This document shows positions 1-64,000 of a DNA stretch of 64,000 nucleotides, piece by piece. A program made the translations under genes and the position numbers. Source of the DNA: Candidatus Aenigmatarchaeota archaeon (GTDB lineage Archaea; Aenigmatarchaeota; Aenigmatarchaeia; GW2011-AR5); contig JACQID010000007.1 of NCBI GenBank assembly GCA_016198685.1, positions 1 to 64,000 on the forward strand. The letters run 5' to 3'. The notes beneath the pieces were generated by a model. It was not told where the DNA came from and ran no database searches. It saw only the letters and a program-made list of their open reading frames with translations. Each line of letters opens with the position of its first letter. The stretch's first letter is position 1.

Positions 1-387
1 CGTTGGCACTAAAGGCGTCTGGAATCCGGGCTCTGCGACAAGAGTAGGCGCGTTTGCCGGCTGCTCAATGGTACGGACTACTGGAGCATTATAGCCGGCA
101 TTCGGGCGATTGGTTAAGTGACTGATCCCGTAGGCGGTTCCCGCCGTGACTACCAACCCGGTCGCGGTTGCAAGGAGAGCGTATTCCCATGGGAAACGAC
201 GACGCGGTTCGGCTTGAGGAACAGGGATTGCAAGAGGGCCGGGCAGATCGGGCATGTAACCCTGAGCTTGGATATTTCTTGCGAGTTCTTCAGCGGTTAA
301 ATAGGGTGCAGGTGGTTCTGCATAGGTTGTTGGGCCCCCTTTCTTGCGATCATCATGCCGATTGCCGCCATCGAATAAGCCGAACAT
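1..387 (-). CDS. Partial Pro-rich single-TM hypothetical protein running off the window edge
   Basis: Hand translation from ATG at 387: MFGLFDGGNRHDD...WEYALLATATGLVVTAGTAYGI...; open to base 1 and absent from the ORF track. Confidence 0.6.
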   Translation of the reverse strand, partial: MFGLFDGGNRHDDRKKGGPTTYAEPPAPYLTAEELARNIQAQGYMPDLPGPLAIPVPQAEPRRRFPWEYALLATATGLVVTAGTAYGISHLTNRPNAGYNAPVVRTIEQPANAPTLVAEPGFQTPLVPT

Positions 388-474
388 TATAATTGTTACT
401 TCTTAGTAGTATTTATTGTTTTATGTAGATTTGATATTTATATAATTATCTATTCACTACTGGAGCGGAAATGC

Positions 475-515
475 TCTAAAATCCCACATGTGGGAAAAAT
501 TTGGGGGATTTTAGA
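475..515. promoter_or_regulatory. Nested inverted repeats, candidate operator
   Basis: TCTAAAATCCC (475-485) pairs with GGGATTTTAGA (505-515); perfect palindrome CCCACATGTGGG (483-494); lies between divergent genes. Confidence 0.5.
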
Positions 516-597
516 CTATATTCTAAAAATCTTCTTCATAGGCGAATCGTAACTATAATTTGCTTGTATAGGTATCCAAAACGTATTTATTTTAGAC

Positions 598-873
598 GTG
601 ACAAAAAGATTGGGCGGTATGGTAAAAAGACATATTGATGCTGATGCAGTTTATCGCATAATATCTATGCATTGGCCACTTCATGTAACAGAAATAGCCG
701 AGAAGATGGGATTTCCAAAAGAGGAGAAGGAAGCTACCGTAAGCCATCTTTGCTACCATGTTAAGGCGCTTGTAAATCGTGGGTTAGTGAGATCAAAAAG
801 GGTAGGAAAAGCTCTTGTAGTCTGGCCTTCGGATGTTGAAAACATAAAAGCCGTGCGGAGCCTTTTCTATTAG
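598..873 (+). CDS. Winged-helix (ArsR-like) transcriptional regulator
   Basis: HVTEIAEKMG...LCYHVKALVNRGLVRSKRVGKALVVW helix-turn-helix plus wing. Confidence 0.7.
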   Translation: MTKRLGGMVKRHIDADAVYRIISMHWPLHVTEIAEKMGFPKEEKEATVSHLCYHVKALVNRGLVRSKRVGKALVVWPSDVENIKAVRSLFY

Positions 874-941
874 CGTGGGAAATATGTGGGATTAGGCACC
901 AATAATCTTTTTTTACAGAATAATTAAATAATAACGGTATT

Positions 942-1685
942 ATGAAAGAAAAAAATAGGACTTCGCGGCCTTCTGTAATGCCTGTTGCGGCCAAGCCGGC
1001 TACGGACCTACATTTAAGGCGCACTTCAGGCATACCCGGCTTGGACAAACTTATGCAGGGTGGGTTCCTTGAAAAAGATGTATACTTAGTGACAGGAGCT
1101 ACCGGTACAGGAAAAACGCTTTTCTGCTCGCAATTCCTCTGGGAAGGGCTGCAGAAAGGAGAGAAAGGCATATTCTTTTCGCTTGAGGAACTGCCGCAGG
1201 ATGTGCTGCACGATGCCGAAGTATTCGGATGGAACTTCAAGAAATACATAGATAAGGGCGACTTCATAATCAAGTACGAGGATCCGTTTGAGATAACCGA
1301 CATAACCACAGTTGTCAAGGAGTCTGTAAAGAAATTCGGAGCAAAGCGCGTAGTTTTTGATTCTACATCGATCTTTGGCATGGTCTTCGAGGACGAACAC
1401 GAGTTGAGGAAGCGTCTCTACCAGCTTATCAAGGCACTGAAAGAAACAGACGCAGTTATACTGATGACAGCTGAAATATTGGAAGAGTCAAAGGGACTTT
1501 CGCGCTTTGGCGTGGAGGAGTTCGTGGTGGACGGGGTTATAGTTCTGAATTATCTGGGTGTAGGCGATGTATCCAACCGAAGTCTTGTTATTAGGAAAAT
1601 GCGTAGGACCGATCATAGTAAAGATTCCTTTATTCTCAAAATAGGAAAAAGTGGACTTAGTATAGAAAAGGAAAAGACTTTGTAG
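942..1685 (+). CDS. KaiC/RecA-superfamily ATPase, single domain
   Basis: SGIPGLDKLMQGG, Walker A GATGTGKT, RVVFDS, EEFVVDGVIVL, KMR. Confidence 0.9.
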   Translation: MKEKNRTSRPSVMPVAAKPATDLHLRRTSGIPGLDKLMQGGFLEKDVYLVTGATGTGKTLFCSQFLWEGLQKGEKGIFFSLEELPQDVLHDAEVFGWNFKKYIDKGDFIIKYEDPFEITDITTVVKESVKKFGAKRVVFDSTSIFGMVFEDEHELRKRLYQLIKALKETDAVILMTAEILEESKGLSRFGVEEFVVDGVIVLNYLGVGDVSNRSLVIRKMRRTDHSKDSFILKIGKSGLSIEKEKTL

Positions 1686-1699
1686 ATTACGGATAGCCT

Positions 1700-2251
1700 A
1701 TGTTTAACATTGTGACGCAATTGATGTTGCATAAGCAACTATCATTCGATAAGGGACGAATACAGATATTTGGAAGATATAGTTCTCTATTGCCGTCCGA
1801 TTCATTTGTTAGTATGCAAAAGGAGTTGGAAAAAATCAATAAACAAAATATAATTTATTATTCTGGTAAAGATGCAGGGAAATCATGGTTCATTGAGATG
1901 AATAAACAGTTTAAACTAAAACAGCATGAAGTCATAAAATGGGGCTCTGATATTGTAACATTGGCAGGATGGGGAGAAGCTGTTGTAAAAAAAGAGGATG
2001 CCCCTAATAAAACCGTTATATTTAATTTGAATAATTCTATCGTTAGTAAGTTTTATGGTAAATCTAAATTTCCTGTAGATCATTTGTTCAGAGGTTTATT
2101 AGCGGGAGCCATGTGTGTAATTTTTAAGGAAGACATGGAAGCTGTAGAAATGTATTGCGTGGCCAAAGGTGATAAGAATTGTGAATTTATAGTGAAACCT
2201 AAAAACAAATTTGATTTATCTAATTCTATAACAAAAATGCAATTAAAATAA
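1700..2251 (+). CDS. V4R-domain protein
   Basis: LAGWGEA...DHLFRGLLAG...EMYCVAKGDKNCEFIV. Confidence 0.85.
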   Translation: MFNIVTQLMLHKQLSFDKGRIQIFGRYSSLLPSDSFVSMQKELEKINKQNIIYYSGKDAGKSWFIEMNKQFKLKQHEVIKWGSDIVTLAGWGEAVVKKEDAPNKTVIFNLNNSIVSKFYGKSKFPVDHLFRGLLAGAMCVIFKEDMEAVEMYCVAKGDKNCEFIVKPKNKFDLSNSITKMQLK

Positions 2252-3118
2252 TTATAAAATACTTGTTATTCCGTAGAGTATCTGAATCGTAATTATTGCT
2301 ACCATATTCGTGGTAACAAATTTAGATTGTGTTACAATAATTTCATGTATCTCCGGATTATTGATATGCCGTATATATTTTTTATTTATCCATAAAAATA
2401 AGTAAATTGAGGCTAGCGATGGGAAAACAAATTTAAACGATATTAAATTTATTAGTGATAAAAGCGCCATACAAACAAGAAGGGTTATTATACCGCCAAT
2501 GATAAAGATAACCGTCTTTTTTACCCCAACAAGAATGGGCAAGGAAATAATCTTACCTTTTTTATCTCCTCGCATATCTTCAATGTCTTTTGAAGGTCCT
2601 ATAAAGAAAATAAGAGAAGCAAAAAATAACGGATATATTGGATTGATGCTCTTTGAAGAAATAGACGCGGCCATAAAGAAAGGAACGATACCATAGATTA
2701 CGGCTCCTATAACACTCGGCGCCCAAAAATATTTTCTGAGATAAGTAATAGGATTTGTATATAGAAATGATATTAGGAAGAAGATTAAGATTAAACTCAG
2801 AGTATATGTATTGACGTAAAATGCGAGTAATATACTCCCTATGCAAAAAATAGATGCAAGCGTCGCAGCTTCTTTCATAGAAACGTTCCCCGAAGGAATT
2901 GGTCTAGATGGTTTACTGATTTTATCTATTTTCGCATCGAATATCATGTTTATGATATTGAATGCCAGCATAGCCATGGAAAGAGAAATAATAGAAAATA
3001 ATAATTCTGGAAAGGACGACGTAATCCCTAAGAGTAGCCATGCGGAAAGTGGCGTGAAAATTGTTATAATGAGATATTGAGGTACCGTGAGATCAATTAT
3101 ATTTTTTATAGAAAGCAT
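2252..3118 (-). CDS. UbiA-family prenyltransferase (DGGGP synthase-like)
   Basis: NMIFDAKIDKISKPSRPIPSG and KDIEDMRGD motifs; multiple TM helices. Confidence 0.85.
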   Translation of the reverse strand: MLSIKNIIDLTVPQYLIITIFTPLSAWLLLGITSSFPELLFSIISLSMAMLAFNIINMIFDAKIDKISKPSRPIPSGNVSMKEAATLASIFCIGSILLAFYVNTYTLSLILIFFLISFLYTNPITYLRKYFWAPSVIGAVIYGIVPFFMAASISSKSINPIYPLFFASLIFFIGPSKDIEDMRGDKKGKIISLPILVGVKKTVIFIIGGIITLLVCMALLSLINLISFKFVFPSLASIYLFLWINKKYIRHINNPEIHEIIVTQSKFVTTNMVAIITIQILYGITSIL

Positions 3119-3241
3119 ATTTACTTGTCCTTCAATGTATTGAATTATTTTAGTGTAATGTTTTTGTATTAATTGTTAGAACCCACATATTTCCCACAAA
3201 TTATTACGTGTGCTTATGTATCTTTTATCAAATATTTTTAT

Positions 3242-4327
3242 ATGGTTAAAATAGTTGGCGCTGGGCTAGCAGGGCTCGCATCTGGTATAATTCTAGCTAA
3301 AAACGGACATGAAGTTACTATACACGATAAAGCCGAATCTGTGGGGACTGTAGTAGATGATACGCAAGCTATTCGAAATTATGAGCATGATAAGGATCAA
3401 CTAGAAATATTCAGAGAAGAAGGGATCGAGATAAAACATGCCAAGCCGATATATAACATAATAAAATACGCTCCTTCTGGGAGGAGCATGATCGTGCATT
3501 CCGAAAATTCCAAGCCTATATTTTACGCTTTGAAAAGAGGCAAAGAGGACGTATCATTGGAGACACAGTTGTATAATCAAGCGAAGAATGCCGGTGTTTG
3601 TTTTCATTTCAATTCCAGAGAAGACATAAAAACTACGGATGCCGAAATACTTTCTACAGGCCCTATTCATAATAACATATGGGCGTTTGGGGGCATATAC
3701 AAAGTAGATCGCATAGATCCAGAAACTATATTATTTTTTATGAATAATGATTATTGCCCTAAAGGTTATATTTATGTCGCACCTTATGGCGAAAGAGAGG
3801 TTACAGTAGCTGCGACTACGTTTGATATTAAATGTAAATTGCCGTTGCTCTTCTCGAAATTTTTGAAAGAGAATGGGGTAATTAAGGAAATTCTTAAGGA
3901 CGCCCAGCTTTTACGGTATACGTCTGGATATTCTTACAGTAATGTTCCAAAGACTGCAGAAGTAAACGGAAAACGATTAGCAGGTTCGATAGCAGGATTT
4001 TTAGACCCTGCAAGAGGTTTTGGAATCAAGTATTCTATCTGGTCTGGAATACTTGCCGCTAAGTCAATCATACACAATAAGAGCTATGATAAGTTGTGGA
4101 AAAGTGCATTTGAAAAAGAACTAATCGATGGAATGAAAAGACGGCTTATACTAGAAAAGATGGAGAATCAAGACTACGAAAATATGATATTAGATGATAA
4201 AGTAGGCATTACGAGATATGAAAAAATCCCATCCATGCTAAGGAATAAAATGCTGCAAATGCAAATATTTTTAGAAATGAATAAATTTAGAAGAACCTAT
4301 GACATTAAAAAGTATTTGACAACATAA
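3242..4327 (+). CDS. Geranylgeranyl reductase-like FAD-dependent oxidoreductase
   Basis: IVGAGLAG FAD motif, GYIYVAP, FGIKYSIWSG; start moved to ATG 3242. Confidence 0.75.
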   Translation: MVKIVGAGLAGLASGIILAKNGHEVTIHDKAESVGTVVDDTQAIRNYEHDKDQLEIFREEGIEIKHAKPIYNIIKYAPSGRSMIVHSENSKPIFYALKRGKEDVSLETQLYNQAKNAGVCFHFNSREDIKTTDAEILSTGPIHNNIWAFGGIYKVDRIDPETILFFMNNDYCPKGYIYVAPYGEREVTVAATTFDIKCKLPLLFSKFLKENGVIKEILKDAQLLRYTSGYSYSNVPKTAEVNGKRLAGSIAGFLDPARGFGIKYSIWSGILAAKSIIHNKSYDKLWKSAFEKELIDGMKRRLILEKMENQDYENMILDDKVGITRYEKIPSMLRNKMLQMQIFLEMNKFRRTYDIKKYLTT

Positions 4328-4673
4328 CCCCAATTATTTTGTGTATTTACTATGCATCTAGTAGATACGGTTCTATTGGATTCATGGGACTTCTTAAAAC
4401 TGTAATTATAAGTTGTCTGCCGTATGGGAGCGGATGCTCACGTTCTGGAAAGAAAACAAGGAAACGTTCCTTGAGCATTATCACCAGCGCTTCAACGTGG
4501 AGAGTACGTTCTCTGCAATCAAGAGGAAGTTCCTGCCTTAGGTGCGGAGCAAGACGGAAGTTGCGCAGTTCAATGAGATACTTTGCAAGGTTGTCTGTCA
4601 CAACTTGTCCGTGCTATGTAATGCTATCTTCGAGCTCAATATAGATTTAAGATTTGAGAGGATGAGTTAAAAT

Positions 4674-4979
4674 ATGGGAGAGTTAATTAATATCCTAAAG
4701 TTCATCGAAAAGGACTACAAATACTTCTCTGAGGTTAGGAAACATTTTAATTTGAATGAGGGCGAAGCTCAAATCGTCTGGGATAGGTATTTTGAGAAAG
4801 GTAAATATATTCAGCCCAAAGATAGTTCTGGGAGTGGTTCTCATCAAAGGTATACAGCTTCCGATGAAGGAAAAGGACTTTTGGAAGAAAACTCCCTATT
4901 TAACCGCGTGACACTTCGGCAGATTATTGCCGGAACAATAATAGCCGTCGTAAGCTTTGTACTCGGCACGCTATTGTAG
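4674..4979 (+). CDS. Hypothetical protein, wHTH-like with C-terminal TM helix
   Basis: ORF with RYTASDEGKGLL wing-like segment and hydrophobic tail. Confidence 0.5.
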   Translation: MGELINILKFIEKDYKYFSEVRKHFNLNEGEAQIVWDRYFEKGKYIQPKDSSGSGSHQRYTASDEGKGLLEENSLFNRVTLRQIIAGTIIAVVSFVLGTLL

Positions 4980-5171
4980 GTTAAGAATCATGGTCATTTA
5001 GGATTTGCCACGTGCTCCCATTGGGAACACATGCCTTTACGGGCAAACTACAGACAACCAGATGATGCAGACCGTTTCAAACGGGACGCTTCTAAACGCC
5101 AGTGCAGGGAGTTTTTGTGCAACGCCAAACCACTCGTTAACTTAACATATATGCTCTATAATATAAAACTT

Positions 5172-5429
5172 TTAAAGAAGCTTGCTGATTTCTCGTTTGA
5201 GTTGTTTCCCTTTTGACGTAATTTCATAGTATCGTTGCTTCCTAGAGGTTGGATTCAAACAATGAACAAGCGACATAGTTTGTAAATGAATTAATGATCT
5301 ACTAGCAACTGAACGATGAATCTTCAATTTTTTGGACAGTTCTGTAGGTGTTATAGGTTTGGAGATATTCAGAAGTATTAATTTTCGTACTTTGGCACGT
5401 GTGACAAAACTGATGGTTTCCCATAACAT
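5172..5429 (-). CDS. Winged-helix transcriptional regulator
   Basis: TPTELSKKLKIHRSVASRSL...RYYEITSKG. Confidence 0.75.
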   Translation of the reverse strand: MLWETISFVTRAKVRKLILLNISKPITPTELSKKLKIHRSVASRSLIHLQTMSLVHCLNPTSRKQRYYEITSKGKQLKREISKLL

Positions 5430-5563
5430 ACAATACTAGCGTAGCATTAATTTTGACGATTGGTGACAGTAGCGTAGCAAATTTAAGCTTTAGAAATCTA
5501 TAGAAATTAGATAAAAAGAAAATTAAATTATTAAATAAATTATTAAAATAATGGGGATGAATA

Positions 5564-6106
5564 ATGAAGCGCCACAAAAACAGAACACGCCGTCAATCCA
5601 CCTGCGAATCATGTCTTTCGGTGTGTTTAATGGCGTTGCTCCGGCTTAGGGGAAGGCATGTTAGGGACTCCGAAGAAACGAAAATTCTGATGCAAGGACT
5701 AATATTCACGAAGCTGGACTATGCGATAGGACAGCTGATCTATGTGGCGAACAAATTCGCAGTTAAGATAGAGCAATACACGGACTTTCCTTCTTTCAAC
5801 GAGCAGCTTCTGCGGCTTGATATGCCGGAAAGCGTCAGGCTCCTGCCGGCAAGGAACACAAAGCGCCTTATAACGAGGCTGGTTGCCAAGTCGCCTGTGA
5901 TAATATACATGGACAAATACGACCTTGACGGAATTTACCACTATCCGCATTTCGTGCTGCTCACGAAAATGAGTAAAGATGCCGCGGTTTTCTTCGACCC
6001 ATGGGACGGGAAAATCAAGAAGATGATGGCAAATGCGCTTATGAGTTCGGTAAGGAGCCTGAGAAACAGGCTGGGAATAAGCCCGAAGCTAATACAGATG
6101 TTATAA
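5564..6106 (+). CDS. Peptidase C39-like cysteine protease
   Basis: QSTCESCLSVCL (Cys), HFVLL (His), FFDPWDG (Asp). Confidence 0.65.
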   Translation: MKRHKNRTRRQSTCESCLSVCLMALLRLRGRHVRDSEETKILMQGLIFTKLDYAIGQLIYVANKFAVKIEQYTDFPSFNEQLLRLDMPESVRLLPARNTKRLITRLVAKSPVIIYMDKYDLDGIYHYPHFVLLTKMSKDAAVFFDPWDGKIKKMMANALMSSVRSLRNRLGISPKLIQML

Positions 6107-6431
6107 GGGATCAAGAGTATGAAATCCGAGTTTTCAGTGACTACTATGAGGAAAATTCCGAGTATTGGACAAATTTAGTTATAAATAACTGCATTACATT
6201 GTATACAAAGAATAATTGCGCGCAAATGCGGGCAAGGTGCAGATAATGGGGTGGAATGCGCCTTCGATTTCTGAGTCATTTTGCTTCAAACCTATGCTCT
6301 TCGGCGGAAATTTCCGATTTTTTATGAGTGAGGACGGGGCGTAACTGTTATGGACACTGCCAGAAGATTCTATGCAGTATCCATAATTCTCATATTGCTG
6401 TGCCAGCCGGCCTATGAATCAGGGGTGATGC

Positions 6432-6794
6432 ATGGTGAATAGAAAGAGGGCAAGGCGAGCACATCTTGCATATTCTCTCGCGCCCAAAGAAGTGCGATCA
6501 GGGTTATGGCGTCCATTGAAATTAGCCGGATTCATAATGATAGTGCTTGCATTGTGTGCCTCAATATTCATGGACAAGGGAAATCCCGGCAGCGTTGACG
6601 GATTAACAGAAATTGCCGGCGAAATCACTGGTTCCTTGTCCGGAGAGAAGTTGCTTTCTGCATTGCCGGCGCAGAATCCTGAAGCGTCAAATGCAGGTTC
6701 TTCGCAAAACAATGCAAAAAAAGGAAAAGACAGTAGTGGCGTGGGAGAAGTGCCCGAAACGTCTTCTGATGCATTGGAAAAACGCTTAAGATAG
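6432..6794 (+). CDS. Membrane-anchored protein with low-complexity linker, probably truncated
   Basis: One TM helix (AGFIMIVLALCASIFM) then an S/N/G-rich linker ending abruptly. Confidence 0.4.
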   Translation: MVNRKRARRAHLAYSLAPKEVRSGLWRPLKLAGFIMIVLALCASIFMDKGNPGSVDGLTEIAGEITGSLSGEKLLSALPAQNPEASNAGSSQNNAKKGKDSSGVGEVPETSSDALEKRLR

Positions 6795-6810
6795 ATTGGG
6801 GTGTCATGTG

Positions 6811-7506
6811 ATGGCAGATGATGTCGTAATTCGTTTCTATTTCGACCCGATACGGATCAGTAAAGATTTTGTAAGGAACCTAATCAGTTCTATTCATGGT
6901 ACAACATATGAAGATGTAGGATATAGTACCAAAGCAAAAGAGAATAAAAATGGAGAATTTATAGCTAAACGAAAGCAGAATGCGCCGATAGATGAAGCAA
7001 TAGAATGGGTGTCAAGAGAAGGCGGTATTATATATCGGTTGAACTATAAAAATTTTATTCACTTTGATCTGAAAATATGTTTTCAGGCCAGCACGAAAAG
7101 AAAATTGGCAATTATTGAAGTATCCTTTATTGGCGCTAATTTTAACGAGGAGGAAGAAAAAAGATTTGAGCGGGGGGCCGTTTTAATTGAACTGAGTAAA
7201 AACATTTGGAATGCGATGAAACAAAAGCCGCTCTATGGAATGGGCGATGATGGCGGATTTGTAGATTACGGCCCTTCTTCAGAAGACATTCTAAGATTGA
7301 ATATTGAGGACAAAATAAACATCTATTGGCTCAACTTCTATGGCCAGGAATTGATCAGCAAGTTCGGTAAAGAAAATATCCAAAAAATCTTGCCATATCC
7401 TAAAGCAAAAAGACCATTCTGGAAAATCGAAGAATTGGATGACGGCATCCTTACAATCCAGGCACCGTTACCGCGCGTTTACATGTCCAAAGAGGAGGAC
7501 CGGTGA
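6811..7506 (+). CDS. Putative toxin immunity protein (Imm52/DUF3396-like C-terminus)
   Basis: YWLNFYGQELISKFGKE...WKIEELDDGILTIQAP pattern; ATG 6811 overlaps an upstream TGA. Confidence 0.5.
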   Translation: MADDVVIRFYFDPIRISKDFVRNLISSIHGTTYEDVGYSTKAKENKNGEFIAKRKQNAPIDEAIEWVSREGGIIYRLNYKNFIHFDLKICFQASTKRKLAIIEVSFIGANFNEEEEKRFERGAVLIELSKNIWNAMKQKPLYGMGDDGGFVDYGPSSEDILRLNIEDKINIYWLNFYGQELISKFGKENIQKILPYPKAKRPFWKIEELDDGILTIQAPLPRVYMSKEEDR

Positions 7507-7510
7507 TATA

Positions 7511-8047
7511 ATGAGCGGACAGTGTGAGACTGCATTTGATAAAACAACAACCCCGATTGTTGTTAGAACTATCTTGGATACTTCAGAATGGTTAAAATTG
7601 AGCAATCGTAGATATGTAAGTTTCTGGTCAGATTCTACGGGCAACCATATAGGCATTACTTCAGAAGGGCTATCATTTGATATAATCAATAAACAATTTG
7701 GGGTTAGTCTTGATAAGACAGAAGATTTCTTAAAAGAAGGTGTTGACTATACAGTAAAAATAGGAGATGAAATAGCCGGCGTGAGTGTAAAAAGGATTAT
7801 ATCGAATTCGCCCACAACAAAGAAGTTTTTCGATGTTATATCAGAGGCGAATAGTGAAATCGTTCAAAAGAACAATGGGAGATGGTCATATAACATAATT
7901 CATATTTTGGTCAAAAATGATGACGAGGTTAAATTAGCAGAGGAGGGTGTCGAATCTTTGCTGGACACGCCTCATGCTATTGAGGATATAACTAATTTCA
8001 AAGTAATAATAACTAAAGTCCCAGATTATTTGATGAAGGTGGAATAA
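7511..8047 (+). CDS. Putative restriction-endonuclease-fold toxin domain
   Basis: SEGLSFDII...KTE...GVDYTVKI...GVSVKR, a PD-(D/E)XK-like arrangement; tightly coupled to the next ORF. Confidence 0.5.
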   Translation: MSGQCETAFDKTTTPIVVRTILDTSEWLKLSNRRYVSFWSDSTGNHIGITSEGLSFDIINKQFGVSLDKTEDFLKEGVDYTVKIGDEIAGVSVKRIISNSPTTKKFFDVISEANSEIVQKNNGRWSYNIIHILVKNDDEVKLAEEGVESLLDTPHAIEDITNFKVIITKVPDYLMKVE

Positions 8048-8048
8048 G

Positions 8049-8753
8049 ATGACGTATTTGTTTCATATAAATTCAAATGGAAGATTTTTGCCAGATAAGA
8101 TACCCGAAATACTGACGAAATTATTTGCGTTATGTCGTGATAAAAGTTTCTTTCCAATATCATTTCGTTTTTGGAACAAGGAAGACATTGATATAAAGGA
8201 TCTAAATTTTGAAAAATTAAGACCTTATATAACTGAACGCAAAAAAAGAGGAGCACAGATTTACGAATTTGAAATAAACAATGGGAGGATGCAGATCAAT
8301 TATTATACGAAATTTGGTTATCCGGGCGATTACGGGGAATTCCATATATCACTAGATAACTGCAATTACTTACTGGATGAGAATGGAAGCTGGGATGAAA
8401 AACATCTCGAAAGAAGATTAGAAGAAACAATCAATTATTGTGTTGCGATTATTAAAAGTGCGGACAGTGACTTCGTTATTGGAGGGTGGGAAGAATATGA
8501 ATCTAGTGTTGAAGCTTGGCAAATAGATTTTTTGGTTATCAAGAAAGCACTATGGAAGAATTTTCTAAGAGAGCACATAAAATACAAATTCAGAATAGAT
8601 TTATCGGAAGACATAATAGAAAAACTAACCAAAGAGACTGCATATTCCGTGGAAGAAAGAGGGGATTTGATGATAATTAACTTTTCCGCTTTCCGAAAAG
8701 AGGGGCGGTTTTATAGAATGGTTGAAAAGCTGGCCGAGGCGAGGAAAAAATGA
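8049..8753 (+). CDS. Putative cognate immunity protein
   Basis: Starts 1 nt after the toxin-like stop; aromatic/acidic 234-aa soluble protein. Confidence 0.45.
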   Translation: MTYLFHINSNGRFLPDKIPEILTKLFALCRDKSFFPISFRFWNKEDIDIKDLNFEKLRPYITERKKRGAQIYEFEINNGRMQINYYTKFGYPGDYGEFHISLDNCNYLLDENGSWDEKHLERRLEETINYCVAIIKSADSDFVIGGWEEYESSVEAWQIDFLVIKKALWKNFLREHIKYKFRIDLSEDIIEKLTKETAYSVEERGDLMIINFSAFRKEGRFYRMVEKLAEARKK

Positions 8754-8755
8754 GA

Positions 8756-8911
8756 CATCAAATAGCCGGTGTAAGTGTTAAACGCATAACTAGTGTTCCG
8801 GGTCCGAACACAATGAAAAATAACATAGAAGAAGGTTACGAAGGCCTTGCAAAGAATGCCGGCGGAAAATGGAACTATAACAAGGGCATGTATATCAAAT
8901 ATATATGTTGA
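8756..8911 (+). pseudogene. Fragment of a second, diverged toxin allele
   Basis: Hand translation HQIAGVSVKRITSVPGPNT...AGGKWNYN matches EIAGVSVKRIISNSP...NNGRWSYN of 7511..8047; no start codon. Confidence 0.7.
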
Positions 8912-9122
8912 TGGAACGCTTGAAGGGACAGGCCATGACCTGAACAAGAGCATAACCTTCAGCGCCTACAGGCCCTATACCATAGGTGCTGTTAGCGTTG
9001 GGAGCACCCAAGAAGGGGGCTACTGGAATGGCACAATAGGCATAGTCAATGTCTATGAGAAAGCGCTTAGCGTAGATGAAGTAATAAGCGACCTGGAAGC
9101 TTCTGCCGCCAAGTACGGCTAA
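8901..9122 (+). pseudogene. C-terminal fragment of a LamG/ConA-like domain protein
   Basis: IYVDG...IG...YWNGTIGIVNVYEKALSVDEV; N-terminal part absent. Confidence 0.65.
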
Positions 9123-9160
9123 ACGGGTATTTATAAAAATTCCCAAAGAATATAGAGAGC

Positions 9161-10150
9161 ATGAGCATAGAAACCGCAATGGCCGAGAAGGCAGGCCTTA
9201 TTGACAAGGAGCTTGATGCAGTTTTCCCCAAGAATGGCATAGCCAATCTTCAGGAAGCGGTCTGGTATCATATAGGGACCGGCGGCAAGCGCATACGCCC
9301 TGTTTTGGCAATAGCGACTTACGAAGCTCTCGGCGGCAAAGGCGATAAAATACTTCCTTTTGCGGCTGCATGCGAGGTACTGCATGCATGGCTTCTGATA
9401 CACGATGACATTGAGGATGGCGACCGCATGCGCCGGGACAAGCCGACCGTATGGATCAAATATGGAATGCCTCATGCGATAAACATTGGCGACTACATGT
9501 CCCAGAAGATGTATGAGCTAATATTAAGATGCCGCGATCGGGGCATGGATGAAAAGACGGTGTTTCGTCTCATAGATGCCATAGTCACTACTGCGATCAA
9601 AACAGCAGAAGGCCAGACAATGGACATGAACATGCGTTTCACCGAAGCTCCTGCGGAAGAGGAGTATATGAAAACCGTGACTGGCAAGACCGCGCATTAT
9701 CTTACAGTTCCGGCAATAGGCGGGGCAATAGGCGCGGGCGCAGATGAAAAATTAATCCAGAAAATACTCAAATATGGCGAATACGCCGGGCCTGCTTTCC
9801 AGATAGCGGATGATGTTCTTGACATGAGCGAAGGAAAGGGGCGAGGCGAAATAGGAAGGGACATTAAAGAAGGAAAAAGAAGCATAATGGTCGTTCACTG
9901 CCTATCTAGATGCAATGCTGATGAAAAAGAGAAGCTTCTGGCTATTTTGGCGAATGGACCTGAAAAAACAACTGATCACGATGTTCTTTGGGCAAAAGTG
10001 CTTTTCGAGAAGCATGGCTCAATAGAATATGCAAGGGAGAAAGCAAAGAACCTTATAGTAAAGGCGAAGAAAACAACTGAAGATATGCCTGATGGATTGC
10101 GAAACATACTCAATAGCTTTGCAGACTATCTTGTCGAGAGGAAGAAGTAG
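9161..10150 (+). CDS. idsA: Polyprenyl diphosphate synthase (GGPP synthase)
   Basis: GGKRIRP, LIHDDIEDGDRMRR, FQIADDVLD, GRDIKEGK. Confidence 0.9.
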   Translation: MSIETAMAEKAGLIDKELDAVFPKNGIANLQEAVWYHIGTGGKRIRPVLAIATYEALGGKGDKILPFAAACEVLHAWLLIHDDIEDGDRMRRDKPTVWIKYGMPHAINIGDYMSQKMYELILRCRDRGMDEKTVFRLIDAIVTTAIKTAEGQTMDMNMRFTEAPAEEEYMKTVTGKTAHYLTVPAIGGAIGAGADEKLIQKILKYGEYAGPAFQIADDVLDMSEGKGRGEIGRDIKEGKRSIMVVHCLSRCNADEKEKLLAILANGPEKTTDHDVLWAKVLFEKHGSIEYAREKAKNLIVKAKKTTEDMPDGLRNILNSFADYLVERKK

Positions 10151-10207
10151 GGCGAATACCCTATAATTTCTCTGAATTATAAATATGAGAAATGCCTAAG
10201 TGTATTC

Positions 10208-10954
10208 ATGAAATGGAATCTTGCTTTTGCTACAATGCTGATTGCATTGGGCGTATTTATCATCAGCGGATGCGTGGCCAATGATGGAGGAAATAACCAA
10301 ACGAATAACACGGACAATGAAACCGTTTACATATATGGCAGCGCCGCAGTGCAGAACGTCAATATTCAGATAACGGAATCTTTTCCTGTGCAAATTCGCG
10401 CTATAGCCGAGGGGTATCTTCCAGATGGATGCACTCAGATTGATAATATCAGTCAAACCAGAGAAGGGAATGCGTTTCTTATAAACATAACAACGAAAAG
10501 ACCTGCAGAGGCAATATGCACACAGGCATTGGCGCCTTTTGAAGAATTGATCAATCTCAATGCAGAAAACCTGCCTGCTGGCAATTATACTGTTAACGTT
10601 AATGGAATTCAAGCAGGCTTTGAGCTTGGAACCAACAATTCTATTTCAGAGATTCATGATGTGGCCATAACAAATGTAAGCATAGGGGAATACAATACTA
10701 CTACACAGGAAATTCCTGTTTTCATAAAAGGCCAGTACGGCGGGAGCAGCTGCACAACGCTCAATGACATAGAGGTAATTTCGCAGGGAATGCAATTTAT
10801 CGTCAACGTGACATATACAAAGCACAGCGAAACATGCACAAAGGACCTAATGTTAATGAATAAAACCGTGTACCTTGACATGTCGCAGTCCGTTCAGGGA
10901 ACATATAGCGTGAACGTGAACGGCGAGCAAATGGCATTTGCATTTTCGGGCTGA
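10208..10954 (+). CDS. Secreted lipoprotein with two tandem beta-rich repeats
   Basis: Lipobox IISGC; repeats GYLPDGCT...CTQAL...YTVNVNG and GQYGGSSCT...CTKDL...YSVNVNG. Confidence 0.75.
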   Translation: MKWNLAFATMLIALGVFIISGCVANDGGNNQTNNTDNETVYIYGSAAVQNVNIQITESFPVQIRAIAEGYLPDGCTQIDNISQTREGNAFLINITTKRPAEAICTQALAPFEELINLNAENLPAGNYTVNVNGIQAGFELGTNNSISEIHDVAITNVSIGEYNTTTQEIPVFIKGQYGGSSCTTLNDIEVISQGMQFIVNVTYTKHSETCTKDLMLMNKTVYLDMSQSVQGTYSVNVNGEQMAFAFSG

Positions 10955-10996
10955 GTTCAAGAAAACGACTTAAAGATAAGGTTTTTCTTTATAGGC

Positions 10997-11461
10997 ATGA
11001 GAATGCCAAAATGGCTGATATATGCCGCAGGAGTCCCTCTCATCTATGCAGGGAGTATGCTATGCAATGCGGCTGTGGATGATTACATGCGGCGGGAGGA
11101 AAACGGAATTGTGCACGATGAGGTAACTCCTTTTGGCGAGTGCATAAAATTGACGGGAATGGAGAGGCTCGGTAACGGAGGTACATTCTCCCTGAAGGAG
11201 ATGGATAATGGAAAGCCTGTAGATGTTGCAAGATACAGGGTTCGCATAGTTCCGGATCGGGAACCGCCGGTTTGGCTGGTTCAGGAATACTCGCGGTTTT
11301 CCCGGTTGAACATGGAGAAGATTGGCGAGGGAATCTCATTGGTTGCCGGCGTGAACAGGCACGGGGATAAAAGGGAATATATAATCACCGCCGATCATTC
11401 AGGCGATAAAGTGGTCATAGGCTTCGCCCCGCTTCGTTGCACGGACTTTTCTGGCTACTGA
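10997..11461 (+). CDS. Hypothetical membrane-anchored protein, paralog of 19310..19834
   Basis: N-terminal hydrophobic segment; shared motif C...L..G..F.LK....G.PVD. Confidence 0.55.
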   Translation: MRMPKWLIYAAGVPLIYAGSMLCNAAVDDYMRREENGIVHDEVTPFGECIKLTGMERLGNGGTFSLKEMDNGKPVDVARYRVRIVPDREPPVWLVQEYSRFSRLNMEKIGEGISLVAGVNRHGDKREYIITADHSGDKVVIGFAPLRCTDFSGY

Positions 11462-12051
11462 AGATTAGGCTTCTGGACCTTCCTTATTCCGAGGATGAGG
11501 ACAATTGCCCTTAAAAGAAAGACAAAGAGTATGAAAGCCATGGCAGCGATGCCTGTCGTTCTTGAGAAGAATACACCGCCTTCAAGCAACGCTACATGAA
11601 ATATCATGGCTGCCATCGCAATGTATCCCGTCCTCTGAAGGCTTTTCCAGTTCTCATATCCCAGAGTGGCTATCCATTTGCCCGTGGACGTGATCGCCAT
11701 CAGGGTAAATATCATGAATGCGACTGCAGCAAACGCCATCGATGCTCCGTCAGCAAGCGTCATCTCTCGGCTGTTTTGAAGAAGCACCATGGGGACAAGC
11801 GCAAGATGCACGGACGCCAAGACGTAGCCCCACAGGCCGAACGTCTTCCGGTACTGCAGATCCTCCCGCAAGGCAGGAACGAAGCGTGCTATCGGTCCCA
11901 GAAGAAACGACATCCCTATGATGAAGACGGCCGAGAACGCAGCTATCGCATTAAGATAATTGATGCCAAAAGGCCGCCCCAGGCTGAAGAAATAATACCA
12001 TGACAGCATGAGCACAACGAATGCTGATATTATATGCGGCACTCTTTGCAT
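11455..12051 (-). CDS. Ferric reductase-like (MsrQ/YedZ-type) heme membrane protein
   Basis: RKTFGL...VH and WKSLQRTGY...FH; start reset to MQRVPH at 12051. Confidence 0.75.
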   Translation of the reverse strand: MQRVPHIISAFVVLMLSWYYFFSLGRPFGINYLNAIAAFSAVFIIGMSFLLGPIARFVPALREDLQYRKTFGLWGYVLASVHLALVPMVLLQNSREMTLADGASMAFAAVAFMIFTLMAITSTGKWIATLGYENWKSLQRTGYIAMAAMIFHVALLEGGVFFSRTTGIAAMAFILFVFLLRAIVLILGIRKVQKPNLQ

Positions 12052-12121
12052 TTTGATAATTGCGCAAGGCAGGATATAAGCGTTGTTTAAGCCATAAAAC
12101 CTTTCTTCCGAAGTAATAGTT

Positions 12122-14266
12122 ATGCTTGTGAAAGACCTGCCTTTGCCAGAGAAAGCTCTGGCCGTGCTATCCGAGGAAGCCGAGACGCTGAACCCCCCGC
12201 AGGAACTTGCGATAAAAGCAGGGCTGCTTGAAGGCAAAAACATAGTTGTAGCCGCGCCCACGGCTTCGGGAAAAACGCTGATAGCCGAGATGGCATTTCT
12301 CAGGCACTTCCTTTCCGGCGGCAAGTCTGTGTATCTTGTCCCGCTAAAGGCACTGGGATCCGAGAAATACGACGAGTTCAAGAAACGGTACGAGAAGATC
12401 GGGATGAAGGTAGCCATTTCCGTCGGCGATATGGATTCGGAAGACATGTGGCTCAGGAACTATGACTTAATAATTGCGAGCAACGAGAAGATGGATTCTC
12501 TTCTCAGGCACAGGGCGGCATGGGTTCGGGACTTGACGCTCGTGATCTCAGATGAAGTTCATCTGCTTGATGATTCGTCGCGTGGGCCAACTCTTGAAAT
12601 GGTTCTTACGCGTTTGCGCGCCGAATCAAACGCCCAGATACTTGCACTTTCTGCCACAATAAAGAACGCCTCGGAAATCGCAGGATGGCTTTCTGCCGAG
12701 CTTGTCAAAAGCGATTACCGTCCGGTGAAACTCAGGAAAGGGGTATTTCTTGATAACTGCATCCACTTTGATAAAGAAAAAATCGCCATAAGCAACACGC
12801 ACAAAGAGGAGTTTGCCCTTTGCAGGGACACGCTTGATAAGGAGAAGCAGGCGCTTGTTTTTGTTTCAACACGGCGAAGCGCCGAAGCCGAGGCTGAAAA
12901 AATAGCTGGCAAAATTCCTGTGACAAATAGCGCGCTTGAGAAGATAGCAAGCGACATAGAGCATGCCCTGCCCTCGCCGACAAAGCAGTGCAGGCGCCTT
13001 GCAACTATAGTAAGAAAAGGCAGCGCCTTCCATCATGCGGGCCTTGTCGCAAAGCAAAGAAAATTGATAGAGGACAATTTCCGTTCAGGAAAGATAAAAT
13101 TCATAACAGCGACGACGAGTCTTGCCTTCGGCCTAAACCTGCCTGCAAGCCGCGTTATAGTAAGAGACACCAAGCGGTACACAAAATACGGTATGGATTT
13201 CATACCTAACATAGAAATTCAGCAGATGTTTGGACGGGCAGGGCGTCCTCGCTACGACAAGGAAGGGGAGGCAATACTTCTGGCGAAGAGTGAAGCGGAA
13301 AAAAGCGCCATGGAAGAGCGCTACATAAACGGCGAAACCGAGAACATTTATTCCAAGCTTTCGGTTGAGCCCGTGCTGAGGATGCACGTTTTGGCTCTTG
13401 TGGCATCAAACTTCGCAACCTCCAAAAGCCAGCTGCGGAACTTCTTCTCAAAGACTTTCTTTGCCCACCAGTACGGCGATATCGAAGACGTCATGACCAA
13501 GATAGAGAAAGTTTTGCGCATACTGAAGGATTTCGGTTTCATAAAATCCTCTGGCGAGGCCGCAACGCTAGGCGAGTTCATGCCCGCTTTCGAATTGAAT
13601 ACAGATCCTGCTATTGAGGCAACGGCTCTGGGCAAGCGCGTGGCTGAGCTTTACATAGATCCGCTTTCGGCGAGTCACCTGATAAAGAACGTGCAAAAGA
13701 AATCGGCTCTTGAATACCTCATGGCTATCAATCATTGCGCCGAGATGATGCCTCTTCTGCGCGTCAGGCAGAAGGAAGCCGAGGACATAGAGGTTGCGCT
13801 TGAGAGTTCCGGCCTTGTGACACCGGACGCATGGGATATGGATTATGAGGATTTCTTGGGCGAATTCAAGACATCTCTCATGTTCCTTGACTGGATGGAT
13901 GAAATTGGCGAGGATGCCCTGCTCGAAAAATATGGAGCTGCGCCAGGAGAAATACATGCAAAGAAGACGAATGCCGGCTGGATGCTTTATGCCGCGCGTG
14001 AGCTTGCAATGACACTCGGCGACAAGGATGCTGCAAAAGAAATAAACAAGGCGCGGCTGCGCGTTGTCTACGGCGTCAGGGAAGACCTTTTGCGCCTGGT
14101 TCTTGTGAAGGGCATAGGACGGTCGCGCGCCCGCAAGCTGCATAGGAACGGAATCCGGGGGATGGCTGACATAAAGAACAATACTGCGAAGGTTGCCGAG
14201 ATACTGGGAACTAAAATTACAGAGAAAATCATGCAGGAGATTTCCAGGGGCAGGTATTCCGATTAA
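12122..14266 (+). CDS. hel308: Hel308/Ski2-like DNA helicase
   Basis: APTASGKT, EKMDSLLRH, DEVH, LSAT, QMFGRAGRP, C-terminal HhH. Confidence 0.92.
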   Translation: MLVKDLPLPEKALAVLSEEAETLNPPQELAIKAGLLEGKNIVVAAPTASGKTLIAEMAFLRHFLSGGKSVYLVPLKALGSEKYDEFKKRYEKIGMKVAISVGDMDSEDMWLRNYDLIIASNEKMDSLLRHRAAWVRDLTLVISDEVHLLDDSSRGPTLEMVLTRLRAESNAQILALSATIKNASEIAGWLSAELVKSDYRPVKLRKGVFLDNCIHFDKEKIAISNTHKEEFALCRDTLDKEKQALVFVSTRRSAEAEAEKIAGKIPVTNSALEKIASDIEHALPSPTKQCRRLATIVRKGSAFHHAGLVAKQRKLIEDNFRSGKIKFITATTSLAFGLNLPASRVIVRDTKRYTKYGMDFIPNIEIQQMFGRAGRPRYDKEGEAILLAKSEAEKSAMEERYINGETENIYSKLSVEPVLRMHVLALVASNFATSKSQLRNFFSKTFFAHQYGDIEDVMTKIEKVLRILKDFGFIKSSGEAATLGEFMPAFELNTDPAIEATALGKRVAELYIDPLSASHLIKNVQKKSALEYLMAINHCAEMMPLLRVRQKEAEDIEVALESSGLVTPDAWDMDYEDFLGEFKTSLMFLDWMDEIGEDALLEKYGAAPGEIHAKKTNAGWMLYAARELAMTLGDKDAAKEINKARLRVVYGVREDLLRLVLVKGIGRSRARKLHRNGIRGMADIKNNTAKVAEILGTKITEKIMQEISRGRYSD

Positions 14267-14342
14267 GAGGCCGGCGAATGAATCGGCCTATATATAATTT
14301 TACTGTAAAATAACTCCGTTTAAGATTCTGGAGCGCAACAGC

Positions 14343-14801
14343 ATGCTTGATGAAGTGATGAAGAATTACCGTCTGGGAGAGATGGCGGAAAAATGCGATT
14401 CCCTGAGTTCTTCCGCGACGATTGCCGATTTCGTCAAGCTGGCCCGCCAGAAGAACATGGAAGTCATGCCCATCGTCGGCGAGGACGGAAAGCTGGTCGG
14501 GATAGTGACCGAAAAGGACCTGATAAAGCTCATGAAAGTCGAAGGCGCATCTTCTAACTATCCCATAATAGAAAGAAAATTACCCAGGGAAATCCTGGCG
14601 GAATCGATAAGCTCCATAATGACGCAGGATCCTGTGACGCTCAAGGAAACCGATACGATGGAAGACGCGCTTAACATGATACTCAATCACGATTTTAGAA
14701 GGATAATAATAGTGGATTCTGAAGGCAAGCTGATAGGGAAGATAAGGATAGTGGACATAATCCATAATCTTTCTAAAGAAGAGGAAAAGACCGAGAAATA
14801 A
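14343..14801 (+). CDS. CBS-pair protein
   Basis: MPIVGEDGKLVGIVTEKDL and IIIVDSEGKLIGKI. Confidence 0.88.
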   Translation: MLDEVMKNYRLGEMAEKCDSLSSSATIADFVKLARQKNMEVMPIVGEDGKLVGIVTEKDLIKLMKVEGASSNYPIIERKLPREILAESISSIMTQDPVTLKETDTMEDALNMILNHDFRRIIIVDSEGKLIGKIRIVDIIHNLSKEEEKTEK

Positions 14802-14827
14802 AGCGATGCTGTACATGGGGTGTGTGA

Positions 14828-15982
14828 ATGGCCGAACTCTTCCTGTCACTTGCTATATTATTATTATCAGCCAAGCTGCTTGGGGAGATATTCGAGCGGC
14901 TTAATCTTTCTTCCCTTGTAGGCGAGATCACTGCAGGAATAATCGTAGGCCCGCTTCTTGGCGTGATAGTGCCGTCTGAAGAGCTGAAATTGATTACGGA
15001 TTTTGGAATAATCTTCATGCTTTTCCTCATAGGCCTGTCCACCAAGTTCGATGAAGTCAAGGGCAACATGTATGTCGGCATAGCTCTTGCGGCTGCCGGC
15101 TGCATGCTTGCGTTTGCCGGCGGGCTGATTGTGGGCAATGTGTTCTTCGGCAGCATGGAAGCCGGAATCATACTCGGGGTTGCGGTCATTTCAACAAGCA
15201 CTGCGATAACGCTGCGGTCCCTTGCCGATATAGGGGAATTCCAGTCGCGGCCCTACAAGCTCGCGCTTGCCGTGGACATAGCCGATGAGGTGATAGCAAT
15301 ACTGGCTTTGGCATTGCTCACAACTTACTTCACTGTCGGAATAGTGAAGCCGTGGGAAACGGTGTCGCTGTTCTTTGTCATCCTCGGATTTTTCTTCTTT
15401 GTATTGACCGCGGGTTCGTCGATAGCCCGCAAGCTCCTCTCTGCGTTCCGCGGCATGAGGGATGAGCAGATAATGGTGTCGGTGCCGCTTGTCGTGTTGT
15501 TCGTCACGGCGTTTGTCAGCGAGCATGTGGGAATAGCCGCAGTAACCGGCGCGTTCCTTGCAGGCGTGGCCCTGAACAAGTCCCCGCTGGTCGAGCCGCT
15601 CGTGCTGCCGAAGATAAAAGCCATATCCTACGGCTTCTTCATACCGATATTCTTCGCCTACTCTGCAGTGCTTCTTGACTTAGCTTCGGTTGTGCAGTTC
15701 CTTCCGGTCATAGCCGCACTTGTCCTCATTGTTTCCATAGGCAAGGTCATAGGATGCGGGCTCATAGCAGGGCTCTTCGGCTACAACGAGCATGAGCAGA
15801 AGGTCATCGGCATAGGGATGATACCGCATGGCGAATACAGCATAGTCATGGCGCAGCTCGCCCTGGTTGCAGGTTTCATCGAGGCAGACATGTATACCGT
15901 CGTCATAGCGTTCGTGATACTGAGCATCGTGATAACGCCGGTGCTCCTGCGCTGGTTCACCCGCAGGCCGGGCAGGCGGTAG
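14828..15982 (+). CDS. CPA2 cation:proton antiporter
   Basis: VGEITAGIIVGP, STSTAIT, AFLAG, GMIPHGE; about 12 TM helices. Confidence 0.88.
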   Translation: MAELFLSLAILLLSAKLLGEIFERLNLSSLVGEITAGIIVGPLLGVIVPSEELKLITDFGIIFMLFLIGLSTKFDEVKGNMYVGIALAAAGCMLAFAGGLIVGNVFFGSMEAGIILGVAVISTSTAITLRSLADIGEFQSRPYKLALAVDIADEVIAILALALLTTYFTVGIVKPWETVSLFFVILGFFFFVLTAGSSIARKLLSAFRGMRDEQIMVSVPLVVLFVTAFVSEHVGIAAVTGAFLAGVALNKSPLVEPLVLPKIKAISYGFFIPIFFAYSAVLLDLASVVQFLPVIAALVLIVSIGKVIGCGLIAGLFGYNEHEQKVIGIGMIPHGEYSIVMAQLALVAGFIEADMYTVVIAFVILSIVITPVLLRWFTRRPGRR

Positions 15983-16105
15983 CCGCTTTTATAGTGAAAG
16001 ATGCCGCATAATTAGGGAATATTATTGTTTCGCATATAGTGACGGAATTGTAGCCTATTTATTTTCTTCTGGCATTATAACCTTTCCCATAGCAATGATT
16101 GTGAA

Positions 16106-16251
16106 GGGTCTGTAGTCTAGCTTGGTAGGATCGGGCCTTCGGGATGCGCAGGGATTCGGTTTCCCGTCTTGGGATTCCTTCCCGAGGATATGAGTCATAT
16201 TCGCGCGCATAGAAATAGGCTCAGACGGGAGTTCAAATCTCCCCGGACCCA
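16106..16251 (+). tRNA. tRNA-Pro(CGG) with 73-nt intron at 37/38 (16144-16216)
   Basis: Acceptor GGGTCTG/CGGACCC, anticodon stem GGGCC/GGCTC, anticodon CGG at 16140-16142, T-arm GGGAG-TTCAAAT-CTCCC. Confidence 0.88.
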
Positions 16252-16321
16252 TACTCAATTGGGGGTATATATAGTAGGGTGAAAATTGAACGTTTTTAAG
16301 ACTTCAGCATAGAGTACACTA

Positions 16322-16744
16322 ATGGGTAAGTTAAACACACTCGCAAAAATTGCTGAATTTATATTCGACAATTACGAGAATGAAAGAACGCTTGAAATTA
16401 ATCTAAGACAAAAATTTAGAAATGAATACCAAGTTTTTGTGTTATGGGCTGCTATGAATACAGACCATGCTTTTGCCTTTAAGGATAATGATACAGGCGG
16501 TCATATAAAACTCAATCAAGCTGGCATCAAAGAAATGGTTAAATTGTTGAATATACAGTTCAACCAAAGATATAGTATTATAATAATCGCACTTACACTT
16601 CTCTTGACTATAGGGGGTATTTGGCAGATAGGAAAGGACATTCTTCCGACAGATTATCTAGTAGGTGGGGGTATAATGCTACTAGTTATTATCGTTTTTG
16701 TTATCTTGGCTAGTATTTACAGATTGAACAGAGACGGGTCTTAA
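16322..16744 (+). CDS. Hypothetical protein with two C-terminal TM helices (island cargo)
   Basis: AT-rich ORF with hydrophobic C-terminus. Confidence 0.6.
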   Translation: MGKLNTLAKIAEFIFDNYENERTLEINLRQKFRNEYQVFVLWAAMNTDHAFAFKDNDTGGHIKLNQAGIKEMVKLLNIQFNQRYSIIIIALTLLLTIGGIWQIGKDILPTDYLVGGGIMLLVIIVFVILASIYRLNRDGS

Positions 16745-16829
16745 ATGTTTTTTTTGGCTAAGCATGAAAATATTGAGGGGGAATACCTTCAGTAAATGTA
16801 CGATGCAAATAATTAAAAATACTCATTTC

Positions 16830-18017
16830 TCAATAAAGTTCTTTCAATACTATAAAATACGAATTCATTATAGCCTGTTTTATTTCTTCGTATTTCTCCA
16901 CAAAAATGTCTAACGTTTCTACAGTATGCCCACCATGATTTCTCAACCCCCATATTAAAATCAAGCTTAGGAGTTCTTTTGGTACAGTTATTGAATTATG
17001 TGTGTAAGAAGGAGATAAACAGTTATTTATAGCACTTTCTACGTTGTTTTCAAAGTCTAACGATTTATAAATATTTTGGGCATTGTTAATAGAAAAATTA
17101 TTTCTAGCTATTTTTATTATACTATCACTTATATACTGTTTTCCAGTTTTGTGATTTAAAATTTTGTCTATTATAAGACAAAAATTGAATATCATATCAA
17201 CATTTCGTAGCTTTGAGAATATGTTATTTTCCAATTCTTTTCTTTTTAAAACGTTTTGATAAACGACAGTGAATAGATTATAAACAAAAAAGAATTTTTC
17301 GTTTTCTATATCAGTATTTTCTAAGAACTTGGTCTGAAACTCGTTCAAACTTGTTTTATATTTAAAACCAGAGCTATTGAAATTATCTATAAATTTCTGT
17401 AATTCTTTATTAGCCTCAATTACATAGTCGTATGCAGCGTTTTTCGTCTGTTTTATGTTTACTGTACAAAAGGAATATGCTGGCATTCCTTTATATAGGT
17501 TTATTTGCCCTATCTGTCTGCAATATCGTTTATCCTCTTCTATTGCATTATAAACCATAAGAAATCCCGCATCTACATTACCCTGCATTAGTTGTGTTAA
17601 CCCTAAAAAGAAATAAGGAGTTCCTTTATGTATTTGAGCCCTATTCTTCTCTTCCCAAGAAAAAACAATTCTACATATATGTTGTAGTAACTCAGTTCCT
17701 AGCATATGTCTTCTATGAATGAGGTAGTATTCCCATAGAAAAAGAGTTTGTCCAAACACGTAATCTGAAAGATTTTTTCCTAATATAAAATCTTTTCTAT
17801 CTATTATCACTTTTATAGTATCAAAAAGCTTATGGCATATTGTTTCAAATTCTGGTGCTATATAAAGCATGTTTACGGCATTATAGTTAGACTCGCTGAA
17901 TAGTTTTGACAAATCTTTGAAGTTATTACCATCTACAAACACATCAATTATAGCTTGGTCGGCTTCGCCATATTGAATTTTTATATTACCTATATTTTCA
18001 GTTATGATAGTAGCCAT
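16830..18017 (-). CDS. Hypothetical protein with C-terminal HEPN-like RxxxxH motif
   Basis: LRNHGGH at 16926-16943; ATG overlaps the Cas1 stop (TAATG). Confidence 0.6.
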   Translation of the reverse strand: MATIITENIGNIKIQYGEADQAIIDVFVDGNNFKDLSKLFSESNYNAVNMLYIAPEFETICHKLFDTIKVIIDRKDFILGKNLSDYVFGQTLFLWEYYLIHRRHMLGTELLQHICRIVFSWEEKNRAQIHKGTPYFFLGLTQLMQGNVDAGFLMVYNAIEEDKRYCRQIGQINLYKGMPAYSFCTVNIKQTKNAAYDYVIEANKELQKFIDNFNSSGFKYKTSLNEFQTKFLENTDIENEKFFFVYNLFTVVYQNVLKRKELENNIFSKLRNVDMIFNFCLIIDKILNHKTGKQYISDSIIKIARNNFSINNAQNIYKSLDFENNVESAINNCLSPSYTHNSITVPKELLSLILIWGLRNHGGHTVETLDIFVEKYEEIKQAIMNSYFIVLKELY

Positions 18018-18622
18018 TATACCAACTTCTCCCTAACCTTAGGATATAACTTAAACGGTTTAGAAGCTTTCGCCTGCGTCTTCAAATAATGCAACGTACT
18101 CCTGTTCAATTCATATTTGTCCAATTCAGAATACGAAATCCCCAATATCTTCTGCCTGAGCTCGTAGTCATCCTCTCTGGTTAACGCCAGTATAGGTTGA
18201 GAAAAGTCCAGCTTCTTGTGTTTGCCCTGCAAGAATAAAGCAAGCTCATTAGCCTTCAGAAGAATAACATATGCCCACTGCCTGTTGCCGTCCCTGTAAG
18301 GCACGGTCATGCTCATAACCTTCTCTATTTCTTCCGTGAGTTTTTTAGCCCCAGAAGGCTTCAGCCGAATGTTATAGTTCTCTGTCCGTATGAAGTCCTT
18401 TTTATCAAACAGTTTCTTTTCTAGTACGTTGATGACCGCAATATCTATAAGGCATCTGAAGGGTTCTTGAAGGTCGTAGACCAAAGGTGTTTTGCCTTGA
18501 GTCACTTCATGCAGAAATCCTACATGTGTATCCATGCCAGTCGTGTTTATCGCTTTCCTACAATGGCTTTCCAGTATTCCATAGCCATAGTTGAACAAAG
18601 CGTTGATAGGGTGATTCTTTGC
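18017..18622 (-). pseudogene. cas1: N-terminally truncated Cas1-solo (casposase-type) with C-terminal HTH extension
   Basis: NHPINALFNYGYG, VGFLHE, PLVYDLQEPFR; C-terminal LRQKIL...STLHYLK...KPFKL; in-frame stop at 18623-18625 just upstream. Confidence 0.8.
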
Positions 18623-18641
18623 TTAAATATGCACTTCTTGA

Positions 18642-18764
18642 TTATTTCTTCTTCCAAAGCGTTACATTCCCAGAACTGATTTTCTCAACTTTACCATTTT
18701 TCAGAAAGTCTTCCAAAACGTAATGCAAGGATACGAATTCACAGATTTGTTCGCCATGGTTCAT
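18642..18764 (-). pseudogene. Possible wHTH C-terminal remnant (40 aa)
   Basis: Hand translation ...LEDFLKNGKVEKISSGNVTLWKKK, wing-like. Confidence 0.3.
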
Positions 18765-18821
18765 ATGTAATCGAATAATCAAACTTTTTAACTTATTTTC
18801 TTAGATTATGTCGAGAGAAGT

Positions 18822-19328
18822 ATGCCTGCCGAATCAATTTACCAATCTATACTCGATTTATTGAACAAGAGGGGCGTCGCCTATAGGGAAATCGAGCATG
18901 AAGCCGCCGGGAAGTCGAAAGAGGTGGCGATTGTGCGGGGGGATGATGAGGTTGGGATGGGAGGCAAGGCGCTGGTTGTGAAGGTCGGAGAGGATTTCAA
19001 GTTGTTTGTTCTTAGCAGCGTTCTGAAATTCGATTCTAGTGCGGTGATGAAATACTTTCACGTGAAGAAGTGCAGGTTTGCAACTCATGATGAAGTCAAG
19101 GCGCTTACAACGCTTGTTGTCGGGACAATACCGCCGTTTGGGCGGCCGATATTGCCGCTTGATGTATATGCAGACCCGTCAATCATAGGCAAGAAAAATA
19201 TCGGATTCAATGCGGCTTCCCTGACGCATTCCATTGTGATGTCAACTGCGGATTGGCTCAAGGTCGCGAATCCTGTGGTGTTCAAGTTCGCGCGGGATGA
19301 TCTCGAGAGCTACAGTTCCTTGAGATAA
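18822..19328 (+). CDS. YbaK/ProX aminoacyl-tRNA deacylase
   Basis: KALVVK, GTIPPFG, GFNAASLTHSIVM. Confidence 0.85.
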   Translation: MPAESIYQSILDLLNKRGVAYREIEHEAAGKSKEVAIVRGDDEVGMGGKALVVKVGEDFKLFVLSSVLKFDSSAVMKYFHVKKCRFATHDEVKALTTLVVGTIPPFGRPILPLDVYADPSIIGKKNIGFNAASLTHSIVMSTADWLKVANPVVFKFARDDLESYSSLR

Positions 19329-19834
19329 TGAAATGGGTCTTGTGTATTGTGTCTGGTTTCTCTCTCTGGAAGCTGGCCGGGAGGCTGGAAAATTCCAAGA
19401 CAGGGTTCTGGGATAAAGATTACTGTTGTCATGCCATTAGGGAATGTGGGATTCGCCATATAGTAACGCCTTACATTGCCCGCATCATCCGTTGCTACAT
19501 AGTTAAAAGGCGGGACACGGCTGACATCGTTGAAAAACTTATTTTCTACCGACAGGCGATTTGTTTCTGCTTCACTTTCTCTTGGCGAGACTTCAAAAAT
19601 GTCTACTGGTCTTCCTTCTGATACATCTTTTAGTCTGAATTTTTCACCTATTTTTAGCGGTGCATAAGTGAAGACCGATTGGCAATATCTCTGTAGATTC
19701 GTAGGGTCTATGGCATCCAAAACCCTTGGAGACGGAGTGCACGCTATTATTGCTGCAGCAAGTGGCATGAATGCATATCTGAGAAAACTTTGTGTCTTGG
19801 ATGCGTAGTGTCCATCCATGAAAGAACTAGTCAT
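19310..19834 (-). CDS. Hypothetical exported or lipoprotein, paralog of 10997..11461
   Basis: LAAAIIAC segment; shared motif; start uncertain. Confidence 0.5.
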   Translation of the reverse strand: MTSSFMDGHYASKTQSFLRYAFMPLAAAIIACTPSPRVLDAIDPTNLQRYCQSVFTYAPLKIGEKFRLKDVSEGRPVDIFEVSPRESEAETNRLSVENKFFNDVSRVPPFNYVATDDAGNVRRYYMANPTFPNGMTTVIFIPEPCLGIFQPPGQLPERETRHNTQDPFHYLKEL

Positions 19835-19958
19835 CCGAAAGTTAAATATGCTCGGGATGAATGTAACTTTTTCTTCGGCTCTTTAAACAAACCATCTGGG
19901 TATTCCGTCATAAAGAACTTTGGCCATTTTCATAAACAATCATAAAATTCCTAAAATA

Positions 19959-20471
19959 TCATTTTCTGACGTAATGAGCCTGCACAAGCCCTGATGGGAA
20001 GTGCTTGACGTCTTTGACAGCGAGCGCTTGTTCTTTGAATCCTGCCTGGAAGAGAGGAATACCGGATCCAAGAAGAGTTGGGACTATTGTGATTATGAAA
20101 TCGTCAATGAGGTTGTGCTTCATGAATTCGGCTATGATGGACGAGCCGCCGACGAGCCAGATATTTCCGGCTTTGGGCTTCAGGAATTCCATGAAATCCT
20201 TGGCGTTGCCGGAGACAAAAATTATATTGCCCTCATTGGGCTTCTTCTCATGAGTGAAGACATAGCAATCCACGTTCTTGTACGGGAATTCTGGAAATCC
20301 TAATGCTTGGTCATATGTAGTTTTTCCCAGTATGACAGCGCCTATATCTCTATAGAAATCCTGATAGCCGTATTCTTCCTCATCATACCCTTCGAGCCAA
20401 TCGATGGCGCCGTCTTTCCTTGCGATATAGCCGTCAAGGCTCATGGCGATGTAGAGAATCAATCGCGGCAT
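19959..20471 (-). CDS. Dihydrofolate reductase/RibD C-terminal family protein
   Basis: AMSLDGYIA, LGKTTY, IWLVGGS, PTLLGSGIPLF; start MPRLIL. Confidence 0.88.
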   Translation of the reverse strand: MPRLILYIAMSLDGYIARKDGAIDWLEGYDEEEYGYQDFYRDIGAVILGKTTYDQALGFPEFPYKNVDCYVFTHEKKPNEGNIIFVSGNAKDFMEFLKPKAGNIWLVGGSSIIAEFMKHNLIDDFIITIVPTLLGSGIPLFQAGFKEQALAVKDVKHFPSGLVQAHYVRK

Positions 20472-20784
20472 GATTATATACTGAATGAAAACTAGAAAAA
20501 CGTGATGCATGCGAAGGAACTCACTTCTTCGCATCTTTGGCGGGCTGCGGAGTTCTTAGCGCAAGAATTGATGCGAAGAATGCGTTATGTAGGCATTTTG
20601 CCTATGTCACGGGGGCTGCGCAAGATACCGACATGCCTGAAATAATGATCGAAGGAGCAATGTATCTTGGCGAAAGACCGGATGATGATAGGGAGAATAA
20701 TGCTTTCACGTCTTTAGTCTGGTTCTATTTATATAACGTCTGAAATGCATATGCGTTGGATGAAACTATATTGTTTCTCTTTGT

Positions 20785-21057
20785 TCAGTGTCTTGAGCGC
20801 CTGAGCATGCTTTTCCGTGATCTGGCTTTCACGATTGTTTCATATTCAGGAGCGAAAAGCTCGGCGTATAGGAGTGCGTTTACTAAATCCATGTTGCTAG
20901 GATCAGGTGTTACGTTCACAGTACCGTATTGGATGCACGCATGTTTGCCGTTCACGGATACCGTGTAATCGAAGGAAAAAACGATCGGGCATCTAAGGCC
21001 TCCAATTGCCATGTTGCAAAGTATATCGTTATGCCCGCTGTAAAATTTCATAGCCAA
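20785..21057 (-). CDS. Hypothetical protein
   Basis: 90-aa ORF with an upstream TATA-like sequence. Confidence 0.35.
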   Translation of the reverse strand: MAMKFYSGHNDILCNMAIGGLRCPIVFSFDYTVSVNGKHACIQYGTVNVTPDPSNMDLVNALLYAELFAPEYETIVKARSRKSMLRRSRH

Positions 21058-21221
21058 TATTTTCAGAAGCGCTTAAAAAGTTGATGAGACAGTGCCATCT
21101 TGGCGATATTTACAAAAGTTCAGTTTACAGCGTTGGTTTTCTGTATTTCATTGCATCTAGATGGCATCGTGGTAATTATAGCAGCTTTATTGTCATCTGG
21201 GATAAGATAAAAAAATTCGTA

Positions 21222-21354
21222 TAGCGGGAGTAGGATTTGAACCTACGACCTCTACCCGGCAAAACCTTCCGGTTCTGCTTTTGGGTGTCCTAGGCAACCT
21301 ATGGGCCTTTCACGCTTAAAGCACAATGAGCACTCCAGGCTGCTCTATCCCGCT
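21222..21354 (-). tRNA. Initiator tRNA-Met(CAT) with three introns (29/30, 37/38, 43/44)
   Basis: A1-U72 acceptor AGCGGGA/TCCCGCT; removing 21308-21323, 21287-21299 and 21252-21280 gives a 75-nt cloverleaf with three G-C anticodon-stem pairs. Confidence 0.85.
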
Positions 21355-21404
21355 GAACCTTCTTTCTTGCATATTCTTAAATAGATACATTTATTTTGCA
21401 TTGA

Positions 21405-21812
21405 ATGCTGCAGCATGACAAGCGGGTTAACTATCTTTCAGGTAACTGCCATGAACTTATGCCTTATTTTGAGCGTCAATTTGGAGTCTGCAGTATAATG
21501 CAAAGTAACCCGGAATACAAATTTACCAACAGTGACGGGACTGTCGCATTAGGAGTCACCGTTCCTGACGTGATGTTATGGGTCAATCTTGATGACGGGC
21601 GCAGCCTTTGCGTGCCTGTTGAAGTCAAAAATTGTGGAGAATTTGAAGCCATAAGGGGCAAAGCTGCGAGGCAGGCAGCGAGCCTTTATAAGTATCTGGA
21701 TAGGCATCCGGAGCTCAAGATGGACGTGCCCGGCATTTTTGTGGCACATGGAGGCACGATGAATGGAAGAAAATGGCAGAATTACAAAGTCGAATTCATG
21801 GAAAGATATTGA
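21405..21812 (+). CDS. Small PD-(D/E)XK nuclease-like protein
   Basis: VPDVMLW...VPVEVKN. Confidence 0.5.
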   Translation: MLQHDKRVNYLSGNCHELMPYFERQFGVCSIMQSNPEYKFTNSDGTVALGVTVPDVMLWVNLDDGRSLCVPVEVKNCGEFEAIRGKAARQAASLYKYLDRHPELKMDVPGIFVAHGGTMNGRKWQNYKVEFMERY

Positions 21813-21863
21813 CACCTTCCAAGAATATAAAATTTCAGTATAATACCTAGCAGGTTTGCAAAC

Positions 21864-22259
21864 ATGTCCGTGCATAGGGAATTGCAGGATTATTTCTCGA
21901 AAGGCCCTCCAGTACTGAAAGAATATCTCTCGGGAATAATCGGGGATCATGAGATAATGGATGCACAGACAGAAGTGCCTCTGCTATACGGCGGGCACTT
22001 CTCCTCCAATAGGATGGCAAGCGTTGACGTTCTATATTTTGTCGCATCCGGCGGAATGAAGCTTATGATCCCTGGCGAAATAAAAGAAAATCCGAGATAT
22101 GCGACCAAGGGGATACGGCAGATATGGGCTGCTTGCATAGGACTCTCATCTTCCTTTGCAAAAGATTACGAGATACCTTTTGGCATAGTCATAAGCGGCT
22201 CAATAGAGGACCCACACATAATTTCAAGGGACTTCCGAGGCAAGACAAGAAATTTCTGA
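21864..22259 (+). CDS. Small PD-(D/E)XK nuclease-like protein
   Basis: VDVLYFV...IPGEIKE...GIRQI. Confidence 0.5.
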   Translation: MSVHRELQDYFSKGPPVLKEYLSGIIGDHEIMDAQTEVPLLYGGHFSSNRMASVDVLYFVASGGMKLMIPGEIKENPRYATKGIRQIWAACIGLSSSFAKDYEIPFGIVISGSIEDPHIISRDFRGKTRNF

Positions 22260-22301
22260 TAACAATTTATCCTGCGGCGTAGTTATATCAACAAGAAGTC
22301 T

Positions 22302-22937
22302 ATGAAAGTTCTCGGAATAGATGAAGCAGGCCGCGGTCCGGTGATAGGGCCCATGGTCATGTGCGGATACCTTATCGAGGAAGAGCGGCTTGCGCAATTG
22401 CGCGAGCTTGGCGTGAGGGATTCAAAGATTCTTTCTGCCGCGAAGAGGGAATCATTGGTTCCTGCCCTCAAGGAGCTTTGTTTTGACTATATTATACTAA
22501 AAATTCCCTGTGATGAGATAGATTCATGCGGAAACCTTAATCATCTGGAGATAGACAAAATGCGCCAGATGATAAAGGCGCTAAACCCCGGAAAAATCGT
22601 GGTCGACTGCCCGGAAACAAATACGAAGAAATTCGCGCAGAAGGTCATGGGCGGGCTTCTGATGGATGCGGAGATAGTATGCGAGAATTACGCGGACGCA
22701 AATTATGTTGAAGTGTCTGCTGCATCTGTGCTTGCAAAGAGTGCAAGGGAAGAGGAAATAGCGAAACTGCATAAGGAATATGGGTATTTCGGCACGGGCT
22801 ACACGTCAGATGAGAGAACTATAGCCTTTTTAAAAGATTGGCTGAAAAGGAATAAAGAGCTGCCGGAGATGGTGAGGAAATCATGGACAACGTCGAAAAT
22901 GCTGCTGGCGGAAAGCAGGCAGGCAAAGCTATGGTAA
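22302..22937 (+). CDS. rnhB: Ribonuclease HII
   Basis: GIDEAGRGPVIGP, DSK, AASVLAK, GTGYTSD. Confidence 0.95.
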   Translation: MKVLGIDEAGRGPVIGPMVMCGYLIEEERLAQLRELGVRDSKILSAAKRESLVPALKELCFDYIILKIPCDEIDSCGNLNHLEIDKMRQMIKALNPGKIVVDCPETNTKKFAQKVMGGLLMDAEIVCENYADANYVEVSAASVLAKSAREEEIAKLHKEYGYFGTGYTSDERTIAFLKDWLKRNKELPEMVRKSWTTSKMLLAESRQAKLW

Positions 22938-23185
22938 TGGACAAAAGTCTGCAGTCCACTTTTGCTTATGCAACAACAGGCGTTGCTGCAGGCATAGTTT
23001 CCGCAATGACAACAGTTCCGCTTCACGGGCTCGGTGTTGGGTTAATAATGCTTGGCCTGACAAGCGCTGCTCTGATGTTTTTGTTCAAGCCGGAAAACTA
23101 CAAATGGCTTCTTGGCAACGGCGTATTCATTTTCCTTGCAACATGGTACGCAACATTCACGGTATTCTTCAACATAGGTGTATAG
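22937..23185 (+). CDS. Small 3-TM membrane protein
   Basis: ATG overlaps the rnhB stop; three hydrophobic segments. Confidence 0.65.
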   Translation: MDKSLQSTFAYATTGVAAGIVSAMTTVPLHGLGVGLIMLGLTSAALMFLFKPENYKWLLGNGVFIFLATWYATFTVFFNIGV

Positions 23186-23186
23186 T

Positions 23187-24473
23187 ATGCTGAGAACTCA
23201 TTATTTCTCTGAAATAAAAAAAGATCTTGACGGCAAGGAAGTTACTATTGCAGGATGGGCAAGAAACATACGTGACACAGGCAAAATAAAGTTTCTTATA
23301 GTGGCCGACAGGACAGGCGAAACACAGGTCTTGGGAAAAGTGGGCGAGACAGACGATAAAGTCCTTGAAGATATGCGGAAAATCGACAAGGAAGACGTTG
23401 TTTCTATCCGCGGTACTGTGCGCATAAACGAAAAAGCGCCAGGCGGAAAAGAAATAATCCCCCTTTCAGTAACTGTTCTCAATAAAGCAGAAAAGCCGCT
23501 GCCGCTTGACCTGAACGTGAAATCGAACCTGGATACAAGATTGAACTACAGGTATCTTGACCTGCGAAGGCCCGAAGTTCGTGCAATATTCCGCGTAAGG
23601 GACGTGATACAGCGCAGCTTCGTGCGGTATCTGGAAGAGAACGGCTTCATATTAGTCAACACGCCCTCTATAGTTGCGGCAGCGACCGAAGGAGGAACCA
23701 ATCTGTTCCCCATATCATATTTTGATACAGAGGCGTTTCTTGTCCAGAGCCCGCAGCTCTACAAGCAAATATTGATGGCATCTGGTCTGGACAAGGTCAT
23801 AATACAGTGTCCGGTATTCCGCGCAGAAGAGCATGATACGTCCTTCCATCTCAATGAATCCATGCAGATGGATATAGAGATGGCATTTATCAATAGCGAA
23901 CCTGAAGTTTTGCATCATCTTGCAGGCGTAATAAAATACATCTACTCAAGGCTTGCCATGGAATGCGCAGAAGAAATGAAGATTCTGGGGAGAGACACAA
24001 CAGTTCCGAAAGAAATAAAACAGATTACTTATGATGAAGCCCGTGATATAGTGAACCAGGAATCAGAGCTCAAATGGGGCGATGACTTCACGCCTGAAAT
24101 GCAGAGGATAATAAACAAGAAATACAATCCTGCGATAGTCACAAAATGGCCTACTGATCTTCGGGCATTCTATTCCATGCCTGAACCTGGGAATGAAAAA
24201 ATATGCCGGGCATATGATCTTCTCATTGACGGAGTTGAAATATCATCTGGCGCCCAGAGAATACACAAGCATGACGAACTTGTTAAAGAGATGAAGAGGC
24301 GCGGAATGAACCCCGATAATTTTGAATTTTATCTCAACGCCTTCAGGCATGGTATGCCTCCGCACGGCGGATGGAGTATCGGCCTTGACAGGCTCACGAT
24401 GGTAATCACTGGAATGAAGAACGTTCGCGAGTGCGTTCTCTTCCCACGCGACAGGAAGAGACTCACGCCTTGA
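23187..24473 (+). CDS. aspS: Aspartyl-tRNA synthetase, archaeal and likely non-discriminating
   Basis: OB-fold RDTGK, LNYRYLDLR, QSPQLYKQ, FRAE, PPHGGWSIGLDR. Confidence 0.95.
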   Translation: MLRTHYFSEIKKDLDGKEVTIAGWARNIRDTGKIKFLIVADRTGETQVLGKVGETDDKVLEDMRKIDKEDVVSIRGTVRINEKAPGGKEIIPLSVTVLNKAEKPLPLDLNVKSNLDTRLNYRYLDLRRPEVRAIFRVRDVIQRSFVRYLEENGFILVNTPSIVAAATEGGTNLFPISYFDTEAFLVQSPQLYKQILMASGLDKVIIQCPVFRAEEHDTSFHLNESMQMDIEMAFINSEPEVLHHLAGVIKYIYSRLAMECAEEMKILGRDTTVPKEIKQITYDEARDIVNQESELKWGDDFTPEMQRIINKKYNPAIVTKWPTDLRAFYSMPEPGNEKICRAYDLLIDGVEISSGAQRIHKHDELVKEMKRRGMNPDNFEFYLNAFRHGMPPHGGWSIGLDRLTMVITGMKNVRECVLFPRDRKRLTP

Positions 24474-24527
24474 GCAGTAATTCTTGTAAGGAAAAAATTA
24501 ATTGAAAAAATAGAATCAAATGCTAGG

Positions 24528-24743
24528 CTAGCCTTGTCTCTTTTCTATGAGAAGCAATACTATGCCAAGCGCTATAGCGACCATTCCCCCGTACCACCAA
24601 TAGTTAAAGAATAGCGACAGGGAAAGGCCCACGCCCAACAGCAGACCGGATGCGAAGAGGAGAAGCTTTTCCTCGTCGTGGCTTGTGAGCACGAAATTGC
24701 TCTTCTTCTTGCTCCTTACTGCTTTTCTTGATTTTCTTGCCAT
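24528..24743 (-). CDS. Small membrane protein with basic N-terminus
   Basis: K/R-rich start followed by two TM helices. Confidence 0.6.
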   Translation of the reverse strand: MARKSRKAVRSKKKSNFVLTSHDEEKLLLFASGLLLGVGLSLSLFFNYWWYGGMVAIALGIVLLLIEKRQG

Positions 24744-24829
24744 GTTGTCACTTTAGACTATTTGGGGGCGGTGACTATATAAACCTTCGATATGCCCTAA
24801 GAATTAATATATATAATCCTATTTTTGTC

Positions 24830-25339
24830 ATGCGAAGACCGGTTTCAGAGCCTTTGTATAATACGAAACGGCATTTTTTTGATAATGTTTATACAGGCCC
24901 GAAGCAATTGACAACACAAGAGTTAGATTATTTATCTAGATTGAAGGAAGATATCGCAGAATTGGAATTAAAAGGAGTTTCTTTAAGCCGGGAATTGTTC
25001 CCTGGCGTAGAAATCCATTTCCCTTTTGGTATTGCAGCCGGAGCGGCATACCGCGGTGAATCGGCGGTTGACGTGGCAGGGAATCCGAAGCCATACAGCA
25101 AGAGACATCTGATGGAGACCGGCGCCTATTTTTTGGAATATAACGCCTTGGTGGATCCTAATTGTATCGTAAGAGGAGTCAATGCATACAATGATCAACA
25201 CCATAATAATATGCAGTTAGTACCGCGAGTCAGTGGCGATAAGCTCTACGGGTTTGCAGTGATACCGCTACGCATAGGCGTGGGATACACGGGCATGGAT
25301 AGGGATATTACAAAAATTGCAGATGACTGCAAACCGTAA
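24830..25339 (+). CDS. Hypothetical protein
   Basis: ORF after an AT-rich promoter; start reset to MRRPV. Confidence 0.5.
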   Translation: MRRPVSEPLYNTKRHFFDNVYTGPKQLTTQELDYLSRLKEDIAELELKGVSLSRELFPGVEIHFPFGIAAGAAYRGESAVDVAGNPKPYSKRHLMETGAYFLEYNALVDPNCIVRGVNAYNDQHHNNMQLVPRVSGDKLYGFAVIPLRIGVGYTGMDRDITKIADDCKP

Positions 25340-25397
25340 TAGTGCTTATTCTGGATTTGTAGAAAAATTGTGGCTTAGAAGATGATAGCAGTTGGCA

Positions 25398-25787
25398 TTA
25401 CTTCTTGCTCTTGATCATCATGTAATTGCCGTATCTCCAGACAAGGACTTCATCGCCTTCCTTGACCTGGCCCTTGAGCTCATCCGGCAGGAGAACTTCG
25501 TTAGTAGAATAGTCTTCAAGATCCATAACCTGCGCGTTCGGGCCGATGAAGCTCAGTATCTGGCAGTTCCTTTTTTCAATCATCGGAACGTCAATTCTTG
25601 CGTCAGCAGGCTGAACTATGATCTTTTTTTGTTGGGCGAAAACGCCGGATGCCGTAAGCTTCGCTTTAGCCGAGCCATGCTTGCCGGGTTTGGATATCTG
25701 GACGCTATCCACCTTGTAAGGAACATCGTCTATAAGAACGAAGCTGCCTGGTTTCTGCGCTTTTACTGTGCTGGGTTTCTTCTCCAT
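25398..25787 (-). CDS. eif5a: Translation factor aIF5A
   Basis: SKPGKHGSAK hypusine motif. Confidence 0.95.
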   Translation of the reverse strand: MEKKPSTVKAQKPGSFVLIDDVPYKVDSVQISKPGKHGSAKAKLTASGVFAQQKKIIVQPADARIDVPMIEKRNCQILSFIGPNAQVMDLEDYSTNEVLLPDELKGQVKEGDEVLVWRYGNYMMIKSKK

Positions 25788-25897
25788 TCAAAACACTTTG
25801 ATAAGTTATTTCCTCAACTTTAAATATGCAGTGAGTTTGCATTCCCGTGCATAGAATATAAGAATAAGGAAACGGAAAAGAAAAAACTAAATTGTTT

Positions 25898-26317
25898 TTA
25901 TGCCGATGGGCATGCCCCAGTTACCGTGTTTCCTGGCGCGGATACAGTTATAGCGGCCAAAGCCGTGCAGTCATTTCCTGCCGTCGTTCCAATTACGCAT
26001 GTAGCAGTCTGACCTGGGCTAATGGACCCTGATAAAGGCGGGTTGCATGTCACAGGACTGCCAGCCAATAGGAATGACAATTTAGTTGTGTCAATGTCCT
26101 TTGTTCCGGCGTTCTTGACAGTTATGGAGTCAACAGATGATGTTACGAATTCTATAATTTGCTGGACTCTGTCGCCTGTCTGCTGTGATGCGTCTTGTGC
26201 CTGTTGTCCGCTTGTTGTCACGATTGACTGGAAGAAACCTGTTGCGAATCCAATAACTGCAATCGTTATGAGTAACAGTAGTATGATTGCAATTACCGGC
26301 GTTATACCTTTCTTCAC
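25898..26317 (-). CDS. Type IV pilin-like protein (class III signal peptide)
   Basis: KKG/ITPVIAIILLLLITIAVIG; VKNAG. Confidence 0.85.
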   Translation of the reverse strand: MKKGITPVIAIILLLLITIAVIGFATGFFQSIVTTSGQQAQDASQQTGDRVQQIIEFVTSSVDSITVKNAGTKDIDTTKLSFLLAGSPVTCNPPLSGSISPGQTATCVIGTTAGNDCTALAAITVSAPGNTVTGACPSA

Positions 26318-26396
26318 TCAATCACCTGAGTAACTATGCGATAGCCGATATAAAAAGATTTTTTGCGAAAAACCGGAAACTCTATCTCTGATATAA

Positions 26397-26849
26397 TCAC
26401 TCTGCAGGACACGTCTTGCCTGTTATACTGTTGCCTGGCGCGGTGATGGTTATAGATTTGCCTAAATTGGCGCCATCGCAGACGCCAGTCAGGCTGCAGG
26501 TTACAAGCTCGCCAGACGCGGCTTCGGTAGGAGTAGCGCTGCCTGCAATTAATATATTATCAGAAGTGGTTCCGCCGCATGCATCAACAGGCGCTCCTCC
26601 GACAAGGAACGTGATGTCATCTTTGAGTATGTTCTCGGCGCCTGAATTCTTGACGTTTATGGCATCCTTAGATGCAACTACGAATTCTATAACCTGAAGG
26701 ACTCTTGATCCTGTCTTCTCTGAACCCGTTACTGCCTGCTCTCCTGTTGTTGTTACGATGGTCTGGAAGAAGCCGGTTGCAAATGCTATCACGGCAATAC
26801 TGATCAACAGAAGCAGAATCACTGCAATGACAGGCGTTATACCTTTCAT
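26397..26849 (-). CDS. Type IV pilin-like protein, paralog of 25898..26317
   Basis: KG/ITPVIAVILLLLISIAVIA; VKNSG. Confidence 0.85.
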   Translation of the reverse strand: MKGITPVIAVILLLLISIAVIAFATGFFQTIVTTTGEQAVTGSEKTGSRVLQVIEFVVASKDAINVKNSGAENILKDDITFLVGGAPVDACGGTTSDNILIAGSATPTEAASGELVTCSLTGVCDGANLGKSITITAPGNSITGKTCPAE

Positions 26850-26881
26850 AGTGGATGTATGATGATGCCACCATAAAAAGC

Positions 26882-27502
26882 TTATCTGAGAAGGAATAGG
26901 GCCAGTAGATAAATCACAAATGCGGAGAAAGCGATGACAAGCAAGGATTTCTTTATTCCCTGGTAATGGAATGCATAAGCTAAGCCTACAAACATGCCGC
27001 CGAAATGAGCAACATAGGAAATATTGCTTGCATTGTCAAAGAAGAAGCCGTAAATGTTATACAAAACATATCCTGCGCCAAGAAGAGCGAGAGGCACAGG
27101 CACAAAATAGGGATAGAATGATATGTCCATCGGCCGTAGCAGCATGCCGGCACCGACTAGAGCGAAAACGCCGGCCGAAGCGCCGATTGACAATTCAGCC
27201 GGTCCGTAATAGAGAAGCGCAAACATACCGCCGGCGAGTCCTCCGGCAAAGAGGAGAAGGAGCATCCTTGATTTGCCTATTTCATTTTCGACCGCAAGGC
27301 CGAAGAAGAACAATGCGAATATGTTTGATACAAGATGCGCAAGATCGCCGTGAAGGAATATTGATGTGAGGATAACATAGGGCCGTTCTGCAAAATTCTC
27401 GCCTGACAAGCCGTAATATCTTACGATTTCAGGAAGATCAGGGAATGTTATGAGAAATACGGCAATCAGTATTGCGATAAGAATCAGCGTGGCTTTCATC
27501 AC
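26882..27502 (-). CDS. Rhomboid intramembrane protease
   Basis: FLHGDLAHLVSN, GASAG, AHFGG. Confidence 0.9.
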   Translation of the reverse strand: MMKATLILIAILIAVFLITFPDLPEIVRYYGLSGENFAERPYVILTSIFLHGDLAHLVSNIFALFFFGLAVENEIGKSRMLLLLFAGGLAGGMFALLYYGPAELSIGASAGVFALVGAGMLLRPMDISFYPYFVPVPLALLGAGYVLYNIYGFFFDNASNISYVAHFGGMFVGLAYAFHYQGIKKSLLVIAFSAFVIYLLALFLLR

Positions 27503-27552
27503 ATAACTAACGTTTCAATGCATTTAATCATGAGAGAGAAAATGTAGGTTAA

Positions 27553-27591
27553 TTCACCGTGAAACTTCACGAATTTCACGTGAAAATGTGA
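27553..27591. promoter_or_regulatory. TTCAC/GTGAA palindrome cluster
   Basis: TTCACCGTGAA and perfect TTTCACGTGAAA (27574-27585) plus extra half-sites. Confidence 0.4.
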
Positions 27592-27646
27592 AATATATTA
27601 TGGATTATAGAAAAGGCTTAAAGTAAGGAAAGAGAAGAAATATTAG

Positions 27647-27755
27647 TTTACACGTCTGGACAACGTGTAAAAATATTCGCGATCTGGACAATCGCAAGGG
27701 ACTTGGACTGGACTTAGACACCGTTTAAGTGTGCAATTGATGGAAACAGTTGGAC
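27647..27755 (+). promoter_or_regulatory. Structured ftsZ leader: two hairpins with identical CTGGACA loops and six GGAC motifs
   Basis: TTTACACGT-CTGGACA-ACGTGTAAA and GCGAT-CTGGACA-ATCGC; starts just downstream of a TTAAAG TATA-like box. Confidence 0.5.
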
Positions 27756-27842
27756 TCTGCTTCTAAGAGGAATATATCAAACCTAGATATTAAAACAATT
27801 TGATATTCCAAAATATATTTCGAAGAATAGAGGGGGTATGTT

Positions 27843-28889
27843 ATGTCAGGAATGGAAGGAATGGAAACACAAGAGTTTGAAGCACACAAAGCAAGGATAA
27901 TAGTTGTCGGCGCAGGAGGCGGCGGCTGCAACACTATAACGGCTCTCAGCAACAAGACAATAAACGGAGCATCTACTGTCGCATTGAATACAGACGTCAA
28001 TCATCTGAAGATGACAAAAGCAGATACAAGAATACTTATAGGAAAGCAATTGACAAGAGGCCTGGGAGCAGGTGGTTACCCTGAAGTAGGCAGAAACGCT
28101 GCTATGGAAAGCAAGGCCGAGATCAGGGAACTTCTTCAGAGCATGGATCTCGTATTCCTTACATGCGGCCTTGGAGGCGGAACAGGAACAGGCTCTTTGC
28201 CTGTAGTTGCCAAGATAGCTAGGGATTCGGGCGCTATAACAATCGCAGTCGTGACGCTGCCTTTCAAGCTCGAGGGCGCAAGAATAAGGAAAGCTGAAGA
28301 AGGCTTGTCATACCTAAGGGCAATCTGCGATACAGTTATCGTGATAGAGAACCAGAAACTCCTGGAGCTTGCAGGCGATATGCCTTTGAAGAGAGCGTTC
28401 TCGATCGCCGACGATCTGGTTGCGACCATGATAAAAGGCATAACAGAAACGATTTACGAGCCTTCGCTGGTTAACCTTGATTATGCTGACGTAAAGGCAG
28501 TCATGCGAGATGGCGGCGTAGCTACAATAGGCGTCGGAGAATCAGACAACGGCTCCAACAGGGCAGAAGAAGCCGTCACAAAGGCCCTGAACCACCCGCT
28601 TCTTGAGGTAGATTACTCCGGAGCTGCCGGCGCGCTTATACAGGTCATAGGCGGCGAAGATATGCGTCTCGAAGAAATAAACCTCATCGGTGAAAGGATA
28701 CAGAGCGAGCTTGACCCGAAGGCTCAGGTCATCTGGGGCGCCAGAATATTGCCCTCCTACAGAGGAAGGATACAGGTCATCACCATAGTCACAGGCGTGA
28801 AATCCCCGTACATACTGGGCTCAGCGCAAGTGAAAAGGGAAGAGATGTCCAAGGTAGAAGGCGCACTTGGCATAGAAATGCTGCATTGA
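27843..28889 (+). CDS. ftsZ: Cell division protein FtsZ
   Basis: VGAGGGGCN, GAG, GGGTGTG, NLDYAD. Confidence 0.95.
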   Translation: MSGMEGMETQEFEAHKARIIVVGAGGGGCNTITALSNKTINGASTVALNTDVNHLKMTKADTRILIGKQLTRGLGAGGYPEVGRNAAMESKAEIRELLQSMDLVFLTCGLGGGTGTGSLPVVAKIARDSGAITIAVVTLPFKLEGARIRKAEEGLSYLRAICDTVIVIENQKLLELAGDMPLKRAFSIADDLVATMIKGITETIYEPSLVNLDYADVKAVMRDGGVATIGVGESDNGSNRAEEAVTKALNHPLLEVDYSGAAGALIQVIGGEDMRLEEINLIGERIQSELDPKAQVIWGARILPSYRGRIQVITIVTGVKSPYILGSAQVKREEMSKVEGALGIEMLH

Positions 28890-28903
28890 TAATAACCACA
28901 CCC

Positions 28904-28980
28904 CCTTAAGCTTGCAGGCGGGAGACAGCGAAAATTCTCCCCCAGGAATTTTCCTCCCGCCTGCCAAGCTGTTTTTAAGG
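28904..28980. other. Long imperfect hairpin downstream of ftsZ (terminator or ncRNA)
   Basis: CAGGCGGGAG/CTCCCGCCTG 10 bp, GAAAATTC/GAATTTTC 8 bp, AGCTTG/CAAGCT. Confidence 0.5.
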
Positions 28981-29062
28981 CGCAGTTGCAGCTGTTTCGT
29001 CTCATACACCGGGCGGAATTCGATGTATGATTTTTAATTTCCTCTTTCTCTATACTTAATTT

Positions 29063-29542
29063 ATGGCGATACGTTTCAGAAGAATGCTGAAATCCGACAT
29101 AGATAATGTGCGGGAAGCGGCCATGGCTTCATGGAAGCACACTTATTCTGAGATATTTGCGGATGTCTTCATTGAAAAATTCGTGAATGAAAATTATTCG
29201 CAGGGTGCCCTAGAAAGCTTATTGCCTATGATAAGGGCGGGAGAAATGTTTTTTCATGTTGCAACGGATGAATCGCGAATAGTCGGATACTGCCATATGG
29301 GAAAGATCAGTACATGGGAATTGTTCAGAATTTATATCGTGCCTCAATATCAGAGCAAAGGAATAGGGAAGAAACTTCTTTGCAAGGGCGAGGAATACCT
29401 GCGAAGGAAAGGAGCGAAGAAATATTTCTGTTTCGTGCACAGGAAAAACAAGAACGGCCTCATGTTCTATCTTAAAAGAGGATTCGTTCATATACCGGAA
29501 AAAGACAAGCCTGATGAATGGCATATGGAGAAAAAATTGTAA
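29063..29542 (+). CDS. GNAT acetyltransferase
   Basis: IYIVPQYQSKGIGKKLL, FYLKRGF. Confidence 0.88.
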   Translation: MAIRFRRMLKSDIDNVREAAMASWKHTYSEIFADVFIEKFVNENYSQGALESLLPMIRAGEMFFHVATDESRIVGYCHMGKISTWELFRIYIVPQYQSKGIGKKLLCKGEEYLRRKGAKKYFCFVHRKNKNGLMFYLKRGFVHIPEKDKPDEWHMEKKL

Positions 29543-29545
29543 ACA

Positions 29546-30625
29546 TTACCGTTCTCTCTTGCCTGCAATGAACTCCTCAATCATCTTTTTGGCTTCACTG
29601 TCTGTGAATTGCTGCGGGGGGGATTTCATAAGATAGGCTGACGGCGAAGTCAGGGCGCCGGCTATTTTTCTGTCCATTGCAGCTTTGCAGCATCTTATGG
29701 CGTCAACAGCGACGCCGGCCGAATTTGGGGAATCCACAACTTCAAGCTTCAATTCAATATTAAGCGGAACATTTCCAAAAGATGTGCCTTCAAGTCGTAT
29801 GAAAGCCCATTTCCTGTCATCAAGCCACTGCACATAGTCGGAGGGACCTATGTGAACGTTCTTGGTTCCCATATCATGCTGGACCTGTGATGTAACTGCT
29901 GAAGTCTTTGAGATTTTTTTCGATTCAAGCCTTTCGCGCTCTAACATATTCTTGAAATCGGTATTGCCGCCGACATTGAGCTGCATCGTTCTGTCAAGGC
30001 GTACGCCCCGATCCCTGAAAAGATTGGCAAGAACTCTGTGCACTATCGTGGCGCCCACTTGCGATTTGATATCATCGCCCACTACGGGCAGCCCCGCCTT
30101 CTCGAATTTCTGATGCCATTCTTTTGTTTTTGCGATGAACACAGGAATGCAATTGATAAAGCCACAGCTGGCTTTGATAGCGGCTTCTGCGTAGAATTTT
30201 ACCGCTTCCTCGCTGCCCACAGGAAGATAATTTATCAGCATATCGGTCTTTGTTTCCTTGAGAATTTTTGCAACATCGACAGGTCTTGATTTGTCCTCGT
30301 GTATCATATCCCTAAGATATTTGCCGATGCCATCCATCGTGGGCCCGCGCTGCACCTTAATTCCTGTCTTTGGAACGTCCGAGAATTTCACAGTGCAGTT
30401 GGGTTCAGCAAATATGGCTTCGGCCAAATCCTTCCCCACTTTCGTTTCATTGACGTCAAAAGCAGCTGAGAATTCTATGTCGCGTATGCGATAGCCGCTT
30501 ATGACATTGTTCATCAGTCCAGGCACGATTTCATTGTCTTTTACATTCTTGTAGAATTCCACTCCCTGAACGAGGGATGATGCACAGTTCCCTATTCCCG
30601 CGATTGCAACTCTTATTTTGGCCAT
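29546..30625 (-). CDS. ino1: myo-Inositol-1-phosphate synthase
   Basis: [38 protein letters not shown]. Confidence 0.95.
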
Positions 30626-30725
30626 GACCATCATCAATAACTTTACAGACTGTAAAATTCTTGCCGCGAAAGTATTTATATGATGGTTACACGTGCTATA
30701 TAAATTTTACAGTGCGTAAAATCTT

Positions 30726-31034
30726 ATGCGCACGCCCATAGAAAGGCTGGAAGAGAAGCTTTTCAAGGAAAACCTCTGGCTCTTCCTTATGATGCTTCTT
30801 TCGGAGAAAAAAAGGAAGAGAAGCGACCTTCGCGAACTTGTGCACAAGAGATTCGGATTCATGCCGGGCGAGATGACGTCTTACAAAGTTCTTTTTTTGC
30901 TTGAGCAGGGCGGCTATGTCAAGAGAGACGTGGAAAAATATTATTACCCGGCCCCTGCGGGGGTGAAACAGCTCAATAAAGGCAAAAAGCTCCTTGAGCG
31001 GGCGTTCAAGATGCTTGGGCAAAGAAAAGCATAA
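30726..31034 (+). CDS. PadR-like transcriptional regulator
   Basis: YKVLFLLEQGGYV...KYYYPAPAG. Confidence 0.7.
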   Translation: MRTPIERLEEKLFKENLWLFLMMLLSEKKRKRSDLRELVHKRFGFMPGEMTSYKVLFLLEQGGYVKRDVEKYYYPAPAGVKQLNKGKKLLERAFKMLGQRKA

Positions 31035-31188
31035 GAGTTGGCGCAAATCCTCCCATGACCAGTGCAGAGATAGTAGGCGAAGTTCCCAATCTCTACGCAG
31101 AAAACGGGGCATATATAGCAACTGTCGTTAATGATGCAGCAATTGCAATGAGAGATGCTATAAAAATTCTCATGGCCTAATTATAAAG

Positions 31189-31833
31189 ATGAGGAAAGTG
31201 CGTATCGCAATTCTAATCGTGTTCTTGAGCACGCTGGCCGCGAGCCTTTATTTCTATGCGCAATTGCCCGAAATGATGCCGTCTCATTGGAATGCCGAGG
31301 GCGACGTTGACAGCTATATGCCGAAGGCATGGGGCGCGTTCCTTGTGCCCTTTCTTATTGCCGCAATAGCATGCCTTCTTTTGTTCATACCAGAAACCGA
31401 CCCGATGAAACAAAACGTGGACCGATTCCGGAATTATTATGACGGATTTGTCATACTTCTGGCTGTGTTTATGGCAGGCGTTCACTTCCAGCTGATACTC
31501 TGGGCGCTTGGGGTTGAAATAAGCCCGAATAACACGTTCCCTATAGGCATCGGCATAATGTTCTTCTATATAGGGATACTACTGGAAAAATCGAGACGCA
31601 ACTGGTTCATAGGAATCAGGACGCCGTGGACCATGAGCAGCGATCGTGTCTGGGAGAAGACGCATAAACTGGGAGGCATATTATTCAAGATTGCCGGGCT
31701 TGTTTCATTGACAGGCGTATTCTTCCCGGCATATTCTGTATTATTGATACTGATTTCAGCCATCCTTGCAGCCGTTTTCTGTGTTATATATTCTTATTTT
31801 GAATACCAGAAAGAGAAAAGCATGCGGCGATGA
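31189..31833 (+). CDS. SdpI/DUF1648 family membrane protein
   Basis: PSHWNAEGDVD, RNWFIGIRTPWTMSSDRVWEKTH. Confidence 0.9.
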   Translation: MRKVRIAILIVFLSTLAASLYFYAQLPEMMPSHWNAEGDVDSYMPKAWGAFLVPFLIAAIACLLLFIPETDPMKQNVDRFRNYYDGFVILLAVFMAGVHFQLILWALGVEISPNNTFPIGIGIMFFYIGILLEKSRRNWFIGIRTPWTMSSDRVWEKTHKLGGILFKIAGLVSLTGVFFPAYSVLLILISAILAAVFCVIYSYFEYQKEKSMRR

Positions 31834-32011
31834 TTTTTAGCATGAGAAATGCCGGAATATGGATACAGTATTTTCAGATTGTTGTAATGTCTCCTGCCGC
31901 ATTTTATATCCGGCAGGTTTGCGCTGAAAGTCCGGCATTATGCGACCCGGCAAATATTCATTATTTTGCCCGTGCTTTATATAATATAAAGATTCCAAGC
32001 AACTAAATTTC

Positions 32012-32302
32012 ATGGTCACCGATATGATCAAGGTAGTCGAAAAAACATCCAAAGCAGCACGGCTTAATCTTTCAGCTTTTGAACTTCAGAAGTTTACTGC
32101 TGATATGGAAGAGATGCTCAAGGCCTTCAATACATTGGAGAAGGTTGATGCGCCGCAGGAAGCAAGTTATCAGCCTGTTGGCATAAAGGATGCCATGCGG
32201 AAAGATGAGCCTGAGCAATGCCTGACGCAAGAAGAAGCGTTGTCCAATACCAAAAACAAGGAAAGCGGCTTCTTCAAAGGTCCGAAAGTCATAGACAAGT
32301 GA
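32012..32302 (+). CDS. gatC: Amidotransferase subunit C
   Basis: AARLNLS...MRKDEP...GFFKGPKV; upstream of gatA; alternative start at 32024. Confidence 0.8.
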   Translation: MVTDMIKVVEKTSKAARLNLSAFELQKFTADMEEMLKAFNTLEKVDAPQEASYQPVGIKDAMRKDEPEQCLTQEEALSNTKNKESGFFKGPKVIDK

Positions 32303-32306
32303 GAAC

Positions 32307-33653
32307 ATGGATTACAATATGGGAGCCAAGGAATTCCTTGCGGAAGCGAGGGATGGTAATATTGACCATGAAGATTTCTCTGCAAAATTCAATGAAGAGC
32401 TCAAGAAGCTCAGAATATATGATTTTTTCCAGCATGAGCAGGGCATGCACGGCGAGGGATTGCCGGTGTCGGTAAAGGATAATATCTGCGTCAAGGGCAT
32501 GCAAACCACGGCAGGATCGCGCATACTGCAAGGCTACATGCCTGTTTTTGATGCGTCTGTCATAGAACGCATAAAGACCATAGGCTCGGTCATAGGAAAA
32601 ACCAACCAGGATGAGTTCGGTTTCGGAACGTTTTCCGCGAATTCTGCGTGGGGAATTCCCAAGAACCCGCTTGATCCGGAAAGAAGCTGCGGCGGCTCAT
32701 CTGGCGGCGCGGCAGGATTGACGGCTGCACTCAAGATGCCACATATTGCGCTGGGCCAGAGTACGGGAGGCTCGATATCCTGCCCGGCTGCGTTCTGCGA
32801 GGTAGTTGGCCTGACACCTACTTACGGTTTGGTTCCGCGATACGGCCTCATAGATTACGCTAACTCGATGGACAAGATAGGTCCAATAGCAAAAGATGTA
32901 TGGAGCGCGGCATGGATGCTTTCTATTATAGCCGGTTATGATGAAAGGGATTCAACATCGCTTGACGTTCCCAGGAAAGATTACACGAAGACAAAAGGCA
33001 TAAAGGGCATGAAACTTGCAGTGCCGAAAGAATATTTCATAAATGTCGACAAAAGCGTTGAGAAAGATACATGGGCGGCAATAAAGAAGCTGGAATCTTT
33101 GGGCGCAACATACGAAGAAGTGTCTCTTCCGAACACGCAGAACGCACTTTATGCTTATTACATAATCGCCGCTTGCGAGGCATCAACAAACCTTGCGCGA
33201 TTCTGCGGGATGCGTTATGGGATGGAAGAGGACATAAAGGGAAATTTCAATGAATACTTCTCATCTGTGAGAACAAAAGGATTCGGCGAGGAAGCCAAGC
33301 GCAGGATAATGCTGGGCACATTTGCAAGGATGTCGGGATACAGGGAAGCTTATTATCACAAAGCCATGCGCGTAAGGACGCTTGTAATAAACGAATTCAA
33401 ATCGATCTTCGGCAAGTACGACGCGATAGCTGCACCCACGATGCCCATACGGCCGCCCAAGTTCACGGATATCAAGAAACTGAAGCCGATGGAAGTCTAC
33501 CAGATGGATATACTTACCGTGCCGGCGAATCTTGCAGGCATACCGACAATATCGGTGCCATGTGGAAAGATGACTGGTCTGCATGTAGTCGGCAATCATC
33601 TTGAGGAAGAGAAAATAATATCTATAGCTTCGGCTTACGAGGGAGCGAGATGA
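32307..33653 (+). CDS. gatA: Amidotransferase subunit A
   Basis: KDNI, GKTNQDEF, GGSSGG, STGGSI, KRRIMLG. Confidence 0.93.
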   Translation: MDYNMGAKEFLAEARDGNIDHEDFSAKFNEELKKLRIYDFFQHEQGMHGEGLPVSVKDNICVKGMQTTAGSRILQGYMPVFDASVIERIKTIGSVIGKTNQDEFGFGTFSANSAWGIPKNPLDPERSCGGSSGGAAGLTAALKMPHIALGQSTGGSISCPAAFCEVVGLTPTYGLVPRYGLIDYANSMDKIGPIAKDVWSAAWMLSIIAGYDERDSTSLDVPRKDYTKTKGIKGMKLAVPKEYFINVDKSVEKDTWAAIKKLESLGATYEEVSLPNTQNALYAYYIIAACEASTNLARFCGMRYGMEEDIKGNFNEYFSSVRTKGFGEEAKRRIMLGTFARMSGYREAYYHKAMRVRTLVINEFKSIFGKYDAIAAPTMPIRPPKFTDIKKLKPMEVYQMDILTVPANLAGIPTISVPCGKMTGLHVVGNHLEEEKIISIASAYEGAR

Positions 33654-34378
33654 AGGTCACAATGCTTGGCACAGGCACAACTATCAACAAAAGAGCAGGA
33701 GCCTCCTTGCACGTGCAGACTGACAGGAGCATCATATTTGACATAGGCCCAAGAAGCGCCTGGAACATGGAACTTGCGGGAATTGAGAGAAATGCAGCAG
33801 ATGCGATATTCATCTCGCACGGCCATGCCGACCATTATTCGGACATCCTGTTGTTCTTTTTTGATGCCGTTACGTCAGGCAGGGACGAATCATTGGATAT
33901 ATATTGCCCTCCCGGACTGGGAAAGCCGCTCGGCGCTATCAAATCTTTTCCGATAATTGACAAAGCGGAGTTTACTTCATCGATAAGGGAAATAACCAAT
34001 AAAAAAATAACTTTGGGCAGCACGGATATAACCGCAAAAGAAGTCGTGCATGATCCGGCGATACACTCGAACGCCTACAGGATCGAGCATGAAGGAAAAA
34101 GCATTGTTTACTCAGGCGACAGCATCAAGTGCAAAGAGCTTATCGAAATATCAAAAGGCGCGGATCTTGTGATATTTGAGGCCGCGCACGTGAAACCACA
34201 TCCGAAGCACATGACGCCGCAAGAAGCAGGAGAAGCTGCACAGGAAGCGGGGGCAAAGAAGCTTGTGCTGACGCACCTCTATCCGGATAGCGACGAAGCT
34301 GATATTGTAAGTATGGCAAAGAAGAAATTTTCCGGCGATATTATCAAGGCCGAAGACCTCATGGAGATCGAAATTTAA
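33650..34378 (+). CDS. MBL-fold hydrolase (RNase Z-like)
   Basis: SHGHADH, YSGD, HMTP, LTHLY. Confidence 0.85.
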   Translation: MKVTMLGTGTTINKRAGASLHVQTDRSIIFDIGPRSAWNMELAGIERNAADAIFISHGHADHYSDILLFFFDAVTSGRDESLDIYCPPGLGKPLGAIKSFPIIDKAEFTSSIREITNKKITLGSTDITAKEVVHDPAIHSNAYRIEHEGKSIVYSGDSIKCKELIEISKGADLVIFEAAHVKPHPKHMTPQEAGEAAQEAGAKKLVLTHLYPDSDEADIVSMAKKKFSGDIIKAEDLMEIEI

Positions 34379-34926
34379 TGTTCAGGGAAGGAAGAATACT
34401 GGAAAGAATGGAGAAAAATGGCGAGAGGGTCGTCATAAGATTCTTGAAGAAGAGTGACTCTGCAATGCTGCTGAAATACATACATGGCCTTGTGGACGAA
34501 AGGGCAAAAATTATGATGAACAGGAAGCCCAGCATCAAGGAGGAACGGGAATATGTCAGTGACTGCATCAGCAAATGCCGGCGAGGCAGGAACGTGCACA
34601 TAGTTGCTGAATGCGGCAAGAATATAATAGCAAGCATGCAGCTGCGGGGCGGGGAAGGCGTTGAGCACAAATGCGGAGAATTGTCCATGGGCGTTGCTTT
34701 CCCTTACAGGAAGCAAGGCATCGCGTCAAGGATGTTCATGCTATTGCAAGTTCACGCAAAAGAGAATGGGTTTGATACTATCATCTCTTCATACTATTCA
34801 AACAATGCGGCTTCAAGCAATTTTCACGAAAGATTCGGATTCAAGATAGTAGGGCAAGTGCCTAATTCAATAGATTATTACGGAAAGCGCTTGGGGAAAG
34901 TAGTTGTTTACAGGGTGTTGAGATGA
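34378..34926 (+). CDS. GNAT acetyltransferase
   Basis: YRKQGIA, NNAASSNFHERFGF. Confidence 0.8.
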   Translation: MFREGRILERMEKNGERVVIRFLKKSDSAMLLKYIHGLVDERAKIMMNRKPSIKEEREYVSDCISKCRRGRNVHIVAECGKNIIASMQLRGGEGVEHKCGELSMGVAFPYRKQGIASRMFMLLQVHAKENGFDTIISSYYSNNAASSNFHERFGFKIVGQVPNSIDYYGKRLGKVVVYRVLR

Positions 34927-36287
34927 GAATCGGGCTTGAAGTACACGTGCAATTGAGAACGCGAACAAAACTATTCTGCGGCTGCCCCAATACGCACGAA
35001 GAAAAGCCTAACATGCTCACGTGTGAATACTGCTTGGGCATGCCGGGGAGCAAGCCTGTGCTGAATACTGCGGCAGTGGATGCCGCAATAAAGATAGGCT
35101 TAGCATTGAACTGTGCATTTCCAAAAGAAATGTTCTTCTCAAGAAAGAGCTATTTCTATCCTGACATGGGCAAGAATTTCCAGATAACGCAGTACGAAGC
35201 GCCCGTGGCATCCAAGGGGATTATCGAGGCGGGAGGCAAGAAAGCCGGCATCACCCGCGTGCAGATGGAAGAGGATCCTGCAAGGATCGTCCATGAGAAA
35301 ACGCATATACTCGTTGATTACAACCGCTCCGGCGTGCCGCTGTGCGAGATCGTGACAGAGCCGGATTTCGGGTCGCCGAAAGAGGCGCGCGTGTTCCTGC
35401 AGCATCTGGCAAGCGTACTTGAATATCTTGGCGTAATGGATCCGTCTATGGAAGGCTCGATGCGAGTAGATGCCAATGTGTCTACGGAAAGCAATCGTGT
35501 CGAGATAAAAAACATCACGGGATTCAAGGAAGTTGAACGGGCGCTTAACTATGAAATAATACGGCAGAGGAATGTCATAAGGCGCGGCCATGAAATAAAG
35601 CGAGAAACGCGCGGATGGGATGCCGATGCCGGCGTCACAAGAAGCCAGCGAAGCAAGGAAGAGGAAGATGATTACGGCTACATTTTTGAGATAGACCTGC
35701 CCCGAATAACGCTTCCCAAAGCTAAGATAGACAGCATCAGGCAAACTTTGCCTGAGCTTGCCGGGCAAAAGATGAAACGTTATGCGAAGATGGGCGTCAA
35801 AGAGGAATTGGCAAAGGCGATCACATCTGAAATAGACCTTGCTCAGGCGTTCGAGAAAGTCGCTGAAAATGTCGAGCCGGCTCTTGCTGCCAAGTGGTTT
35901 GCAGGAGAAATAAAGAAGACGCTGAACTACAATGATTTGCGGATGAAAGACACAGGAATAACTACGCAGCATGTAAGCAAGCTTTTGATCATGGTTAGAG
36001 ACGGCAAGTTGACAGACAGAGCCGCTGAAATGATATTCCGTGGTATGGTGGAGAGGCCGCAGGATCCAGAAAAGCTTGCTGCAGGCATGCAGGCGATAGG
36101 AAGCGAAGGCGAGATAGAATCCCTGGCAAAAGAAGCGATAAATGAGAATCCAAAAGCCATCGAAGATTACAACGCCGGAAAGAAAGAATCGTTCAATTTC
36201 CTGGTGGGCCAGGTGATGAAGAAGACTAAAGGAAGGGCGAAGCCGGATGCGGTAAAGGCCGTGATGGAGAAGCTTCTTGGAAAATAA
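34923..36287 (+). CDS. gatB: Amidotransferase subunit B
   Basis: IGLEVHVQL, RKSYFYPD, DYNRSGVPLCEIVTEP, GSMRVDANVS. Confidence 0.95.
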   Translation: MRIGLEVHVQLRTRTKLFCGCPNTHEEKPNMLTCEYCLGMPGSKPVLNTAAVDAAIKIGLALNCAFPKEMFFSRKSYFYPDMGKNFQITQYEAPVASKGIIEAGGKKAGITRVQMEEDPARIVHEKTHILVDYNRSGVPLCEIVTEPDFGSPKEARVFLQHLASVLEYLGVMDPSMEGSMRVDANVSTESNRVEIKNITGFKEVERALNYEIIRQRNVIRRGHEIKRETRGWDADAGVTRSQRSKEEEDDYGYIFEIDLPRITLPKAKIDSIRQTLPELAGQKMKRYAKMGVKEELAKAITSEIDLAQAFEKVAENVEPALAAKWFAGEIKKTLNYNDLRMKDTGITTQHVSKLLIMVRDGKLTDRAAEMIFRGMVERPQDPEKLAAGMQAIGSEGEIESLAKEAINENPKAIEDYNAGKKESFNFLVGQVMKKTKGRAKPDAVKAVMEKLLGK

Positions 36288-36319
36288 TGGGTTTTTAAGA
36301 TTTCTGCAATTAAGAAATC

Positions 36320-36871
36320 ATGGACCTAGACCGTTCTTTATTCGTTCCGTTAAGCGGGCGTTTTATAAGAAGACCGCCACGAGCAGAAAAAATAATGAGA
36401 GACGCGGAGAATCACGGCATTCCAGTGTTCTTGGACCCGAGCGATGGGGATCCACTTGAATTTTACAATAGCGTTGCGCTGTGGTTTTATGCCAGGGGGA
36501 CACTAAGAGATTTTGCTTACGACAACCATTCATTGATGCTTTTTCAAGGACAAAATTACAGGGATTCGTGCAACATGATAGAGGGCACGTTTTCTGCAGG
36601 GCAACGCCGCGTTCCTGTCATATTCATTCCCGGAATGCATACTGACAGATATGTAGGAACAGATGTTATAGAAGATGCCAGAGTGTATTATAAGAATACG
36701 TTCAAAAGAACGCCGCCACTCACCGTGAAAATACGTCCTGCCGCGCCCTATGAGCAGCCGGGACTGTACCTTACCGACGGGCCACACAGAAAAATACTTG
36801 TGCCGCCTTCAGGGCTTTCTGAAGCGGCAAAAAGAATGGCATATCTTGCAGGCGCGTCTGATATTTTTTAG
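36320..36871 (+). CDS. Hypothetical protein
   Basis: 183-aa ORF, no recognised motif. Confidence 0.55.
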   Translation: MDLDRSLFVPLSGRFIRRPPRAEKIMRDAENHGIPVFLDPSDGDPLEFYNSVALWFYARGTLRDFAYDNHSLMLFQGQNYRDSCNMIEGTFSAGQRRVPVIFIPGMHTDRYVGTDVIEDARVYYKNTFKRTPPLTVKIRPAAPYEQPGLYLTDGPHRKILVPPSGLSEAAKRMAYLAGASDIF

Positions 36872-36938
36872 GCTCATGGATATGGCATAGCAGTGCCATG
36901 CAGGAGCTTATAACTTTTGCCTGCAAATATGCTTGCAC

Positions 36939-37039
36939 GGGCCCGTGGCTCAGCTTGGATAGAGCGCTTGGCTTCGGTCATAAGGAAGAAACCAATGAAA
37001 AGTCCATAGAGGTCGGGGGTTCGAATCCCTCCGGGTCCG
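36939..37039 (+). tRNA. tRNA-Arg(TCG) with two 13-nt introns (36978-36990 at 37/38; 36995-37007 at 41/42)
   Basis: Acceptor GGGCCCG/CGGGTCC; anticodon stem CTTGG/CCAAG after splicing; BHB helices CTTC/GAAG and GGAC/GTCC. Confidence 0.88.
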
Positions 37040-37080
37040 CTTCGATAAAGCCTTATAAAGAATTCTGAAATACGCTGTCC

Positions 37081-37452
37081 ATGCAAGGAAAAAACCGCGG
37101 CTATGCTGTAGTCCATCATCAAGACGTGCATGTGGACAGGGGCGAATTGAGCAGGCTCATAGAGGGAGTCTTGTACAATGGAGGTTCTATTTCATTTCCC
37201 GAGCAGGGACATTGCGTTGTGGGAATACCCGTGGACAAGATAGGAAAGCAACGGGGGCCGCTTGTGACAATTTCGATGCAGGAATTGGACGGCTACGTAA
37301 CATTCAGGTACAAAATTGGTGTAGTAAAACATTCGCAAATATATCGTGAGGCGCTCCGGTCTTTTGAGGGTGCATTGAGGGATGGAAGCGATGTTGTATA
37401 TGCGATGCATAACGAGGATTCTGCGAGAATGCCGCTCATAATAGAGTTCTGA
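37081..37452 (+). CDS. Hypothetical protein
   Basis: 123-aa ORF after tRNA-Arg. Confidence 0.5.
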   Translation: MQGKNRGYAVVHHQDVHVDRGELSRLIEGVLYNGGSISFPEQGHCVVGIPVDKIGKQRGPLVTISMQELDGYVTFRYKIGVVKHSQIYREALRSFEGALRDGSDVVYAMHNEDSARMPLIIEF

Positions 37453-37456
37453 AGCG

Positions 37457-37843
37457 TCATGCAACGACGAGTTTTACGTTCTCAACTTTCTTTATAGCGC
37501 GTACTTTCCCGTAGAACTCCTTGATTCTGGCAGCATCGCCGTTCAGAACGAAGATTTCCATGCACTTGCCTTTGCTCAAGTTTGCATGCACTTGCGTGTT
37601 GATTACTCCCTCATATGCATGCTTTGCCTTTGTGACGGCATCTTCGCCTTTCTGGTTGTGCATGACTAGCATGACGCATTCTATTATGCCCTCCATGGAG
37701 TTCTTCTCATGGTAATCATCCAAGAGCAATTTCATTGCGGCTCTTATAGTCTCCGAGCGTCCTGAAAACCCCAGTTCCTTCTGTGCAGAATCCATCGTGT
37801 GCAGAAGTTCCTCGTTCAATGACATGGAAATGATTTTCGGCAT
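37457..37843 (-). CDS. NikR/CopG-family ribbon-helix-helix regulator
   Basis: ISMSLNEELL...GRSETIRAA; H-x-H..C-x-E C-terminal domain. Confidence 0.85.
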   Translation of the reverse strand: MPKIISMSLNEELLHTMDSAQKELGFSGRSETIRAAMKLLLDDYHEKNSMEGIIECVMLVMHNQKGEDAVTKAKHAYEGVINTQVHANLSKGKCMEIFVLNGDAARIKEFYGKVRAIKKVENVKLVVA

Positions 37844-38102
37844 TATTAACCCCCTTTTAAGCTGTAGCATAGTTATTATTAACAATAAAGTTAAATATTA
37901 ATAATATCCAAGATACAGCATGAAAGGCGCATCTATGCTGAATATCGGGGTCACGCTCGCGATGACCGGAATAGGGATATTCTTCATAATCAAGGGTGTT
38001 GCCGGCGAGAACGTGGCTCCAGCGCTTCTGGCGTTTGCGGGCATACTGATGATAGTCGAGCAGGTATTGGATATGACTCATGCGCACGGCTGAGGGGATG
38101 AC

Positions 38103-38840
38103 ATGGACGTTCTTTATGATATACTTGCATCGGTATTGGCGGTAAGCCTGCTTTCTTTTGCCGGATTAGTCACGCTTTCAATAAAAAAAATCATCCTTGA
38201 AAGAATGCTTTTTATCCTTGTAAGCTTTGCGACAGGAACACTCCTTGCAGCGGCATTCCTTGACCTGATACCGGAAGCCATGGACTATCAAGCAGCGAAT
38301 GTAATGGTCTTTCCTCTTCTGGGAATAATGACGTTTTTCTTGCTGGAAAAGTCGATACATTGGCATCATCACCATACCAAGAAAGAAGTCCATGCGTTTA
38401 CTTATCTCAATCTTATAGGCGACGGATTCCATAATTTTATAGACGGCATAGTGATAGCCGCAAGCTTCCTGCATTCGCCGGCTCTGGGCGTCACAACAAC
38501 CATAGCCATAATATTCCATGAGATCCCGCAGGAAATAGGCGACTTCTCGTTGCTGATACACGGCGGCTTTAGCCGGACAAAGGCATTATTCTTCAATTTC
38601 CTTTCCGCTCTTACGGCTGTCTTGGGAGGCATATTAGGCTACTTCTTCATATCGTCATTGGAAGCGGCTTTGCCCTATCTGCTTGCCTATACTGCAGGCC
38701 ATTTCATATACATAGCTACCGTAGATCTGCTTCCTGAGCTTGTAGCGCAGAAGAGCCCAAAAGTTTCCGTACTTCAAATTGCCGCAATCACTACCGGCAT
38801 GGCAATAATATGGCTCGTCATAACGTTCTTGCCGGAGTAG
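38103..38840 (+). CDS. ZIP family metal transporter
   Basis: HWHHHH, DGFHNFIDG, HEIPQEIGDF. Confidence 0.92.
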   Translation: MDVLYDILASVLAVSLLSFAGLVTLSIKKIILERMLFILVSFATGTLLAAAFLDLIPEAMDYQAANVMVFPLLGIMTFFLLEKSIHWHHHHTKKEVHAFTYLNLIGDGFHNFIDGIVIAASFLHSPALGVTTTIAIIFHEIPQEIGDFSLLIHGGFSRTKALFFNFLSALTAVLGGILGYFFISSLEAALPYLLAYTAGHFIYIATVDLLPELVAQKSPKVSVLQIAAITTGMAIIWLVITFLPE

Positions 38841-38889
38841 GCGACAGTTGGGAATTTCTTAAAAAGATATGCTTCTATAGTTCTTAGAC

Positions 38890-38976
38890 GCTCCTGTCGT
38901 CTAGCCCGGCCATTGATAGCCGAAAGGATAGTGGCTTCTCAAGCCATTGACACGGGTTCAAATCCCGTCAGGAGCA
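38890..38976 (+). tRNA. tRNA-Glu(CTC) with 12-nt D-loop intron (38913-38924)
   Basis: Acceptor GCTCCTG/CAGGAGC, anticodon CTC at 38938-38940, BHB helix CGGC/GCCG with bulges CA|T and AA|A. Confidence 0.88.
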
Positions 38977-39005
38977 TCTGTGAGAGTTGAACCGAAAGTA
39001 ATTTA

Positions 39006-39941
39006 TTATGTGAAATAATGCCTAAGTTCTATCAGGGCAAAGACGATGTAAAGGAAAAACAGCAGGAAGCTGTCGTTTGATGTTATTTTCTTGCCGTCTT
39101 GGAGAAGCGTGACCACGAGAAGCGCAGAAAATACCATGAAGAGCATGCTCGTTGCAAATGCGGAGAAAGCGGTTTCTACCGGGGCTATGATTGCAACTAT
39201 TCCCATCGACAAAGTGCAGTCAGCAGCGACATTGCCAAGTACATTACCAAGTGCAATGTCTTTATGCTTCGCAAGAACCGCCTTTAAAGAAAAAGCCATC
39301 TCAGGCATTGTCGTGCCGAATGCCACGAGAAACATTCCTATTACGACAGAAGGTATAAGCAGTTCGTGAGATATGCCTACTACAGATTCCACTACAAAAT
39401 GGGCTGAAACGAAAAGCACAGCAAGGCATGCAATGAAAAACATCATGCTCTTTAACGCGGATATTACGTCTTTCGAATCGTGCTTGGAGAATATCTTCTC
39501 CTTCTTTATGAGCTGAGACATATAGAAAAGAAAAGCGACTACAAGTATTATGCCGTCATCCCTTGAGAGTTGACCATCAAGCATAAACAATACTGGCAGT
39601 GCTGTCACCGCAAGAAACGCATTATTATTCCTGGTTATACTGGAGTTTACCATTATTTTCTTGCCTGCAAGGGCAATTATGCCTATCACTAGCGTAAGAT
39701 CCGCTATATTAGAACCTATTAATGTGCCTATGCCTATCGCTGACGACCCTGCTATTGCTGAATTAATTCCTATGAACAATTCCGGCATGATAGAGATGAC
39801 GCCTGCTATGACAAAAGTCACAAAAAATTCAGAGAGCCGCAAATGCTTTGCAATGTCTATTATGTATTTGGTCGCATAGCCTGCGCTTTTGATAACAATG
39901 ACGATTGAAATGAAAAACAGGGTCGCATTCTCGAAAATCAT
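39006..39941 (-). CDS. Na+/Ca2+ (CaCA family) antiporter
   Basis: SIMPE...GSNIADL and GTTMPE...GNVLGN alpha repeats. Confidence 0.88.
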   Translation of the reverse strand: MIFENATLFFISIVIVIKSAGYATKYIIDIAKHLRLSEFFVTFVIAGVISIMPELFIGINSAIAGSSAIGIGTLIGSNIADLTLVIGIIALAGKKIMVNSSITRNNNAFLAVTALPVLFMLDGQLSRDDGIILVVAFLFYMSQLIKKEKIFSKHDSKDVISALKSMMFFIACLAVLFVSAHFVVESVVGISHELLIPSVVIGMFLVAFGTTMPEMAFSLKAVLAKHKDIALGNVLGNVAADCTLSMGIVAIIAPVETAFSAFATSMLFMVFSALLVVTLLQDGKKITSNDSFLLFFLYIVFALIELRHYFT

Positions 39942-40060
39942 TATTAAATTTAGCCGTCCCGTATAAATAGTATTTTTTAAGCCCGCCTGTTTTCTGAAGT
40001 TGTTGGCAGCACTAATAATCTATTAAACGCTAGCGCCTAACTCTTTGCTACAGTGATGAA

Positions 40061-40615
40061 ATGAACATGCCTTACAAGACGCCCTTATTTATATCAACGC
40101 TTTTTTTCGGCGCGGCGCTCCTTTATCTGCTAGGAGGGATAGCTCTTGCTGCAGTTTACGCCATATTATGGATAGATAAAATAGTTCTGGGCATGCTGGG
40201 CCCGATACGTTATCTGGGCGTTGAGTTTACTACGCTGGCTACCATAATTTTAGGCATATCATATGGGCCGCTTCCCGCATTTCTTTTCAGCATAATAGTC
40301 ATCCCGCTTCTGCACTCATCAAAATACCTGTTCCTGCCTCTGCCGCAGCCTGAATGGCCATTCTTCATTCCTCATCCGAATAACATAGTTGACGCTATAG
40401 GTGCGCTATGCGCAGGAATTTTATGGGTTATTGGAATAAAGGAACTTCTGATACTCACTGCCATCGTGGTCATAATCAAGGACGCCGGCTACGGCATATC
40501 AGAAAAGATGATGTTTGGAAAGCCTGTGGATTATTTCAGCGCTGCCATGTATCTTATCTTCAACTGCCTTCTGATTTTCCAGTTCGGGCCGTCTATAGCT
40601 TCGCTGGCGGCATGA
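40061..40615 (+). CDS. Multi-pass membrane protein
   Basis: Five to six hydrophobic helices. Confidence 0.65.
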   Translation: MNMPYKTPLFISTLFFGAALLYLLGGIALAAVYAILWIDKIVLGMLGPIRYLGVEFTTLATIILGISYGPLPAFLFSIIVIPLLHSSKYLFLPLPQPEWPFFIPHPNNIVDAIGALCAGILWVIGIKELLILTAIVVIIKDAGYGISEKMMFGKPVDYFSAAMYLIFNCLLIFQFGPSIASLAA

Positions 40616-40716
40616 TCAGGGATGGCGCAAGCTAACAGCGTTGTGGCCATACTCCGAAAAGCTTCTTCCTCTAAATGCCAGCGGCATACTTATAAAAATT
40701 GTTGCCATGACAATTC

Positions 40717-41340
40717 ATGCGAACAGTCTGGGACAGCATAGCCGAAGGATGGAATTCTTTCAGGTCGTTTCCGATAGAGGAAGCCAAAGCCTTTCTTCAG
40801 GATTGGAGAGGCGTTGTGCTTGACATAGGATGCGGGTCGGGAAGGAATTTTCTGAAAGGCATGACGTTCGTAGGACTGGACATCTCTTATAACATGCTTC
40901 TTCATGCGAAGAAGAATGCGGAAAAGAGAGGGGTAAGGGCATACTTGATACGTGCAGATGCTGCGGCATTGCCGTTAAAGCCGGCATTTGAAAGGATACT
41001 GCTGATTGCAGTATTGCATGCGCTAAGGGAGAGAAGGGCATGCGTTTCCGAGGTTCGCAGGCTTTTGGGCGCCCGGGGCAAAGCACTTGTTACGGTGTGG
41101 AACAAGGACCAGCCGCGCTTCAAGAAAGCGCCCAAGGAAAACGAAATACCATGGGAAAGCGATGGCAAGGAATACATGAGATATACATACCTTTTCACCA
41201 AACAAGAACTTGCCTCGTTCCTTCAGAAAAGCGGTTTCGAGGCCGAGATTGCTGAAAGCTCCAAAAAGGCTTTTAATGCCTTCTCCAAGAATATAGTGGC
41301 AGTGTTGAAGCGGGGGTCCCCTAGTGGCCAATGGGACTAG
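40717..41340 (+). CDS. Class I SAM methyltransferase, Trm9/ALKBH8-like
   Basis: VLDIGCGSG, IAVLH, RR...EVRRLL, VTVWNKDQ, IPW, RYTYLF...EL; stop codon lies inside tRNA-Leu. Confidence 0.8.
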   Translation: MRTVWDSIAEGWNSFRSFPIEEAKAFLQDWRGVVLDIGCGSGRNFLKGMTFVGLDISYNMLLHAKKNAEKRGVRAYLIRADAAALPLKPAFERILLIAVLHALRERRACVSEVRRLLGARGKALVTVWNKDQPRFKKAPKENEIPWESDGKEYMRYTYLFTKQELASFLQKSGFEAEIAESSKKAFNAFSKNIVAVLKRGSPSGQWD

Positions 41341-41445
41341 GCTTAGGTGACTGTCCGGCCAATGGGACTAGGCTCAGATGACCGGAACTGGTCGAAGACA
41401 CCTAGTGGCTTAGTGCCTTCGCAGGTTCAAATCCTGCCCCCCGCA
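41310..41445 (+). tRNA. tRNA-Leu with internal duplication; anticodon TAG (one intron) or CAG (two introns)
   Basis: Acceptor GCGGGGG/CCCCCGC, long variable arm, T-arm GCAGG-TTCAAAT-CCTGC; repeat units start at 41326 and 41357. Confidence 0.88.
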
Positions 41446-41497
41446 TATTCTTATCTAAAATTTATCTCAATAAAAACCCCTTTATGATAATTATATC

Positions 41498-41920
41498 ATG
41501 CCAATACGGAAGGGCGTTGTCGGCGTAGTCTATCGCAAGGGCAAGAATGAGCCGGAGTTTCTCCTTTTGCACAGGCAGCAGGGCTGGAAAGGCTGGGAAT
41601 TCTCCAAGGGTGGAATTGAATCAGGCGAGGATGATGAAGAGGCTCTTGTGCGTGAAATACGCGAGGAAACAGGCATCGGGAAAGTCAAAGTCCGGGCCAG
41701 AATGGCTGCCGAGATATCTTACAAATATCCGGCATGGTACAAGAGCGGATATACCGGTACAAAACAGTCGGTTTTTCTTGTTGAAGCGCTTGAGGATAGC
41801 GTTTCTGTGAGCCAGGAGCATGATGATTACACATGGGTTGATTATAGGTCAGCGCTGAAGATGCTCAAGCATAAAGGGCAGAAAAAGGCACTGTCAGAAT
41901 CATTCCAGGCATTGCTCTAA
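41498..41920 (+). CDS. NUDIX hydrolase
   Basis: KGGIESGEDDEEALVREIREETG; EHDDYTW. Confidence 0.92.
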   Translation: MPIRKGVVGVVYRKGKNEPEFLLLHRQQGWKGWEFSKGGIESGEDDEEALVREIREETGIGKVKVRARMAAEISYKYPAWYKSGYTGTKQSVFLVEALEDSVSVSQEHDDYTWVDYRSALKMLKHKGQKKALSESFQALL

Positions 41921-41964
41921 ACATTGAATTTAATGCGCAAATAGCCTTGGCTTAACAAAAGAGC

Positions 41965-42207
41965 TCAATTTTCGCTGCCGCCCATCAGGGATACGAATCC
42001 TACAGTCACAAGAAGCATGGAAAAGAAGAACATGGATATCGTGGAAGCTATCGCGCTTTCTACTGTGGGCTTGTCTGCCACGTCTTCAACGCTTTGGGCA
42101 AAAGCGTCCGATAATATTCCTGCGATAAAAGCAAGGATTGCGATTCCGCTTATGATGAATATCGCGCCAGCCACCTTGAGCTTATTGCCCATGCGGATAT
42201 ATGCCAT
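41965..42207 (-). CDS. Small 2-TM membrane protein
   Basis: Two hydrophobic helices. Confidence 0.55.
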   Translation of the reverse strand: MAYIRMGNKLKVAGAIFIISGIAILAFIAGILSDAFAQSVEDVADKPTVESAIASTISMFFFSMLLVTVGFVSLMGGSEN

Positions 42208-42228
42208 CGGCTAATATTAAAATATTAT

Positions 42229-43860
42229 TTAGAGTTTTCCAAGGAGGTCTTTGACGCTTCGCCTGCCAAGCGCCATTATGAATGGCGCCAGTCTTGGTCC
42301 CTGGTTGCGGCTTATCAGAACAAGGTAAGCCGCCCTGAAGAAATCCTTGGGCTCAATACCGTGCTTTCTTGGGATCTCATAGAGTTTTTCGTATATTTTC
42401 TCTTCAGTGTTCGCCTGGTCCATGGAAGCTGCAAGCTCCTTCAGTGCGGCTTTCTCCTTCGTTGTGATCGACAAGTCTTTTGGCGGTTCTTCATTGACAC
42501 CTATCTTCGTTCCTTCAGGAGCGAAATTATCAAGCCAATGTGCCGCGAGCTCCAGTCTTCTTTTGATCTGCATCTCATCGTCAGCCGGCAAAGGCTCTTT
42601 GACATGGCCGGTCTCTTTGAGAATCTGCAGGGATCTTTCCCAGCTTCTGTCTGGAACAAGATTTGCTATCATCACGGCAAGATGATACGGAAGCCTAAAC
42701 GGCATCTTTTTCGGAACAGAAGCGAAAGAGCTTTCATACATCCGCGCCATATTTTCCTTGTCTTTTTCATCAGCCGCATCTTTGCCAAAATACACGCGTT
42801 CAGCCTTTTCAAAGTCCTCAACAAGAAGATGTATAGTTTTCAGGTCCAGGCTTCTCTGCTTCTTGCTCCTCTTGGTATAAAAATAAAGGAATACTTCAGG
42901 CTCGACTATCTGGAGCATCTCTTGGGTGATATATACATTGCCATAACGCGTAGACATCTTTTCGCCGTTAATCAGCAGAAATTCATATATGTGCGCTATC
43001 GGCGGCTCAATGCCAAATATCTCCTTGGATATGGCGACGCATCTCGGCCAGGAGCCTTCTGCGTGTTCCTTTCCGAAAGGCTCGAAAGTAGCATTCCATA
43101 TTGCCCATTGTGCAGGCCATTCAAAGCTCCAGGGCAATTTGCCGCCTCTGAACGTTGTCGTGCCTTTGAAACCGCATCCCTGTATTGTATACTTGCCAGC
43201 AAGATCGCGGCCTGTGCACACATAATCAACGGTCTTTTTTTCAAGGTCAAAAGAGACTGTCTTTCCCATTATCTTTCCGCAATTGGCGCATATCGCATCA
43301 AAGGGTATGTAATCTGATTCCTTGGACTCCTGGAATTTCCTTATTATTTTGCGGGAAGCCTCGAGTTTTTCAAGCGCCGTTCCAATGTACTTGTCGAATT
43401 GACCGGCTTCATACATATCTTCGGCAAAGTAGAATTCAGTGTCTTTCATGCCCAGTGCTCGAACGCCATTTTCCCAGAGCGTTGCAAAATGCTTTGACCA
43501 TGAATCGCAGCAACTGAAAGGGTCAGGGGTCCTTGAGTAAGGGATGCCAAGATATTTTTCCAATTCTTTTTTCGTATCTTCATCGACTATGTGCCATTTC
43601 CCGTCTAGCCTTGGGAGCTTTGACGGTATGTTCCTAAGCGGGTCCCGATCATCATGCGTAAAGACAAACCGGGACTGGTATCCTTTCTTCAAAACGGCCT
43701 TGTGCACCATATAGGCTTTGGCCGCATCAAAAAGATTGCCTATGTGCTTGCCTCCGGACGGTGAGGCGGCTCCTCGGCACGTCACGATGCGCCCTTCTTT
43801 CTTTGCTCTTGCGATAGCCTCCTCGGCAAGCTGGTCTGCCCAAAAAACATCCATAGGCAT
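42229..43860 (-). CDS. lysS: Class I lysyl-tRNA synthetase
   Basis: FWADQLA, SPSGGKHIGN, KLPW..EWPAQW, EPFGKEH, KMSTR, GPRL. Confidence 0.93.
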   Translation of the reverse strand: MPMDVFWADQLAEEAIARAKKEGRIVTCRGAASPSGGKHIGNLFDAAKAYMVHKAVLKKGYQSRFVFTHDDRDPLRNIPSKLPRLDGKWHIVDEDTKKELEKYLGIPYSRTPDPFSCCDSWSKHFATLWENGVRALGMKDTEFYFAEDMYEAGQFDKYIGTALEKLEASRKIIRKFQESKESDYIPFDAICANCGKIMGKTVSFDLEKKTVDYVCTGRDLAGKYTIQGCGFKGTTTFRGGKLPWSFEWPAQWAIWNATFEPFGKEHAEGSWPRCVAISKEIFGIEPPIAHIYEFLLINGEKMSTRYGNVYITQEMLQIVEPEVFLYFYTKRSKKQRSLDLKTIHLLVEDFEKAERVYFGKDAADEKDKENMARMYESSFASVPKKMPFRLPYHLAVMIANLVPDRSWERSLQILKETGHVKEPLPADDEMQIKRRLELAAHWLDNFAPEGTKIGVNEEPPKDLSITTKEKAALKELAASMDQANTEEKIYEKLYEIPRKHGIEPKDFFRAAYLVLISRNQGPRLAPFIMALGRRSVKDLLGKL

Positions 43861-44036
43861 AATTACGCAAGGTGAACGATTAAAGGCTTATCGGGATGCT
43901 TGAATCAAATCCTCTGCAGGAGTATGCTCAAAGACATTAATATTTGAACGGCCCAATATGTTTACTATCCCGACGGACACAATGTTTTGAATATAATCTC
44001 CTTCGGTATAAATAGAAGGACAGGGAATGTTATTCC

Positions 44037-45374
44037 ATGAAAGGCGCCGATCCGCTTATAGTTTCTATAATGCTTATCGGCATCACAGTTGTTGCGGCAG
44101 GGATAATCTCAGGCTGGTCGAGTAACTTCTACCAGACCCAGGGACAGGAACTGAAGAATCAGACTGAAAGCAAGCTCTCCTGTCAGCTTGCTTCGTTTTA
44201 CGTCAGAAATATCTCAATATCATGCAACAACAACTGCTTTACAGGCTCGCCTTACAGAGTGAACGCGAGCATAGAAAACACCGGCGACAGGCAGGTCGAC
44301 TTGTCGAGGCTTGCAATAACGCTTTCAAACGGCATTACGCATATAATATACGGCAACAAAACTACCCTATCCTCAGGCATTACAGACAACAAAGCTTTCA
44401 ACAGCATTCTTATTTCAGGCAGCCCCAAGATGCCGATACAGTCCATGGACTCCATGGGCGCATATTCCAACGATACAAATACAGTCGCATTATGGCACTT
44501 CGACCAGGCCACTGCGAGCAGCACTCTTGACAATTCCCGGGGCAACAACCTCACATGCTACGGAATGGGAACTAACTGCAGTTTCACGCCTTCGGGCAAA
44601 TACGGCGGGGCTCTCACGTTCAACGGCTCGGACCAGTATCTGAACGCTTCGGATTCAGTGAGCCTGAATATGACAAACCAGGTCACTGTGGAAGCATGGG
44701 TCTACGCCAATTCAACAACCGGCGGCAATGCAGGCATAGTGGCCAAGGGAACAGCGACTTCATGGCCTTATGCCATCATTTACGATACGAATGCGAACAT
44801 AAACTGCATAATTGACGGGTCCACGAATGCCGTGAGTTTTTCCATGCTTGCCGGATCTTGGCATCATGTCGCGCTTTCGTACAACGGCACCGACATGTTC
44901 TGTTACATGGATGGCATACTGAAGGGAAGCAAAAAAATAAACTCAGCAATAAATCAAACAGCGTCCAATGTGATGATAGGCAGGGCTTCAGTTTACTTCA
45001 ATGGAACAATAGATGAAGTGCGCATTTCTAATTTCAGCCGAAATTTCAACACGACACTCACGATAAACGTGACGCACCCTGGGATAAAATTCGTGAGGCT
45101 TTTCAATTCATCGGGATTGGTTAGCCAGTCAACGAACCAAAACGGGGTTTCTGTTTACAACACGCAATATGAGAATCTCAAGACGTACAATAATTTCAGG
45201 GTGGAAGTTGAGGATACCTCAGGATTTGTGATAAGCAAATGGTATCCTTACGATGCCGGAGGAGCCTGCGTTCCGGTGTCAAATATCAACAGGATACGGT
45301 TTGCCGCGGATAATTGCCCATCTGTGACTGATGCCTATTTTGGAAGTGACGTATACTATGAAAACTGCGCATGA
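44037..45374 (+). CDS. Pilin-like protein with LamG/ConA domain
   Basis: KG/ADPLIVSIMLIGI; VALWHFD, VTVEAWV, WHHVALSY, FNGTIDEVRISN. Confidence 0.85.
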   Translation: MKGADPLIVSIMLIGITVVAAGIISGWSSNFYQTQGQELKNQTESKLSCQLASFYVRNISISCNNNCFTGSPYRVNASIENTGDRQVDLSRLAITLSNGITHIIYGNKTTLSSGITDNKAFNSILISGSPKMPIQSMDSMGAYSNDTNTVALWHFDQATASSTLDNSRGNNLTCYGMGTNCSFTPSGKYGGALTFNGSDQYLNASDSVSLNMTNQVTVEAWVYANSTTGGNAGIVAKGTATSWPYAIIYDTNANINCIIDGSTNAVSFSMLAGSWHHVALSYNGTDMFCYMDGILKGSKKINSAINQTASNVMIGRASVYFNGTIDEVRISNFSRNFNTTLTINVTHPGIKFVRLFNSSGLVSQSTNQNGVSVYNTQYENLKTYNNFRVEVEDTSGFVISKWYPYDAGGACVPVSNINRIRFAADNCPSVTDAYFGSDVYYENCA

Positions 45375-45378
45375 TGAA

Positions 45379-45825
45379 ATGAAGGGCGTATCGCCGCTTC
45401 TGGCGAGCATATTTCTCGTCCTTATTGCAGTAACTGCGGTGCCGATATTCTCAGGCTGGTTCATGAATAATTTAATGTCGACAGCGGACACTTCCGGCAA
45501 CAGGACAGAGCAGGCGATAAAATGCAATGTTGCAGGCCTTGCTATTGAAGATTTCTATCTCGATTTCTCTGCAAGCAGGGCAAGGCTGAATGTCAGGAAT
45601 TCAGGTCAGACGCCGGACCAGATAGTATCTGCGAAAGTTTATTCATTCAACGGGTCGGAAGCCGCGAACCTGACCATATTTCCAATTAACATAAGCGCCG
45701 GCGAGTTCAAGTATGTTACTTTTAACACAGAAGGCGCATTGGCATCCTGCTCCAATTTCAGTTATGCCATAGTGTCAGGAAGATGCAAGACCGCAACATT
45801 CGAGGGCCTGCCGCGAGGCTGCTGA
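45379..45825 (+). CDS. Type IV pilin-like protein
   Basis: KG/VSPLLASIFLVLI; VRNSG; start reset to 45379. Confidence 0.82.
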   Translation: MKGVSPLLASIFLVLIAVTAVPIFSGWFMNNLMSTADTSGNRTEQAIKCNVAGLAIEDFYLDFSASRARLNVRNSGQTPDQIVSAKVYSFNGSEAANLTIFPINISAGEFKYVTFNTEGALASCSNFSYAIVSGRCKTATFEGLPRGC

Positions 45826-45920
45826 TTGCCAATATTCTATGATAGGCGCTGCATCTTCGCGAAAATTACGCCTCTGGGCATATTTATATAGCGGCAAAGA
45901 AATATATCTGCTGATACTAA

Positions 45921-46358
45921 ATGAAAGGATTATCGCCGCTTATCGCGTCAGTTCTTCTCATAGCCATTGCATTTAGCGTTTCTTCCATACTCGGACCATG
46001 GGCACTTGAGGTCGTGCGCTCTGACACGGATGCTATAGACAATAACTCGAAGTCCGTTACAGAGTGCTTTCCTGTCCTTATCCAGAACGTTTATACCGAT
46101 TTTACCGGAAATAAGGTCCGCATGTATGTCATGGGCAAGGGGCCTAACACCATAACAAGCGCTTCTGTGCTTAATTCTTATGGAGTTGCCATCCCCCTTT
46201 CCGATTCTTCAGTTTTGCCTATGAAAATTAGCCAGGGTGAAAGGAAATTAATTGAGTTCAACACAACAGCTAATCTTACGGCCTGCACGAATTTCAGTAA
46301 AGCCATAGTGACAACAGGCTGCGTTTCAGACCAAAAGACCAAGCCTGACAATTGCTGA
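45921..46358 (+). CDS. Type IV pilin-like protein
   Basis: KG/LSPLIASVLLIAI. Confidence 0.82.
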   Translation: MKGLSPLIASVLLIAIAFSVSSILGPWALEVVRSDTDAIDNNSKSVTECFPVLIQNVYTDFTGNKVRMYVMGKGPNTITSASVLNSYGVAIPLSDSSVLPMKISQGERKLIEFNTTANLTACTNFSKAIVTTGCVSDQKTKPDNC

Positions 46359-46360
46359 TC

Positions 46361-46822
46361 ATGATGAAAAAAACAAAAGGAATATCGCCGCTCATAGCAT
46401 CCGTACTGCTGATAGCAATAGTGATAGTTGTGGGCACGTTAACTCTGGATTGGGCTACGGCTATACACTCCAATCTTGGCAGCAGTGTAAAAAATAAAAC
46501 CAGCGAATGCACTACAGCTGCAGTTGTCATAGACCGCGTATATTTAGACCTGAACGGCTCTGTCGGAAGGATAGTTGCCAGAAACTCGGGCTTTGATGAC
46601 GATTCGATAACAGGCGCGTCGGTTGTGACAATGAAGGGACAGACAAGCAGCAACCTTACGGCCTTCCCGGTTGCCATGGCGCGCGGCACGCAGACTACTC
46701 TCACGGTAAACATAAGCGGAATAATAACAAGCTGCACGAATTTCAGCCGGGCTTATGTGACGACATCCTGTGGCGTTTCAGCTGAATATGGCGTTGGCGA
46801 ATCGCCTACGTGCACAAACTGA
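46361..46822 (+). CDS. Type IV pilin-like protein
   Basis: KG/ISPLIASVLLIAI; ARNSG. Confidence 0.82.
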   Translation: MMKKTKGISPLIASVLLIAIVIVVGTLTLDWATAIHSNLGSSVKNKTSECTTAAVVIDRVYLDLNGSVGRIVARNSGFDDDSITGASVVTMKGQTSSNLTAFPVAMARGTQTTLTVNISGIITSCTNFSRAYVTTSCGVSAEYGVGESPTCTN

Positions 46823-46958
46823 TACTATCCTCAAAATAATGCACGTGAGATTAGCTCAAGCTAGATCTTTTTATATTTATTTGCCTTACTTCTTTGCCGC
46901 TTTGTTTGGTATTTCTCCAACGATGGCCGATGAAGTCATGGTAGAGCAAAAATTTGCC

Positions 46959-48128
46959 TTACTCCTTTGCAGCTTTCTTCACTGCTTCGGCCACGGACAA
47001 AGGAACATTCTTGTCAAAGGGATCGGGAATTATCATTTCCGGCGTAGGATTCTTTACGCAAGATGCAAGCGCACGAGCGGCATAAACCTTCATTTTTTCC
47101 GTTATGCGCGCGGCGCGTGCGTCAAGTGCGCCTCTGAAAACGCCCGGGAATGCAAGAACGTTGTTTATCTGGTTAGGGAAGTCGCTTCTTCCTGTCCCTA
47201 TTATGAAAGCGCCTCCTGCTTTGGCTTCGTCGGGCAGTATTTCCGGTACCGGATTTGCCATGGCGAATATGACGGACTTTGGCGCCATGGTTTTTACCAT
47301 TTCTTTGGTTACAAGATTGCCTTTGGAGAGGCCGATAAAAACATCGGCCCCCTTGAGAGCATCAGCGAGCGTACCCTCAATATTTTCTGGATTCGTTATA
47401 TCTGCCATCATCTTCTTGACGCCGTCAATGCCCTTGCGCTTCTTGCTTATCGGACCTTTGCTGTCGCAAACTATGACTTCCTTTGCAGCCGTGCATATTT
47501 TCTTGTCAACGTCAACGCACATGAGAAGCTTTGCAACCGCCATCCCTGCGGCGCCTGCGCCAGATATGACTATTTTCATGCTTTCAAGCGGCTTGCTTGT
47601 AACTTTTGATGCATTGATCAGCCCTGCAAGTATCACTATTGCTGTTCCATGCTGGTCATCGTGGAAGACAGGTATTCCAATATCCTGGAGCCGCTCTTCA
47701 ATCTCAAAGCAGCGCGGAGCAGATATGTCTTCAAGGTTAATGCCGCCGAATGCCGGGGCTATGGCTTTGACTATGCTTATTATCTCGTCTGCATCTTTCG
47801 TGTTCAGGCATATGGGGAATCCATCAACGCCGCCGAACTGCTTGAAAAGTATAGCCTTGCCTTCCATGACAGGCATTGCAGCTTCAGGACCTATATCGCC
47901 CAATCCCAGAACGGCAGTTCCGTCAGTCACGACAGCCACAGAGTTGGATTTCATGGTATAAATATAAGCATTATCCTTGTTGGCTGCGATCTCCTTGCAC
48001 ACTTCAGCGACGCCGGGCGTATAAGCGAGGGAGAGTTCCTTTCGATCCTTTACCGAAACTTTTGACTTGATCTCTACTTTTCCGTTATTCTTGCGGTGGA
48101 GTTCCAAGGCTTCTTCTCTAAGTCCCAT
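46959..48128 (-). CDS. NAD(P)-dependent malic enzyme
   Basis: AYTPGVA, VTDGTAVLGLG, INLEDI, HDDQHGTA, GRSDFPNQINNVLAFPG. Confidence 0.95.
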   Translation of the reverse strand: MGLREEALELHRKNNGKVEIKSKVSVKDRKELSLAYTPGVAEVCKEIAANKDNAYIYTMKSNSVAVVTDGTAVLGLGDIGPEAAMPVMEGKAILFKQFGGVDGFPICLNTKDADEIISIVKAIAPAFGGINLEDISAPRCFEIEERLQDIGIPVFHDDQHGTAIVILAGLINASKVTSKPLESMKIVISGAGAAGMAVAKLLMCVDVDKKICTAAKEVIVCDSKGPISKKRKGIDGVKKMMADITNPENIEGTLADALKGADVFIGLSKGNLVTKEMVKTMAPKSVIFAMANPVPEILPDEAKAGGAFIIGTGRSDFPNQINNVLAFPGVFRGALDARAARITEKMKVYAARALASCVKNPTPEMIIPDPFDKNVPLSVAEAVKKAAKE

Positions 48129-48132
48129 CTTA

Positions 48133-48369
48133 TCATTCCTCTATGTCAAGCGCTTCAGCGAGCGCCGGCTTGTCAAATCCAACTATTATTTCTCCGTCAA
48201 CATCTATCACAGGCACTCCTCTTTGGCCGGACTTCTTGACCATCGTGTCCATGGCGGCAAGATCTTCCCTGACATTAATTTCACGGTATTTCACGCCGTT
48301 CTCGTCAAAGAAGGCCTTTGCTTCCTTGCAGAAATGGCAAGTGGGGGTTGTGTATATCAGAACATCCAT
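48133..48369 (-). CDS. Glutaredoxin/NrdH-like protein
   Basis: CHFC, GVPVI, GFD. Confidence 0.88.
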   Translation of the reverse strand: MDVLIYTTPTCHFCKEAKAFFDENGVKYREINVREDLAAMDTMVKKSGQRGVPVIDVDGEIIVGFDKPALAEALDIEE

Positions 48370-48447
48370 CGTATCACCTCATATCGTTATGAAAAATAAA
48401 GATTTATAATAAGCGCCTTAGGCAAACTTTATCTGTATGCGTAACAA

Positions 48448-49809
48448 TTGATGGCTATGAAGCAGTTCGATCTTGTGGTCATAGGCGCAGGTTCCGGCTT
48501 AAATGTTGCAACAAAAGCAGCTGCCGCCGGCCTCAAAGTCGCTATCGTAGAAGAAGGTCCTATGGGAGGTACCTGCCTTAATAGGGGTTGCATACCGTCA
48601 AAGATAGTGCTTCATTCTGCGGATGTCGCTGAGACTATAGATGGCGCGCGCCGTTTCGGGATAGTGCCGAAAGGTTATAGCGTAGACTTTGCAAAGGTGA
48701 CAAGGCGCGCCTCAAACGCCGTGGATGAGGAATCGCGGGAAATAGAGGAAGGGATAAAGGACACCCAAAACCTTGCGTTATTCAAGGCACGGGCACGGTT
48801 CATTGGCGAACGGACAGTTGCTGCAGGAAATGAAATGATACAAGGCAAGAAGATCGTGATTGCCGCAGGCACGAGACCGGCCATGCCTTCTATTCCCGGA
48901 ATAAACAAAGTGAAATACATGACGAGCGATGAAGCGTTGCGAGTCAAGAAACAGCCTAAAAGCATGATAATACTTGGCGGTGGATTCATAGCCGCGGAGA
49001 TGGCCCACTTTTACGGTGCGCTAGGCACGAAAATCACAATAATCCAGAGAAGCACGATGCTAAGAAATGAAGATAAAGAAATAGCCGATGCATACACAAA
49101 GGCAGCCGGCAAAAAATACAAGCTAATGCTTGGATATGAATCGAAGAGCGTTTCGCAGAAAGGCAAGAAGATAACACTAATTATCAAGAATCAATCCGGT
49201 GCAAAGTCTATAAGTGCAGATTCACTTCTTGTTGCAACCGGCCGCGTGCCGAATTCCGATGTTCTTGATGTCGCGAAAGCCGGGATTGATGTTGATGATC
49301 GCGGTTACATCAGGACAAATGATTATCTGGAGACCAGCGCGAAAAATGTCTGGGCATTGGGGGATATTGCAGGCAAATATTTGCTGAAGCATTCAGCGAA
49401 CCTTGAAGCGCAGTACGTATGGAACAGTATTCTGGGGGACAGGAAGATGGTTGATTACTGGCCAATGCCTCATGCCATATTTTCTTCGCCTCAGATAGCT
49501 GCTGTCGGCTATACTGAAGAAGAATTGAAAGAGCAGGGCGCTGATTATTCCGGATCAACGTATTACTATCGCAGCACAGGCATGGGTCTTGCACTCGATG
49601 AGAAGGACGGCTTTGTTAAAATCTTGCTTGCCAAGAAAAGCGGAAAGATACTCGGCTGCCATATCGTAGGTCCTGACGCCGCATCCATCATACATGAAGT
49701 GATTGTCGCCATGAAAGCCGGGCTCACCGCGGATGCCGTTGGCAGAACCGTGCATATCCATCCTGCCTTATCCGAAGTTGTGCAGCGTGCCGCGCTGAAA
49801 GCGCGATAA
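48448..49809 (+). CDS. Pyridine nucleotide-disulfide oxidoreductase (dihydrolipoamide dehydrogenase/mycothione reductase-like)
   Basis: GGTCLNRGCIPSK, GGGFIAAE, HIHPALSE. Confidence 0.88.
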   Translation: MMAMKQFDLVVIGAGSGLNVATKAAAAGLKVAIVEEGPMGGTCLNRGCIPSKIVLHSADVAETIDGARRFGIVPKGYSVDFAKVTRRASNAVDEESREIEEGIKDTQNLALFKARARFIGERTVAAGNEMIQGKKIVIAAGTRPAMPSIPGINKVKYMTSDEALRVKKQPKSMIILGGGFIAAEMAHFYGALGTKITIIQRSTMLRNEDKEIADAYTKAAGKKYKLMLGYESKSVSQKGKKITLIIKNQSGAKSISADSLLVATGRVPNSDVLDVAKAGIDVDDRGYIRTNDYLETSAKNVWALGDIAGKYLLKHSANLEAQYVWNSILGDRKMVDYWPMPHAIFSSPQIAAVGYTEEELKEQGADYSGSTYYYRSTGMGLALDEKDGFVKILLAKKSGKILGCHIVGPDAASIIHEVIVAMKAGLTADAVGRTVHIHPALSEVVQRAALKAR

Positions 49810-49855
49810 AACTTTGCTTAGGAACTTAAATATTTTATTTAAAATAAATATATTT

Positions 49856-50476
49856 GTGAAACCGACCATCATAGCCCCAATAGGCGGCGACAGTTCTGCC
49901 ATCTTTCGCGGAATCCGGGAATTCGGCGCGGAAAAGATAATTCTTCTGCATGTGCGTGAACATAGGAAGGATGCGGATAATCTCAAGGCCGAACTGGCCA
50001 AATTCTCTGTTCCTGCTCTTTCCATGCAAATGAGTGAGCCTGTATGGGAATCGATTTTCAGGACCATCGGACAGATGCGCAATGAAGATTCCATGATTAA
50101 TGTTGGCGCTTCATATTCCCGTCTAAAATCTGCCGCAATTTCCGCGGCATTTGTGAATGGCATGAGGGGGTTTGATGTTGAGGGCGATAAAATAATGCCG
50201 TTGCCCGTGCTGAAGCTGCCGTATTACGGCATGATAGCAAAGAAGAAGATGGAGATACTCCAATTCCTGGCGAAGCATGGCGGCAAAGAATCCGCTCTTG
50301 AATCCATAACAAAAAGCCTGAACATGAGTCTTCCGCTATTATCCTATTACATTAACGGCAATGCGAAAACCGAAGGCCTGAAGCAGGCAGGACTTGTGGA
50401 AACTAAGGCAAAAGGAAGGCACGTTATAGTTTTTCTTACTTTGACAGGCAGACTGCTTATGGAATCCATCGCATAA
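49856..50476 (+). CDS. HFX_2341/DUF6293-like regulator with C-terminal wHTH
   Basis: AAFVNG...LPVLKL, SLPLLSYYING...LKQAGLV...LTLTG; GTG start assumed. Confidence 0.75.
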   Translation: MKPTIIAPIGGDSSAIFRGIREFGAEKIILLHVREHRKDADNLKAELAKFSVPALSMQMSEPVWESIFRTIGQMRNEDSMINVGASYSRLKSAAISAAFVNGMRGFDVEGDKIMPLPVLKLPYYGMIAKKKMEILQFLAKHGGKESALESITKSLNMSLPLLSYYINGNAKTEGLKQAGLVETKAKGRHVIVFLTLTGRLLMESIA

Positions 50477-50507
50477 AGAACCTGCTGCATACAATGCAAA
50501 GACTTAT

Positions 50508-51530
50508 ATGGATTTGCCAAACGAATACATCATGGGCGACAAAATCGGCTGGCTTGAGAGGCTTGCCGGAAGCGGCGCATATGACACGATACTAATGGAC
50601 AGCTCCGTAATCAGCATTAATACGGACGGAGCGTCCACTATAAGGGATGCCAAAAATCTTCGTGACATAAATCCCGATGACCTGGATTACACGCTACAGG
50701 AGTTGGACGAGCATTTGGCTTTTCTGAATTCGGATATTTCCTGCAAGATTTACACGATACCCGAAGTTGTGGCCGAATTTGGAAGACTGAAGTCGGGTAT
50801 TGACAATCATTATAAGCTCATAAATACGATTGAAGAAAACAAGGTACGAAGGGCGGGAAGAAACGTACGTAATAAGCGCAAGAAATATAGGCGTAGGCCG
50901 GAAGTTTGGGATGCGCCGGAAAGGGTGTGGGCGAGAAACAGGCAGGTGTCCACCGAGAAAAAAGAAACAAGCGAGCAATATACGTTGTTCAGGTATGTTC
51001 AGGATGCGGTTTCAGGAATAGAAAATGCCCTCGGCGGGCGATTAATTCCTGTCGTCAACCCCGGAACTTACGAGGACTTGAAAGCAGTTGTGAACGAATT
51101 ATCAGAAGCGAAAAGTCTCAAAAAGCCATATGCGCAAGGATTTGGAAGATATGATTATACGGATTTGCACACCGATGAGGCGATAATCAGTATGGCTATC
51201 TATCTTGCCGTTTTTGAAGGCAGAAGTGTGGGCGTGGCTACGGAAGATTTCGACTTGGCAAGAATACTTACGGAAGCATGCAGATATTGGAACGCCATAG
51301 AAGCATCGGAAGGGATTGAAGGAATTGATTTTAAGCTAAAAGGAAATCCTGTGATTTTAATGCAGTACAATGCCAAAGGCAGCTACGGGTTTAGCACCAA
51401 CGAAATGCGTTCTTCGGGCAATGGCATATGCAGGGTATATTCCGACAATGAGGAAGACATGCGGTTTCGGGAAAGATGCCTAGACATTTCGCGAAAAGCA
51501 GCCGATTACAAGGCGGCGAAGGTCGCGTAA
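50508..51530 (+). CDS. PIN-like domain protein with basic insertion
   Basis: ILMDSSVI, IPEVVAE, TDEAII, VATEDFDL. Confidence 0.55.
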   Translation: MDLPNEYIMGDKIGWLERLAGSGAYDTILMDSSVISINTDGASTIRDAKNLRDINPDDLDYTLQELDEHLAFLNSDISCKIYTIPEVVAEFGRLKSGIDNHYKLINTIEENKVRRAGRNVRNKRKKYRRRPEVWDAPERVWARNRQVSTEKKETSEQYTLFRYVQDAVSGIENALGGRLIPVVNPGTYEDLKAVVNELSEAKSLKKPYAQGFGRYDYTDLHTDEAIISMAIYLAVFEGRSVGVATEDFDLARILTEACRYWNAIEASEGIEGIDFKLKGNPVILMQYNAKGSYGFSTNEMRSSGNGICRVYSDNEEDMRFRERCLDISRKAADYKAAKVA

Positions 51531-51565
51531 GACTCTATTTTTATGCGTAATAAGTTACAAGAATC

Positions 51566-52246
51566 ATGGAGACGCGCTTCTGGGAAATTGATTTCTTCCG
51601 TGGATGCGCCGTCATTCTCATGGTCATATATCATTTCTTTTATGACATGAATTTCTTCGCAGGCGGGAATTACGACATTTCTTCGGGCATACTCTGGCTA
51701 ATTGGAAGAGCAGCTGCAGTCTTGTTTGTGTTCATTGCAGGCGTTTCAATGAGCCTGAGCTATTCCAGGAACCATGATTTCATGAAGTTCCTGCGCAGAG
51801 GCGCAAAGATATTAGCGGCAGCCGGAGGAATAACTTTGATCACGTGGCTTTTCTTTCCCGACAAGTTTATCGTGTTCGGAATTCTGCACATGATCGGTGT
51901 TTCTTCGATTCTGGCATATCCGCTTCTTAAGCGGATGAAACTGAACGTTGTTTTGGGGGCATTCATATTCATTTCAGGGATAATGATGTGGCCGCATTTC
52001 ACGGATGTGCAATGGCTTTTATGGCTTGTGCCTCATGCATTCAATACATTCGATTATTTCCCGCTCTTTCCATGGTTTGGCCTAATGCTTCTTGGCATAG
52101 CCGCGGGTAATTATATTTATTGTGATAGACGCCTGCGCTTCAGGTCAAGAATTACTATAATAGAAGCCTTGGGAAGGCACTCCCTTTTGATTTATCTTGT
52201 TCATCAGCCTCTTCTTCTTGGACTAATCTACCTTCTATATCTTTGA
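51566..52246 (+). CDS. DUF1624 (HGSNAT-like) membrane acyltransferase
   Basis: RFWEIDFFRG, FGILH, DYFPLFPW, GRHSL..YLVHQP. Confidence 0.85.
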   Translation: METRFWEIDFFRGCAVILMVIYHFFYDMNFFAGGNYDISSGILWLIGRAAAVLFVFIAGVSMSLSYSRNHDFMKFLRRGAKILAAAGGITLITWLFFPDKFIVFGILHMIGVSSILAYPLLKRMKLNVVLGAFIFISGIMMWPHFTDVQWLLWLVPHAFNTFDYFPLFPWFGLMLLGIAAGNYIYCDRRLRFRSRITIIEALGRHSLLIYLVHQPLLLGLIYLLYL

Positions 52247-52274
52247 TTTATCTTTTCAGATGCAATAGGATCAA

Positions 52275-52667
52275 ATGAAGTTTTACATAGCATCGCGGTT
52301 TGGAAAAGCGGCTGAAGTTAAGGAAATGACAAAAAAACTTGAGGAAATGGGCCACAGCGTAACCACGGACTGGACGCAGCACGGCGCGATTAAGCCGTAT
52401 TCGCAGAACGCGTCAAAGGCCATGCTTTATTCGATAGAAGATGTGCAAGGAGTTCTCAACAGCGACGTCTTTATACTCATCACTGACGAGGGCGGAAAAG
52501 GCATGTATGTGGAATTAGGAGTTGCCATTGCCTCATTCATAGAGAAGAAAACCCCGAGAATATACATAGTTGGGGCTCACAATGAAAACACCATATTCTT
52601 TTTCCACCCGTCCATTTCGCGCAAGCAGAACATGGAAGAAGTGTTCAACGATCTGAAATATAGGTAA
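52275..52667 (+). CDS. Nucleoside 2-deoxyribosyltransferase-like protein
   Basis: FYIAS, D...SD, GMYVELG. Confidence 0.7.
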   Translation: MKFYIASRFGKAAEVKEMTKKLEEMGHSVTTDWTQHGAIKPYSQNASKAMLYSIEDVQGVLNSDVFILITDEGGKGMYVELGVAIASFIEKKTPRIYIVGAHNENTIFFFHPSISRKQNMEEVFNDLKYR

Positions 52668-52672
52668 ATGTT

Positions 52673-53194
52673 TCAGGCCTGATTTTTCCATTTGTGTTCT
52701 TCTATGCCGGCCCTTTTATTCACAAGCCTCGCCAATGCGAAGAATAGATCGGAGAGGCGGTTGAGATAGCGGAAAACTTCGCGATTCGTCGTTTCTTTTT
52801 CCGATAGCCTGAGAAATGCCCGCTCGGCCTTCCTTGCGCTTGCGCGGCACGAATGCAGCAGCGCGTCATCCTGGGTCTGGCCTGGAAGTATGAAATTCTG
52901 GAGTGGCGGAAGCTCAGCTTCCGCCTTTTTCATTGCATCTTCGAGCTTCACAATATCGGAAGGCGTAATCATACCCTTGCCTGAAAGGCTTGCAAGGTCG
53001 GCTCCCGCGCTGAAGATTGTCTCGCTTATGCGTGTAAGAGTCGCCTTTAGTTCTTTGTCATTTATTGCGGCACGCGCAAGGCCGACAGAGGCATTCAGTT
53101 CATCGAGCGCTCCGATTGCATCAATCCGCAAGGATGTTTTCTTGGTTTCCCCCCCGACAAGGCTTGTATCATCGGAATCCTGGAAATTTTTCAT
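52673..53194 (-). CDS. PduO-type cob(I)alamin adenosyltransferase-like protein
   Basis: GALDELNA, FILPG, RASARKAER, YLNRLSDLFF. Confidence 0.82.
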   Translation of the reverse strand: MKNFQDSDDTSLVGGETKKTSLRIDAIGALDELNASVGLARAAINDKELKATLTRISETIFSAGADLASLSGKGMITPSDIVKLEDAMKKAEAELPPLQNFILPGQTQDDALLHSCRASARKAERAFLRLSEKETTNREVFRYLNRLSDLFFALARLVNKRAGIEEHKWKNQA

Positions 53195-53233
53195 ATAGAT
53201 CAGCTTTATATGGCAGAAAAGCCATTTTAAATA

Positions 53234-53659
53234 ATGGCAATCGTGGACTTTAATATCGATGTTATGGTAGTCCTCATTTCGGCAGTGGCTTATACTGCTA
53301 TCGGATTTGTCTGGTATTCTGACATGCTTTTCGGCAAACAATGGAGAAAAATAATGAAAATAACTGCTGCTGACATAGCAAAGGCCAAGAAAAAAGGAAT
53401 GGCCATGGGCTTTACCGCAACTTTTGTTGCGTCAATAATATCAGCATTTGTGCTTGCGCAATTCGTGCGACTTGCAGGCGTTTCTTCTGCCCTTGAAGGC
53501 GCTATGGTCGGTGGTGTAGCATGGGTTGGTTTCATAGCCACAGTACTACTAACTTCGGTTGTGTATGAGAGCAAGCCAATCAAGCTATATACGATCAACG
53601 CCGGCTATCATCTTGTCGGCTTTGCCGTAATGGGCGCGATACTCGCATCAATGGCATAA
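53234..53659 (+). CDS. DUF1761 family membrane protein
   Basis: IGFVWYS..LFGKQW; INAGY. Confidence 0.8.
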   Translation: MAIVDFNIDVMVVLISAVAYTAIGFVWYSDMLFGKQWRKIMKITAADIAKAKKKGMAMGFTATFVASIISAFVLAQFVRLAGVSSALEGAMVGGVAWVGFIATVLLTSVVYESKPIKLYTINAGYHLVGFAVMGAILASMA

Positions 53660-53661
53660 GA

Positions 53662-54054
53662 ATGAAGACAATACGTCAGTCTATTATTTTCAACGCTTCT
53701 TCTCACGAGATCTTTGAGATGCTGATGGATTCAGAGAAGCATTCATTCTTCACAGATGACAAGGCTTCCATAAGCCGGAAAGTGGGCGGCAAAATCTCGG
53801 CATATGGCGGCTATATTGAAGGCAAAAATCTCGAGATAATTCCTGATAAAAAGATGGTGCAGGAATGGCGCGCAATCGACTGGGATGACGGGATTTGGTC
53901 TATAATTACTTTTGAATTCAAGGCCTCCGGGAGGGGATGCAAGCTTATCTTCACTCAGGAAGGCGTCCCTGACAACCAGTTCAAAGAAATAAGCAAGGGC
54001 TGGAAGGAACATTACTGGGATAGGATGAAGAAAGTGCTGGAGAGTCGTCAATAA
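53662..54054 (+). CDS. SRPBCC/AHSA1 domain protein
   Basis: KMVQEWR...LIFTQEGVP...GWKEHYW. Confidence 0.85.
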   Translation: MKTIRQSIIFNASSHEIFEMLMDSEKHSFFTDDKASISRKVGGKISAYGGYIEGKNLEIIPDKKMVQEWRAIDWDDGIWSIITFEFKASGRGCKLIFTQEGVPDNQFKEISKGWKEHYWDRMKKVLESRQ

Positions 54055-54187
54055 ATTTTGTTGCATGAATGACTCTCTGGTGCCCAGCTGCATTCCATAA
54101 AGCCATGACTTATTGTTGTCTACCCGAACCTTTGCAGCAATGTCTTAGCAATAATCAAATTTATATGATGGCAAACCAATTATTTGC

Positions 54188-55645
54188 ATGTATAAGATTT
54201 ACATTGACGGGTCATGGGTAAATTCTTTTTCGGGAAAGACATTTGAAAGTTTCAATCCTGCGACGAGAAAATCCATCGGCACTTTTCAGCAAGGGGATGC
54301 TGCAGACGCAAAGCAGGCGATAGACGCTGCGCAAGATGCGCAGAAAAACTGGGCCGATACGCCTGCGCCTTCAAGGGCAAAAATACTGTTCAATATACGC
54401 GATCTATTGATAAAGGACAAAGAGAGGCTCGGGCGGCTCGTGACAACGGAAATGGGCAAGATTCTGAAAGAAGGCATGGGCGACATTCAGGAAGCCATAG
54501 ACATCTTTGAATATATGGCAGGGGAGGGCCGAAGGCTATTTGGCCATACTGTGCCATCCGAGCTGCCGGATAAATTTTCCATGACTACCCGTCTTCCCAT
54601 AGGCGTAGTCTCAGTAATAACTCCGTGGAATTTTCCAATAGCGGTGCCGGCGTGGAAGATGGCGGCAGCGCTGATATGCGGAAACAGCATAGTATGGAAA
54701 CCTTCATCAGACACGCCGCTCTGCGCTGTCGAGCTTGTGAAAATATTTGAGAAAGCAGGCATGCCCAAGGGCGTTGTGAATTTAGTCACAGGGCCTGGTT
54801 CATCTGTAGGCGACGAGCTTGTGAGAAACAAAGCAGTAAGCGGCATATCATTCACCGGACATAGAGATACCGGAGAAGATATACTCAGGAAAGCTGGTGT
54901 CAAGAGGGTCGGCCTCGAACTTGGCGGCAAGAACGGCATAATAGTCATGGATGATGCGGATCTTGGTCTGGCAGTTGATGGGATAGTCTGGGGCGCTTAT
55001 GGAACATCTGGCCAAAGATGCACTGCGGCATCCAGAATTATAGCGCATGAAAAAATCTCTCAAAAACTTGAGAGATTATTGATCTCAAGGATTGCAAAAA
55101 TAAGAGTCGGGAATGGTTTGCAGAAAACTACGGATATGGGGCCTCTTATCAATGAAGGTGCGATCAAGAAATGCGAGAAATATATAGAGATAGGAAAAAA
55201 CGAGGGTGCAAAACTTGCATACGGCGGAAAAAGGCTTAATAGCAAAGGCTATTTCTTCTCGCCGAGCCTGTTCACAAAAGTCACGTCGGATATGAGAATA
55301 GCGCAGGAGGAAATATTCGGGCCGGTTTTATCAATGATCACTGTAAAGAATTTCGATGAAGTTATAGACACAATTAATTCTGTTGATTATGGGCTTTCAT
55401 CAAGCATATATACCAAGGATATGAAGGCGGCGTTCAGGGCAGTTCGGGAAATAGAGGCAGGCCTTACGTACGTGAATTCATCGACGACAGGCAGCGAGGC
55501 TCACATGCCTTTTGGGGGCGTCAAAGGAACAGGCAACGGCGTTCGGGAGGCAGGCATAATGGGTATAGAGGAATTCTCTAATGTCAAGACGGTCTACTTT
55601 GATTATTCCGGCCGCCTACAGAAGGCGCAGATAGATACCGGCTAG
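54188..55645 (+). CDS. Aldehyde dehydrogenase
   Basis: PWNFP, WKPS, FTG, LELGGKN, GQRCTA, EEIFGPV. Confidence 0.95.
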   Translation: MYKIYIDGSWVNSFSGKTFESFNPATRKSIGTFQQGDAADAKQAIDAAQDAQKNWADTPAPSRAKILFNIRDLLIKDKERLGRLVTTEMGKILKEGMGDIQEAIDIFEYMAGEGRRLFGHTVPSELPDKFSMTTRLPIGVVSVITPWNFPIAVPAWKMAAALICGNSIVWKPSSDTPLCAVELVKIFEKAGMPKGVVNLVTGPGSSVGDELVRNKAVSGISFTGHRDTGEDILRKAGVKRVGLELGGKNGIIVMDDADLGLAVDGIVWGAYGTSGQRCTAASRIIAHEKISQKLERLLISRIAKIRVGNGLQKTTDMGPLINEGAIKKCEKYIEIGKNEGAKLAYGGKRLNSKGYFFSPSLFTKVTSDMRIAQEEIFGPVLSMITVKNFDEVIDTINSVDYGLSSSIYTKDMKAAFRAVREIEAGLTYVNSSTTGSEAHMPFGGVKGTGNGVREAGIMGIEEFSNVKTVYFDYSGRLQKAQIDTG

Positions 55646-56511
55646 CAATCATGCGGATATTGGAGATCCTTTAGAAACCGTTCCATTTCAGCTGAAAGCT
55701 GAACCTTTGGTTGGGGGTCGGCTGCTTCCGGGCGGTTTCTTCTCGTCCATTCATGGTCAAACGTTGCCTGCATTATTTCAATGTCGTCCCGCCATTGGCG
55801 GTCGGCCATCATATAGCTTATATATCTGTTTTCATATTCTCTTGTTTCCGTATCTAAGAAGGATTCTTCCAAAGGCATGCCGATGATCTCGTGGGCTTTG
55901 TCAGCAAGTCGTTTCATATAGGGGTGATTCTGGACATATATATGGTCTGGAAGGTACTTAGGGACGATAATTTCCAGCCCCATGGAGTCTATTCCATTCT
56001 CCTGCGCCTGAAAAAGAATCAAAGGCCCCGCACCCGCATTTTCCCTGTCGTCAGTGAGGGGATAAAGAGACGGATCGCTTGGTTTGCGGGAGCCGTGCGT
56101 ATAGTAATAATAAGCGTCTCTTGTGTGCGGGACATCGTTCCTGATGGTATCATCCATAAGCAGAAGTTTCCCTATGCCTAATTCTTGCGCTATATCTATG
56201 AACTGTTTAGCATATTCACTTTCTGCATTTTCAGGCTGCGTGCCGAGAAAAACTGCAAGTGCTTTGCCGTCAATTTCCATGAGATAGAAATCGTTTTCCG
56301 GCCCCGGAAAGTCGCGTATTTTCCCGTCGTGTATCAAGACACGGCTACCGCGTTTGTTATAATATGCCTGCCAAGGTATTATATGGGTTTTTCTTGTATT
56401 GACTCTGTGATATCCCCCCAAAGCGATGAGTTTGGCCGCATCATAGGAAATCTTTGTTTCATATGGATTTTTGAATGCTGCTATGAGCGGCAGGTTACCT
56501 TTTTCGGGCAT
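55642..56511 (-). CDS. PAC2-family (proteasome assembly chaperone-like) protein, diverged
   Basis: GTQPE, VPHTR, VPKYL, EMERFL tail. Confidence 0.55.
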   Translation of the reverse strand: MPEKGNLPLIAAFKNPYETKISYDAAKLIALGGYHRVNTRKTHIIPWQAYYNKRGSRVLIHDGKIRDFPGPENDFYLMEIDGKALAVFLGTQPENAESEYAKQFIDIAQELGIGKLLLMDDTIRNDVPHTRDAYYYYTHGSRKPSDPSLYPLTDDRENAGAGPLILFQAQENGIDSMGLEIIVPKYLPDHIYVQNHPYMKRLADKAHEIIGMPLEESFLDTETREYENRYISYMMADRQWRDDIEIMQATFDHEWTRRNRPEAADPQPKVQLSAEMERFLKDLQYPHDC

Positions 56512-56597
56512 TTTCTTTTCATGTTATAAAATATTAAATAGCTTGCGCTTGGGGCAGATAGGATTATATAGGGTAATGAACAATTATTAGCGGTATC

Positions 56598-57722
56598 ATG
56601 GTAGAGTTTGACGAGTTCGGCCCGGAGAAGATTCTGGAAGTCTATGATCCCAAGACCGGCATGCGGGGGTTCACTGTAATTGACAATACCGCTCTTGGCC
56701 CTGCAAAAGGAGGGATACGAATGACCCCTTCCGTTTCTATTCACGAGGTGGCCAAGCTTGCGAGGACCATGACGTGGAAATGCGCCATGGCAGAATTGCC
56801 TTTTGGCGGCGGGAAGTCAGGCATAATAGCAGATGACAGAAAGATAGACCGCGACAAAAAGATGGAAATAATACGTGCTTTTGCAAAGGCAATAAAAGTT
56901 GTCTGCCCCTCGCAATATGTAGCTGCGCCTGACATGAACACAGGCGAGGCTGAAATGGCGGAATTTGCATTGGCAAATGGCAGAATGAATTCGACTACAG
57001 GAAAGCCGGCTACCATGTGCGTGCGTCCAGGTGTCAAATGCGGGATACCCCACGAATACGGCTCAACAGGTTATGGCGTATTCCATGCTACAAAAGTCGC
57101 AGCAGAACATCTGAAGATAAGCCTCAAAGGCATGACAGTTTCAATAGAAGGATTTGGCAATGTAGGAACGTTTGCCATGAAATATCTTACAGAAAGCGGC
57201 GCGAAAGTCGTGGGAATTTCCGATTCAAAAGGCACAGTCTATTTGGCTGAAGGCTTTGATTATAACAAGATGATGGATGTAAAGGCATCGCAGGGCACAG
57301 TAACGAAATATCCTGGAGCCAAGATGCTTGATACTTCGGCGGTGTTTGAACTGCCTGTTGATGCAGTGATACCGGCAGCTATACCTAATTCAATCACTGA
57401 AAAAAATATGAATAAAATTAAAGCAAAAATATTAGTTGAAGCCGCTAATATACCCATGACACCGGAAATTGAAGAAAGATTCCATGCAAAAGGTGTGATT
57501 GTTATACCCGATTTCATCGCCAATGCAGGTGGCGTAATTTCCAGCTATGCAGAATACGTCGGAAAAAACCCCGAAGAGATGCTGAAACTCGTCGAGAAAA
57601 AAATAGTCAAAAATACAAGACTTGTCCTCGAAGAGGCGAAAAAAACTAAAGTAAGCCCGAGAACCTCTGGCATGGGCATAGCTATGCGCCGTGTACGCGA
57701 AGCCATGAAAAAGAATCGTTAA
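56598..57722 (+). CDS. gdhA: Glutamate dehydrogenase
   Basis: KGGIR, MTWK, GGGKSG, APDMNTG, GFGNVG, PDFIANAGGV; family also includes Leu/Phe/Val dehydrogenases. Confidence 0.85.
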   Translation: MVEFDEFGPEKILEVYDPKTGMRGFTVIDNTALGPAKGGIRMTPSVSIHEVAKLARTMTWKCAMAELPFGGGKSGIIADDRKIDRDKKMEIIRAFAKAIKVVCPSQYVAAPDMNTGEAEMAEFALANGRMNSTTGKPATMCVRPGVKCGIPHEYGSTGYGVFHATKVAAEHLKISLKGMTVSIEGFGNVGTFAMKYLTESGAKVVGISDSKGTVYLAEGFDYNKMMDVKASQGTVTKYPGAKMLDTSAVFELPVDAVIPAAIPNSITEKNMNKIKAKILVEAANIPMTPEIEERFHAKGVIVIPDFIANAGGVISSYAEYVGKNPEEMLKLVEKKIVKNTRLVLEEAKKTKVSPRTSGMGIAMRRVREAMKKNR

Positions 57723-58120
57723 CTCGTGTATTCAGGAGTGTCCTGCAATCCGGCCTTCAGCTGTTCAGGTGTGAATCTTTTCTTCCCGTTTGACTCCCAT
57801 TCTTTCAGTACGCTAAGGCATTTTTGGCCCTTGCCCATATCAATGGGATAGAAAGTCATCTTTTCTTTCGCAGGCCGGGTTATTCCCAGATGACGGGAAT
57901 TTTTCTCTTGTCCGTCTGACAGGATTCCAGCATACTGGAATAGTTCCCGATAGCAGACCGCAGTATCGCCTGTGCCTAGCATCGCCATAGTGACATAGCG
58001 TATATTATCATTGGAATGATCTCCACGATAATTTTTGCGAAGGGGAGTGCCCATGCATGTGCTTAATTTATCTTTCGTGGTTTTTGTACTGTATTGCTTT
58101 TCGTCATGATGGAAGTCCAT
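57719..58120 (-). CDS. Hypothetical protein
   Basis: 133-aa ORF convergent with gdhA. Confidence 0.45.
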   Translation of the reverse strand: MDFHHDEKQYSTKTTKDKLSTCMGTPLRKNYRGDHSNDNIRYVTMAMLGTGDTAVCYRELFQYAGILSDGQEKNSRHLGITRPAKEKMTFYPIDMGKGQKCLSVLKEWESNGKKRFTPEQLKAGLQDTPEYTS

Positions 58121-58182
58121 AGAATATAATTTGCAAGGATTTATTTATTGAAATTCATTTTTATATGCCAGTCGTCCAATAA

Positions 58183-59487
58183 TTGTTAATGACCAAGTTC
58201 ATCTGCCGCCGCCCGGGTCCGAAATCCGTTGCAATAATCCGTCGCGACGACAAGATATCTTCCCCGTCGCTTACAAGGGAATATTCTTTCGTGTACAAGA
58301 AAGCGAAGGGCATGAATATCTGGGACGTAGACGGAAGAAAATACCTCGATTTTTCTGCCTCGGTTGCTGTCATGGGTGTCGGCCACACAGATACGTCGGT
58401 TGCCAAAGCGATAACAAAACAGGCCAAAATAGGATTCCATTGCGGCTTTTCGGATTTTTATGCCGAAGTTCCAGTGCAGTTTTGTGAAACTATACTAAAA
58501 CACGCAAAAGGGTTTGACAGAATTTTTCTTTCAAATTCAGGCACAGAAAGCGTGGAAGCTGCTTACAAGCTTGCCCGATGGCACTCAAAGAAAAAGTGGA
58601 CGATAGCTTTCAAGCCTTCATTTCACGGAAGAACCATGGGCTCGTTGTCGCTGACGAATTCAAGACCCATACATAGAGACCGTTTCAGTCCGTTCATGCC
58701 GACAACGCATGTTCCTTATCCATACCTTTATAGGTCGCCTTATCATGGAAACGAGAACGAACAGGCAATGCGATATTTGGATAATGTTGAAAACGCGATG
58801 AAGAGAGACAAAGGAGATGTTGCCTCCATATTCTTCGAGCCTATATGCGGGGAAGGCGGATACATAGTGCCGCCAAAAGCCTTTGTCAGGGGCTTGCGAA
58901 AACTTTGCAATCAATACGGAGTTCTGCTCTGCGCAGATGAAGTGCAGTCAGGCTGCTACCGCACAGGCAAATTCATGGCCATGGAGAATTTCGGCGTCAG
59001 GGCCGATATAGTTTCCATGAGCAAGGCCATAGGAGGCGGCATACCGCTCGGGGCGACGCTTTCAAGCAATAAGGTAATGAACTGGCCTTCTGGCGCGCAT
59101 GCAAATACATTTGGAGGCAATCTGATAGCATGCGCTGCCGGCATTGCGACCTTGGGCCAGATGAAAAACAAGAAGCTCGGAGCCAATGCGGCAAAGATAG
59201 GAAAGATGATGCTCAAGCGGCTTCATGAAATGAAGCAAACTCATGATCTCATAGGCGATGTGCGTGGAATCGGGTTGATGATAGGTATCGAAATCGTGAA
59301 CGGGAAGGCGAATGATGAAGTTAAAAGCTCGCAGATACTCTGCAAGGCCGCTGAGAAAGGCTTGCTCCTTTTGCCCGCGGGAAAAAGCTCGATAAGGATA
59401 TGCCCGCCGTTGATTATAAATAAACAGCAGGCAGAGCATGGTTTAGATATTCTCGATGAAGCAATAGGCGAGTGCTATAAGCAATGA
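58183..59487 (+). CDS. Class III PLP aminotransferase (4-aminobutyrate/ornithine type)
   Basis: NSGTESVEAA, FHGRT, EPICGEGG, DEVQSG, SKAIGGG, TFGGN. Confidence 0.92.
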   Translation: MLMTKFICRRPGPKSVAIIRRDDKISSPSLTREYSFVYKKAKGMNIWDVDGRKYLDFSASVAVMGVGHTDTSVAKAITKQAKIGFHCGFSDFYAEVPVQFCETILKHAKGFDRIFLSNSGTESVEAAYKLARWHSKKKWTIAFKPSFHGRTMGSLSLTNSRPIHRDRFSPFMPTTHVPYPYLYRSPYHGNENEQAMRYLDNVENAMKRDKGDVASIFFEPICGEGGYIVPPKAFVRGLRKLCNQYGVLLCADEVQSGCYRTGKFMAMENFGVRADIVSMSKAIGGGIPLGATLSSNKVMNWPSGAHANTFGGNLIACAAGIATLGQMKNKKLGANAAKIGKMMLKRLHEMKQTHDLIGDVRGIGLMIGIEIVNGKANDEVKSSQILCKAAEKGLLLLPAGKSSIRICPPLIINKQQAEHGLDILDEAIGECYKQ

Positions 59488-60170
59488 AAATCGCAATATT
59501 CGGCAGGGACAAGGAAGCAATACGGCTTCACAGGAAGGAAGTTAAAGAAGCGTCTTTCATTTACGACGAAAAAAATCCTGATATAGTCGTTTCTTTAGGG
59601 GGGGACGGCACGTTCCTGATGTCCGAGCGCCTTTACCCCGGGATCCCGAAAATTCTTGTGAGAGGCCATAATATCTGCGTAAAATGCGAAGCGGGACCGC
59701 TGTCAGAAATTCTGCAAAATCTGAAGGCAGGAAAATACAGGATTGAAGAATACAGGAAACTGGAAGCGGAGTGGAGAGGAAAAAAGATTCTTGCAGTCAA
59801 TGACATAGTCATAAGGAACAAGAGGCCGATCCACGCCATTCGCTTCCTTGTCTTTGCCAACGACAAACAGGAGGGCGGAGAATTCATAGGAGATGGAGTC
59901 GTGATCTCAAGTCCCTTCGGTTCCACTGCTTACTATTATTCAATCACTAAGAGAACTTTCAAGAAAGGACTCGGCATAGCATTCAATAATCTGGCAAAAA
60001 AGACGGATCACATGATCGTGCCTGAAAATTCGGCCGTGGAAATAAAGCTCAGCCGCGGGGACGCCACTTTCTCCTGGGACAACAACGAGGAAATTGTAGC
60101 CATGAGGACGGGCGAATCCGTAAGAATCAAAATGTCCGACAAGGTTGCAAGGATTATCAGGATGAAGTGA
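59484..60170 (+). CDS. NAD kinase
   Basis: GGDGT, NDI, GDG...GSTAY. Confidence 0.85.
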   Translation: MKIAIFGRDKEAIRLHRKEVKEASFIYDEKNPDIVVSLGGDGTFLMSERLYPGIPKILVRGHNICVKCEAGPLSEILQNLKAGKYRIEEYRKLEAEWRGKKILAVNDIVIRNKRPIHAIRFLVFANDKQEGGEFIGDGVVISSPFGSTAYYYSITKRTFKKGLGIAFNNLAKKTDHMIVPENSAVEIKLSRGDATFSWDNNEEIVAMRTGESVRIKMSDKVARIIRMK

Positions 60171-60171
60171 T

Positions 60172-60774
60172 TCACTTGAAAACCATGCCCGCCTCTTCCG
60201 CCCAGAACAGAAGGTCCATGTGTTCCATGGGCATTTTCACTTTCCTGGAAAATTCACGCATCTTTTCTTCTATTTCCATGTAGCGTTTCTTGGTCATGGT
60301 CTTGGGTATTTCATTTATTGCCCCGTGCTTCAGAAGATTTTTTAGAATATGGCGATCAAGTATGGCGATGTTTTTGCCGTTGCCCACATTTCGCAGGAAG
60401 TGCGACGCTTCCTTGTAGCCGATGCCGCGGATGTTCGTGACAAGCCATTCTCTGCCTTCGGTTGGCGGCATTGCGACTACACGAGGCAAAACTTGCATGT
60501 GCTTGCGTGCTTCTACTATGTTGCGCGACTTTTGGTTATGGAATCGCACGCCTCTTACGCATGCTTTCACAGCATCTTCGGTCCCGTCAAACAGCACGCT
60601 CTGCCTCATCATTTCTTTTAATGAAGAATCGCAATTCACGGCCTTGGATTGGGGAGTAAGAAGGCAGAATGCGAGCTCTGGAAAAAGCGTTTCTGGCGTT
60701 CTGGGAATGGCAGCAAAGTCGGCAAGACGTGATATTATTTCGTTCTTTCTGCGTGAATAAGATGCAACAAACAT
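60172..60774 (-). CDS. ogg: 8-oxoguanine DNA glycosylase/lyase (archaeal Ogg type)
   Basis: ELAFCLLT, RF...K, GIGYKEASHFLRN, AILDRH. Confidence 0.9.
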   Translation of the reverse strand: MFVASYSRRKNEIISRLADFAAIPRTPETLFPELAFCLLTPQSKAVNCDSSLKEMMRQSVLFDGTEDAVKACVRGVRFHNQKSRNIVEARKHMQVLPRVVAMPPTEGREWLVTNIRGIGYKEASHFLRNVGNGKNIAILDRHILKNLLKHGAINEIPKTMTKKRYMEIEEKMREFSRKVKMPMEHMDLLFWAEEAGMVFK

Positions 60775-60837
60775 AGATTTCTTTTTTCATTCCTCTATTT
60801 ATTCCATTACTATGCTTGCATGGCAGAAAAGCTCTAT

Positions 60838-61452
60838 TTATTCCATTACTATCCTTGCATCGGCAACCTTTGCGTTCCTTGTTCCGACAATAAGCGGGTT
60901 GATGTCCATCTCGGCAATTTTATGCCTTCTGCATATTTGCGATATTTTCACTATCGCTTTCTTCAGGGCATTGATATCGGCATTAGCCGAGCCTCTAAAG
61001 CCGTATAGAAGTTTCTTCATCTTCAATTCCCCAATCATCTGTGCGGCATCTTTTTCGGTTACAGGGCATATTCTGAAGGAAACGTCTCTAATCAATTCTA
61101 CAAGTGTGCCGCCCGTTCCTATCATTATGGCATGGCCAAATGCCGGATCTTTCTTTACTCCTATGATCATTTCGACGCCTTGCAGGTATTCCTGCATGAT
61201 TATCGAATAAGGCGCGAGCTTCCTTTTCTTTGCGATAGCGACAAGCGCTTCATATGCATCCTTGGCGTCTTCGTTCCTTTTCACGACTACAACGCCGCCT
61301 ATATCGGTTTTATGAAGAGCTTTTTCCGAAACGATTTTCAGAACAAACGGAGGCTTCCAGAATCCAGCGGCTTTTTTCACCACAGTGCTTTTGGCAACAG
61401 AAACGTATTTTTTAAGGAACGTCTCGGCCTCTCTTTCAGCAAGAACTTTCAT
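60838..61452 (-). CDS. ADP-forming acetate-CoA ligase, beta (ATP-grasp) subunit
   Basis: VLKIVS...HKTDIGGV, DPAFG, EMDINPL. Confidence 0.9.
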   Translation of the reverse strand: MKVLAEREAETFLKKYVSVAKSTVVKKAAGFWKPPFVLKIVSEKALHKTDIGGVVVVKRNEDAKDAYEALVAIAKKRKLAPYSIIMQEYLQGVEMIIGVKKDPAFGHAIMIGTGGTLVELIRDVSFRICPVTEKDAAQMIGELKMKKLLYGFRGSANADINALKKAIVKISQICRRHKIAEMDINPLIVGTRNAKVADARIVME

Positions 61453-61516
61453 CCTTTTAATTGTGGACGGCCAAATAAATCTTTAAGTTTCGGTTTAGGA
61501 ATTCTATATTGGTAGC

Positions 61517-62875
61517 ATGAATTTTGACCCGTTCTTCAAGGCAAAGAGCATTGCCGTCATCGGAGCCTCGCGGGAGAGCGGAAAGGTAGGCAATGTCATA
61601 ATACGCAATCTTGTAGATGGCCGCTATGGGGGGAAGATATTCCCTATAAACCCGAAGGCAAATGAGATTTTGGGCCTAAAAACCTATGATTCAGTCGCAT
61701 CTGTGCAAGAAAAAATAGAATTAGCGGTTATTGCCGTGCCAACAGAGCTTGTTTTCAGGGTTCTTGACGAATGCAGGAAGAAAAACGTCAAGAATGTCAT
61801 TATAGTTACTGCGGGTTTCAGGGAAGTGGGCAACTCAGAAGGGGAAGAAAAACTCAAGAAAATGCTCAAGCAATACAAAATCAGGGCGATTGGTCCCAAT
61901 TGCCTTGGCACTTTCAATTCATATACGAGACTGGACACGATGTTTTTGCCGAGGTACAGGCTCACGAGGCCCGGAAAGGGCGGGATTTCATTCATCTGCC
62001 AGTCTGGTGCCGTGGGCTCGGCAATCCTGGATTTGGCGACATCGCATGGATATGGATTCGCCAAGTTCGCAAGTTATGGAAATGCCACTGACGTAGACGA
62101 GTCGGATCTCCTTGAGTACATGGGCAATGACAGGGACACGAAAGTCGTATGCATGTATATTGAGGGTGTCAAGGACGGCAAGAAATTCCTGGAAACAGCA
62201 AAGAGGGTAACAAAGAAAAAACCTGTCATAGTCATAAAAGGCGGCATTACGGCCCAGGGCTCTCACGCCATTCTATCGCATACAGGCTCTCTTGCCGGTT
62301 CTGCCGACATATATTTTGGGGCATTCAAGCAAGGCGGAATAATACGGGCAGATTCGCTATATGATATGTTCAACTATGCAAGGGTTCTTGAAACATGCGT
62401 GCGGCCAAAGGGCAGACGCGTGCAGATAATCACGAATGGCGGCGGTTATGGTGTTCTGAGCACTGACTACATAGTGGCTAACGGCCTTCAGATGGCTGAA
62501 ATGAAAGAGGCAACGCGAAAATCCTTGCGAAGCCAGTTTCCTAAAATCGTGAATATAGGAAACCCGCTCGATCTTGTCGGGGACGCTACAACCGAGAGGT
62601 ACAGGATTGCGATGGAAGCTGCACTTGGGGATGATGCCATTGATTCAATACTGCTTATAGCATTATACCAGACGCCTCGCATAACCACAGACATCGTAGA
62701 TATGATAGTTGAAATGAATGACAGAAAAAAGAAGCCCATAATTGTTGTCTCGACAGGCGGCGAGTTCACGGAGCTTCTGAGCAAGAACCTGGAAGCGAAC
62801 GGCATACCAACCTTTGAGTATCCGGAGGCAGCAGTGCGCTCAATAACCGCTTTGACGGAGTATTACGGCAAGTGA
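61517..62875 (+). CDS. ADP-forming acetate-CoA ligase, alpha subunit
   Basis: IAVIGAS, GPNCLG, QSG, SHTGSLAG, TNGGG, NPLD. Confidence 0.92.
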   Translation: MNFDPFFKAKSIAVIGASRESGKVGNVIIRNLVDGRYGGKIFPINPKANEILGLKTYDSVASVQEKIELAVIAVPTELVFRVLDECRKKNVKNVIIVTAGFREVGNSEGEEKLKKMLKQYKIRAIGPNCLGTFNSYTRLDTMFLPRYRLTRPGKGGISFICQSGAVGSAILDLATSHGYGFAKFASYGNATDVDESDLLEYMGNDRDTKVVCMYIEGVKDGKKFLETAKRVTKKKPVIVIKGGITAQGSHAILSHTGSLAGSADIYFGAFKQGGIIRADSLYDMFNYARVLETCVRPKGRRVQIITNGGGYGVLSTDYIVANGLQMAEMKEATRKSLRSQFPKIVNIGNPLDLVGDATTERYRIAMEAALGDDAIDSILLIALYQTPRITTDIVDMIVEMNDRKKKPIIVVSTGGEFTELLSKNLEANGIPTFEYPEAAVRSITALTEYYGK

Positions 62876-62915
62876 TGACATATGCGATTTTTAAGCATAA
62901 TAGATTATTAGCTTT

Positions 62916-63275
62916 ATGAAGAACGAACTTGAACTGGTTCAAAAATTCCACGAAAAATTCAAGGCGCCTGTGCTTGGGAAGCCGTCGCTGATCCCGAAGG
63001 ACCGGTCTGAACACAGGCACCGCATGATGAAGGATGAAGTGGAAGAATATGCGGAGGGCGTTGAAAAGGGAGACCTTGAAAATATTGCAAAGGAACTTGC
63101 AGACATACTTTACGTAGTATATGGAACGATTCTGGAGCATGGCTTGCAGGACAAGATGGAAGCTGTGTTTGAGGAAGTCCACAAGTCCAACATGAGCAAG
63201 GACTACCATCAATACAAGATGGTCAAAGGGCCGAAATATGTCAAGGCCGATGTGGGGAAGATATTGAAAGAATAG
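62916..63275 (+). CDS. MazG-like all-alpha NTP pyrophosphohydrolase
   Basis: DEVEE...KELADILYV, EVHKSNMSK. Confidence 0.82.
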   Translation: MKNELELVQKFHEKFKAPVLGKPSLIPKDRSEHRHRMMKDEVEEYAEGVEKGDLENIAKELADILYVVYGTILEHGLQDKMEAVFEEVHKSNMSKDYHQYKMVKGPKYVKADVGKILKE

Positions 63276-63358
63276 AAAATCGGGTGTCGTTTGTTTAAGC
63301 ATCGTGTATGGTTTTGTTTTTAATAGCATTTTTATAGATGTGCAAGGAAATAAAAATC

Positions 63359-63622
63359 ATGGGAGATCTCATTGAATTCTATGGAACGGAATGCCACTTC
63401 TGCGTGCAGATGGCGCCGCTGGTCGAGCGTCTTGAAAAAGAGGAAGGCGTTAAGCTCGATAAGGTCGAAGTCTGGCACAACCAGGCAAATGCGCGCATGT
63501 TCATGGAAATAGACAAGGGAAGATGCGGAGGAGTCCCCTTTTTCTACAACAAGAAGACCGGCAAGTTCATCTGCGGCGCAACAGATTACGATAATTTCAA
63601 GAAATGGGCGTTAGGGAAGTAA
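63359..63622 (+). CDS. Thioredoxin-like protein
   Basis: CHFC, EVWHN, CGGVPFF. Confidence 0.85.
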   Translation: MGDLIEFYGTECHFCVQMAPLVERLEKEEGVKLDKVEVWHNQANARMFMEIDKGRCGGVPFFYNKKTGKFICGATDYDNFKKWALGK

Positions 63623-63657
63623 ACGGGTTTTAATAATCTGGTTGTTAAAATGAATGG

Positions 63658-63984
63658 ATGGCAGACGATTATACGCCTTTACTTCCGGGCATGAGAAATG
63701 CAGGAAATCCTCCGAATATAGGAGATATGGTAGCGTACTTTCCTTCTGGTTCCGCAAATCCTGTTTATGGCGTGGTGATAGAGCCAAGAAATGGCGGTGG
63801 AGTCTATTCTGTGCTAATGTATAACGAAGAGATCTTTGTTTTGAACGCGGATGCGTTGCATGTGATAGATCCGGACAAAGAGGCGGCTTATTTGGAATGC
63901 TCAACAAATATCCAAATAGAAGCGATACGGTCAAGAACCGCGAAGATGATAGATTTTCTTGCCAAGGGACGGAAAAAACTTTAA
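63658..63984 (+). CDS. Hypothetical protein, possibly an SH3/Tudor-like beta-barrel
   Basis: IGDMVAY...YGVVIE...YSVLM pattern. Confidence 0.5.
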   Translation: MADDYTPLLPGMRNAGNPPNIGDMVAYFPSGSANPVYGVVIEPRNGGGVYSVLMYNEEIFVLNADALHVIDPDKEAAYLECSTNIQIEAIRSRTAKMIDFLAKGRKKL

Positions 63985-64000
63985 GTCTGTCCGGCTGGAA

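Follow-up and report, generated by a model that had tools for sequence, protein, structure and literature searches.

The window (the whole stretch of DNA that was analysed, 64,000 nt) is located on contig 2 of assembly G000, which comprises 935 kb in 8 contigs with 45% GC and a completeness of 93.7%. The host belongs to the Aenigmatarchaeota, a DPANN phylum. Region 41310-41445 on the forward strand is a single class II tRNA-Leu gene of 136 nt. It has the acceptor strands GCGGGGG/CCCCCGC, the T-loop TTCAAAT, a long variable arm and the discriminator A at 41445; CCA is not encoded. With introns allowed, ARAGORN reports tRNA-Leu(tag) with a 52-nt intron at 41310-41445, and the Leu covariance model R1 gives 85 bits for this locus. 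The gene is missed by ARAGORN without introns and by Rfam at the gathering score. Upstream, AATATA (41290-41295, +; read from the sequence, 15-20 nt before the mature 5' end) is a possible archaeal TATA box, with TTTTAAT (41271-41277) as an alternative.

Two ORFs adjoin or overlap the tRNA gene. A 207-aa ORF (40717-41340, +) overlaps it by 31 nt and ends with the stop codon TAG at 41338-41340. Its Pfam matches are only to generic class I SAM methyltransferases (Methyltransf_25/11/31), and a Trm9-type identity is not supported by that search. A NUDIX hydrolase (140 aa, 41498-41920, +) is encoded 52 nt 3' of the tRNA gene. At 36939-37040, ARAGORN calls a "Leu(caa)" which lacks a long variable arm and is not a Leu tRNA.

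The first-pass annotation, made from the letters alone, had described a repeat with a period of 31 nt inside the tRNA gene, its copies differing at the wobble base and at position 37. A direct-repeat search confirmed this. It found a lone family in the gene, 41326-41351 and 41357-41382, 26 nt each and spaced by 31 nt, with 24 of 26 positions identical (92%). The differences are T41344/C41375 (the wobble base, tRNA position 34) and G41347/A41378 (position 37). An exact repeat of 18 nt within a gene of 136 nt is far above chance expectation. Tandem Repeats Finder did not find the repeat at this locus.

Based on ARAGORN and on scoring of BHB motifs, the gene can be divided as follows (↓ marks a cut site). 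The common 5' exon (41310-41331, +) holds the 5' strand of the acceptor stem, the 5' strand of the D-stem (CCC, 41319-41321) and the start of the D-loop; it ends with GGCC AA↓ and is part of both predicted products. Alternative exon 1 (41332-41347, +; 16 nt) contributes the remaining D-arm, the 5' strand of the anticodon stem (CTAGG) and the loop CT-TAG-G, with the anticodon TAG at 41344-41346. The spacer TGACTGTCC (41348-41356, +) follows. Its GACTG can pair with a downstream TGGTC, and its TCC can pair with GGG at 41333-41335. A second GGCC AA (41357-41362, +) is the 3' half of a BHB-like motif in the D-loop (B1), with the cut after 41362. The GGCC at 41357-41360 pairs with that at 41326-41329. 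Alternative exon 2 (41363-41378, +; 16 nt) has the same parts of the D-arm and anticodon stem as alternative exon 1 and is identical to it apart from positions 34 and 37, the loop being CT-CAG-A and the anticodon CAG at 41375-41377. It is followed by intron B2 (41379-41399, +; 21 nt), a hairpin GACCG-GAAC-TGGTC and then GAAG AC↓, which is the 3' BHB half common to the two splice paths described below. The common 3' exon (41400-41445, +) holds A38, the 3' strand of the anticodon stem (CCTAG), the long variable arm, the T-arm and the 3' strand of the acceptor stem.

Splice sites were evaluated with a BHB geometry of a 4-bp central helix, two 3-nt bulges, each cut after its second nucleotide, and outer and inner helices. 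In path A, one canonical 37/38 intron (41348-41399, +; 52 nt), supported by BHB scoring and ARAGORN, contains the spacer, alternative exon 2 and B2. The cuts are after 41347 and 41399, the bulges are GG↓T and AC↓A, the central helix CTTA/GAAG has 3 of 4 pairs, and the outer and inner helices have 6 bp and 5 bp, the latter formed by GACTG of the spacer and TGGTC. In path B, two introns are removed. The first (B1, 41332-41362, +; 31 nt, from D-loop to D-loop) takes out the TAG exon, with cuts after 41331 and 41362, a fully paired central helix (GGCC/GGCC, 4 of 4), AA↓T bulges, an inner helix of 3 bp (spacer TCC with GGG) and an outer helix of 1 bp. The second is B2, with cuts after 41378 and 41399, 2 of 4 pairs in the central helix CTCA/GAAG, and outer and inner helices of 6 bp each. 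Paths A and B2 exclude each other because they rely on one and the same 3' half and TGGTC; GACTG and GACCG can each pair with the latter. Both paths, their cut sites and the competition of the two 5' donors had been put forward in the first-pass annotation; our counts agree with it, including its caveat that the second intron of path B has only 2 of 4 central pairs.

The predicted products are Leu(UAG) (41310-41347 joined to 41400-41445) and Leu(CAG) (41310-41331, 41363-41378 and 41400-41445), each of 84 nt. The only differences between them are at gene positions 35 and 38 (tRNA positions 34 and 37), and ARAGORN calls both as full-length Leu tRNAs (tag and cag). When the motifs are enforced, folds A and B are near-isoenergetic (-55.7 and -56.4 kcal/mol). 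The unconstrained minimum-energy fold (-62.3 kcal/mol) has the second anticodon stem and the GGCC:GGCC helix. A relaxed BHB filter passes 46 site pairs within the 136-nt gene. B1 is thus unremarkable by this measure, and BHB-likeness in one gene is not evidence on its own. The relaxed enumerator combined with ARAGORN validation returns both 84-nt products along with off-target products. At a stricter threshold it misses many real tRNA genes of this genome and is therefore unusable as a screen for further dual genes. A scan of metagenome contigs for the spliced junction gave no match.

The other Leu tRNA genes of the genome are those for Leu(UAA) (C1:246084-246178), Leu(CAA) (C3:85816-85970) and Leu(GAG) (C1:183513-183628). 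Leu(CAA) has three introns (at 30/31, at 37/38 and in the variable loop) and is miscalled by ARAGORN as Arg(tcg). Its first intron carries TTGAGTT, the complement of its own anticodon loop; an apparent GAG cassette in this "Arg(tcg)" gene was rejected, since TTGAG is part of that complement. Leu(GAG) has an intron in the T-loop; it was missed by the first scans and by ARAGORN and was found by BLAST with the gene of a relative. No further UAG or CAG Leu gene was found in the 935-kb, 93.7%-complete genome by the Leu covariance model and three pattern scans (anticodon loop plus T-arm plus acceptor; a 5-bp hairpin with a YTCAGRN loop; Leu-type variable arms). The hairpin pattern alone has 21 matches in the whole genome, none of them tRNA-like. 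Thus, an intact separate Leu(CAG) gene, which according to the first-pass annotation would weaken the functional relevance of the duplication, was looked for genome-wide and not found. As judged from the sequence, there are four Leu genes for five isoacceptors, and the absent one is what the second repeat unit would supply. In 371 long ORFs, CUG accounts for 18.4% and CUA for 6.0% of the Leu codons (864 CUA codons).

The genome has a single EndA gene, a 203-aa ORF on contig C3 with PF01974 and PF02778, representing the N-terminal and catalytic domains, and it codes for RtcB (568 bits). Alpha-type EndA of DPANN archaea has been reported to accompany disrupted tRNA genes (PMC4033280, PMC5829648). 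Broad-specificity loop inserts were reported for DPANN alpha4 endonucleases in an analysis that did not cover the Aenigmatarchaeota (PMC5829648).

A crude screen of all long introns for wobble-variant cassettes flagged three (Leu, Pro(CGG) and a locus called "Cys" by ARAGORN), which is about the chance number, and it gave no sign of alternative anticodon cassettes in other isotypes of this genome. The 73-nt intron of Pro(CGG) (16106-16251, +) holds CTTGGG, resembling a TGG loop. This is probably a chance match, as about three of this kind are expected and Pro(TGG) has a gene of its own.

The full layout is kept in three further species-level assemblies of the same genus, at 97, 95 and 86% identity, so that the duplication is indeed present in close relatives, as the first-pass annotation had proposed to check. 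In an alignment of the four genes, alternative exon 1 (41332-41347) is unchanged and alternative exon 2 is nearly invariant. The next 21 nt, which are intron B2, form the most variable segment; a 7-nt deletion and the majority of the substitutions lie there. One relative has TTCAGG as its second loop and GGAG as its 3' half, which pairs with C34, and with U34 through a G-U pair.

The layout extends beyond the genus. A pattern consisting of the UAG loop, a gap, G-Y-Y-CAG-R, a gap, and the 3' strand of the anticodon stem with the variable arm matched 49 loci among 185,579 species genomes. All are in archaeal assemblies, and every named one is from the Aenigmatarchaeota. A shorter forward pattern matched in 75 of 371 genomes of the phylum, as compared to 4 control matches; the match in G295 lies in coding DNA and was rejected. 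A further 12 of the 371 genomes were matched by a pattern in which CAG precedes UAG (reversed order), and at least five known dual genes escape both patterns. Altogether, dual UAG+CAG genes occur in about 91 of the 371 species genomes, from more than 20 families.

Four layouts were encountered: the D-loop repeat as described here, a swap at position 30/31, two cassettes each with a preceding intron, and the reversed order. In the 30/31 swap, an exon ending with NNNN AG↓G and the UAG loop are followed by a spacer, at the end of which stand the complement of NNNN and two further bases, and then by G-CTCAGA. Where there are two cassettes, each has a splice half of this kind in front of it. In every layout, a splice half is kept ahead of the second cassette. 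The helix that would join the exon to the second cassette is paired at 4 of 4 positions in 30 of 35 genes, as compared to 23 of 1225 control windows (1.9%) taken from the same inserts. This helix covaries with the exon (CGCA:TGCG in 15 genes, GGCT:GGCC/AGCC/GGCT in 11 and CGCT:GGCG in 4). The corresponding helices of the D-loop type are GGCC:GGCC, GGCC:GACC, GGTC:GGCT, GGTC:GACC and GGTC:AACC. In many of the 30/31 genes, the spacer also contains CCTAAG, the complement of the UAG loop, which provides B1 with an inner helix of 5-9 bp.

In samples that were not selected for the cassette, every distinct Leu(TAG) gene with a long insert carries it (17 of 17 for inserts of at least 31 nt, 12 of 12 for those of 24-30 nt). 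The motif YNCAGR, with an intact CAG, is found in all 29 cassettes; two bases further on, conservation has fallen to 30-40%. A C stands at position 34 throughout and was never converted to the T of the neighbouring copy. For the shared 3' half, CTTA is a better partner than CTCA in most genes.

Some genes deviate from the common form. About a tenth of the CAG cassettes read G-CC-CAG-R, with C33 in place of U33 (L038, L049, L050; G032, G356-G358, G362). U33 is near-universal in tRNAs; the C33 cassettes may be tolerated, or they may be decaying copies. Genome G074 has an intronless Leu(UAG) gene plus a second gene in which TTTTCAGAT follows a UAG loop (C3:44905-44953, C1:59105-59126), which may be an intermediate or a decaying dual gene. 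In G356 (C26:41930-42073), a Leu-like gene has the loop CTAAGGA with the anticodon AAG; A34 is unusual in archaeal tRNA-Leu.

The distribution of separate Leu(CAG) genes was compared with that of the dual genes. The intact arm of a stand-alone Leu(CAG) gene was matched in 46 of the 371 genomes, with no control match. It occurs in none of the about 91 genomes with a dual gene, as opposed to 12 of the about 45 genomes in which Leu(UAG) has no cassette. Before the 12 reversed-order genes were reclassified, the counts were 0/79 and 12/57 (Fisher P = 1.4e-5), a value that overstates the significance because related genomes are not independent. Separate CAG and UAG genes are mostly adjacent and have near-identical bodies (G017, G022, G215, G073, G295, G296, G300, G320). 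In genus g140, G300 carries Leu(CAG) and Leu(UAG) as separate genes with 45 nt between them, flanked by a tRNA gene and an ORF; the syntenic locus of its congener G299 is occupied by a single dual gene. Fusion of two such neighbours would leave no separate CAG gene in any case, so the complementary distribution is not proof of function. In G046, G083 and G118, good genomes with a cassette-less Leu(UAG), a moderately sensitive covariance-model search found no Leu(CAG) at all, and Leu(CAG) may thus be dispensable in places.

The stand-alone Leu(CAG) genes have the loops TTCAGGG, TTCAGAG and CTCAGAA. In this phylum, A37 is thus a natural base of Leu(CAG), and the loop of the predicted CAG product (CTCAGAA) is one of those found in stand-alone genes. 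The first-pass annotation had listed A37 of the CAG product as a caveat; this base is present, but it is not anomalous.

We consider alternative cis-splicing of one precursor into Leu(UAG) and Leu(CAG) the best reading of the locus, and a probable one. All support for it is computational. The earlier proposal of two isoacceptors from one locus is supported by conservation, covariation and the absence of separate genes. The weight of the case is on purifying selection (the invariant C34-A35-G36, the covarying splice half and the layouts which keep one logic), because the comparison of distributions is limited.

In the proposed mechanism, one precursor would be transcribed and would fold into either of two mutually exclusive sets of BHB motifs. 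In fold A, the first (UAG) anticodon arm would pair with the common 3' strand CCTAG, the endonuclease would excise 41348-41399, and RtcB would join the exons to tRNA-Leu(UAG). Fold B would instead pair CCTAG with the second copy of the anticodon stem, and the two GGCC tetramers with each other. Excision by the endonuclease of 41332-41362, which holds the UAG exon, and of 41379-41399 would then yield tRNA-Leu(CAG), whose body is the same. Because the two donors would compete for one acceptor half (GAAG AC↓A and TGGTC), each transcript would become one product or the other. We infer that the cell makes both cuts, in some ratio, and that it charges and uses both tRNAs. For the phylum as a whole, it seems rather likely that the Aenigmatarchaeota have an undescribed class of disrupted tRNA genes, in which mutually exclusive anticodon cassettes are spliced in cis through BHB motifs into two isoacceptors and the competing folds set their ratio. 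A bolder form, in which the product ratio is regulated, e.g., by temperature or growth state, is rather doubtful.

Among the alternatives, the one that survives best is an ordinary Leu(UAG) gene with a canonical 52-nt intron, in which the CAG unit is never spliced into a tRNA and is a remnant of the fusion or duplication of tandem UAG and CAG genes. We regard it as unlikely. It fits with path A having the best canonical motif and being the sole ARAGORN report, with B1 being relaxed and having a single outer pair, and with B2 having half of its central pairs here. Relatives have tandem UAG/CAG genes with near-identical bodies that could be fused, and some seem to be without any Leu(CAG). A remnant is, however, expected to decay, but the CAG is intact in 29 of 29 unselected genes with a long insert, and its C34 has not been converted to the neighbouring T. 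Furthermore, the splice half ahead of it covaries with the exon, exon 2 is conserved beside a diverging intron, and four layouts, including the reversed order, preserve the same logic.

It is still less probable that selection keeps the CAG unit for something other than decoding: its fold might steer path A splicing or set the time of it, it might serve as decoy to a modification enzyme, or it might belong to a stable circular intron RNA. Conservation indicates selection but not which function is selected, and Leu(UAA) and Leu(CAA) introns of relatives carry functional-looking box C/D-like guides to their own anticodon loops. A structural function would permit compensated changes, yet the CAG triplet is invariant, and a BHB half is positioned exactly in register to join the CAG unit to the exon. 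Also, the loops CTCAGA+A and TTCAGG recur in the stand-alone Leu(CAG) genes of the phylum, and no box C or box D motifs flank the CAG unit. With both boxes absent, a box C/D guide in the intron of the 41310-41445 gene was ruled out.

The introns of the relatives deserve a description of their own. Those in Leu(UAA) and Leu(CAA) genes contain CTTAAG or CTTGAG, complementary to the anticodon loop of the same gene, followed by a box C-like motif (RTGATGA/TTTTGA). This combination is found in L011, L020, L026, L027, L029-L032, L039, L041, L045 and L051. These introns look like intron-encoded box C/D guides for 2'-O-methylation of the loop; such a guide is known from the tRNA-Trp of Haloferax. A second, recurring intron family, CCCTTT(T)C...GCGCAAAGCG...CGGAAA, occurs at differing positions, in different tRNA genes and in different genomes (L038, L042, L046, L050, L060, L089, L090 and Ser/Glu-like tRNA genes). 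It recalls the spread of tRNA introns that has been described for Thermoproteales.

That the gene is a two-intron gene making just Leu(CAG), the UAG copy being part of its first intron, is very improbable: the minimum-energy fold prefers the second stem and the GGCC:GGCC helix, but CUA codons are used and need a UAG tRNA for which no other gene was found, the UAG cassette does not vary, and in most genes the shared 3' half favours CTTA over CTCA. The chance of a collapsed or chimeric join of two Leu genes, which the first-pass annotation had asked to exclude, is negligible: the genome is a metagenome-type assembly in 8 contigs, but the same layout is found in three other, independent assemblies of the genus (86-97% identity, each with its own substitutions) and in about 90 species assemblies from many studies.

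Alternative cis-splicing into two isoacceptors can be compared with known kinds of disrupted tRNA genes. Path A by itself is a canonical BHB intron at 37/38, with 3-nt bulges and a central helix of 3 of 4 pairs. Genes with multiple introns, including non-canonical BHB introns, are described for Thermoproteales, Korarchaeum and ARMAN (PMC4033280, PMC5829648). Similar to these, introns in the D-loop or at 30/31 exist besides those at 37/38, and the BHB motifs are relaxed. There, every intron is removed and a single product results, whereas here two exclusive patterns would give two products, and the relaxed non-canonical D-loop intron B1 would be required only for the CAG product. As far as can be read from the sequence, the two mutually exclusive patterns each have conserved splice signals, as in alternative splicing.

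In the split tRNA-Glu of Nanoarchaeum equitans, one 3' half is used with two 5' halves (UUC and CUC) (Randau et al. 2005, as summarised in PMC4033280). This case is also from a DPANN host with a reduced genome, and isoacceptors differing in the wobble base have a common 3' half. It involves, however, trans-splicing of separately transcribed halves, and the 5' halves are full duplicates rather than cassettes within a gene. The tri-split tRNA-Gly of Caldivirga maquilingensis (Fujishima et al. 2009, as summarised in PMC4033280) was the sole known case of pre-tRNA "alternative splicing" in a 2019 account, which called such splicing "very rare" (PMC6582322). There, too, one body and alternative anticodon pieces yield synonymous isoacceptors through BHB-type motifs, splicing endonuclease and ligase, but the pieces are encoded at distant loci and are joined in trans via complementary leaders. 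The predicted products described here likewise have one body common to isoacceptors and a different anticodon piece, whereas every piece is contiguous within 41310-41445, in one gene and one transcript of 136 nt, with no separate loci, and the choice would be made by competing intramolecular folds. Full-text literature searches found no description of a class of dual-anticodon, cis-spliced tRNA genes.

A further analogy is found outside tRNA. Mutually exclusive exons of the Dscam type in eukaryotic mRNAs are chosen by competing RNA pairings between one docking sequence and several selectors. The docking sequence pairs with one selector copy only, so that exactly one cassette is retained, as proposed here. 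That system is spliceosomal, eukaryotic and concerns protein-coding RNA, and the machinery is not homologous.

Standard tools miss the gene or report Leu(UAG) only, which makes about a quarter of the sampled genomes of the phylum look as if they had no Leu(CAG). tRNA genes are taken to follow the rule of one gene, one tRNA. If our reading is true, a gene whose anticodon exons are interchanged by cis-splicing would extend the list of disrupted archaeal tRNA genes by a new entry, and it would represent alternative splicing without a spliceosome. It would also provide a clear use for tRNA introns: in a reduced genome, one gene would be saved while two decoders are kept.
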